Positions 1-64,000 of a stretch of DNA of 64,000 bases are shown piece after piece (the first letter of the stretch is position 1; each line of letters starts with the position of its first letter). This stretch comes from Asterias rubens. Its lineage: Eukaryota. The position numbers and the translations under genes were made by a program. The stretch spans positions 15,934,001-15,998,000 of the forward strand of contig NC_047063.1 of assembly GCF_902459465.1 (NCBI RefSeq). Direction: 5' to 3'. The notes under the pieces were generated by a model that saw only the letters and a program-made list of their open reading frames with translations, was not told the origin of the DNA and did no database searches.

Positions 1-39
1 ATATTCTTTAAATGGAATACATATGGTACACATGAGTCA

Positions 40-100
40 GTGAGTTGACGTTTCGACTCTAGCAAAAGACTTAGCTCGATTCGAAACGTCAGACCACTTA
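40..100. mobile_element. Possible degenerate Penelope-like pLTR / hammerhead remnant in an inverted junction
   Basis: TGACGTTTCGA (46-56) and TCGAAACGTCA (81-91) form an inverted pair. The AGAGTCGAAACGTC string resembles the GAAAC half of minimal hammerheads in Penelope pLTRs, but no intact CUGANGA is present. Confidence 0.35.
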
Positions 101-684
101 CTAATGAAGTTGCTGTTGATGGTTTAATAACAAGCTTATTTTTGTCAATATTTGAGCTAAACTTATTTGCTGACGTTACAGCGTTTCAGAAACTTATTTG
201 TCATGAACATCGGTATTCAAGTACACATGTCATTACAAATAATTACACTCCATATAAATGATCACCCAAAATCATGATGTTTTTAATCAGAAGAAATGAA
301 TGTGAATATATTTAATATTCAAATGGTATTCCTTTTCTGATTGATTTCAATGTTTGTTACTTGTACAAAATGTTCATTGACTCTGTCATGGCAGACGAAG
401 GCATAACACCAAGATGTCCTCCTGCTGCTGACAGGGCTAGCTGAGTATAAACTATAATAGTAAGCTTTAAGTGAAATTAACTGACATCTTAATATTCATT
501 ATTCTAACGCATATGACAGAAGAAGCCTATATGAGCATTCATTTTTAACTGTTGTAATCAATGTGTATTTAATTCAAAATTCATCAATTATGTTAACTTA
601 TAGCCAAAAATATATTAATATTACTTATACCATTTGTATGTACATTTATTTCTGTTGTGTACGGTGCTATCATCACATTTACGG

Positions 685-1430
685 CCAGGGCATAATTTCA
701 AAGAGCTGCTTAAAGGCAATGTATGGACACTGTTGGTATTTACTCAAAATAATTATTAGAATAAAACCTTACTTGGTGATGGGTATTGGGGAGAGGTTGA
801 TAGTATAAAACAGTGTGAGAAACGGCTCTCTCTGAAGTGACGTAGTTTCCAAAAAGAAGTAATTTTCCACGAATTTGATTTCGAGACCTCAGATTTAGAA
901 TTTGTGGTCTCGAAATCAAGCATCTGAAAGCACACAACTTCGTGTGACAATGGTGTCTTTTCTTTCATTATTATCTCGCAACTTCGACGACCGATTGAGC
1001 TCACATTTTCACAGGTTTGTTATTTTATGCATATGTTGAGATACACCAAGTAAGAAGACTGGTCTTTGACAATTACCAATAGTGTCCAGTGTCCAGTGCA
1101 TAAAGAGTAGCTAAGCACAACATGCTTACCAGTATAAGGTTACCTGCCAACACACCATGTCACATGCACTATCCCTGACTGGTATCCTGCTGATTTGCTT
1201 TCGAGACTTGTAAGGTAAGCAGCTTTATTATCAGTGGTGATCTTTCATAGAACTGCTTAAAGCATTAAAACTAGCTAAGCACAACCAAATTCTCCTTACC
1301 ACCATAAGCAAACCAACCAAAGTAGAATGTCACATGTACAATCTGTGACTGGTATCCTGCTTACTTTTGCTTCACAAAAATGTTGTAAACAGTATTTTCT
1401 GCTTAAGCAGTTCTACGAATTTTGGCCCAT
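685..1430. mobile_element. Family C MITE (CAGGGCCCAATTTCAT-type TIR) with an internal tandem duplication and a nested family A copy
   Basis: Left end CCAGGGCATAATTTCAAAGAGCTGC, right end GCAGTTCTACGAATTTTGGCCCA. The segment near 1105-1250 is repeated near 1265-1410. Confidence 0.6.
710..1103 (-). mobile_element. Family A MITE (TTAA|AGGCA(G/C)TGGACAC TIR, Kolobok-like)
   Basis: Full internal consensus shared with about 14 other copies in the window; ends slightly degenerate. Confidence 0.85.
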
Positions 1431-2316
1431 GTCATTTCGCTTCTTCAAATAGATTTGTATAAAGGTTGTAATACGCGATTGGTTTGGCTGTAGGCCTATA
1501 TTTAACTGCACACTGTGTGCATGTTTTGTTTAATCAAGCAAAACACATGAAATAACAAACCTATGAAATTCTGGTTTAGTCCGCTGTGTAGAAAATAGTG
1601 AAAATCATTAACAATATTGTCAGCATTATAGACATATTTTTCTTAATTGTTTGTTGTCACAACCGAAATCAGCAGTTGCATTTTGTTTAAGGCTTTTCAG
1701 ATACAGATTTACTCGAAGATGACTTTATTTCAGAGGGAAATGTTTCTCAGAAAAAAATGGTTCCGGTAGTGAATTTTATAATCAGTCGGCTTCCAGAGTA
1801 AATAATCATTGGTGTTCTTTATCTTCACGAGTCCTACCTTATTAGATAACTTTAATTAAAATATGGATTAGTTGTCAATAATTACCGGCTTCTGAATTAA
1901 CAGCTTCGGCAGCACCTTAGGCTGGAATGTAGAATAATTTGCGGCTGCAGCTGTCGTTTTTTTTTTCTTTTCTGCTGGAGCACTATTGTGATAGGGTTTT
2001 CAGAACCTATGCCGTGGGGTTTCGCCAAATTATTTTTCTGGGGTTTTTCCTCCCACATTCAATTTTTTTACTCCCTTTTGTTTTCTCTCCATGGTTTGTG
2101 TGGCTAGTCTAGTGATTCAGTCCCCTTTACTGAGCAACCTTGGCATCACAACCAGAACTAATTATTGAAATGAAATGAAATTAAATTAAATTTTGCCAAT
2201 GACCTTATCAGTAACAACCTGTGCTCCAATGCTTGTAAAATGCACATATAGCAGTAACCGAATGCACTAATTCAGAACCGGCCATGATTCGGCAGCGGTG
2301 TGGTATTTGTCACAGC

Positions 2317-3003
2317 TTAAAGACACTGGACACTATTGGTAATTGTCAAAGACTAGTCATCACAGTTGGTTTATCTCAACATATGCATAAAATAACAAAC
2401 CTGTGAACATTTGAGCTCAATCTCTCGTCGAAGTTGGGAGATAATAATGAAAGAAAAAACACCCCTGTCACGCGAAGTTGTGCGCTTTCAGATGCTTGAT
2501 TTCGAGACCTCAAATTCTAAATATGAGGTATCGAAATCAAATTCGTGAAAAATTACTTCTTTCTCGAAAACAACATCACTTCAGAGGGAGCTGTTTCTCA
2601 CAATGTTTTATATTATAACACCCCTTGCACCCCCGACACTACATGCAGCACAGTAATAGTGTTTGCAATCTGTATTCGCGTCGTCCGTGGATTGTAGCAT
2701 TCAGGTATGTAACTTAATAATAATAGTACAGTATTTAGTAATGTTTGGGGTGTGGTAAAACAAATATTGACTGCTTTTACTCGTGCAATGGTTAAAAACT
2801 ATGACTCCCTCGGTGATCCCCGTAGCGTTCTATTTTAAAATAGAACGCTTCCGGGGATCACCTCGGGAGTCATAGTTTTAACCATAGCACTCGAAGCAGT
2901 CATTATTCGTATACTATCAACCTCTCCCCATTACTCGTTACCAAGAAAGGTTTTATGCTAATAACTATTTTTAGTAACTACCAATAGTGTCCACTGCCTT
3001 TAA
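2317..3003 (+). mobile_element. Family A MITE carrying a nested ~297-bp hairpin element
   Basis: TTAAAGACACTGGACACTATTGG ... CCAATAGTGTCCACTGCCTTTAA. The consensus is interrupted at CAATGTTT-TATA-CTATC. Confidence 0.9.
2613..2909. mobile_element. Non-autonomous element ending in a ~135-nt near-perfect hairpin, class unassigned
   Basis: Flanked by TATA at 2609-2612 and 2910-2913. Palindrome 2768-2902 centred on TTTT|AAAA (2836/2837). The 5' ATAACACCCC pairs with GGGGTGTGGT just before the hairpin. Confidence 0.75.
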
Positions 3004-3635
3004 GTTGCTGAATTGTAAACAATAACAACCATTCCAGACTAGATCACTTAAGACTCTTTGTTTGTTTCCCCCATTCCGAATAAACAATTAGTATTATTAT
3101 TAATAAACCGGCTGCATGGTAATAAAATCTATTAGAAATTATTACAATTTTTTAGAATCAACACAATTTTTCAGATGTTGTTGTTCACGTTAAAGATGCT
3201 ATGTCAGATTTTTGGCCCCAAACATTAAAAAAATATATTTTGTTGTTGTGAATGGTATTATAAAGAGTATCACCCGCTCTAACGAATAAAAGTTTAACTT
3301 TTACTTTTAATGGTCAGGAACCATGACAGAAATTGAAAAAGTTTCTTATAAAACACTTAAGAATTGGTCACGTGATATATTGTATTTGAGCACTTTATTT
3401 CACTTTATTTTGGCTCAAATGAAAGCTTGTAACTTTCTCGACCCCCATCAAAATACCTATTACATTTTAAATAAAAATGTTTGGGTCAAATCGGCCAAAA
3501 ATCTGACATAGCATCTTTAACAAACGCGGGCCATGCTGTTTAGGACAATGTATACGATTAAACTATAACGATTATTGTATAAACAATAAATAACAAAAAC
3601 AAATAACCAAAAGGTACATTATTTTGTATAGCCTC

Positions 3636-4805
3636 CTAGTGTACGTTAAGGTCTTGGTCTAACGATCTGGCTTGATCTGAAAGATTCAAACCATCGCGAT
3701 CTTGATGGGAATGAGATGCAAACTCCTGCTTCTTTACAATTCCCGCTGCCTCTAAGAAAGCTCTTCTATAAGCTGGACTTGTCAGTGTATAAATAAATGG
3801 ATTGACAGCCGAGTTAACATAGACTAAACAACGGCATATGTTAAGAGCCAGGGAGAACTGATTGGCGGTCAGAGCCGGTGGTGCCCCGCTCAAATCCCTG
3901 ATGGTCAGGGCTAGAGCGATGGACTCGAACGGCGCTAGAAAGATGAAGAAAGCCGTACCATTGAAGATCAGCATTCTGGTGATCTGATCCCGTATTCGAT
4001 TTTGCTCCTCTGTATTGGCACTAAAAGGCCCCCTTCGTTTGGCCTCAATGTAGAGCTTCCGTGCAGTTAGGACGTACAGCGTCAAGTTCATGATCATCGT
4101 CAAAAAGAACGGAACAGTCTGGATACAGTTGGAGAAATTGAAGTACCATGTTACCACGGAAGAGCACTGGCCTATGGAGGTAGGTAGGTCGTCAAAGTCG
4201 TCTCCTGATCCTGGTGGATACCATGAGATACACGTTTCCTTCCAGATCATTCTATCCGGGATGATGAGACTCGCGGCTGCAGCCCCGGCGAGGAAACACC
4301 CCGCGACCCGCCTTGCAGGCACCCGCGTCCTCCTCCCACCCCCCGATTTACTCCTGAAAGTAAACGGCCGACACACGGCGTTGTATCTCTCAAATGAAAT
4401 AAGCGTGATCAGGAATTGAGACAAGAAGAAGCACAAGTCGGAGATGAAGTACAGAGTAACACACCCAGGTACTCCGAGGACGGTGTCATCGGTCAAGATG
4501 GGAGAGGCAAGGAATCGGGTTAGGCGAACCCCAATTGCCACAGCGATGAGTGTTATATCAACAACCGCCAAGCAAGCTAGGTAGAGATTACTAGTAACTT
4601 TCCGCATCCAAGGTACACGTGCGATGACTATCAGAAAAGCACCATTTCCAAGCAATCCTATGGTCAGAATAACTGGCATGATGATACAAATCACCACTGT
4701 ATCCTCCTGGCTGTACATATAAGAGGTGACATTGTCCTTAGTGAGGAGTAAAACAGCCTGGTCCTGATCGCACAATGTGCGCTGCTGCTCGTCTGAGGAG
4801 TTCAT
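3636..4805 (-). CDS. Intronless rhodopsin-like (class A) GPCR, 389 aa, peptide-receptor-like (TRH/ghrelin/neuromedin-receptor-like group); ligand unknown
   Basis: Seven hydrophobic segments with class A motifs: GLLGN (TM1), LACLAVVD (TM2), C..TM3..SFERYNAVC (E/DRY), FLAPF (TM6), NSAVNPFIY (NPxxY). N-terminal N-glycosylation sequons NSS and NVT. Single uninterrupted ORF. Confidence 0.93.
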   Translation of the reverse strand: MNSSDEQQRTLCDQDQAVLLLTKDNVTSYMYSQEDTVVICIIMPVILTIGLLGNGAFLIVIARVPWMRKVTSNLYLACLAVVDITLIAVAIGVRLTRFLASPILTDDTVLGVPGCVTLYFISDLCFFLSQFLITLISFERYNAVCRPFTFRSKSGGGRRTRVPARRVAGCFLAGAAAASLIIPDRMIWKETCISWYPPGSGDDFDDLPTSIGQCSSVVTWYFNFSNCIQTVPFFLTMIMNLTLYVLTARKLYIEAKRRGPFSANTEEQNRIRDQITRMLIFNGTAFFIFLAPFESIALALTIRDLSGAPPALTANQFSLALNICRCLVYVNSAVNPFIYTLTSPAYRRAFLEAAGIVKKQEFASHSHQDRDGLNLSDQARSLDQDLNVH

Positions 4806-5639
4806 TCTCGGATATCATATAAGTCACATTAGTTCCTATATCACTTGTGGTTCTGTGTTAATGTTGTGACTACAGCTGAGTCAATCGGTTAATCTTTATC
4901 TTTCGAATGTTTTTAGTTGCTGGTTTATTGTTTTTTTAAGAGGGATGACTCTTCCGTTTCAGAACAAAACACAAATTAACAGATGGCAAATACTGGTTAT
5001 TTACACATAGTGATGAGCTACAAGCCCGGTTCATACGTCCTGCAAATGCGAATGTGAAGCGAAGAATGTTAGCCGCAGTGGAGCTGTGCTCAACTCTTGC
5101 AAATATTTCTTGACGAAAACATCTTAATATCATACACAGAGATTTCTCCAAGCCCGCTGCTCTAAAGCTCACCCGCCTATAATGCACAGTCGCTGGTCTC
5201 TAATAATTATGACATTCACCCAAAGGGAATTGTCAAGTGACAATCTTTCTCATCAAGACCACACTCCAACGTGTGATAAACGATGATGGATGGTGTGTGT
5301 TCCCTCCAGAAGCTGTGTAACCATCGCACGTGTTTTATGAATACACCCCCAATCAAATATGACAACCATGAATATCACCAACAGAACGCGGACTATAAAA
5401 ACATAATAAGTAGCGACGGATCGTGTGGTGTTTGTGTAGTGCAGTGTGATCATAGGACTAGCTCCGTGGTGCGACAGAAGATTTTTTATATCTGGGCCAC
5501 GAAGGATGAGAGATTGGCTTGGAAATGGATCTGCATATGTCACACGTGATATTTAGATTGTGGTGACCGGCAACTATAACTGTCATTGCTATACCAATGT
5601 CCCCCAACGTAGCTGTCGGTGCCAAAACAGGCTTTAAAA

Positions 5640-6035
5640 TTAAAGGAACACGTTGCCTTGGATAAGTCGAGTTGGTCTTTGAAAAGCGTATGTAACCGTT
5701 TGTTATAAAATGCGTATTATGGTTAGAAAGACGTTTAAAAGTAGAATACAATGATCCACACACATTTGCCTCGAAATTGCGTGGTTTTCCTTTTACTTTG
5801 CGAACTAACACGGTCGGCCATTTATGGGAGTCAACAATTTGACTCCCATAAATGGCCGACCGTGTATGTCGACGAGAGGAAAAAGGAAAACCACGCGATT
5901 TCGAGTGATACTTGTGTGGATCGTTATATTCTACTTTTAAAATATCTTAGTTTCTAACCATGCATTCTATAACAAACGGTTACATGCGCTTTTCAAAGAC
6001 CAACTCGACCGATCCAAGGCAACGTGTTCCTTTAA
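5640..6035. mobile_element. Family B fold-back MITE (TTAA|AGGAACACGTTGCCTTGG TIR, Kolobok-like)
   Basis: Long TIRs, TTAA at both ends, central palindrome CACGGTCGGCCATTTATGGGAGTCA...TGACTCCCATAAATGGCCGACCGTG. Confidence 0.9.
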
Positions 6036-6614
6036 GGGAATATACATTATTACACTATGGCAGAACTTAATGTTTCAAGTTACTTATAAGCAGAGCTGCC
6101 AAATAATGCACCATAACTTAAAACCAACACCAATTAAAAACAAAGAATTATGTTACCTCCATTCTGTTTGATGTGAGAGCTGACTTTTCAACGCGGCGGA
6201 TTTAACAGTGTGGCTTTTACTTTTTAAAGGGAGGGTATTCCTTTGGTAAATACTCCAAGAATTGTTGACCATGATATTGGCTGCAGCTGTTGATAGTTCA
6301 TAACAATTTATTTTGAGAATAAATAGACAATTTATTTTAAGAAACATCCCTTGATGTTTCAGAGAATGTAATAAGGGGACTTTAAATGTTAAGTGATTGG
6401 TGCAATATGCTTTGGATTTTTTTATTAAACATGTTCTTATCACGTTGGCTGTGACATCCAAGTTATGTCGGAGAGCAATCTTCCAAACTCATCAATTTTT
6501 GTAACCATTAATTATAATTTATAAGATCTCTTCTCTGCTATGCACAATCTATCTTCATCGTGTTTTGTTTAAGTAAAATTTCACGATGTGTCTTGGATAC
6601 TCTTTTAAAACCAT

Positions 6615-6814
6615 CTTAAAGGTGCTTGACACTATATCGTTAATTACTCCAAACAGTTGTTTGCTTTCTTGACAACATGGGTGTTTTTCCCTTCATTGCT
6701 CTCTGGCAACTTCGATTACCAGTTGAGCCCAAGTTGCATGCATATGTTGGGATACACCAAGTATAGTATAATACTGGGCTTTGACAATAGCTAAAGGTGT
6801 CCAGTGCCTTTAAA
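6615..6814 (-). mobile_element. Degenerate, internally deleted family A MITE
   Basis: TTAAAGGTGCTTGACAC ... GGTGTCCAGTGCCTTTAA with residual internal consensus. Confidence 0.6.
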
Positions 6815-7254
6815 CCATCTTAACAAGAATGAACTGAATGTAAAACGAGTGCTGCGGTTGATAACTTGAACTTTAATATCATGCGCCTCACCCTTCGGCG
6901 CATTCTTCGCTAAGCATCAAACACGTGTAACCAAATCCAGGTCAAAAGTCAGATAAAGATACATCGTACTGTCTGACCCAGACAAGTGAGATGATCCTTT
7001 AACTTAACAGATTAGTGTGTCTGTGAGTTAAAGATACTCCTCAAAAACCAAGTCGTCAATGTAGGATGGAACCTGGTCTTTAGTCGTAGAGAAATTTTGT
7101 AAAAATATCTGTATTTCAACCAATTTAGAGTGTTTGGGAAACATTTTTTGTGGGCTTAATGCGGACTGAAATGTTTCTCAGATACAATTCGTCACATCCT
7201 TAGAAAATGAATGGTCACTTGTTATGTTGCAAACTGCTCACCAACCCAAATGAC

Positions 7255-7560
7255 TGAATGGTCGCGGTCGTGACTGTGTGTCATTGAGCAAGATACTTTA
7301 CTATAATTGCTTCTCTTCACCCAGGGGTATAAATGGGTACATTCGAGAGTAGAGGTTGATATTGTGAATGAAATAGCCTTTGGAGCGAAATAAACGGTTG
7401 TCCAGGTTGTATACTCCCAATGGAGCCGAGAAACATTTAAAAAAGGGATGTTGTTTGCCCTATGACCAGGGCACTAATGTAAAGTGCATTGATACGGTGT
7501 ATTGTAAACTGCGCTATATAAGACTTGTTATTATTTATTTATTTATTATTTATTTAATGG
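7255..7560 (+). mobile_element. tRNA-derived SINE (5'-truncated) with a conserved central domain and L2-type tail
   Basis: GAGCAAGATACTT...CACCCAGGGGTATAAATGGGTAC core, AAAGTGCATTGA, (TTAT)n tail; homologous to 53087-53385. Confidence 0.65.
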
Positions 7561-8651
7561 TGTGTACATTAAGTTACCATAGTCTTTCTCGAAGACAAAA
7601 AGACAAGTTTAATAACTTTGAGTAAGGAAATGTTTTAAAAGATTATAAGAAAGAGATTAAATATGAACAAATATTTGTAATTAAAATTGTGTGTTGAAAA
7701 CAACTACACGTTCAAAGAGCAAGCCCGGCAATTTTAATCCAAGTTGTGAAATAGTTCTCAAATCCAAACGAGTATGAACATTTAAAATTTACCCATTAAG
7801 ATAATGAGTAACATGGTGTTCAGCGAAAAAGCTTTATTTCTATCATCACGATGTCAAAAATTGTTTTGTTTATTTAAATCACCAACCAGCAATGCATATA
7901 GTTTCTGCTCTTGCGATGTTCTCCAAGTTCTCAAAATTCCCCGTCGTAAATCTGATCTTATCGAAATAAACATTGATCGTCTGGGTTGGTCCTGTCAACA
8001 AAATAGAAGACTAAATTTTAGGGCTCCTCTGGGAAACTATTATTCTTAGACCATGGAGTGGAACACGTCGAAAAAATAATGAAACGTGACTGTTCTGAAA
8101 ATACACCTCGACAGCAGACGTTCGCCTTCACTTTTTAGCATAAATCAATTAACGTGTTGGACACGAACATTCGAGGCATGATACAAAATTACAGCAGAAC
8201 AAAAAGAACAGGTTTTTACTTGTCTCTAATTCTTTTATATCATTTTATTTTCAAGGGTATGCCAAGCATAGTTGGACCATGTGGGCATGTTAACTGCTCT
8301 AGTTTTACACAGATACAAATTATTTCACAACGTCAGTTTATGTTGCAATAGAATCAAAGGAATAGTTGCAAATAAAGCAGTATATGTCTTGTTATGTCAC
8401 ATTTGAATTTGTTTTAACTTGTACCATTATTATTATTTTCATATTTTATTTGTGCGCTTATTTATCATTTCTTTAATTAAGAACGTACTCCGGGAGGAAA
8501 ACCGCTTAACAAACTCCACGCAGTTTCACGTTTAAAACGTATGGAGACAAAGCAGAATAATTTACCTACGGAGTGATACCAGCAGTAAAATTGTGTATCT
8601 TGTGATTCTGAACCTGTACTCCGCTCAGTTAGCTCAGCAGACTACCGGTTA

Positions 8652-9310
8652 CAGGGCCCAACTTCATAGCGCTGCTTAAAGGAACACGTTGCCTTAGATC
8701 GGACTAGTTGGTCTATAAAAAGCGTTTGTAACACCGTTTGTTATAAAATGCATATGGTTGGAAAGATGTGTTAAAAGTAAAGTACAATGATCCATACAAA
8801 TTTGCCTCGAAATTGCTTGGTTTTCCTTTTACTATGCGAACTAACACGGTCGGCCATTTATGGGAGTCAAAAATTTGACTCCCATAAAATTAATGGCCGA
8901 CTGTGTTTAGTCGACGAGGTAAATGAAAAACCGTGCAATTTCGAGGCATGTTTGTGTGGATCATTGATTCTACTTTTACACCATCTTTTGTACCCATATG
9001 CATTTTATAACAAACGGTTACAAACTCTTTTCAAATACCAACTCGACCGATCCAAGACAACGTGTTCCTTTAACGGTAAGCCAATTTTCGTGCCTACGGT
9101 GCAAGCGTATTTCACGGATTAGCAGAGAAATTAGGCGGCCATATTGCGCGTTCACCATGCATTTGTTTTGTTACGTCATTTATTTTCGTGCAGTAAGCAC
9201 CGGAATGTTATCACGCCTTTTCGTGTTTACGGTTAGCAGCGCTATGGAATGAAGATCGCACAGTAAACATAAAATCGGCCGCTAATCAGCGCTATTAAAT
9301 TTGACCCAGG
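8652..9310. mobile_element. Family C MITE with a nested family B copy at 8676-9073
   Basis: CAGGGCCCAACTTCATAGCGCTG ... CAGCGCTATTAAATTTGACCCAGG. The B copy is complete, with TTAA on both sides. Confidence 0.8.
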
Positions 9311-10777
9311 GCTTTAGAAAAAACAAAAAGAAGGATGTTCCTCCTGCCTGATAAATAGTCAACAGAGGGCAGGTTTCGTTTACGATTGACGGTGAACTGT
9401 GACACATTTTGTTACTAAGCGTATGCTTAGCGGTTTTACGAACTACAAAGCCGCTAAGCTTTAAGATAATATGTTTATGTCACACGATGTAATGTACATG
9501 CAACCAGTTCCAGGCATTCTCAAAGAAGAGAATCTATTGACATTTGAATATTCACACATTTCATGGGAATCGTAAAAGCATTGTTTGACGGTGAACCATT
9601 TTAAGCTACTACCGAAATGTCATGTAACAAGCACACAATAAGTTGGTTGCCTCCAAGTTACCTGTAAAGAAAAGTTGCTTCGTGTGACACATCCTTAAAC
9701 TTTGTTCGCTGATGAAATCAACCTACGCAAATAACGCGTATTATACAATAAAATCGATTCGATAGCAGAGCAAATATTATGACCGAGTTGTATTGATTAC
9801 TCTTGTGTGAATAGACATCCTGCAACTAGTGAAGAAGCCCTGAGGCATCTTCTAAGATGGCTCAGCAAATCTTGCCTTATCGACTCGTTGTCCATTTCTC
9901 GACAACAGTCATTAGCTTCTGAGGGCTATACTTTGATCGTTCGTGTAGTTTTTCATTACTTGTGTTCTAATTTTGTTTTATATTTTTATTTTTACCTTCA
10001 TGCTGTTGTGTGTAAATTGTTGCCACGTTGTTGCTGTTTTTAATCCGAATAAATTCAATCAATCAATCAATCAATTGTATTGCAGTCTAATCTCAAAGCA
10101 GAGGCAACAGTGTTGGTACACAAGCCAGTGGGAAACTAAAACGAATCTTGTGACGTTAAACACAAAAGTGACCCTATAAAATATTATATATCATCCCGAT
10201 TTGTTAGTTAACTCATGCGTTTTACCACCTTTGGGGGGAAGGGAGAAATTGCCAGATTTTCTCAGAAACAAATTATTTGCTTTGATTTTATTTCTTTTTC
10301 TCTCTCCTAATGTAAACGAATTCTGACAGATGTTGTTGAAGTTTCAAAACGAAAATTCGACACACAAAAAGCGTTCATATTATGCCACGGACATATTGAA
10401 CACAAAAAACATGCAACATGCAAGTCGTTTGTACATGGCTGATAACCTTGCGATCAAATTGTTTAGTTTTAAAAGTTTTGTTCAAAGGACATGTATACGT
10501 TTGGTAAATGACTCTGGAAATTAATGACTGTGGCAGTAGCCATTAAGTAAGTATGGTTATGTAAAAATATATCACTTATTATCCCAACAAATTTAAATAT
10601 GAGTAAACACTTCTCGGGTTGTGTAGACATTGCTCAGAAGTTTCGGCAATATCTTAAAAACCAGGACATAGGAGTGAAACAATTGAATGGTTAGATTTAA
10701 ATCCTACTACTGGGTCAAATCGGCCAAATAATCTTCAACGTACGAAGAAAATAACGCAATTTAGAGAGGGCTCACGT

Positions 10778-11156
10778 TTAAAAGCAGTGGACACTATTGG
10801 TTATTACTCAAAATAGTTGTTAGCATAAAAACTTACTTGGTAACAATCAATGGAGAGCTGTAGATATTAGAAAACATTATGAGAAACGACTCTCTCTGAA
10901 GTAACGTATAGTTTTCAACGAAGAAGTATTTTTCCACTAAAATGCTTGAATTTGATTTCGAGACCTCAGAATTAGCTTTTGAGGTCCCGAAATCAAGCAT
11001 GTGAAAGCACACCACTTCGTGTGACAAGGGTGTTTTTTTTACCAATATTCTCTCCCAACCTCGACGACCAACTGAGTTCAAATGTTCACAGGTTTGTTAT
11101 TTTATGCATATGTTGAGAAACACCGAGTGAGAAGACTGGTCTTTGACAATTACCAA
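10778..11156 (-). mobile_element. Family A MITE (one end truncated)
   Basis: TTAAAAGCAGTGGACACTATTGG start and full internal consensus. Confidence 0.85.
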
Positions 11157-11339
11157 TTTTTTAAATTCACGTCGATACGATAAACTTCAGATCCAAACTC
11201 CAAAACTAACCAAACAAAATGGTGTTTAATGTGTAACATTAGTTAGAAAGAATAAATAAGTATTGTATGAACTCATCATGATTAGTCATCCTAATCTATA
11301 TGAGTATAGGCTCCCATTATTAATTTCAAACACTGAATC

Positions 11340-11627
11340 TTAAAGGAACACGATTAGAAAAATGTTTTAAAAGTAGAATATAATGATCCACGCAAGTATC
11401 ACTCGAAATTGAGTATTGACTAACACGACGGTCGGCCATTTATAAATGGCCGACCGTGTTAGTTCGCAAAGTAAAAGGAAAACCACGCAATCTCGAGTGA
11501 TACTTGTGTCGATCATTATATTCTACTTTTAAAACATCTTTTTAACCATATATGCATTTTATGAAAACCGTTTACAAACGCTTTTCAAAGACAAAATCGA
11601 CCGATCCAAGGCAACGTGTTCCTTTAA
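11340..11627. mobile_element. Family B MITE, deletion derivative
   Basis: TTAAAGGAACACG ... GGATCCAAGGCAACGTGTTCCTTTAA-type ends; left arm partly deleted and central palindrome shortened. Confidence 0.85.
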
Positions 11628-12072
11628 TGCAATTACTAACTTTTCAAGTGTAACTATAAACTATGTAAACATAATCAAAATTCCTTAAATAGGTTTTCCC
11701 GACCAGTTTCAACAAAATTGTATTAAGTTTCGCATAAATAAGCAAGAGGCTGGTCAACCATTCATATTTTTGGGTTGCAGCAACACCATGTGTGTATCTA
11801 CTTGCCAGGTATAGTTTGTTCATATAGAACATATAGTCTTTCATTCAATTGTAAATAGGTAGGCCTAGGTAGACTTTCGGGAAAAAAAATTATAAGATGT
11901 AGTAAAAAGATGTAAAAAACGAACCCGATGTTAAAAATAACGAAATCGTCGTAGTGCATGAAAAAGACACTGATGCAATAGTGGCTAAAAGTAAACCCTA
12001 GTTTGAATAGTCCGGGGAAACATGCGTGGACTTATTTAAATGCAAAAAAGGCAGCTGTAGTAAGTTAGTTTT

Positions 12073-13098
12073 TCAGTTTTCAGACACGGTGCTTAGCCCG
12101 GGCTTAACCAACGATGACATGGCTTGCTGTTTGGGTGATCTACCACCAACCAGGCTTCGGCTAACCTGCACCGGGGGAAGCTTCAACGTTGCAGACGGCA
12201 GCTGGGCGACCTTTCTCCCCTCGGTCGTACTCTCCTCCGGAATCTCGTAATTCGGGTTTGAAGACGCACCAGTCGAGTTCCCGATTTCAAGATTATCAAG
12301 TTCTACTTGGAGTTCTGGGCCAATCTCTGAGCGGAATTTGACTATATCGAATGGAGGTGGTGATAGTAGTCCTTGGGTTACATCCGGAGCTCCTAGGTTG
12401 CTAGGGAGAGCTATATCTTCCATGAAGCAACTGTCGTCATCGTCAGAGCTCTCAATAAAAGACGGCATTCTCGCCATGCTGAGTCGTCTGCCAACTTCGT
12501 GGTAATTGTCTGGCGGGGCCGAGCCCATGTTCTTACCGTTGTCCATAGCGATTACACTCTGCCTCCTTGCCGGTTTCAGCATGGTGGAAGCATGTTCTTT
12601 CCTGCTGTTAAATGACTCCATACATTCCTTCTGGGTTTTCGTCTCATTGCGAACCGAGTACATGTACCTCCCTTTCGCGGCGAATTTAGAGAGACCCTTT
12701 TTGTCTGTGTGGGTTTCCGTGGATACTTCCGTTACCGAATGATGACGTAGTGCTCGCCTTGATGCTTCCATTTCATACAGCTCCTGCCTGAGCTGATGCT
12801 GATACCGTGAAATGTTATTCGCTGCCCGCTTCTGGAGTTTGTCCATCTGCTTCTCGGTGTTGTTTAACCGGTTCTTCTCGGCAGCGTTGATGATGCCGTT
12901 TCGGTGCCGTGTGTGAGCGCTGTGACGCCGTATGTTCTCCAGACGTTTCCTGGCGAGGATGTCACCGGCATCGTGCTTTCGTTCCTTTCCCTTCGTCTTC
13001 GTCTTGTCCTGCTCTGCTGCTGTTCGTCCACGGATATCTAGCGGGAGTTTGGGGGTAGACTGCTGAGTAACAAACGGAGCTGCAAGGAGCGTAGACAT
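12073..13098 (-). CDS. Uncharacterised 341-aa protein with an N-terminal coiled coil (tentatively CCDC190-like) and a disordered C-terminus
   Basis: 1026-bp ORF that is GC-richer than its flanks. Heptad-like segment NAAEKNRL...RYQHQLRQELYEMEA. The ATG directly follows a branch-point/acceptor-like GACTAACTGAAG, so an upstream exon is likely. The family label is pattern recall, not a search result. Confidence 0.8.
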   Translation of the reverse strand: MSTLLAAPFVTQQSTPKLPLDIRGRTAAEQDKTKTKGKERKHDAGDILARKRLENIRRHSAHTRHRNGIINAAEKNRLNNTEKQMDKLQKRAANNISRYQHQLRQELYEMEASRRALRHHSVTEVSTETHTDKKGLSKFAAKGRYMYSVRNETKTQKECMESFNSRKEHASTMLKPARRQSVIAMDNGKNMGSAPPDNYHEVGRRLSMARMPSFIESSDDDDSCFMEDIALPSNLGAPDVTQGLLSPPPFDIVKFRSEIGPELQVELDNLEIGNSTGASSNPNYEIPEESTTEGRKVAQLPSATLKLPPVQVSRSLVGGRSPKQQAMSSLVKPGLSTVSEN

Positions 13099-14846
13099 CT
13101 TCAGTTAGTCAAGTTTATCAATCTCAGAGAAAGACTGATGTGTACATGAGATATTAAACTGTGATGATTTGGTGCTGCTCAAGAGTGAGCATTTTCTTCA
13201 AATTGTCAAACTTAATTTCTTTTTTCAAAGACGGTAAGTGGAGCCCCATTTTGTTCAGATTGTCGAGCTCAATGAAGGTTCTCATTTATCAAGAAAAGTT
13301 CAAACCAGTGGTCCGGTACAGTATCCAAGACATTTTAGTATGCTATACAGACAACAGTTTCTAAAAATGAAATATCACTTCAAAAGAAAAGTTTGTGATC
13401 CCAGCTCTGCATATAACGGTCTCTCCTGTGCCAGTTATATTCCGCAATTAAAAGTTCGCCTACTCAAGACGAACGGGGCAACTGCATCAACCTTTGTTGA
13501 CATCCTATAGATACCGTCAAAGGAGATAATCCCATAATCCAAAATAGATTTTTAATCTCACAGCAGGGAAGGTACCAAGGACCCGAAGGACCCAAATTGG
13601 CATATGAGGGCTTGCCGATCGATACCGGAAAATGAGAGGCTCAATCCTGCCGTGAATGCGGGAGGCACGGGCCCGTTGGTTAGACTTAGTAACAAGAGGG
13701 TAGATTAATGACAGATCAGTCGGGCTAATTAGTTGCCCTTTTCGTGGTCCACATACGTCATTGTAAACAATGTACTTATATTTCAAATACAAGACCTGTA
13801 AAGAGTTGCTCAATAATTATCTGTTTTTTTATTTTGGTGTCTTTGTAACCAAAAGTGTGCCCATGGTTGTGGCTGTTCACCTAAAATAGCTTCCAATGTT
13901 TTGTTAACGTTTTGCAACTATTTTCTGTGTGGTGAATTGGGCAAAAGGTAAACATTATAGAGAAATTTCACTGGCAAACAAAAGTAAAAGTTGTTATTAT
14001 TCAAGAGTCAGGGCATCACGGACACCAGCTAAACAGCAATCATACGATCATACACACAACTACAATTCTTTCCTCGAACACACAGCAGCCCTTATCGACA
14101 TTAAGAAAAGGGGCCGTTAAGAAAAGTAAGGATGTATTTCTTCCATGAATTCACCATTATTATTATTCCAATTAGGTTATTACAATAAAGGTACTTAGTT
14201 GTAGCCTTCACATTTGTTTTGCCCGAAGGCAATACCTATATGAGTGTGACGCTACCAAGGGAATGTCATCTCACTCTGAATTCACGGAAAATTTAGATAG
14301 AGAGAGTCCACAATAAAAATCGAAGAAAAAAAGGTGTGTAAACTCACACATACGACTTTCACAACATCCATAAGTTCTTTTTTATACGCAATTCTATAAA
14401 CGCCCCATTGATCGTACCGTCCAGAATTAGGGCATCAATGTTTGTGTATCGAAGTGTTCTCTAAGCGGCTTTTCACTTCAAGCTGTGACAGACTCACAAT
14501 TGAGTTCAGAGGAGTTTCCAAACTTAAGTTACAATCCTCTTATGGGATTTGTCACTTCGGACCAATTCAACCAGATGATCATAATGACAATTGCTAAAGT
14601 AAAAACAACTCAGAAATGCACCACTTTCCTATGGCATAGGCTTATAACCTGTGACTTAACACTTTTCTTGAATGAAGGACTTCCTTTTCTGACTGTATAG
14701 AAAAGGGCAAGAAAACATCTTCTAATAGATGTAAAATTTGCGTCGGGGATAAAGAATATTATCTGGTGTTTAGAATAATGTGTGTAGCCTAAGCACAGTA
14801 TACTCATTATTTTCCTGAGTTTTGTGGACAAAAATTACAGGAATTT

Positions 14847-14928
14847 ATAACTCGAGATGGATTTGAACCCTCAACCTCTGCCAATCTAGAGCAGATGCAT
14901 TACCAACTAGACCACCGAGATCGCGCGC
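14847..14928 (-). mobile_element. tRNA-like SINE head (not a functional tRNA)
   Basis: A-box TGGTCTAGTTGG and B-box GGTTCAAATCC on the - strand; no convincing acceptor or anticodon stem. Confidence 0.5.
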
Positions 14929-16105
14929 CATCAAGACGCAGTTCGAATCCTCTTAGATGCCCTTCTTGTTGTGTTTCAAATATAGCAAGACACCCTTTGA
15001 CTACAAATTCAGTCAAGATATACTCTAGATGAGCGAGGCCTTACTGGTAGACGCAACTTTGTCTGTCTATTTGTTCCATCATCAACTTAAAATTATAAGT
15101 GGGCCCAACGCCCAACATTTTGAAAGTGTTCAATCTTGAGAGTTGCCAAGAACCCACCAGTGCGCCTCACACCCTCGAGCTTGACTATACTGCATGGTAT
15201 CCTACGACGACTTTATATATTCACGAACATTGAACAACTAGAAGCTTACAGAGATTGACTGTATCATTGATGTTGTCAAAAACCATACAATACATCAGCG
15301 GTAACTACACTGCAAAACAACTGGGGTGTCAAGTTAACACCATGGACGTTACCACGTTATAAGATACTGAAGCGAGAATCAGAAGTAACACCTCCCTCAG
15401 CGTATTACAAAACATTGATTTCTGAAATGTGTTTACATTGGTGATACAGCAGCACCGTATAAAAGAAGTTAATTTGATTCCGTCTTCAGTAGTTAATTTG
15501 ATAACACCCATGGTTTCATAATTTACACCCCAGTTTTTGCAGGTGACTAATGGCTCTAACATAACACCACGCCCACAAGTTGAAACATCATTCACTTTAG
15601 ATTAGTTACTATTCGCAATATTCGTCACTATTTCTACAGCTCACACAGTGTATACAAATTATTGATCAAATAGTGAAAAACAGGGCCAAGCGATTCAAGA
15701 AAGTAGGTTGAGTACACACATGCATGAGTGCACAGTGTACGAGTGCCGCATAAGCACTCGCAAGGCGGTGTTCTTGACTTTGTATAATATCCGATTGCAA
15801 CCTTTAACCAGATTGGAGCTCGCAATTAATTTCATTAAAATTGCAGCAAAGTGCGTATAAATAACGCAGTGGGGTAATGATGTTTGTGGTGTCCGATAAC
15901 CTGAATAATTAACAGGGTACTTGGGGGTGTCAATCGGCCAGTGAAAGAGGGGGGCTGAATGAGACTTAGCTTGGCAGCCGGTAGGCAATCGACCGGCTCA
16001 TCGTGGGTTCGATCGATGGTGGTGGGTAGCCATAAGAGAGTTGTATTTAGGTCTCAAGGTTGGTTATAATCTCTTATGGCTGGGGAAGTGACTGCAGGTA
16101 GAAGC

Positions 16106-16530
16106 TTAAAGGCACTGGACACGTTTTGTTCAAAGACCAGTATTCTCACTTGGTGCATCCCAACATATGCACAACATAACAAACAACAGGTTCATATTTA
16201 TCAATATAAACCACAAGGTTCATATTTAACTACAATTCATATTTTACTACAATTTGAACATTTTTGGCTCAATTGGTCATCGAAGTTGCTAGAGAATAAT
16301 GAAAGAAAATATACCCTTGTTGCATTACCTTGGTGTGCTTTCAGATGTATTAAAGGCTTGAGGTTGTATATTATTATTTGAGCGACAATTACCTCTTTCT
16401 AAAACAAACTTCATTACTTTAGAGGGAGCCGTTTTTTACAATGTTTTATACTATCGACAGCTCTCCATTGCTTGTTACCAAGTAAGTTTTTATGCTAACA
16501 ATTTATTGTTTTGAGTAATTAGGAATAGTT
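16106..16530 (+). mobile_element. Family A MITE, diverged
   Basis: TTAAAGGCACTGGACAC start, internal consensus, right TIR decayed. Confidence 0.75.
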
Positions 16531-17068
16531 CCTCGCAGTTATAAAGGCACTGGACCGTTAACTGTGAGGAAGTAGAGCATAAACCTATAAGACCGTATCT
16601 GAATTGTCGGCTACGGCTACGGCTTCGTTGCATATAGGGGCGTTGCTAAGTCGTAGCCGTAGCTGCAGCCGCCAGATCAAAAATAGTATGTTCATTAGCT
16701 GTTCCGACCTTATGTCGGAAAAACTGTTTCAGCTACTCTTTTCTTCTTGGCCAGCAGGAAGTGGGATAAAAAATAAAATAATAATTGACTGCTTCGTTCC
16801 TTTTTAGAATCTAAACCAAGGTAAAAAAAATTGTTCCTGAACAATATTTTAGTCACCGACGTCAAAAAGATGACAGCACTTCTCATTCTCAGCGTTGAAT
16901 GTTCGGCAAAAACAAAAATGGAAGAAAGCAACGCCACCTTCAAGCTCTACACATCAACGAAATATGTACAGGGCGATGAAACTAGTGTTGTGACGCCACG
17001 ATGACGCCATCAGCATGACAATCTGTCCGCTGGGTATTCTGTCCCCGTCCCCCATGGGAAATTAACTA

Positions 17069-17367
17069 GCAGTGTCATGGCCGAACGGTTAAGAGCACTG
17101 GATTCAAGCTCTGGTGTTTGATCAGCAGGGTGTGGGTTCGGATCCCAGTCGCGACACTTGCTACATAAAATTGGGGAGGTAGTGCTTTCTGCTCTACCGG
17201 CCAGGCTTCGAATTGATGATACCCAAGCCTAACATTCGTATGGACTGTGAAAGGGGTAACCCTGTTTCAGCCCAAGGAGTAGGTGGCAACGCCCACACCT
17301 TGAAGTGGCCTTCAGGCCTTGTGTGTCAGGCGACTTGCATAAAATAAAAAAAAAAATAAAAAAAAAC
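17069..17367 (+). mobile_element. tRNA-derived SINE with poly(A) tail
   Basis: A-box TGGCCGAACGG, B-box GGTTCGGATCC, body, A-rich tail at 17341-17367. The head is shared with the - strand copy near 52190-52560. Confidence 0.75.
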
Positions 17368-17529
17368 ATGGTCCGAAGAGTGATTCAAAAAGAGGGCGCT
17401 ATCAGAAAAAGTTTGTGCCACAGACATAAAGAACACTTTATATCTGTGGTTGGTACACAGTTTGCCAGGGGTGTGGCAGAATCTCCTGCCGCACCGGTGC
17501 TACAATACAAATTTACATTTTTGTTTGGT

Positions 17530-17872
17530 TTAAAGACACTGGACTCTGTTGGTAATCACTCAAAATAATTGTTGCATAAAAACTTACTTGGTAACAAGCG
17601 GCCACCTAGCGTATAATAAAATTGTGAGAAACGGCGTCCACTGAAGTAACGTAGTTTTCGAGAAAGAAGTAATTTTCCACGAGTTTGATTTCGAGACCTC
17701 AGAATTAGATTTTGAGGTCCCGAAATCAAGCATCTGAAAGCACACTTCAACGTCGTGTGACAAGGGTGTTTTTTCTTTCATTGTTATCTCGCAACTTCGA
17801 CGATTATTTTGTGCATATCATGTTGAGATGCACCAAGTGAGAAAACTCGTCTTTGACATACCAAAGTGTCTT
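17530..17872 (-). mobile_element. Family A MITE
   Basis: TTAAAGACACTGGAC start and internal consensus. Confidence 0.8.
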
Positions 17873-19223
17873 CGACAGTCACCAAGGGGTTCAGACCTTT
17901 AAGTCCTATAAAATGTTTAAGAAACAGTCATGTACACTTAACAGTATAGTGAGAGTTCCTCTTGTATGGATGACCTTAAAACGCAATTGTTTACGAGAGT
18001 GGACATTTTTAGGGAGCGCGGCAAGAGATTTGACTACGGTAATGTACTTTGTAAACAGTTTGTATTTCCAATACAACACTTTGGTATTTTAGATGTTAGT
18101 TTTTTACGGACAACAGTCAATCATTCTATTCAAAAAGTGTCCTTCAAATTGGGGATAAGTTGCCGAATGTCTAAGCTTTAAAAGGACACTTGTCTCGGAC
18201 CCAGGGCTTCTTAAAACCACAAGCAAACATCTCTTACTCGGCAATGTCAATGAAACACTCAAAGAGACAATGAACGCTCAAACAGGCCATGAGAGTTTGG
18301 CAAAATTGCTACAATTAAAGAAGGGGAAATATCCTATCCTAATATACAAGGATCAAACAAAACAAACGAATTTAACGGTAACGTTTATTTGTTAATGGAT
18401 AAACGGGTAAATGAATCAACAAGTGTTTCTTCCTATATAGCCTTTTTAGGACATGCTATTCCTCGGATCATATAAAACAATGCGGAAAGTTGAAAACCAG
18501 GCTATGATAGTAGAGCTGTTTAGCTGAAAAGAAGATGGGAATGAAATGATTGTCCGGTGTGATATTTAGAAAATGACTGTGGGAGGTGACTCTGGCAACG
18601 ATATGGTGAGTTGGTTGAAGATGTAAACAGTCCACGTAGACATTTCAACGGCTGAGACAACCTTAAGATATGCTCCAAGAAGATGGGTTGGTGACACACT
18701 GGATGTAATACAGAAGCATTTAAGATGAATCTACATTTAAGAATAAAACTCAAGCATGCGGTACCAGGAGCTCTGGTTCAATTAAAGACCGAATGGTGAT
18801 CTGTAAATTTGTTTCCTTGTGTTGAGATCATAAAGCATCGAGGACTCACTAAAACTAAGCATCAACATCATGAAAACACACCTTGGCTATGATTGGAGCG
18901 TCAAATCTCAAAACTGAAGTAACTATACTCATGATAAGACATCGCGGTTGTATATAAACCAGTGATATAGGAACAACTACTCTTGACTGACAATTTTCAA
19001 TTCCTTTCTGGACATTACAACATAAGCCAAAGGTTATTCATGTTTGTGAAATGAAACATGATGCAGACGAGGCATTTTAAAGGCAGCTTGGACAAGACGC
19101 AACAATCCTTCTTAGGATGAGTCTCAACATGAAAACTTAGGCCTAGTCGACAATAGTACCTTTAATGTTAGTTTATACCAACTGACCAACCAACTCCTGA
19201 TTTGAAAAAGTCATTTATTCATC

Positions 19224-20744
19224 ATGTTCCAAGACATCGACCCCTACTCTACAGAATACTACGCCGTGACAGACGCCCGTACCTGCCAGCTGAACAGCAC
19301 GGAGAAAGCCAAGCTACAGCTCGTACTACGGCACATCGAGAGAGCTTACAAGCTCACTGAGAGTAGGGTAGACCGATACAAGCAACAACTTCGACGGGAC
19401 TTGATCGACTTGGAAGCCCATAAGATGGCAATGAGGTCACATGCTCTGGGATTTAAGCAACTGCAGCAGTTGGATGATGCTTCACAACGAGAGATGCTCA
19501 AGGTATAATATGACAAAGCCAACCAATTTAAATTCTTCCTTATAACGTTCTTTTTATTAAACACAACTTGCACTAAACTCAAACCTCTTTATCATCTTTT
19601 CTCTGAGCTATTTTTTAATCAACAACAATTAGCTCACAACTCTAAGGGCCTTGCCACACGAGGTAACCTCTACTGGGACAGGACCACTTTGGTATAGCAC
19701 AGGAGTATTTTTTTCCAAATAATGTCTTACGATCCCTAAGAAAAATATGATAGAAATGAATGTTTTTTCTTTTTGGAGATTGCCTGGAACTGGTTGCCCG
19801 TAAATTGCCCCCGTTGACATTGCCCCGTGTGATATGGCGTTTAGAGCTATCCAAAACTACATGAATGTTGAATGTATCTGCCCACCCCACAGGGGGTAGG
19901 GCCTTCACGTGGCGACTCTTACATTAATCTACCGACACTACTAAGAAGTGGGTGTACGCCAAACACGGGACAAAGAGAGAAACCACAACAAATGAGTTTA
20001 ACAATAATGATAACGTTTTCAACCAAATAAGATTTCATCGTTAATTTTCATAAACAATACAAATTCCTAAACAGTCCCGAGTACATGCCGAAACAAATCA
20101 TGCTTGTTACATACCATTTAGTTTTATCAAGTTTAGCACGTCATGCGCACCAAAGCTTTGGAATATTCTCCTTATCAGGGAAAACCCAATCAATCGTGCC
20201 CAAGGTGGGATTCGAACAGGGTCCTAGAGAATAACTAGACTCAACTCAAGTCCCAATCCTGTGCCATCGCCAGAAAACTACTGTTTTGTGATGCTCGGCA
20301 TTCCCCAACCTGCTCCGCAAGCTGCTATACGGCTTGTTTGCCAGTTGGCACAACTATGCTTAGGGACCTCTCACACGAGAACGGGACTTGAATCAATTAG
20401 TATAGAAAATAACGGCCACCCTGAACACCCATTATGATTTGAACCCATCAATTTACTTATCAATATCATTTCTTTCCTTACTCAAGGTGGTCTCACAACG
20501 TGGTAGATACAACTACTCCTTAAAGAGTGAGGTCAAGTTTCAACGTGAACTGATGTTCACATACAATGCCCGACTAGAACACTCCAAGAAGCTCCTAGAG
20601 GCTTCCAAGAAACAGAGTCAAGAAGCTATGGCCAAGGGAGATCTCGTCTGTAGTCAGTTCACTCGAGTGGACGACTTAGAGAAGTCAGAGGATAGGGGTC
20701 AAGGGTCAGATACGCCATCCTGTTTGATATTTCCAAGTATGTGA
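19224..20744 (+). CDS. Two-exon coiled-coil protein (about 178 aa), paralog of the 12073-13098 gene
   Basis: Exon 1 is 19224-19502 (93 codons, ends EMLK, then GTATAA). Exon 2 is 20487-20744 after a pyrimidine tract plus AAG, phase 0 (VVSQRGRYNY...FPSM*). A GTGAGT at 20741 could instead splice to an unidentified downstream exon. Confidence 0.72.
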
Positions 20745-22124
20745 GTTTCTACATGCAATACCATCATCACAGGTGAAGACGAAGTTGGAGCCATGTGTCA
20801 TTAACTGCCACGCTGATATCACTGTGAGAGGAACATAAAGGAGTTGCTTTGGAGATTCACCTGCAAAGACACTAGAGGCTGCAACCTTTTTGAAAACCTT
20901 TCTACAACTGTACAGCTTTCAGATAACCTGAGAATGGTTGGTATTGGCTTGGATCAGCTTTACCTAGCCACACAAACAACTGAAAAAACAATAAGATGGT
21001 CAAGAGCAATGCCCATGCTATGATTGCGTATTGAAGACGTCACCATTGTGACAAACGTATCTCAAATGAAGGTGATAAAAAACATACCTCATGACAAACA
21101 ATTCATAAATACCCCAGACAGTTTCTCTACTCCTATTGGTGGAGAGCGCGTGGGGGTGTTTAAACGGTTGATAATGACCAGTGTTTATGACCGGCTTGCT
21201 TCCGCATGTCAGGCGCGCAAGATTATCACGCGGAACGCAATTCATAGCTATTAGTAACAGCACTCAATCTATTTCTAAGCGCACCCGCGTAATCTGTTTC
21301 TAAGCGCACTGGCGTAAACACAACCCACGCACAACAGACTCTTCACAAAGTTTGTGAAAAATATATTTCAAACCTTTATCACACGGCAATTCGACCCTGC
21401 CGGCTTTAAACGGCCGTGTAAGAACTCGTCGCTACCCTTTTATTCCCTTACTTAGTCCCTTTCACATTGCAATCAAGACACCATCTCCCCTAAAGTACCG
21501 GCATTGCGTTGACTTTTTGTGTTCTAGCAAGTTTGCTTTGGGCTAGTAATACTTTTCATATTTGTTAGTTTCAAAACCCCTTGACCAATTCTGTAAGGCA
21601 AATTTGGTGACAATAATGCAAATAAATGTGTGTGTAAAGTAGATTATTTTGTTCAACTGAGGATTGTGTGCTGGTCACATCAATCATAGGTTTAAACTTT
21701 TGCTGTGCTGTAGGATTTATTTGGGTGCAGTTGTTTCGTTTAAACAATCAAATTGTTTTCAATGAACGCTGATTGAAGTATGTTATGAGTTTGTTTCGCA
21801 TTCATATGGCAAAATAATCAGAAACCAGACTTAAGTCGGACAAATATCATACCTGATTTAAGTCATTTCACATAAAAAAATATATGACAAAATAACGACA
21901 ACATTAAAAATTATCTCATTACACAAACAGTTTATTTTGAAGCTTATCTTTTAGTTTTGGTATAAACGTTTCACACAGACTGGATTTTGACAGTGACATT
22001 GATATGCATATTCTGTTAACTTAAACATGACGACACGTTTCTACACTTTGTTTACTTCTCTGAAAACTCCAAGGTGATTGAGTTGAACAGGCATGAAAAG
22101 TGGTCAGTGGGAAAAAAACAGGGC

Positions 22125-22495
22125 CTGAACTTTGGAACGCTAGATGGCCGCAGACTTACCAGGTAAATTGCCATTCAACATAACTTAGAACAATGGACCG
22201 TTCTTTTGCAACGTCACAGCCCGAGGTTTTGCCAACCCAGGTTGGAAAAGTATGGAAAGCCATAAATGCAAATCAAAAACAGATCACTACTGTCTGTAAG
22301 AATGATGAAAAAATATTCAAACATTGTTAAAAACAACGCAACGAATTATGGGAGGTATTTTATTTAGGTGAAAGTTTGCAGAAATCATGAGTTTGGTTAA
22401 AACGTCTGTTAATACGATGGGTGTTTTACAAACATTCCGCCGTCTATGGGTTTACCTGGGAAATCTGCTGCCACCTAGCACCCAAATGTCCCCCA
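22125..22495. mobile_element. Family D TIR element (TAGRTGGCAGCAGACTTACC arms)
   Basis: CGCTAGATGGCCGCAGACTTACCAGGTAAA versus TTTACCTGGGAAATCTGCTGCCACCTAGCA; same arms as 51263-51404. Confidence 0.65.
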
Positions 22496-23013
22496 TTTAT
22501 TGAGTACAAGGGCTAACCTACATAAACATACTTGTGTATAGCTTTGATGAAGCTCTAAAATAGAGCTTTCAGAAACAAATTCTCTGGTTTTTACAAAGGC
22601 AAAATATTTTTTTTTTTTTTTTAAATGGCGAATTATGACAAAATATCATGCCTGGTTTAACCAACCTTGATATGTAGGATTTGAAACTTTGCATAGTGAA
22701 GATACAATCCAGTGGGGTTTACAGAGAAACCATTGGTTCTTTTCTCAGAACCTCCACCGCTAATGAGCGACTTGGTATCTCCGCAAACCTCACCTGATTA
22801 ACCACTCCTCCAAGAGAGACAACTTCTGCAGACCGGGTCTGTAAACAAAAACAAGATGATTCTCTTGAAAATTATTGTTCTCATATGTCTTCTGTACTTT
22901 AAGTTCCACAAAATGCAACTTACTCATTAAAAATGTATTATTACAATACTTACAATTAATGTGCTCTATTTATATTTTCAGAACAAAATATATTGGATTG
23001 CTTTTCCCCTTGA

Positions 23014-23389
23014 TTAAAGGCACTGGAGACCTTTGGTAAATTGTCAAAAACCAGTCTTCTCACTTTATGCATACAAAAACAAACGTGTCAAATTTTGAGC
23101 TCAATCGGTGTTGTCGAAGTTGCGAGAAAATAATGAAAGAAAAGCACCCTTGTCGCACAAGTTGTGTGCTTTCAGACGTTTTGAATTCGAGACCTCAGCT
23201 GACGTCTCAAATTCAATTCAAATATTTTAGTGAGAAAATTGTTTTTCTCAAAAACACGATACTTCAGAGGGAGCCATTTCTCACAATGTTTTATACTATC
23301 AACAGCTCTCCATCCATTGCTCGTTACCAAGTATGTTTTTATGCTAACAGTTATTTTGAGTAATTACCAATAGTGTCTAGTGCCTTTAA
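23014..23389 (+). mobile_element. Family A MITE
   Basis: TTAAAGGCACTGGAGAC ... GTGTCTAGTGCCTTTAA. Confidence 0.9.
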
Positions 23390-23734
23390 GCGCTTTAAAT
23401 GAAAATGTGTGTCATTCTGTGAATTTCTCCTTCCTTCGGTGCTCTTAACCGCTCGACCACGATACTTCCACATGAGTGGCTAGTCTCCATCGGTATCAAT
23501 CAGCCCCAGTAGGTAAACAATTTAAGGCTAGTTAGTCATTGTCATACTGAGAACAAAAATATATCGCAAATCAGATTAAAAACGAAAGAACATTACCGCT
23601 GATAACAAAATATGTAATAAGCGTACAATATTCTCATTTATGAATGCATCAATTTCTCTACCCTTCCTCAAGCCAATACTTTCCATTTGTGTGCATGAGG
23701 GATGTAAACGAGAACCACTAAATACTCACAGATC

Positions 23735-33815
<10,081 letters not shown>

Positions 33816-34263
33816 GGTTCTTGTTTGATTGCCTTCAATGTTTACTACAGATCTTAGTTTCTAATGTTTTAGGCCTATATCCAGTTATCCCATCTCTGTT
33901 TGTCTGGTTGTCTGTTACTGTTAGTCTTGTCACTCACTCAGTTTGTCTTGTGTTTTATATCTCTGCCTGAAATAGAAGGAACATCGTGCAAGTATTAAAT
34001 GTTTATACTATAGTATTAGTAATTAAAACTGCCTGACATAATTATTTAGACCTACGGCAGAGAAGCTTCTTACTTTAGACTATTATATTATGACTAAATA
34101 AAGACAACTCAAAACACAAGACAAACATGTTCTGTATACCTGGTGTGACTAAGCTTTTCAGTGGACAGATAGTCTGCTGAGAGGACAGGCAGAATACACA
34201 CAAAAAAAGCAAGCAACTGCAATGACGAAGGAGACAATAGACCTTTTGCATTGACATCATCCA

Positions 34264-34378
34264 GCCGCCATCTTTGAGCTCAAACGGTGATGAAACAATC
34301 GAAACGCACATAGATTGGCCAATGAAGAACAACCTCCTTTTGACCTCAAGGCGAGGGCGCCGTACTGAAATGACGTCA
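34264..34378 (-). promoter_or_regulatory. Likely PRMT6 core promoter / 5' end
   Basis: YY1-type AAGATGGCGGC (34264-34274, - strand), overlapping ATTGG/CCAAT (34314-34323) and perfect CRE TGACGTCA (34371-34378). A tentative 5'UTR intron 33967-34073 (GTAAG...TTTCAG) lies upstream of the ATG exon. Confidence 0.55.
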
Positions 34379-34407
34379 TGTGCATAAGGTCTATAGATGG
34401 GGGGGGG

Positions 34408-34679
34408 GGATAACTTTCCGTATGGCGCCACCACTTTTTCACTCATTTTTACAAAAAGGGATATATCAATCAGGTAAATAAGTTCCTATATTATTTTAGG
34501 ATAACTTTCCGTATGGCGCCACCACTTTTTCACTCATTTTTACAAAAAGGGATATATCAATCAGGTGAATTAGATACTATATTATTTTATTGCGAATGAA
34601 AAAGTGGTGGCGCCATAAGGAAACTTTTCCTTATTTTATATCGAATGAAAAAGTGGTGGCGCCATACGGAAACTTTTCC
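34408..34679. mobile_element. Nested MITE: a 132-bp element (34499-34630) inserted into another copy of the same family; GG termini and 8-bp TSD (Merlin-like)
   Basis: TIR of about 37 bp, GGA(T/A)AA(C/G)TTTCC(G/T)TATGGCGCCACCACTTTTTCA. The inner copy is flanked by TTATTTTA at 34491-34498 and 34631-34638. The outer copy is flanked by GATGG(G)n on the left and GATGGGGG at 34680-34687. Confidence 0.85.
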
Positions 34680-37600
34680 GATGGGGGTTCGGAAGAGTAG
34701 AGAAAAGGTATTTAATTAGTGGTTGTTGTGCAATCATAACTCTGGGTCTGACTGAGTCAGGGACTCGGTATTATATGTATTGCCATGAATGCTCCAAGCT
34801 AGTCTCAAACCCACTCACTTGCACTCAGCTCAGTCACACTCACAGTGCTGAGTCAGTCACGAAAGACACACGGTACGACTACGAGTGCACTCCCATATCA
34901 GCATGTTCGTTGAGCGTTTTACATGTTTTACGCGAGAGTGCAACGCAACACACGAAGAAGAATATGCCCAGTGGCAAACTGAGACTTTTGTCCAACAGAA
35001 CCACTGCACTGAATTGTTACATATGGTAGTAATTGCTTACCTTCACCAAACATTTATCGTGGAAACAGCAGCACCATCGCTCGCTGTCTATCTCGTCGTC
35101 TGACTCTGACATAAACAACAACACGTGCGCTTTCGCGTTTGTTCTTCCACTCAAAATTAATGTCTTGGACCCAAGGTCTATAAGAAAGGGCCGTTCGATT
35201 TGTACGTTGAATTTAGGACAATCACAGCAGGTAGGGTACCATTCTGATATAGCGCCCTCTATAGCTCTAAATCTCACAATCTACATTATTGTAGTAAAAT
35301 GATAGTACTCATCTAAAAATTATTATATTCAAGCCTGCAAAACGACTACCTGTACCCGTAAAATAGCTCTATGTTGTACCTATAATGCTATATACCCCGT
35401 TTGTGTGAATAATTATAGTCAAAACCAAGAATGCCACACTGTAGTACCCGATCAATGTGTCAGACGGTTCATAAAGTGATACCTAGATGATTCATTGACT
35501 GCTCACACTTTTGAAATTATAAGGGGCTGTGCAGGAGATGTAGTCCTACTGTTACAATGGCGCTCACACCATGGTCCATGGAGGCTATTTCTACCTCCAT
35601 TACAACACTCCCTAAATAAGCTCCCCACAACCAGGATGAATAACACATGCTTTATTATTCAATAAAACCCGCACAACAAAATGTATTAACCCTCTCAGCC
35701 TCTTGTGGCATTTGCTGACAACAATTGTTTGTTTATTTTCATGTTGTTGAGCTATATGAGGCTTGCCCCAAAAAAGTCCATGTAATGTAGTCCATCACCT
35801 GATTATTGTCAAATACAAACCTGTTTTGATGATTGATATAATAATTTTATAATATGAAGAGGAAAAAAACAAAACAAAAATGATCTAAGTACCGGTAATT
35901 ATTTTAGGTAATGGTCATCTGTGAGGTAAATACACGCACACTTGGTCTAAAGATATTATTTTATTTTATTCATTTATTTTCACTTTGTCAGAAATGCTAC
36001 ATAATTCATTTCCTAAAATGTACAATTAACACCAGAACTGAAGGGCACAATGTACAGTGAAGTTTATTTAAAAAATTACATGTAAAAAGTCCAAAGAGCA
36101 GAGCATTGTAACAAAGCAAAATTAAGCAAAACCTACAAACAAAAAAACACCAAAAAATGCAAAATCAGCCTACATGGCTCATGAAATAATATTATTGAAA
36201 CCAAAAACTATTTTTAAAAAGAAAATTTAATTGAGAGAGTGAATATTTCACAGGTCACTAACAGAAAACAAGATGTGTGATTAAGTAACTTTTCTGAAAA
36301 CAAAAACTGTAAGATAATAGGGAAACAAGTTTCAGGATAGTCTCAAAATTTGTGATAGGTCTTGCAAATCAGATGGGGTAAACAAAATAATGATGAATTT
36401 GTTCATTTTATGATAATACAATATTGCTAAACTACATACTCCTTACACTTGTGGCTGTTTTAGCTGGAACTTGGATCTGTTTGCGCAATTAAGCATAAAG
36501 TTGAAATTGGCTGAGCAGCATTTTCTGCTAAACAGCTTTAAGAATTTGGGCCCAGCTATTTTCAGTGTACAAAATGTATACAGTATATCAAGAACATGTT
36601 GCAGATCACTCAGAGAACCAGTTAAAAAACATGCATTACACATGGGTATTTGGCTGGTAACCTGTTTCTACTCAGCAAGAAATCTAAGTAACTATATAGA
36701 CGTAAAACAAAGGGGGAAACTGCCCTCCCTCACTCGAGCAAAACAGTGGTAAAATTCAGACACTGGTAAGAAAGAAATGGTTAGAGGTAGCAAAAACAAA
36801 TTTTCATCCAGTATTACAAATTGGTACTTATGTTTTATGTAACATTCTGGGCAAATCACCCGGTTCTATACCCCCTTCAACCAATTAATAGTTTGTTCCC
36901 CATACAATAATGGCTAAACATGGAGCATTAAAACTGCTTTTACATTATGCATTACCACAAATGTTGTTAAGAAAATGAAAAAATAGTTCAAAACTTTGAC
37001 CAGCATTCACAACAATGTATAATTTTTGCAAACTGAGTCAGTGACAAAATAATCAATTGATTTGTACAGTGTACAAACCCAAGTCTTCATGGGAAAAACA
37101 TATGTATATGTTTTTCCCAAGAAGACTTGGAATTGCTGCCCAGTGAAACATTTCCCTGGCACAGTGTATAGCACTTGTGTAGAAATATGTAGCACAGGCT
37201 TTGTTGGGTGCTACTAAAAATCATCATATGGCACTAAATATCAGCTCTGCCAGTGTGCAAAACCCTTGTTCAGTCTTTTTCAGATACTTTGTGAAAATGC
37301 TGGATGAGGTAATTCCCTAAACAGTATGTGGCGAAGAGATAACCAAATTCTACAGAACTAACTTCACATTTTCATGAACTAAATGTTGAAATTAAGTGTG
37401 ACATAATTTCTCCTTCACAAGGATAATCATTTGGCACAAATTTACATCATGCATATTCAACAGCAAATAAAACACAAAATAAAAAGCAGGGAATACAAAA
37501 GAATAAATTCATGAAAGAAAACAAAAATCTACATCAGTAAAAATAATGTTCAAACATGTATGTCATACATCTAGCTATACTAACACATTTACACAAGTCA

Positions 37601-37836
37601 TTATTATAAATTTGGTAAACAAATATTAAAAAAATATCATATCTGTTCAAAAATTGAAACGAAAGAATGATCTCGTCCGTACCACAAATAATTCCCTGAA
37701 AATAAAAACGAGAACATCTCTGAAAGAAAAATGTCCCTTTAGTAAACTTCAGTAATGGATATTTACAAAATTTGAAAATGGAACTGGATTGGGTGTTGAG
37801 CTATTGATACAATCAAACTAGATTTTGCTCGTTTCT

Positions 37837-38201
37837 TTAAAGGCTGTGGACACTATTGGTAATTGTCAAAGACCAGTCTTCTCTATTTGTGTATCTCAAC
37901 ATATGCATTAAATAATAAACCTGTGAAAATTTCAGCTCAATCGGTCATCGAAGTTGCGAGATAATAATGAAAGAAAAAACACCCTTGTCACACAAAGTTG
38001 TGTGCGTTTAGATGGTTGATTTCGAGACCTCGAAATCAAATTCATGGAAAATTACTTCTTTCTCGAAAAATATGTCACTTCAGAGGGAGCCGTTTCTCAC
38101 AATGTTTTATACCATCAACCTCTCCCCATTACTCGTCACCAAGAAAGGTTTTACGCTAATAATTATTTTGAGTAATTACCAATAGTGTCCACTGCCTTTA
38201 A
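37837..38201 (+). mobile_element. Family A MITE
   Basis: TTAAAGGCTGTGGACACTATTGG ... GTGTCCACTGCCTTTAA. Confidence 0.92.
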
Positions 38202-39429
38202 CAGTTGTTTCAAATGCAAAGAATTCAGAGCTCAAAGTCTTGATGCTTTGTTTCGCAACAGCAATGTTACCTTCACACCAACACAGCAACCGACTCCAAC
38301 TCTCTGTGGTAATTGACTGGAACAGAATCCTTCAAATTCAATGACTGACAGGCCTGCAGTCAATCTCAGTCGAAACTTTACACAACTGCATAATTCCACA
38401 TGTGCAACGTTGCGCAAGTGGACTTACGCAGTTGATTAAAGTTTCATGAAATCGACCGCTGAAATTACCGGGAATAACACACTGTTGCCCTGATTTTGGC
38501 CTTAGTTCCCTTTACAAAGGTTTCCCACAGAAGTGCCCTTTGCAAAATGAAAGCGACCTTGCCCTTTCAAAGATGAAATTCCAGGCTTGGAGTGATGAAA
38601 ACCGAAGTAGACAAACTTGTTAGTGACTGGCAATGAAGGACCAGCTATCTTTTGATTTCATTGGCCGATCAGCTTTCTCACTAGTCTATTATTAAATGTG
38701 GATCCTTTTCAAAATTGAACTAGACAGCCGGACCAGTAGTGAGTAAAGTTCTGGCCAGTGGATTGTCGTTAAAGATGAACTCTGCCCTGACAATTTTTGC
38801 TTCTTATGAAGTGTTGGAAAGGGGGCCTGTAATAAATCATTTTTTCCTAAAAGCCATCAACGCAGTCGGCATGAACATCAAACGCAACGGCTTCTGTTGG
38901 GTCTTGAGGTCCACTACTTCATTTCAGTGAAGTAACAGAATGGAATACTTGTATATCGCTTCAAGGCTAATCACCTCAATAACAGGTACAAAAATTCTGA
39001 GAGGGATAGTAATTTAAACAATAATACATGTACTTTGATTAGAAAAAGAACATTTCATAATTTTAAAGTTTAAGTAAATAAACAACTAAAATCCTACAAC
39101 CACACATAATATCAACAGCAGCTTGAAATAAAAATGACTATGTTCACTTTTACCACATGGAGTTTGGTCAACTATCTGCATCAACCATTAGACAGATTAA
39201 TAATCCTTGATTGACATAGATCTTGGATCTACATTTATCGGGTCTATTGAAAGTTTACCTACATGTAAATGAATAACATCGGCTTGTATAATTGCAGGCC
39301 TGATTCTCAAATGAAAGTGCCAATTCAAAATGAAAATAGCCTTGCCCTTTTCGGCATGTTCAAGGATGTAATTCAAGGCCTGTCAACAAATCAAAATGGT
39401 CAGTGCGTAGGTGAAGATTCAGTCAAAGT

Positions 39430-42400
39430 TCAGTCAATTGGTGAGGAGTGCCGTCTCATTTTCTTAGTTGGAGGAGGGCTAGGGGTGACGCTGATTTCAC
39501 TTGTATTGTCTATTTCCTCCGTAGTGCCGGGATCAAAGTCGTCTTCTGAGACATTGGACGACTCGTCAGAGGACATCTCCCGTATGTCTCCTGGCTTCTG
39601 GAAATTGATCTTAACGAGAAGCTTCTGCAGTTGCTGGGCTCGGCTGGCCTTCTTGGGGCCAGTATCTGGCGGTGGTTTCATCACCTTCCTTGGCTGTTTA
39701 GCCAACTTCTTTGCCGGAGACTTCTTCACTTGAGACTTCTTCGCTGGAGACTTCTTTACTTGAGACTTCTTAGCTGGTGTCTTCTTTGCTGGAGACTTCC
39801 CTCCACTGTTTTTCCTGGGACGACCTAGCGGCTTCGTCTTTGTCTTTGCCTTTTTAGGTGACTCTTTTACCTTAGCTTTCGGCGTCACTTTTTTCGTCTT
39901 CTCTGGAGCTGGAGATCTGATCCTTGCAGGGCTAGCGTTAGCGTTTTTTGACCTGAAGTCAAAGGCCTCAACGGACAAAGGGGAGCCTACCTCTTCCAAG
40001 TAGCTCAGGATTTGAGGGCGAGAACGAAACTTTTTTCCTGTAGGACTGTGTGAAAACAAGGTACAAACAGAAAATCACTTGATAAAAATATTTTTTTTGA
40101 TGTGTGGATAATAATTTCATCACTTGGTGCGATCTTCTAGAACTTTAGGAAAATAGGTTCGGCAGCAAAAGTAGAAACAACTTAAAATGTAGTGCTATTA
40201 ATGGATTTCTCCATCAGGGTCCAATTTCATGGCTCTGCTTACCATAAAGCACAGAATCGGCGCTTACGGAAGCAGGGAATTCTGTGCTTATGGCAAGTGT
40301 ATTTCACGGGTTAGCGGCAAATTTGGGCTTCTGCGCGTGCGTACTCCACGTTACTAGGCATTCTACGCTTACAAGGCTAGCGCAGAAATTCGGCGCTTGC
40401 ACGTGAGCGGGGAATCATGATCGTAAGCGCAGAATTTGGGGGTAAGCAGAGCCATGAAATTGGGCCCTGATTCCTTTTCCATGAATCTGTACTCATTCTA
40501 ACACAGACCCAAAGACCAATCAGTTCACAATTTGCACACCAACACTTACATGTAGTTGAAATAGACGTGTTTTGTCTGTTCTACAATGTACATGTACATG
40601 CGTCATATTAATTGTTCAAGAAAAAAAGTGCATGCTAAGTCTAAACAGAAACGGGGGATTTTTGTGAAGCAATTTGAGGAAATTTGTTCCACGAGGTCGT
40701 TTTATAAAGTACACTCATTTGTTTACTTACAAAAACTTAGTGGACATGCTGCTACATGCACTATATAACTCAATGCAGGAAATCAAAGAAAGAGTTTCAC
40801 TCTGGCTTAAGCTTTCCTTGCAATTTTGCAGCTGAAACTCCCAGGATCATGTGGTCAGCCAGAGCTTTATCCAGAGGCTATTTAGTAAGCCTGGGTGACT
40901 AGTGAAATTTACTAATCGACTAGCCGTGCCTCAAATTGTCACGATTTTGACACTAGTCACGACTAATTTTTAATTCTCAAGCTGCATTGCAGGATATTGC
41001 TTGCCTCAGTCACAATATAGTAAAATTCACAATGAAGAAATTGAAGGATTGTATTACTGATGTCTGATTGTGTTTGGAAAGTACATGTAAATGTCAATTA
41101 TGTTGTTGTGAATACTTGTGAACCACACAATTGGTTCACCAAGCAGGAAGTTGGAATTATATTTGTAGTAGTCATGGCTGCACGATTAACCCTGCAGTGG
41201 AAAAAAATGGTAGTCAAGACTCAACTAAGCAATAACGGTTGCGACATTTTCAATACCTGCACTAGTCACCCAGGCTTACGATAGATGGATTGCAGTTCCG
41301 TCATCGACCGCCATCTTTGATGTTTGAGTAAGAGAAAAGAGGGCGGTCGATGACGCGTATTGCAATCCATCTATTTAGACTCGATTGTAATTGTAAGCAA
41401 TGCCATCTACATGTAGTTTGTTATTACCTCCAGTAGTAAACGTCCACCTTCCCAGCACTCACGCCTTGCATTCTCTGAGTAGCAATACGTCTCCATCCAT
41501 CAGGAATTACTACTTCGCCATCAGCCCCACCGTCAGGAGACACAGAAGCCTTTGCAGCTGGGGACTTTGCAGCGGGGGATTTCTTTGGGGTTGTTGAACT
41601 TTTAGCAGGTTTTGTCCCATCAGGTTTGGACTTCTTAGGCATGCTTGATATTTCAGATTCTACATTTGAGGCGGTTTTGGTTTCAGACTCTTCACCCTTG
41701 TCAGCAGGTTTTTCATCCTTTGATTCAGTTTTAGTCTCTGACGCCATTTGCTCTTTGAGTTCTGAATTCCTCTTTTTCATGGGGAGTTCCTTTTCTGGTT
41801 TTGTCTCTACTGCTCCTCCACTCTTGACATCCACTGCGGGTGACTTGGCTTCCTTGACGGTTGGCTTTGCCACCTCAGCCCTGAGGGCCTCCTCTTGCCT
41901 CCTGAGTTCTTGCTCCATCTCAGCACGGTGTCGCTTCTTGGGTGTGAGGGGACGGGGTGAAGTTGAATGTACAGGAACCACTAGGGGGCTGATTTTGCAG
42001 ATTGGTGATACATCACTGTCACTAGAGCCGGATGCGGATCTGCAAAGGTACAATCAAACTCTGTTTACTTGATGTTGGGTAAAATAAACATGAACACTTT
42101 CTCCAAGTATTATCACACAATTTTTGTACATCTTTAACTGAAGGTTAAATAAACCAATCCAGAAAGTATTAAAAAACCAACAAGATTTGTATTTTGGCAT
42201 CTACTTAGAATATTTAAAGTATTTCATTTGAGCAGTGTAGGTATTTCAGAACAACCAACTCAGTCCATTAATTAAAAAATGGCACCCAAGTATTTTATTC
42301 AGGATTACATTATAAGCCCGATTCTGTCCCTTTTTTATGTACTCGTGGCAGTCCTGCCCAGGTGCATTATTGTTAATTTCATTGTTGTTTGTAACTTTTG

Positions 42401-43327
42401 AATGTCATTATATTTTGGATATTGACACATTTTTGCCCATAAAGGTTTTCAAATGCAATGTATTTTAATATGTTTTGTTTGCACCAATTTCATACATGAG
42501 GTTAGGGAAACTTGTCATCCCCCTACCCCTCCCCCCCCCCCTAGTGCTCACATGAAGACTCTATTTGAAGGGATTTAGACCCAGTTACTGGGGCGCTGAT
42601 ACTCTGGGTTTTTCTAATTAATTGGGACTATTGGAAATTGAGTACCTACATCACAAAGTTGAATTTTACATTTCCCTTGCTCTTATTAAACATGTTAATA
42701 ACACTCAGCGAGGACAGGGCGGAGATCTGAATAGAAAGTACACACTGTCTTTGTGCAGTGCTAGTCCGTCCGTCGAGTTGTCTCAAAGTCGAGTTGTCCG
42801 AACCGTTGAGTTGTCCGAACTGTCGAGTTGTCTGAACGGACGAGTTGTCCGACGGACGTGTTGTCTGACATTCAGTCAGTGGTGGGTGATTTTATAGAAT
42901 TCGAATTGGACCTTTTTTTTTAATGCAGCACGATGTGGGATAGCAAAGCAAAATATTGTATGATGGGGAAATAATATACTGCAGCTTTGATTTCTGCCAG
43001 GTACGAACAAAGATAATACTCAAATTACTAATTTTGCGCGGGCAAACTGCATGAGCTGGACATTTGCAAAGCCCAAGCAAAGGTGTGCACGATTGAAATT
43101 ATAATAATTATTATGTTTTTGAATGCAGCGAAAGTATTGAAATTTGACAGTCAAAAGCACGCAGTAATTCCAACTGGCAATGCAAATTTCAACTGTCTTT
43201 AGCTGCACAAGTTATCAGTCTTAAAAGCAAAACACATCACGTAAGAAAACTATCAATCTTACCCTGATCTAGGCCTGGAAATATCCTCAGGTGCCTCGAA
43301 AGTTGTAATAACGCATTCTTCCGCCAT
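39430..43327 (-). CDS. Methyl-CpG-binding domain protein, 430 aa, 3 exons; MBD + AT-hook + SPxK repeats + MeCP2-like KLLVKINFQ
   Basis: Exons 43327-43263 (MAEECVIT...RSG), 42039-41428 and 40045-39430; phases match, 1293 nt. The MBD reads IPDGWRRIATQRMQGVSAGKVDVYYWS|PTGKKFRSRPQILSYLEEVGSPLSVEAFDFR, with the intron at the position typical of MBD genes. GRPRK at 39825-39811, KLLVKINFQ at 39624-39598. Confidence 0.92.
40215..40469. mobile_element. Family C MITE in the MBD-gene intron
   Basis: TIR CAGGG(T/C)CCAATTTCATGGCTCTGCTTACC, about 29 bp with 1 mismatch; AT on both flanks. Confidence 0.9.
40886..41278. mobile_element. Non-autonomous hAT-like element
   Basis: TIR TAAGCCTGGGTGACTAGTG / CACTAGTCACCCAGGCTTA. 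The left flank CTATTTAG recurs at 41371-41378 beyond the adjacent small MITE, a possible 8-bp TSD split by that insertion. Confidence 0.75.
41281..41374. mobile_element. 94-bp ATAGA-terminated fold-back MITE
   Basis: ATAGATGGATTGCA..GTCATCGACCGCC / GGCGGTCGATGAC..TGCAATCCATCTAT. Confidence 0.75.
42765..42870. repeat. Short tandem array of ~16-17-bp units (TCGAGTTGTCCGAAC-like)
   Basis: About six GAGTTGTC(C/T)GA cores in tandem. Confidence 0.8.
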
Positions 43328-43900
43328 TTTGGCAATAATAAAGTGCGCCCTCTCTAGTTATATATTTATTCATAGCCGCGACGGTTAATACCTAACAAAA
43401 TGAAATGAAGGGTTTTTCTGACCCGTGCGCACACCACTTCGATCGTTGCTTTCAACCTATCCTTAATTTGTTTTAATATCTCGTCCCTCTCCTCAGTTAC
43501 ATTATTCAATAAAATAGAACTAGAGCTCTTGCATATGTCTAGTGTTCCAGCATTAGTGAGACTGTATAATAAACGGTGATTTCATCAACAAGTATCTCTA
43601 ACAGTTGGGTATAGTTTTGGGTATCAAATTTAATCACATTTTAATCTAATTTAATCATCTAATTTATTAATCTAATTTAATCAAACTTTTAGCATTTTTT
43701 GTGCATTCATGCCTACAGCTTTTTTTTTTTTTTTTTTAAGTCAGAGTTTGTTGTTTTTTGTAATTTTTAACAATAATGAATGTAAACACGCCAATTTAAG
43801 TCTTTTTAACTTCTGTCGAGTATTTTTGTGATATCTTTAATAAACCTTAATGAATTGAATTGAAATTGGATTGAATATACGCATGTTTGTTTTGTGGCAG

Positions 43901-43968
43901 ATATAACATCACTACTGGAGACTATGATCCACAGACGACTGACTTTAAATCTAATGGGGATGGGGGAA
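43901..43968 (+). pseudogene. Isolated exon of a DD3-3 paralog, inverted relative to the intact gene
   Basis: TTTGTTTTGTGGCAG acceptor, then (R)YNITTGDYDPQTTDFKSNGDGG. 14 of 20 aa are identical to the intact gene's exon 54450-54388, with the same phase-2 acceptor. The donor (GTACAC) is weak. Confidence 0.7.
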
Positions 43969-44289
43969 GTACACATTTTACAATGAACACATTTTGTGTA
44001 AGTTATGTTTTTCAATGTCATCATAATATAGAACACCATGGTAATCATGGCATAAAGCCCATCCTAAATCCCACTTAAAGGTATAATATGTAGACATAAT
44101 AAAATTAATGTGTGAGTACAATTGCAGGAACAATGCCTTGCAAGGCTTATTATTACTACAAAAGATGCAAAACAACAACTTCAGTGGTGCTTGCAAAAAT
44201 CTTGAGCCATTTAAAGAATGAAACATTAGTTGTCTACATCCTCCAGCAAGTTGCCATTTCTGTCTCCGTGTCTGGTATTTTCAGATCTC

Positions 44290-46245
44290 CTTACTTTTTC
44301 GCCCAATTTGGATAAAAGTGCTGAACTTGTAACATGCCTACCTCTTGTGATTTTTTAATTTCGTATGCCTAATTTGACTAAATTGCTGAACTAACCCTTT
44401 GTTAGTTTTGTTACATTTTTTGATTTTTTTTGATAAATTAATTCCTGAACTTACCCCATGTGATTTTTTAATATTGTTGCCTAAATTTGCCTCATCTTAT
44501 TAAAATTGCTTACACCCTTGTGAATTTTTGTTTTGTTTTTGGCCTTATTTTGATAAAATTCCTGAACTTAGCACTTTGTGATTTTGTTAACTTTTTGGCC
44601 TAAATTTGATAAAAAATTCCTGAACTTACCCCGTAATATTTTTACAAAACTTTCTGGCCTTTTTTTGATAAAATTAATGAACTATATCTTTTTCACTATT
44701 AGGCATTATTTTGATACAATTCCTTTTCTTTTTTGCCTAAATTTCATAAGATCCCTGAACATACTTTTTTGCCATTATTTGATAAAACTACTGAACTAAC
44801 GCCTTGTGATTTGTGGCACTTTTTGGCCAATTTTTTTGCTGTTGAGAGTTTGACAAGTACACAAGGCTTAATAAAAGCCTTGTTGCTTTTGAGGGCAAAA
44901 TTTGTTGCTTTGTATAGGGCAACATTTGACAAGTACACAAGGCTGTAGCCTTGTTGCTTTTTAGGGAAAAAGTTGTTGCTTTTTAGGGCAACATTTGATA
45001 AGAACACTAGGCTTATAGCCTTGTTGCTTTTTAGGGCAGAATTTGTTGTTTTTTAAGGCATACTTTGATAAGTACACAAGGCTAAAGCCTTGTTACTTTT
45101 CAGGAAAAGATTTGTTGCTTTTTGGGCCAAAATTTGTTGCTTTTTAGGGCAACATTTGATAAGCACACAAAGCCTTGTTGCTTTTTAGGACATAATTTGT
45201 TGCTTTTTAGTGCAAAATTTGTTGCTTTTTAGGGCAACATTTGATAAGCACACAAGGCCTTGTTGCTTTTTAGGACAAATTTGTTGCTTTTTGGGGACAA
45301 AATTTGTTGCTTTTTAGGGCAGAATTTGTTGTTTTTTAGGGCAACATTTGATAAGTACACAAGGCTTGTTGCTTTTTAGGGCAACATTTGAAAAGTTCAC
45401 AAGGTTAGAGACCTGCTAACTCTCATTACAATATACGGCTGGTTTCCCGTTGTAAAGGTAGTGACCAGCTAAACTCTTATGCAATGTACTGCAATCTTTG
45501 GCTGGTTTCCTGTTGTATCAGTAGAGACCAGCTAACTCTTATGGACTGTGTACTGCAATCTTTGGCTGGTTTTTCGTTGTAAGACTAGAGACCAGCTAAC
45601 TCTCATGCAATATGTATTGCAATGTATGGCTGGTTTCCCGTTGTACAGGTATTGCAATCTTTGGCTGGTTTCTCGTTGTAAATTTGCTGCTTTCTGTGCA
45701 AAGTGTAATAAGTACACAAGGCTAAAGCCTTGTTGCTTTGTAGGGCAAAATTTGTTGCTTTTTAGTGCAAAACTGATAACTACACAAGGCTATAGTCTTG
45801 TTGCTTTTTAGGGCAAAATTTGTTGGGTTTTTAGGGCACCATTTGATAAGTACACAAGGCAAATTTGTTGCTTTTTAGGGCAGAATTTGTTGTTTTTTAG
45901 GGCAACATTTGTTGCTTTTTTATGCAACGTTTGAAAATTCGACAAGTACACAAGTAGCCTTGTTGCTTTTTAGGACAAAATTTATTGCTTTTTAGGGCAC
46001 GATTTGATAAGTACACAAGGCAAAATTTGTTGCTTTTAAGGGCAACATTGATAAGTACACAAGCCTTGTTGTTTTGAAGGACAAATTGTGTTGCTTTTTA
46101 GTGCAAAGTTTGACAAGTACACAAGTCTTGTTGCTTTTTAGGGCAAAAATTGTTGCTTTGTAGGGCTTTTTTTTTTGGATAAGTACACAAGCCTTGTTGC
46201 TTTTTAGGGCAAACTTTTTTTCTTTCAATGCAAAATTTGATAAAC
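44290..46245. repeat. Compound satellite block of three unit types
   Basis: About 44290-44830: ~45-50-bp TTTTGGCCTAAATTTGATAAAA..CCTGAACTTACC units. About 44830-45407 and 45681-46245: modular TTGTTGCTTTTTAGGGCAA and TTTGATAAGTACACAAGG units. About 45408-45680: ~60-bp TGGCTGGTTTCCCGTTGTA..AGAGACCAGCTAACTCT units. Confidence 0.9.
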
Positions 46246-47611
46246 AAAAGATATTCACTACCCATGACATGCGTTAAAGATTTCTATAAGTATTTATTCC
46301 AACTGTCTCCAATGTCTGAACCAGCAGACAGACTTATAAAATGAAAATGTATTGCTATGACAAGTAAAATAAATGTCTTGCATATAAAGGCATGGATGTT
46401 TTAAGTTGAATTGTACAAAAAAAACATCATATGAAATGCATATAACAACAATCAAAACTTCTATCAGATCCTGATTTCAAAACCTTTACGACAAATACTC
46501 TCCACTTAGCTTGAATATTGTTAAAAAGCATCATCAATCTTAATTACTATGTCCACACACACCTTTAACAGAATTACGCTAAATATAAAATGTTGAAATA
46601 AACACAAATCTGTCTACAAATATACAAATTATAACTCTTTCTCAGCCCTTTCCAAAAAAATTAAATCTACAACTGATAGACTGAAACATGTTCCAAGTTG
46701 GTGACAATAACATAAATATATAAATGCAAGGGTTAAAAATAAGCATATTAAGGAATATTATTTGTGACAATATAATAATTTTTATGTACTGTATGTTATA
46801 TTTTCATGATGCATGGTCATGCCCACATAAAGATATACATTTAAGTACAACATTAATGGCTTGTGTTAGGACAATGTATGTTGAGTTTCGGACAGACAAG
46901 TTTAGCACAAAATATTACTGTCATTGGAAATGCATTCATCTTTCAGAGAGTGTCAGTTAACAAACTGATTTGCCTCGACCAGCAAAAAAAATAAAACCAC
47001 AAGACCTTGAAAGTTTCACTAATTTTAATGGAATGTTGTGATGATTTATTGTTCTGTAGTGATACAAAACAATTATTAATACTTATAATATGAAAGACAA
47101 TATTAATAAAGGTAAAAGGTAAAAAATAAAAAAATATAAAAAGTGCTGACAGTTGTACTCGGTAGGAGGTGTTTACATTTGTAAATCATTATCAATTGAA
47201 GTGCAAAACAACTACATATTAAAAAAGTAAACACCATGACAGAATGTTAATCGGTAAAATAATCACTCTATTAAGGGACCATAAATAGACTCAATATATA
47301 TTTAGCTTTTACTACACCTCCTAATAACAACGAAGGAGGAGTATTATCAGAAACATTGGATTTGAATTTGCAGCTTTTGTCTTTCTGACATTCTTGACCA
47401 AAGTAGCCAGAATTTGAAAAAATAATTCAGAATTCTAAATTTGCTGGAGAGTGAACAGCAGTCCCCGTATTCTTAACTGGGTGTCCACATGACACATAGG
47501 CTCGCCCATCAACAGGCTCTACAAACAGATTTGGGGTTATTTGTCCGGTGAAAGTATTGTTTCACTCAAATTTAGTGACAGTGTAACTTCAACAAAAGAT
47601 TAAAAAATTAC

Positions 47612-47775
47612 TGGTATCGATTTCACAAAGATAGTCCTAACTTAGGACCAGTCCTAACTTAGGACCAGTCCTAGGACGCTTTAGGAGTTATTAAAAACTT
47701 AAGGCAAGTCCTAAGTTAAGACGAGTAACTCGTCCTAGATAAGAGTGATCTTACCTCTTTGTGAAACCCATCCCT
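47612..47775. mobile_element. Family E MITE in the presumed DD3-3 3'UTR
   Basis: TCGATTTCACAAAG ... CTTTGTGAAAC with GTCCTAACTTAGGAC repeats. Confidence 0.7.
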
Positions 47776-47828
47776 GGTTTCTCTAAAGATCCCTTTAGAA
47801 CAAGACAACTGGACATTCTATTGCCACC

Positions 47829-50800
47829 TTACTTGATCATAAGTCTGCCCTTCTGACTGCGATTGCTGAAGTTATTATTGCGACTCCCCATGTAGAAATA
47901 CTCTCCCTTTGCGAATTGCATGAGTGCTCCTGGGTATGAAGCGGGTGCGTTGTTCAGTAGATTGTTCATCGTGTTCTTGTTCGCCACAGATTGAGACGCA
48001 CAGGTGGCTGCTTCCATACACCTGAAAGGGGCAAGAAATATTAGACAAATTCATTCTTAGAAAGACACAAACTCTCATGCTGCGGTGTAGTAAGGACTTT
48101 TCAGGTGGTGGTGCGAGGGGACAGCCCCACCCCCTTGGCGTTACCACTGCTGTTATGTCTGTGTCCAGATTACACAAACAAAATGATTTCCAATAAACTG
48201 AAAGCTAAACCTCAAATACAATAATAGGTCACATGCGAGTTACATTTGAATAAAATCTGGTACAACGACTTGTTTTATAGTCACAAGTTACAGCTATCAA
48301 TTGAATTCCTCAGACTATTATAGAGACAGTTGCTATGTCAAATGGTTTAGGGCAATCTTTTGTATAGTAAGCTCTAAATAAGCAGAAGCCTGGTACTACT
48401 GTTCCATACACATTCCTTCAAAATCGTGTATGGGTGTTTGGCTTCTCTTGTAATGTAGCAGTCTGAAGAATTCAACTTCAAGTGGTAACTTGTGATCAGG
48501 CAAGTCATGTACCAGACATTATTCGCAAATGGATTATTGCATCCCAATTCAGTTATGAAAAGAAACAAAACTTCATTCCTGTGGTTGAATGATGGGAAAT
48601 GAAGCTAGTTACAAAAATTATACCAAAAGGGGAAAAATTACCAGGTATAATAACTCCAGGTGTCAGGATCTGGAAACAGGGTATACAAATTTGAAAATTG
48701 GGGCCCAAAATTTGTCATTTAGAGTTCAATTAGACAATGTCTAAATTTGTGACTACAGCTCTGGCTGTTGCTATGGACACCTTATGCTCAATGCACACTC
48801 GCTTGATGATCATTCCACAGTAGCAGCCATTAAAGGAACATGTTGCCTTGGATCGGTCGAGTTGGTCTTTGAAAAGCGTTTGTAACCGTTTGTTAAAAAA
48901 TGCATATGGTTAGAAAGATGTGTTAAAAGTAGAACACAATCATCCATACACATTTGCCTTGAAATTGCGTGGTTTTCCTTTTACTTTGCGAACTAACACA
49001 GTCGGCCATTTATGGGAGTCAAAAATTTGACTCCCATTAATGACCGACCGTGTTTGTCAACGAGGTAAAAGGAAAACCACGCAATTTCGAGTGACACTTG
49101 TGTGGATCATTATATTCTACTTTTAAAACATCTTTCTAATCATATGCATTTTATAACAAACGGTTACAAACGCTTTTCAAAAACAACTCGACCGATCCAA
49201 GGCATCGTGTTCCTTTAACATAGACATGGCTTCATAATCCTGACCCATACAAACAAATCTACACATAAAAACAACAACAACAATACCAAACAAACACCCA
49301 GAGACCCATTCAGAAAAAAACCCACAATTATTTGAGTTTGATTTTTAACCTACTGGTAGAATCCCGAGCTTGCTATGTTGACTGCCAAGTCCTTAGGTGT
49401 AATGTTAGGGGTATCCTGGAAGTAAATCCATTTCACTGTAGCATCGGTCCACATCGTACTCTGCTCAAAAGGCATCGGATAGTTATCAAGCTGATTCAAC
49501 ATCTGCACAATGTTAGTCCGGTCAGTGCCTGCATATATACAGAGAGAGAATAACTTGATTTTAGGGTCAGCCTTTTGGCAGTACAAGACTAAAACAGGAC
49601 ATTCAAAAGAGAAAGGCAATGTATGAATAGTTAGCTCAGGCTATGCTGTGGCTATTAGTGATTGCTAAAGGTGTTGCTATAGGTAATGCTTTTACCCGTT
49701 AGAGACAATTCATTTCTGTATAAACATCACAAAACAAACAGACAGTGGTAATATTTTTCATTTCTTTACTCACTTTTTTTTTCAGTAAAATGTCACTAAT
49801 AATAACATGAAACAGAAAATTCAGTTTTGTGTTCAGATATTGGGATACATTGATAGCAATCTTATTTGGGAAGTTTCATATCCAGACATGAAGTTTCATA
49901 TCCAGACATGAAGTTTCATATCCAGACATGACCTTTTGATCTCTTAATATGAGTGGAAGTAGGTCAAATTTTGCGGCCGTTTGTGGCATTTGGGTACAAG
50001 CTGCTTGTGGCCGCTACAAGTGTGATTTCTAAAGGGTTAATCCACATGCAAATAATAGGGCGGTCAGCTTGGGGTAGTGTTGTCTTGCCTCGCATTCCAT
50101 CTCTAGGACCCCTGTTCGAATCCCACCGGGGCACTATGTGGATTGTGCTTTAACGTCCCTACCTGACTACAAGGGTTTTCCCTGGACTAGTTCTCGGGGT
50201 GTCCTGCCACATCTAAAACTTAAACTTCTTCAGTGTCTTCTACATTTAGGCTCTTGACTAGTGCATCTACATTGATAAATTTTGTTTTTCTAAGAGTCCT
50301 GCCGTCGATTTCACACAACTCTTCCTAACTTAGGATTAGTCTTGGGACTAAGGACGAGTTAAGTTCCATATCAATAGATGTTAGGACGCATTGAACTCGT
50401 TCTAAATTAGGACGGGTTACTCATCCTAAATCAGGATAGGATTAATCCATAGAAACATAACCCGGAGAACACCGAGTGTGTCATTGTGTGTCCGTTTTCA
50501 TTGTATGACCATTTTAAGGATGCGCGTACGATTTCTTTTTTACACGTGTATGGCAAAATATTTTGCCATTTTGCCATACAGTAGACAACACATAAGACAT
50601 CACATTGGCCAATGAAAACACTAGAAACGGTTTATCTGCGATGTCGTCTTGCCATTATGCCATAAACGTGGTCACGTGATGCTCATTTTGCCATACACAC
50701 GTCTCGTGTGATGATCATTTGCCATCACAGAGGGCGGCACAGCTCAGCGTTCTCCGGGTTCTATTTCTATGGATTAATCCCAGCGTTTCGTAATATCAGC

Positions 50801-53800
50801 TCCTGGGCTTCACAACCAGAAATGCAAATAGACGTCTTACCTCCTCTTCCTTCTCCTGCATCACCAGTCTGACCGTCACCTCCTGGTGCTTGATTATTGT
50901 GGGTATTGGATCCTGCAATCAAATCAAATTAAATGGGACTCATTATCAACATCCTAGGACGATAACAGAGATGCTCAATTCCTTCATGATTTGCCATCAG
51001 AAATCCACCATAAACCAAATGTGCAAAATAAAACTACCTAGCACATAAATTACTATACTTTGTATAAAGTATTGTTAAGTTTTCCATTGCCATAAAAAAA
51101 AAAGGAAATAAAGGAATGTGCCTGATTTTAATCGCTTTACTGCAATTGTGTATTAAAGGCACTGGACACGTTTAGTAAAATCTCAAAGGCCAGGATGCTC
51201 ACTTTGTGTATCCCAACATATGCATAAAATCTTTAAAAACTTAGAGAAAATTTTGGTTCAATAGGAGACTTTCCAACACTAGGTGGCAGCAGACATACCG
51301 GGTAAATTTCCATTGTTTACGTAGTTCTGAACATGCGCATAATTCTGAGAACAATGGATTTACCCGGTAAGTCTGCTGCCCTCTATCGTCCCAGAAAGTC
51401 TCCCATTGGTCATGAAAGTTGCAAGAAAATATTGCACGGAAATACACCCTTGTTGCAAAAATGTGTACATGCTTTCAGATGTGTTCGAAGTGCTTCGGGC
51501 CTGAAGTCTTTCTCAGATTCAAATATTTGAGTGAGAAATTACGTCTTTCTCAAAAAACTACATCACTTCAACAGCTCTTCATTGCTTTATGCCAAGTGTT
51601 TATGCTAAACATTTTTAGTTAAACTCAAAGTGTCCAGTGCCTTTAAACTCACCTGTCCACTGAAGGTGCACCAGATCACCAGCATTAATCTCCAAATTTT
51701 TGGGGATGAAGTCGTATTCTACTGCTGGAAACGTCTGCACAATGTTACCTCGCTTCCCCCGGACATTCAAATTGAAGATCTTGGCTGCATTCACATCTGT
51801 GAGTATCAAAGTGTATGAAACTGGGTTTATCACTCTTGAAACTAATGACAATCAAAACTATTGATGAGAAGCCTACAGCAGCATTCGATAGTATAAAGCA
51901 GTTTGAGAAACATTCAACTTTGAATTCAAACAAGCGAATGGTTCCAAAAAACAAAGGTATTACATTTAAGACTTCGGTGCAGTGAAAAAATTCAGTATAG
52001 ATTACACACATCCACTGCTATGTATGCAAAGTCAGTATGCTGGTGTTGTGGACGAATGCTGTCAAACATCGCAGCCCAAAGCAGCCCTTTAATTGATTCG
52101 GTTTTTGTTTAAGCCAGTTCGACAAAAAACATGGCTTAAAGACACTCTTGGTGAGGGCTACAAGAAAAAAACATGTCTAAATATTATTAGTACTTAGTTT
52201 TTGTATAGCGCTTTATCACACCCGATGGACGTATCACACCCGATGAAGCGCTCAGTATTTTTTCCTGCAAAGTATGCAGAGCTACGTTTTGAAGTATATA
52301 TGACACCTATTCCTTTACAAAGAGCCATGTAATGGTTTACAAGGTGCTATGGCACAATGTGCTACCAGTCAAACCAGGAACACCGAGGCGAACCCCTGCG
52401 CTTTATGTTAAGTACACTGGGTTCTTTTAAGGCATTACACAACACAAGTGTTTATGACCGGGACTCAAACCCACACTCTAGTGATCAGAAACGCCAGAGC
52501 TAGTGATCAGGAACGCCAGAGCTTGAGTCCTTCATTCTAATCTGCTTGGCCACGAAACACCATTAAAGATAAAGATAACTCAGGGGAGCTGAAGGTAGGA
52601 ATTGTTATTTCTCTTAAATCTAAGTCCATAGCAGCACAGAGCTACAGTGTACCAACATTGAAATACAGGGATGAATTTCATCACACTGTGATGCTCAGCT
52701 ATGAGAAAATGTCACTCAGCAGTAATGGCTTACACCGGCCAAAATACCATGTCATTAAAACTGATCTGAACTGGTACACCACTATTTTTTCTTCACAAAC
52801 GGTTTAGCTTAGCATTATTTCCTGCTTAAAAAAATTAAGCTGACCGAGTCCTAACTAGGGAAGAGAGAGACATCAAACTTCGTACTAACCATCACCAGCT
52901 GGGCGTGGCATCATGATCAGAGCATGGGAACGATCCTGGAAGGTGCGACCAAACTGGGCTGTATTGATGGCTAGACGAAGGGCCAGACGATCAGCGCCGA
53001 TATCAACATAGGGATTCTGCTGAACAGGGGAGATGACACCTCCATTCCTGAAATGGATATTAAAAATAATATTAATAGTAAAAATAACAATAATAATAAT
53101 AATAACCTGTTTTTATAAAGCGCTTTTCACGCCCGGGGGTGTCTCAAAGCGCTTCCCGACATTATTAACCCTGGTCACTGGGCCTTAAATCATTCCTCAA
53201 ACCGTCTCAGCTCTCTGGGGAGTATACAGCCTGTGTGCAATATATGCGCTACTCGGCTAAACCAATCACAAGAACCATCTCTGCCCTCACAGGTACCCAT
53301 TTACCCCTGGGTGGAGAGAAGCGATTACAGTAAAGTGTCTTGCTCAGAGACACAAGTGTCACGACCGGGGTTCGCACCCAGTGATATAGTACATCAAAGT
53401 AATCAATCAAGTTAAAGGTAGGGTCATCGTTTCATTTTTGTCAGCGACAATAAAAGTCACATGCAAAAGTCTCAGCTGCATACAGTGTCTACTTTAGTGA
53501 TGAATGAAGCTTGGCACGGTGTGATGTACATGTGTATAACAAGATTCACTATAAGTAATAGTAAACTTGCGGGTAGAACCATGTACTGAATCTCCTTCGA
53601 GGGAGTGGTGGCTTTCTACTGAAGGTGAGCAGAGTATGTTTTTTCAAAACTTCAAGACCAAACCTGATCTCTTCAGAGCCACCACTTCCTCAGAAGAGAT
53701 TTAAAACATGGTTGTTACCTGCAAATTATTATTTATAGTTTATTCTTACATTGTCTACTTGATAAGAAAACCGCAGATTCTTTCACAATATTTTCATGAG

Positions 53801-56800
53801 AGTGTCGGATCCAATCACTTTATCAAAGTGAGAGCCGGATACCAACCCCATTCCCCATCTCTGTCAGCAACATTCCCGAATGGACACCAACCCTAAGAAA
53901 TCTAAGATCGAGTCACGCTCGAAGCAGTTCTCAGATTCAAAATTGTCAATGAACTCTTATTGTTTTTTCAAGAAGCGGTACTTTTCAGTACAACTTTTCA
54001 CAGGATTCTTTCTACCGTTACCATCTTCATGACAATTAGGCTTCAGAATAAAAATTGCACAATTTTCTTTTTGAAATTGTTACCAAAGTTTGACCCAATC
54101 TTTAAAAGTTATGCCTCAAAATAGATATATGGATGAAACACAATGAGTATATTCTTCAAAACATAACCAAGTGTTGTAAAAAACATACTTTATCTTAAAA
54201 ATTACAAACGAATCAATAATAAATCAGTATTGTCCATATAGGAGAACCTTTTAAAAGAATTAAAGAAAACTACTCAAATATTTCATTCAACAATTTTTCT
54301 TCTTGAAAATAATGTAATTAAATTTGGGGTTGAAAAAAAAACACATATTACTAGGGTATACACAGAAAATGCAGAAAATCTACGTACACGTCTTGGTTTT
54401 GGGCAGCATCTGTAGTGATTGGATCATAGTCATCTGTGGTGATGTTGTATCTGTAATGAATCACAATTTCAAAAAAATATACATTTATATACTATAGCGA
54501 TTTGAATTGAGGCAAGCCTCTGCACAGATCATCATTGGGGGCCTTCATTTTACAAATAAAAAATGAGGAAAATCTAGAACATGTACATCTAAAACATGTA
54601 AAAAAAAAAAAAAAAAAAAAACTACAGCAACCCTAAAGGAAAGATTAAAGCAAAAGAGTAAAAAACAAACTCCTCAGAAGGGAAATTGTTCTTTGCTAAC
54701 AACTTTTGAAATGAAATTTTAACAGGTTAGTTTTATGGTATATACATGTAGCTAACTACACAGGATTGAAACAAACAGTAAGTTCCAATAGACCGATCCA
54801 TTAAGGTCCGCCCCATTGCGTATTGACCAATCACAACCCATTGCGCAACCAAAAGTCCTACAAAATAAGGTCCGACATGCGTGTGCGTATGCTTGGCGCG
54901 CGCGACAGAGTTGTGCAGAATGGCATTGAAGTGGCTCTTGTGTTCTTGCTCACACGTGCGCCGTGGGCGGAGGAGCCTAATGGATCGGTCTATTACCAAA
55001 CATACACAATCCCTTTAAGAGAATTTGACAGCTTTATTTCAACTACAATTACCTAAGTCGTGTAACGCATCTTTGTGTGTTTCCAGATGGGAAGTACGGC
55101 ATAGTCCATTCATACTGACTGGCTTCTCCGCCCCTTGTATTCCCCAGGTGATTAACCCTGGTCCATGGGGCCGGCTGACAATCTGGAGGATCTAAAGCTA
55201 CTAGGCATTGCTCTGTCATCTCTCCTTCGGGACGACCCCATACGTAGCGTACACCATCAGTACCAGATCTTGCTGTACAAGCTGCAGCAGTATTGTATTC
55301 TGATGTGGGATCAAAGAAATTGTTTCTGGGATTTGGGTACTATTTTGTGGACGCAAAACACAATGTCCACTGATTTTAATACATTAAATTAACACGATTT
55401 GAAGATAATGATGGTAGAAAGCTTCCCTTAAAATATTACTTGCTGAGGTGCTGTAGTTTTTATCTACTATCATTATCTTCAAAATGTGCAAGTATAATCT
55501 GTAAAAAGTGAATCTGCGGACATTTTGTTTTGTGTAACAAAAAGTACCCAGACCCTTTAATACAGGCATAATATTTGGTCCCCAGAAAAAAAGTAGGACA
55601 ACTTGACTTAGTACATGCCTGGTGTAGACTTGCCGCTTAAATAGTATTTTATAGGCTATTTAATCAAAGTTTTTCAGATTTTGTCAATGGCAATAAAAAT
55701 TGTAAATCAGACTAAAGTAGGAAGAATAATATCATGCCAGTTTTAGATGGGGATTACAATTCTAATACAGGCCTGATAATGATACATGATCCTTGGAAAG
55801 ACGAGGGAAAGACGAAGGGTTGACCTACACACATGTACTTGTTCATATGGTGCAGGGTTTACTAGACTTTGCAGCAGGCTATTCAATCACACATTGCTTC
55901 AAAATTGGCATGCCATGGTGGGCAGTTGCTTAGTGTATGGGCTCAAGAAATAACTCTTAAATATTTGCGCATCAATCCTTTCTGGTCATGCACTTTTCAA
56001 ATGATGGTAGTAAATACTTACGTGGCGCTTTCTCTAGATAGTTGGTGAAGGCCAACCACTGGCCGCCATTTTCCGTGCACTCTGCCTCATTGTTCCATCG
56101 AGACCAGTGCTTGCGGTCACCAGTGTTACCATTGCCATAGGTTTCCACACATTCATGTTTCTGCATTACGTTGTAACTTTCTGACTGGTAAAACCTAGAA
56201 GTTGATTAAAAAAATACATTTTCAAAGCGATGACACACAATGAAAACATAGCACACCAGTAGGATCATATCTATTACTATTATTATTATTAATAATAAAA
56301 AATAATAATGATATCTGATTCAAAGGCCCTTGGGTAGATTATACAAAGAGGTATGACTAGTCCTAGGCTAGCTTTTGGTAGTTACACGCTTTGTAAATAC
56401 TCAAAATATAAATTAGAATAAAAAGTTACTTGGTAACGAGCAACAGAGAGCTGTTGGTAGTATACAACATTGTGAGAAACAACTCCTTCTACTAGAGTAA
56501 TGTAGTTTTTGAAACAAAAGGTAACTTCTCACACTCAAATATTTGAATCTACTAAAGACTTCAGGCCTGAAGCCATTTTCGGGCATCTGAAAGAACACAA
56601 ATTTGTGCAACAAGGGTGGCTTTTCTTTCATTTTTTTCTTGCATCTTCAATGACAAATTGAGCCAAATTCTTCACAGATTTTAAATTTTATTCATTTAAT
56701 GTTGGAATACACCAAGCTTTCTAGAATACTGGTCTTTGACAATTACCAACGTGTCAAGTGCCTTTCTTGATTCAGGTCAAATACTACTTAGTGTGACCCA

Positions 56801-59800
56801 AATGTATAACATCACTCACTCGCACAAGCTTGTGTTGCTGACGAGAATAGCCATGTCTTTCCAGGGGGAGGGGTGCCAGTAAGGGTAATAGTCTCTCTCT
56901 TCTGGACACTCATAGCCACGTCTGTTGCCGTTGGGATTCTGCCGGGTGTAAATTGCCGAGCTGTATCCATTACCGTTATTGGTTTTCAGCTTCTGGTCAG
57001 CAGTGAACAACCCTGGAAAGTAAACAGCAAGTTTATTAAACTTATAAATACTCGTGGTCAACAAAACATTTATGTGGATAAGTAGAAAAGTGAATCAAGC
57101 CTGATACTTCATGGGACAATGAAGGCGATTGCCTCCATGCCCCTTGGTCATAAAATCTAAGAATAATAAGTATCTTACCAGCATTACGTTCCCTGTTGTA
57201 GCATTTATCATACCAGTCCCATTTTTCATGCAATCCACGGTCTTCTCTGACGTTGTTGTTCTTGCGATTATTGGCAGCGTTCTGGTTCTCGTTCAGATTG
57301 TTGATCCTGGTGTGAGCCTGGGTATTGGTTGTGCGGCCATTACGGATTGTGTCATCATCACCTGGGTATAGGATGCACAAACAATTAATATCAAAATTTG
57401 ACAGATTGTCTCATGTGGAAGATCATTCAATTCGGTCAAATAGTTTTGTTTAAAGGGGTGGGGTACTTTTTGTTTGACACAAAACACAAAGTCAACAGAT
57501 TTTTATCAAACTTACACCGGTTGAAGATAATGGTGATAAAAACGCTTCCCCTAAAATATAACTTGCTGAGGTGCTGTAGTTTTTGAGAAATTAGTAAAAC
57601 AATGTCTACAAAATAATATATTGTCTGAGGAGATGAATACTAGTTTAGCATTCAAAATTTGCATGTTAATTCATAATGTCAGAATGAAGCAGCCTTCAAG
57701 CTGTTTTGAAATGAACCCTTTTATCACTGTAGATGACTATTCTTCTTTTAGTAAGGGCCTATAAGATCACAGAGCTGCTTAAAAGCCCGATGTTGGGCCC
57801 GGGTTCTTACCTGTAGCAGTGGCAGCGTCTTCTTGACACATGTACTGCAACACAATGTTACAATTGAGTTTATGCGGGTCGGTGTTCTCATCTCCACCGC
57901 AGCCGTGCTGGTTGGTCCACTCCATGGTCATAAGGCTCTGACCCTGTCCGGTCAGTTCACCGTTTGCCGTCATTGTCTTGTAGGCCGCACTGGAAAAATA
58001 TTTCTGAGAGTGGGAGCACAGGTGAGATGATTTACTTGTATAAACTGATTAAAAGAGGATAAATGTCATGCAAAGTGGATTCTTTAATATTTAGGCTATA
58101 CAATCAAATACATTGAGGGTGAACAGTCGAAGTCAACCTCACCACCAACCCCCCCCCCCCCCCCCCCAGGTATCAGAGCTTGACAAAACAGTTTCGTAGG
58201 GGAAGCCAAGGGAACTAGTTTGCAAATACCGAGGGAGTTAATATTGATTGTCCATCCAAATTAAACCATGTTCATTACGATTGTTTTACAAAATACCTCA
58301 TTTCTAGTTTGGCACCATTAAGCTTGGGAAAAGGCAGGTTGACATGTGTGCTACCATCTTTCCATGCGTATTCTGCATGCTGTGCAACAGTTCAAAGATT
58401 GCTTCATATAAAGCAGTAGGCATATAAGACGATAGTTTACTACGCATTCATGTTTACCCTGCGCATGACTGTTGCCCATGCAATAGTCTACTCATGTTAA
58501 TGCATATTGAGTGAATACTGGTGTGCATGCTTGAACAGCCAAAACAGCATAATGGCACTTGATGGTGAACGGACCAGTGAGAATTCGACTCGCAATCAGG
58601 CATATGAGGTACAGCAATATTTACTAAGACATTATGGAGATTAGAGCATGCCAGATATTACGATGTAAGTACATTTTAATCAGAGATAGATTTGTTTTTT
58701 TGTGTTTTTTTTTTCATTGGTAGAGTCCATTGGGCTGTGTGGTACTTGGGTGGGGGGGGGGGGGGGGGGGTAATGGTAATACTCACCATCCTGTACTGCT
58801 GGTCCTCACTGTTGGAAGGATTTTCAGTTGAATCTCCCACATTGTAACCACCTCTGTTGTTATTCTGAGAATAAAAAAAAAATATATAAAAACTGATACA
58901 AAAATTTGCGTCCCCTTTTTGCGAATCCTTTTGAAGGCAAGTTTTTGTCAATTTCTGACAATTGTATTTGACATGTCTATAAATATACCATAGGTCTAAC
59001 TGTCACTGATCGATTTACACACACACTAACCCACCAAAATGTAATTAAATAAATAATGCTATTCTGCGCACTAAAAAACAAGGGAACAAAGAATATTGTT
59101 AATCCTTTCGTTTGGTTGAAAGATTTAAAAGCATAATTTTTATGGAGTGAGGATAACATGGCAATGTAATTTACAATAAAAATATTAGCATACATGAAGT
59201 AGGGCCTGTAACAAAAGCTATAAAAAAAAACATGTTACTTTATACATTAAGGTTGAGGACAAGTTGTTGAATAATGTTTAACAGTGAGAAAAAAAAGTTG
59301 CTTTGTTTTCAACTTTAATTTATATTATGGGTTCGACAATTGTCATCTCCATTATTAATATAAACAATTAAATAAGGAAACCTAAAATGTTGCTTTGTTT
59401 TCAACTTTAATGATTTATGGGTTCACCAATTGTAATCTCCATTATTAATCTAAACAAAGAAGGAAACCTTTAGACAGTAGATTCAAATGGCACAAGGTAG
59501 TTCAACAAGCCAACAAACAAGTGCATCTCATCTCTATTTCCTTATATTCCAACACACAGAGATAACAACAAGAAGTGAATCTAGTCTCATCTATTTCCTT
59601 ATTCCAAGACACAGTGTGATAGCAATGTCAACAAAGTGAATCTACAGCAATCTATTTCCTTATTCTTAGACACAGTGCCCAATGCAGGTCGTTGTTCTTC
59701 CTCAATGGGGTACATGATAATCCTACTTGGGGGAAATATGGCATCACCTGTTGTTGTACATCAGGTTTTAAATAGCCTTTAAACACCCCTTATTGTATGT

Positions 59801-61721
59801 CAGTATTAAATAACAATGACTGCAAATTTCACTTCCTGGTGCCCAAGGGCAATAAGATGAGAGTGGGTAGTAACTCCATGCTCTCAACAATAAAGTGATC
59901 CGGCATGGCAGCTAGGACTGACAGTGCAATATGTACTGAACCAATCGGCCCTGTTTTGGTAAAACGATGTATCTCAAAAAAGCTAATTTCAAGAAAAATA
60001 GGTTTAAAGTTGAAATAACTGCCTTTTTGTTTCAGAATATTGGATTGTCATTTTGTTAAAGTTTTTCACTAATGTAATAATTGAAAATAAGTTTCCATAT
60101 TTTGTTATAAGTTTTTGAACATTATTGAAGAAACTGTTACAGTTTATTCAAAGATACATCATTTCACCGAAATAATGCACACTCACAGGAAAGCGTATGT
60201 CGTCAAACTGGTGCATAACAATGGTATACTAAAAAGCATTTGGGATGTTGATTAATTTGCTCAAATGGTGTATGTCAGAGAGATACACCATTTTACCATA
60301 TTTTTAGTTTGTAAAATAAGTGTAAGTGTGACATACATCTTTTTTGTGAATTAAAGTCACAAACTTTGAGTTGTACAGGTCAACATACAGTTTGTATCTT
60401 CTGAACCACTCATCCGTTGACGATAAGATTTTCAGAATCGGAAAGAGCGCCCTCACTTTACTGGGAAATGGCTTTATCTCAAAATTTCAAAAAAATGACT
60501 TACATCGTTTAACCAAAACAGGGCCGCAATGTGCCTGTTTTTTTTAAGGCCACTTCTACCTGGGCCCAATTTCAGAGAGCTGCTGAAATACAAACATGTT
60601 TGCTTGTCCCCAGTGCATTGCCTTAACCAAAGGCGCTGGGATGGGCAAGAGTATCAAGCATGCTCATTGGAATATCCAGAAAATGCTCAGTCCCATCATG
60701 CATCACACTCCTCTGCACCATAGAAAAAGCGCGGCACGCATGACAAACTTCCTGGCCTAACATGCCTTTACAGGTCTAACAAGCCTAAAGCCTTTCTCAT
60801 GCATCTGAACTTGCACACCTAGATGCAACAAGCGAGTGTTTTTTTCTTGCAATATTTCCCTACAACTTTGACGACCAACGAGTCCAAATTTTCACAGGTT
60901 TGTTATTTGATGCATTATTATGGGATACACCAAGGGAGAATACCGACTTCTTTTGGGAATATCAATCTGTGAATTCAACACTGTTTAACCAAATCTATAA
61001 TGTAAGCTGCATCAGAGCCTACTTTACAGAGGGGCTCCAATGTAAAAAAAAAAAAAGTCTTTTGATGCACCTGATTTCCCAATAGATAGAGTTCTTATAA
61101 AAGTGGAGGAAATTATAAGCCTCTAACTTCACAATGTAATGGTGTAAAATGCAATCTGACATTAAAAAAAGTGGGTCTGTTTGCACAATGTACAATCCAA
61201 AGAAGTTTGTGGTAGTCAAAGGTCAAATTCAATGCTGTTTTGATTGTATAGGCCTATCATCCAATTTCAGGAATGAACTAAGTAAATATGTTCTCAGTTC
61301 AATAATTTGCAATGTTATTGCAACGCCATCAAACATTTTGGGTTTTTGACAAATTGAAGGGTGACACTTTCAACACATCTGACGAGATACTTGTAATTTG
61401 TTTTCTTTTCCATACACTATGCAATTAGCGCATCACAAAGCTGATACAGTGTGCGCTGTCCCAGGGCGGATGTCAGGCCCAGGAGGGCACGTCGGGACCG
61501 GGGCTTCTGGAAGATTGTAACACTGCTGGTATTTAAGTTTCTAAGAGCTGAAATTATATTATTACAGCTAGGTTCTGACTCACCTGTGAATCAAACATTC
61601 TGTTGCCATTTTGTCGGTTAGCAGATCTCTCATTTAACCTGTTATTTGAGCCCCTCGGGTTGTGCATGTACACATCAGCATTGATGCACACTGCAAGCAG
61701 TAGTACCACTACACAGCGCAT
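47829..61721 (-). CDS. DD3-3: DD3-3-family secreted protein, 669 aa, 13 coding exons
   Basis: Exons: 61721-61584, 58864-58787, 58003-57811, 57361-57179, 57012-56820, 56194-56022, 55299-55053, 54450-54388, 53047-52890, 51796-51653, 50912-50841, 49528-49354, 48021-47829. Phases match, 2010 nt. Signal peptide [15 protein letters not shown]. Family motifs: [110 protein letters not shown]. Confidence 0.92.
48830..49218. mobile_element. Family B MITE
   Basis: TTAAAGGAACATGTTGCCTTGGATCGGTCGAG ... CTCGACCGATCCAAGGCATCGTGTTCCTTTAA. Confidence 0.92.
49870..49930. repeat. Three perfect 20-bp tandem repeats
   Basis: GAAGTTTCATATCCAGACAT x3. Confidence 0.95.
50065..50235 (+). mobile_element. tRNA-derived SINE fragment
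   Basis: B-box GTTCGAATCC, then TATGTGGATTG..GGGTTTTCCCTGG..CCACATCTAAAAC; a related fragment lies near 2005-2060. Confidence 0.55.
50452..50772. mobile_element. CCATAGA-terminated MITE nested in a family E copy (50301-50790)
   Basis: CCATAGAAACATAACCCGGAGAAC ... GTTCTCCGGGTTCTATTTCTATGG; ATTAAT on both sides. Confidence 0.8.
51153..51646 (+). mobile_element. Family A MITE with a nested family D element (51263-51404)
   Basis: A ends TTAAAGGCACTGGACAC / GTGTCCAGTGCCTTTAA. The insert has (A/G)GGAGACTTTC TIRs and sits in the consensus CAATTG with AT duplicated. Confidence 0.85.
52185..52560 (-). mobile_element. tRNA-derived SINE
   Basis: Head similar to the 17069 copy (GTGTGGGTTTGAGTCCCGGTCAT), AAGAACCCAGTG core, AAAGCGCT..(AAT) tail. 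Confidence 0.65.
53087..53385 (-). mobile_element. SINE with GGGTAAATGGGTACCTG core and (ATT)n L2-type tail
   Basis: B-box remnant GGGTGCGAACCCCGG, conserved core, AAAGCGCTTT and (TTA)n tail. Confidence 0.75.
56365..56766 (-). mobile_element. Family A MITE, diverged
   Basis: Internal consensus and AATTACCAACGTGTCAAGTGCCTTT end. Confidence 0.75.
59298..59680. repeat. Local tandem duplications: two ~90-bp units (59298, 59389) and three ~60-bp units (about 59520-59680)
   Basis: GTTGCTTTGTTTTCAACTTTAAT..ATGGGTTC..CTCCATTATTAAT x2; CTCATCTATTTCCTTATTCC..ACACAG x3. Confidence 0.8.
59946..60526. mobile_element. 581-bp non-autonomous TIR element with a 4-bp TSD
   Basis: TIR CGGCCCTGTTTTGGT(A/T)AAACGATGTA; CAAT at 59942-59945 and 60527-60530. 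Confidence 0.8.
60805..60945 (-). mobile_element. Family A fragment
   Basis: CAAATTTTCACAGGTTTGTTATTT..ATGC..GGGATACACCAAG matches the family A interior. Confidence 0.55.
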
Positions 61722-61847
61722 CTTGTTTGTCAAATGATGCCAACTGATTGCAGGAAATTGGGTTTGGATATTGTTCCAAATAAAAGCAGTCTTAACTACT
61801 CCTCCTTCAAGTAGTTAAGTTTTATCTGAAAGAACAATTGTTTTAAC

Positions 61848-62402
61848 AATAATTCATAAATACCTAAGACAGTTTATCCATTCTGATTGGTCGAGAGGGC
61901 ATCACGAGGGGTTGTTTGAACGGATGATAATAACACCAGTCATGCCAGTTAAAAGTGTTGAAACATGGGCGTGACACGCGAGCTTGCACCTGTGCTTATA
62001 AGGCAGTTTCTTCATTCCTATTGGTCGAGAGCAACGGCCGGGACAGTTGTGCCACATCACGCGAAACACGCGACGCGCACAGCAATCTCCTTATAAGAAG
62101 TTGTTTGCCCGCAAGCCTTACCATTTCATAGCTGGAGGGGTGTTGTGTTGAAAGAAATCAATTAAAATCTTTGCATTTATTTTACTTTTTGACCAAAAAG
62201 TGTTGATGTTTTTGGACCGAAAAGGTATTTATGAATTGGAATCAAAGTGTGTTGAATCGGTTTTCAGCTAGTGGTTTAAACCCGCCGAGGCCTGGTTCTA
62301 GATAATTTACCTCGACTTCGTCTCGGTAAAACTATCATTATCAAGAACCAGGCGGGTTTAAACCACTAGTTGAGAACCGATTCAACACACTTTGATTCCC
62401 TT
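61848..62402. mobile_element. Non-autonomous element ending in a ~162-nt hairpin, class unassigned
   Basis: AATTCATAAATACCT (61851-61865) pairs with AGGTATTTATGAATT (62223-62237). Hairpin 62238-62399 has 49-bp outer arms (47/49) plus inner stems. Confidence 0.75.
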
Positions 62403-63125
62403 GATAAATGAGGTAAATACAAGTCATGATTGGTGATCATCCGGGAAAGAAATGATTAGTTTCAAGGCTGGAAGCTCACTGATATAATAAACTTCAAACC
62501 TATAGAACCAAAATAGTAAGGGGGCGCGTTAGTCCTCTATAAAGAAATAAAGGTCGCACGATTGCAGGTGTCAGATTTGTTAAAAGGAGTGCAGTGCCCC
62601 AGTCATTGGGTCTCGTTCAAACCATGAAGCAAGGACCAGATCTGTGTTATCCTCCACCCAAAGAAACATTTCCATTCGAAGAAAGGCACTGATTCTGAAC
62701 TGAAGTTCATATTCAATAATACACCACCAGTGCAGGCCAATCATACAGAGACTTAATTTCCAAGTTCCATCTGAACTGATTCTAGACTAGAGTTCATTTG
62801 TAACACTAACTAACACTGGGAGGTTAACATTCCTCAAGAGGAATTATTTTCGTCTTAGTTAAAGCTCATTGATTTGAACATCAATAAATCCCACATAAAT
62901 ATTGTCAATGTCTGTTCACTATTTTCAAATTGCGCAAAACACACAACCCGGATTACATAACTTACAACAGCGCAGTGATGGTGAAGAACAGTGAAAAGAA
63001 GAATCACAGATCAAATTAAATCGTAATGTAACCGGAACGTTCGTGAGCCAAACTCAGAGATAGTTACATTCATAACATGGAAAACTGTGCAAAATAGGTT
63101 TCAACGTTGTCAGAATCTTACTTAC

Positions 63126-63330
63126 CACCTTGTGCAGTGAGTTGCCTTTTCCCACTAATGCAAAATGTGCAGTAAAGAGAACAGCAGTCCGCATGCACAT
63201 CACACGTAAAAGCAACAACAACCCGAAAACCGCGACCCCATTGACTCGTCACGCATGAATGATTGTTGGTGATTTGTCAGGTAAAAGTAGTTCCAACAAG
63301 CAGTGATGACGTCATGTCAGTGACGCATTC
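63126..63330 (-). promoter_or_regulatory. Probable non-coding first exon and promoter of the DD3-3-like gene
   Basis: GTAAG donor below 63126 and an acceptor above 61825, upstream of the ATG. CRE TGACGTCA at 63307-63314 and half-site TGACG at 63321. Confidence 0.45.
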
Positions 63331-64000
63331 GCTTGGGCAGGGTGTAGTTGTTCCCAACAATTACGTAATTGCTATTATAAGGTAGCAGGCCTAATTTGAT
63401 CAATAAAAATAGTTACAATTTAAATCTTCAAACATGAATATATAAGGAATTACTGTAGACAATTTAAAATCACAAAGTCAGACGCTATTCGACCTCACTC
63501 GAAAAGGGAGTTTTTGTTTGTTTTCCACACGGGTCCATAAGGCAAACACGGAAATGCTCTCTTAATTAACTTTGTTCCAGCCATAAAGCTACTTATAGCT
63601 CTATGGTGCCAGCATGTTTGTCTCCAATCCCCCCCCCCCCCCCTTAAGCAATCAGTTGGTAAAATATTTAGAATAGTCAAAATGAACAATCAAACGCCGG
63701 GACGTGGGCGGGCCTTTACGGGCAGGTGTTTCCTTTTCAAAGTTGAAAAATCTCCTCAGCTCGTGAGAAAATCATCACAAAAAAAGTTTTAACAGAAATT
63801 GAATAAAATGCGCTGCCCTAATGGCCAGGTGCTCCAATGCCCAAGTTATACCCCACGGACTGGACGACCTGTATAGCATACAATGAGTGGGACATTGATA
63901 AAAATCGCAGAAATCACCGTATCAGCGGCCGCGGACGGTGTAACTCGATGTAGATCGGCGGCACCACCGAGTCGCCGCGGTTTATGGTCAAGTTCATGCA

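What the first reader, a model, noticed from the sequence alone, without database searches (positions are those of the whole stretch)
39430..43327. Invertebrate MBD protein with a MeCP2-like layout (MBD, AT-hook, KLLVKxxFQ) and no glycosylase
Seen: the MBD is followed by GRPRK, KSPAKK/SPxK repeats and LQKLLVKINFQKPG, then an acidic tail and stop. I found no MBD4 glycosylase exon and no MBD2/3 C-terminal domain between here and the PRMT6 promoter. Known: human MeCP2 has MBD, then an AT-hook, then SPGKLLVKMPFQ at the start of its TRD. MeCP2 is usually regarded as vertebrate-specific, derived from an ancestral MBD4/MeCP2 gene with a glycosylase. The MBD here is a mosaic: DVYY.SP.GKKFRS.PQ and FDFR are MBD2/3-like, while EEVGSPL..EAFDF is MeCP2-like. 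Inference: a glycosylase-less, chromatin-binding MeCP2-like reader may exist outside vertebrates.
Basis: partly seen in the sequence, partly recalled or inferred. Interest (0 to 1): 0.72.

Follow-up and report, generated by a model that had tools for sequence, protein, structure and literature searches.

The report
Sea-star MBD4 reader half, split off
This starfish gene encodes a methyl-DNA reader that looks like vertebrate MeCP2 because it is the front half of an ancestral MBD4 repair gene that split in two in sea stars, and it shows that a short MeCP2 motif known to bind the DNA methyltransferase DNMT3A is much older than vertebrates.

Summary
Window 39430-43327 (minus strand) is the CDS span of a three-exon, expressed gene. 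Its 430-aa product is identical to Asterias rubens XP_033648028, misnamed 'neurofilament heavy polypeptide-like'. The layout is: MBD, strongly basic linker (GRPRK, SPAKK repeats), QKLLVKINFQKPG, acidic tail, stop. RNA contigs from four runs use the predicted junctions and run unspliced through the stop. The window holds no glycosylase exon.

The gene is not a separate MeCP2 lineage and not MBD2/3-derived. Sea-urchin MBD4 proteins carry the same post-MBD module (E 2e-11) and the MBD4 glycosylase in one polypeptide, with a 9-10 kb intron between the parts. In sea stars that exon ends in a stop. The glycosylase is a separate gene with its own first exon: 44 kb downstream in Acanthaster, 5.9 and 6.4 Mb away in the two Asterias species. 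This is a fission of MBD4.

K-LLV-K-xx-F keeps the three residues (K219, K223, F226) that MeCP2 needs to bind the DNMT3A ADD domain. The motif therefore looks ancestral to the MBD4/MeCP2 family.

The SPAKK repeats are a recent tandem expansion, and the AT-hook occurs only in sea stars. The MBD-only tree was unresolved, and no vertebrate MeCP2 sequence was available for it. The scan's earlier notes hold nothing on this.

The parts
43263..43327 (-). Exon 1: ATG at 43327, 65 coding nt (MAEECVITTFEAPEDISRPRSG), donor GG|GTAAG
   Evidence: The RNA contigs carry about 60-71 nt 5' of exon 2. The model is identical to P0145.
41428..42039 (-). Exon 2: disordered Ser/Lys/Glu-rich N-terminal region plus the first half of the MBD (41428-41516 = residues 197-226)
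   Evidence: Both borders are used exactly by transcript contigs in 3 of the 4 RNA runs (X2 rec 12, X3 rec 17, X4 rec 24); the X1 contig confirms the 42039 border but stops at 41453. Pfam MBD profile 8-35.
40046..41427 (-). Intron 2, phase 2, splitting the MBD between ...DVYYW and SPTGKKFRS. It contains a MITE-like repeat (about 40216-40470).
   Evidence: The intron sits at the same place in Acanthaster and urchin genes.
39946..40045 (-). Second half of the MBD (residues 227-259)
   Evidence: Pfam MBD profile 38-72. Aligned to MeCP2 and MBD2 structures with both Arg fingers, the Asp and the Tyr conserved. AF2 block pLDDT 91-96.
39811..39825 (-). AT-hook-like GRPRK (residues 300-304) inside a linker of net charge +35 over 120 aa
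   Evidence: Acanthaster has the canonical RGRPRK. Urchins lack it at this position. Pfam's AT_hook model was not reported.
39705..39799 (-). 15/30-nt tandem array encoding the KKSPA/KKSQV (SPAKK-type) repeats
   Evidence: TRF: 6.3 copies, 78-87 % matches. It falls in an alignment gap in Acanthaster.
39526..39693 (-). Conserved post-MBD module, residues 344-399: PRKVMKPPPD...KASRAQQLQ-KLLVKINF-QKPG...SEDDFDPG. The core KLLVKINF lies at 39601-39624.
   Evidence: BLASTP outside the MBD: E 2e-11 to S. purpuratus MBD4 and E 8e-15 to P0004. The second K and the F are conserved in at least 90 % of sequences. No nonsynonymous change between the Asterias species. A low-to-moderate-confidence helix is predicted over the motif.
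39430..39525 (-). Acidic/Ser-Pro tail ending ...KKMRRHSSPID, stop TGA at 39430-39432
   Evidence: The ending ...RRHSSPI[DV]* is shared with Acanthaster.
38557..39429 (-). 3' UTR (minimum extent), colinear with the genome
   Evidence: Contigs of 3 runs reach 38557 and X2 reaches 38406. Assemblies break at a repeat. No AATAAA/ATTAAA was found in 38300-39429, so the true 3' end is undetermined.

Best explanation
The finding is the complete coding span of an expressed Asterias rubens gene that is the 'reader half' of a split MBD4 gene. In sea urchins one gene encodes the MBD, a basic linker, the module ...Q[KR]LLVKINFQ... with an acidic patch, and, after a 9-10 kb intron, the MBD4 mismatch glycosylase. 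In sea stars the exon carrying the second MBD half and this module ends in a conserved stop. The glycosylase exons have become an independent gene with a new Met-initiated first exon. It lies 44 kb downstream on the same strand in Acanthaster, and 5.9 and 6.4 Mb away in the two Asterias species. Shown: the gene structure, expression, orthology, fission and purifying selection. Inferred: the 430-aa product is a stand-alone 5-methyl-CpG reader, because all MBD residues that contact mCpG in MeCP2 and MBD2 are kept. Its +35 linker (AT-hook-like GRPRK, SPAKK repeats) would add non-specific, AT-rich DNA affinity. Its K-LLV-K-xx-F patch would dock an acidic pocket of a partner, most plausibly the ADD domain of DNMT3, as the identical-spacing patch of MeCP2 does. 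That would couple methyl-DNA reading to control of de novo methylation without base excision. The resulting MeCP2-like architecture arose by fission. In vertebrates, from my own knowledge of the literature, the comparable separation came from gene duplication (MeCP2 plus MBD4). The KLLVKxxF module itself is inherited from the common MBD4/MeCP2 ancestor.
For: The gene model equals the public protein. RNA contigs from 4 runs and 2 organisms use the junctions and read through the stop into at least 0.87 kb of UTR. There is no glycosylase exon in the window or in the orthologous loci. Urchin MBD4 proteins P0005, P0022 and P0149 carry the MBD, the module and HhH-GPD in one protein. Similarity outside the MBD is significant at E 2e-11. 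The urchin exon map places the break at the long intron. Sea-star glycosylase-only genes P0036, P0148, P0027 and P0118 share a conserved own N-terminus, and P0036 matches the human MBD4 glycosylase at 259 bits. Genomic positions are. dN/dS is 0.15, with zero nonsynonymous changes in the MBD, module and tail. The MBD contact residues align to MeCP2 and MBD2. For MeCP2, SPGKLLVKMPF binds the DNMT3A ADD domain and needs K219, K223 and F226 (PMC9798253); all three are conserved here. The motif did not arise in 200,000 shuffles. By language-model features the nearest clusters are vertebrate MeCP2.
Against: No binding was tested. The ADD-docking role is transferred from a mammalian peptide study to a protein with only 8-9 matching residues. 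A phmmer search of 1.84 billion representatives with exon 3 did not reach vertebrate MeCP2, so homology of the motif with MeCP2 rests on the motif, its position and family membership, not on a significant alignment. The MBD-only tree is unresolved, and MeCP2 and vertebrate MBD1-3 could not be included. AF2 gives only pLDDT of about 63 over the motif. Contigs show dominant isoforms only, so rare chimeric transcripts are not excluded, especially in Acanthaster, where the two genes are 44 kb apart on the same strand. The presence of an ADD-bearing DNMT3 in this genome was not checked here.
Confidence: 0.75

Rival explanations
1. A true pre-vertebrate MeCP2 orthologue: MeCP2 and MBD4 were already separate genes in the deuterostome ancestor, and this gene is the MeCP2 one.
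For: The layout is MBD - AT-hook - KLLVKxxFQ. The nearest Atlas clusters are vertebrate MeCP2. The best PDB hit is chicken ARBP/MeCP2. NCBI names the L. pictus and Penaeus relatives 'MeCP2-like'.
Against: In three urchin species the same module sits in the same polypeptide as the MBD4 glycosylase. The sea-star glycosylase gene has no MBD of its own, so there is one ancestral gene, not two. Synteny in Acanthaster keeps the two halves in order on one strand.
Confidence: 0.06
2. A lineage-specific paralogue derived from MBD2/3, as suggested by the MBD2/3-like strings DVYY.SP.GKKFRS.PQ and FDFR.
For: The MBD2 domain scores nearly as high as MeCP2 (55 against 57 bits). It shares the GKKFRS and FDFR strings.
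Against: MBDa and MBD_C are absent, while the fly MBD2 control scores 91 and 104 bits. The stretch between YL and FDF is 11 residues, as in tick and urchin MBD4 (fish MBD4 and MeCP2 have 12), against 8 in MBD2. The post-MBD module is shared with glycosylase-bearing MBD4. GKKFRS also occurs in tick and barnacle MBD4.
Confidence: 0.03
3. Still one MBD4 gene: the short mRNA is only one isoform, and a rarer transcript joins exon 3 to the glycosylase exons by long-range or trans-splicing.
For: In Acanthaster the glycosylase gene lies 44 kb downstream on the same strand, with only opposite-strand genes between. L. pictus has been annotated both as fused and as split. Contigs cannot exclude rare isoforms.
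Against: In A. rubens the two genes are 5.86 Mb apart on opposite strands. In A. amurensis they are 6.39 Mb apart, with the glycosylase gene on the 5' side. A same-strand PRMT gene follows the MBD gene. No GT donor follows the position equivalent to the urchin exon end. The stop and the ...RRHSSPI tail are conserved between Asterias and Acanthaster. The glycosylase genes have their own conserved Met-initiated exon.
Confidence: 0.04
4. A decaying leftover of the fission with no function of its own.
For: Most of the protein is predicted to be disordered (mean pLDDT 62.5; Atlas 0.44). Part of the linker is a recent microsatellite-like expansion.
Against: The ORF is intact in Asterias rubens, A. 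amurensis and Acanthaster. It is expressed in four RNA runs. dN/dS is 0.15, the CDS is 98.7-100 % identical per exon against about 90 % in flanking DNA, and there are no nonsynonymous changes in the MBD, module or tail.
Confidence: 0.03

Closest known systems
Sea-urchin MBD4 (S. purpuratus XP_783908, 550 aa; Diadema setosum XP_072176784, 502 aa; L. pictus XP_054752344, 545 aa)
   Same: They are colinear over the MBD, the conserved intra-MBD intron, PR.V..PPP, KAS..Q..Q[KR]LLVKINFQ and the acidic D[DS]FD.G patch. The exon structure is the same up to the break point.
   Different: The urchin proteins continue, after a 9-10 kb intron, into the HhH-GPD glycosylase. The sea-star gene stops there. 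Urchins lack the GRPRK AT-hook and the SPAKK repeats.
Vertebrate MeCP2
   Same: There is a single MBD with the same mCpG-contact residues. The intron is at the same codon of the MBD, and one large last exon carries everything downstream (the human exon 3/4 border at N126 is from my own knowledge). An AT-hook lies between the MBD and a K-LLV-K-xx-F-Q patch. The three residues needed for DNMT3A-ADD binding are kept. There is no glycosylase.
   Different: It is not a one-to-one orthologue; it is co-orthologous to MBD4 and MeCP2 together. No NCoR/SMRT interaction region was seen. The tail is acidic, whereas MeCP2's C-terminus is basic and His/Pro-rich. The spacing from MBD to motif is longer. The glycosylase-less state was reached by gene fission, not by duplication.
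Vertebrate MBD4
   Same: It belongs to the same ancient 'Mbd4 group' (PMC8330077). The partner sea-star gene matches the human MBD4 glycosylase domain end to end (259 bits).
   Different: In the vertebrate MBD4 proteins I examined (four fish, one bird), the MBD and glycosylase are in one protein and there is no recognisable KLLVKxxF module.
MBD2/3
   Same: The MBD sequence strings GKKFRS.PQ and FDFR are shared, and the MBD score is similar.
   Different: There is no MBDa or MBD_C. The stretch between YL and FDF is longer (11 against 8 residues). The downstream sequence differs.

Membership tests
MBD4/MeCP2 group of MBD proteins | A single canonical MBD (Pfam PF01429) with the two Arg fingers, the Asp and the Tyr | tested here: met
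   68.4 bits, E 4e-19. The residues align to R111, D121, Y123 and R133 of MeCP2 in the HMMER alignments.
MBD4/MeCP2 group of MBD proteins | Orthology to glycosylase-bearing MBD4 shown by sequence outside the MBD | tested here: met
   The post-MBD module matches S. purpuratus MBD4 at E 2e-11. It is colinear in alignment A1, with the same exon layout.
MBD4/MeCP2 group of MBD proteins | The MBD groups with MBD4/MeCP2 rather than MBD1/2/3 in a phylogeny | tested here: inconclusive
   The 72-column tree is a comb. Only one MBD2 and no MeCP2 or vertebrate MBD1-3 sequences were available as references. The stretch between YL and FDF (11 aa against 8 in MBD2) favours the MBD4/MeCP2 type.
MBD4 proper | A C-terminal HhH-GPD mismatch glycosylase in the same polypeptide | tested here: not met
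   There is no HhH-GPD in P0145 and no glycosylase exon in the window. The mRNA ends in exon 3. The domain is encoded by a separate gene 5.86 Mb away.
MeCP2 | The K-LLV-K-xx-F patch at the start of the TRD (the DNMT3A-ADD binding site; K219, K223, F226) | tested here: met
   KLLVKINF lies at residues 367-374. The function of the MeCP2 patch is from PMC9798253. Binding itself was not tested.
MeCP2 | An AT-hook between the MBD and the TRD | tested here: inconclusive
   LGRPRK is present here and RGRPRK in Acanthaster. Pfam's AT_hook model was not reported. The hook is absent from urchin orthologues.
MeCP2 | The NCoR/SMRT interaction domain (NID) | not tested
   No full-length MeCP2 reference could be obtained. 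By reading, the sequence after the motif is acidic and Ser/Pro-rich, with no basic cluster.
MeCP2 | One-to-one orthology with vertebrate MeCP2 to the exclusion of MBD4 | tested here: not met
   The urchin orthologues carry the MBD4 glycosylase. An exhaustive phmmer search with exon 3 did not retrieve MeCP2.
MBD2/3 | MBDa (p55-binding) and MBD_C (coiled-coil) domains | tested here: not met
   They are absent from P0145 and P0002. The fly MBD2 control scores 90.9 and 104.1 bits.
Neurofilament heavy polypeptide / linker histone (the RefSeq name for this gene) | An intermediate-filament rod or an H1 globular domain | tested here: not met
   Pfam reports only the MBD. The name reflects the KSP-type repeats, which are a 15/30-nt tandem array.

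The most novel reading that the evidence does not exclude
K-LLV-K-xx-F is an ancient DNMT3-ADD docking (H3-tail-mimic) motif of the MBD4/MeCP2 family. The ancestral deuterostome gene already made both a short 'MeCP2-like' reader isoform and a long reader-glycosylase isoform, as hinted by the L. pictus short model that ends by read-through at the exon border and by complete short mRNAs in other invertebrates. Vertebrates (by duplication) and sea stars (by fission) then independently resolved this bifunctional gene. On this reading, a core part of MeCP2's regulatory region and its link to de novo methylation predate vertebrates.
Probability: 0.3. Interest if true: 0.78.

Novelty: new variant of a known kind. 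Interest (0 to 1): 0.62.

Why it matters
MeCP2 (the Rett syndrome protein) is generally treated as a vertebrate invention whose regulatory regions have no invertebrate counterpart, and some papers state that invertebrates have only MBD2/3 (PMC5240623). Here the one short patch of the MeCP2 TRD with a mapped partner (DNMT3A-ADD) turns up in echinoderm, and more loosely crustacean, MBD4-group proteins, both with and without the glycosylase. That dates the patch to before the MBD4/MeCP2 duplication. Two open questions become testable in a tractable embryo system. Is the MeCP2-DNMT3 link ancestral? The work also corrects a misleading RefSeq name.

Tried and rejected
(1) A word-index homologue search with the full-length protein was swamped by Lys-rich low-complexity words: 8000 candidates and only 4 hits. 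(2) The same tool restricted to the urchin MBD region scored only 31 candidates and did not return MeCP2. (3) The PDB chain sequences shown have no reference id. I did not type them into a script, so they are missing from the tree and no profile-profile test against the MeCP2 ID/TRD was run. (4) The MBD-only tree is unresolved and decides nothing. (5) AF2 with an 11-row alignment gave a confident MBD but only pLDDT of about 63 for a helix over the motif and no contact with the MBD, so it is not informative for mechanism. I ran no fold search because the MBD fold is not in question. (6) Rfam found nothing in 37-44 kb. (7) The P0003 locus (a third sea-star-like sequence, apparently frame-shifted) had no DNA available. 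(8) The organisms behind the short forms P0004, P0023, P0009 and P0017 could not be identified; only run or sample codes are given. (9) The paper I recall on the vertebrate origin of MeCP2 and neural non-CG methylation (Nat Ecol Evol 2021) is not in the library. My statement that MeCP2 and MBD4 are vertebrate paralogues rests on PMC8330077 and my own knowledge. (10) The earlier scan notes held nothing relevant. (11) A hidden glycosylase in the 2 kb UTR of the short transcript L007 was rejected (best E 0.19).
Full report
OBSERVATION. The flagged span 39430-43327 is on the minus strand. The exons are 43327..43263 (ATG, donor GG|GTAAG), 42039..41428 and 40045..39430 (stop TGA). Together they give an in-frame 1293-nt CDS of 430 aa. 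The product is identical to the public protein P0145, Asterias rubens XP_033648028.1, which RefSeq names 'neurofilament heavy polypeptide-like'. Its gene occupies 15,973,430-15,977,327 of chromosome LR699093.1, which is 3,898 bp and exactly the length of the finding. Pfam MBD matches the end of exon 2 (profile 8-35) and the start of exon 3 (profile 38-72), and the full protein at 68.4 bits. The linker has net charge +35 over 120 residues and the tail -7 over 48.

TRANSCRIPTS. I laid Logan contigs of four RNA runs from two closely related organisms on 37600-43500. In three of the runs (X2, X3, X4) a single contig joins 42039..41428 directly to 40045. All four runs then have contigs colinear with the genome through the stop codon: to 38557 in X1, X3 and X4, and to 38406 in X2. 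The longest contig is 2191 nt and includes about 70 nt of exon 1. Exon 3 is therefore a terminal exon with at least 0.87 kb of 3' UTR. The contigs break at an abundant repeat, and I found no canonical poly(A) hexamer in that stretch, so the exact 3' end is open. Contigs show only dominant isoforms.

NO GLYCOSYLASE HERE, BUT ONE ELSEWHERE. tblastn with the glycosylase part of an urchin MBD4 finds nothing in the 64 kb window (best E 0.46) or in the orthologous loci of A. amurensis and Acanthaster. A search with the L. pictus glycosylase protein found sea-star proteins that are glycosylase only. These are A. rubens P0036 (234 aa), A. amurensis P0148 (240 aa), Acanthaster P0027 (250 aa) and Patiria P0118 (230 aa). 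P0036 matches the human MBD4 glycosylase domain end to end (259 bits, E 3.5e-76), including HGIGKYGNDSYRIF. All four start with a similar basic, Met-initiated exon of their own.

The positions of the two genes are as follows.
- Acanthaster scaffold DF978633.1: the MBD gene is at 608,379-615,604 and the glycosylase gene at 560,271-564,429. They share a strand, the glycosylase lies 43,950 bp downstream, and NACHT/WD40 genes and a GPCR gene lie between them on the opposite strand.
- A. rubens: the two genes are 5.86 Mb apart on opposite strands.
- A. amurensis: they are 6.39 Mb apart, with the glycosylase gene on the 5' side.
- In both Asterias species a same-strand PRMT gene follows the MBD gene.

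WHAT THE GENE IS. An exhaustive phmmer search with exon 3 returned 18 proteins. The informative ones are sea-urchin MBD4s. Diadema P0005 (502 aa) and L. pictus P0022 (545 aa) came from that search and its cluster look-up; S. purpuratus P0149 (550 aa) came. Each has the MBD, a basic linker...KFQ[KR]LLVKINFQQKG, an acidic patch and then the MBD4 glycosylase in one polypeptide. Outside the MBD, the sea-star protein matches S. purpuratus MBD4 at E 2e-11 (49 % over 55 residues).

Exon mapping shows that the urchin exon equivalent to window exon 3 is followed by a 9.3 kb (Diadema) or about 9.8 kb (L. pictus) intron or gap, and then by the glycosylase exons. L. pictus has been annotated both as one 545-aa protein and as a 353-aa 'MeCP2-like' protein plus a 211-aa 'MBD4-like' protein. 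The short one ends by read-through at exactly that exon border.

The simplest history is a fission of MBD4 at this long intron in the sea-star lineage, before Asterias and Acanthaster diverged. Both share the stop after ...RRHSSPI, and the glycosylase genes of all three genera (Patiria included) share the new first exon. A later rearrangement in Asterias moved the halves megabases apart.

The CDS is 98.7-100 % identical per exon between the Asterias species, against about 90 % in flanking DNA. dN/dS is 0.15, with no nonsynonymous change in the MBD, module or tail.

RIVAL ASSIGNMENTS. MBD2/3 is excluded. MBDa and MBD_C are absent, while a fly MBD2 control has them. The stretch between YL and FDF is 11 residues, as in tick and urchin MBD4 (fish MBD4 and MeCP2 have 12), against 8 in MBD2. 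The downstream module is shared with MBD4.

A separate ancient MeCP2 lineage is unlikely, because the urchin orthologue carries the glycosylase and the sea-star glycosylase gene has no MBD.

The MBD alone cannot decide. PDB scores are 57 (chicken ARBP/MeCP2), 55 (MBD2), 54.6 (MeCP2), 51 (MBD3), 45 (MBD4) and 29 (MBD1). A 72-column ML tree is a comb apart from the sea-star (91/97) and urchin (100/99) clusters. That tree lacks MeCP2 and vertebrate MBD1-3, for which I had no reference ids.

THE KLLVK MODULE. Alignment A1 shows a conserved block: PR[KR]V..PPP[DE] ... KASR.Q..Q[KR]LLVK[IM]NFQ..G ... D[DS]FD.G. It is present in sea stars, in urchins and in several transcript-derived proteins from unidentified organisms. 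One of these, P0004, is a complete 296-aa ORF on a 2.9 kb contig with no glycosylase. Barnacle MBD4 (with glycosylase) and a shrimp 'MeCP2-like' protein align QKIKLKF[SN]F and NKMTVKFSF at the same place. The second K and the F are at least 90 % conserved. KLLVK[IM].F did not arise in 200,000 shuffles of the protein.

For MeCP2, Kunert et al. 2023 (PMC9798253) showed three things. [quoted passage not shown] K219, K223 and F226 are required. The patch is a folded spot in an otherwise disordered TRD. The sea-star motif keeps all three residues at identical spacing. AF2 predicts a helix over AQQLQKLLVKIN, at pLDDT of only about 63, in an otherwise disordered chain.

I therefore propose, as inference, that the module is an ancestral partner-docking patch of the MBD4/MeCP2 family, most plausibly for DNMT3 ADD. 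Against over-reading: the exhaustive search with exon 3 did not reach MeCP2, and no binding was tested.

WHAT IS LINEAGE-SPECIFIC. The SPAKK-type repeats are encoded by a 15/30-nt tandem array (39705-39799) and have no counterpart in Acanthaster. The AT-hook (LGRPRK here, canonical RGRPRK in Acanthaster) is absent at that position in urchins. Nothing like MeCP2's NCoR-interaction region is apparent; the tail is acidic.

COMPARISON WITH THE LITERATURE. PMC8330077 places an 'Mbd4 group' containing vertebrate MBD4 and MeCP2 at the base of animals. PMC5240623 states the common view that invertebrates have only MBD2/3. I found no paper describing the sea-star split or the conservation of the KLLVK patch. 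Automatic annotation already labels relatives 'MBD4-like' or 'MeCP2-like'.

VERDICT. This is a new variant of a known kind and is moderately to highly interesting for the evolution of methyl-DNA readers.

Noticed in passing
window 39430-43327: The RefSeq product name for this A. rubens gene ('neurofilament heavy polypeptide-like') ignores the MBD and comes from the KSP-type repeats. The A. amurensis orthologue is 'uncharacterized protein', and the Acanthaster one is 'MBD4-like'.
   Followed up: yes
window 37835-38200; also 31048-31437, 28266-28635, 23014-23389, 29672-30044, 710-1093, 10774-11157, 17509-17870, 2317-2620: A dispersed repeat of about 370-390 bp (SINE-like) occurs in both orientations. 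It has summed word depths of up to several million in the RNA contigs, and the transcript assemblies of the MBD gene break at it.
   Followed up: partly
window about 40216-40470 (intron 2): A MITE-like element has terminal inverted repeats of about 29 nt (cagggtccaatttcatggctctgcttacc / its complement with one mismatch). Its RNA-contig depth is very high (about 8e3 to 1.4e5 across the runs). There is no Rfam match.
   Followed up: partly
window 44849-46213: A satellite built on a 22-nt unit (TTGTTGCTTTTTAGGGCAAAAT) has higher-order periods of 64-139 nt. It lies just upstream of the MBD gene promoter.
   Followed up: no
window about 29480-33815, minus strand: A PRMT-type arginine methyltransferase gene (344 aa; PrmA and PRMT_C domains) lies on the same strand, with its CDS starting about 5.6 kb downstream of the MBD stop codon in A. 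rubens (about 5.4 kb in A. amurensis). In Acanthaster the downstream neighbour is a NACHT/WD40 gene instead. This marks the rearrangement breakpoint that separated the two MBD4 halves.
   Followed up: partly
window 42770-42852 (intron 1): A 17-nt tandem repeat (CCGTCGAGTTGTCCGAA) occurs in about 5 copies.
   Followed up: no
window exon 2, residues about 23-45 of the protein: An N-terminal Ser-rich stretch followed by CKISPL is conserved between sea stars and L. pictus (…SSESSDEVLGLCKISPL…). Its function is unknown.
   Followed up: no
L010 (L. pictus CM073228.1, 6.41-6.44 Mb): Successive NCBI annotations disagree. One gives a single 545-aa MBD4. The other gives a 353-aa 'MeCP2-like' gene plus a 211-aa 'MBD4-like' gene 9.8 kb apart. 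This is either alternative polyadenylation or an incipient split, and is worth an RNA check.
   Followed up: partly
proteins: Many invertebrates have annotated MBD4-type glycosylases without an MBD: Lottia, Lamellibrachia, Desmophyllum, Amphimedon, Glandiceps, odonates. Pollicipes has both forms on one contig. The MBD-glycosylase link may be evolutionarily labile, or the gene models may be partial.
   Followed up: no
window 48830-49219, 8673-9074, 5640-6036: A repeat of about 390 bp matches itself on both strands (palindromic or foldback-like). It is also present near the A. amurensis and A. rubens loci.
   Followed up: no
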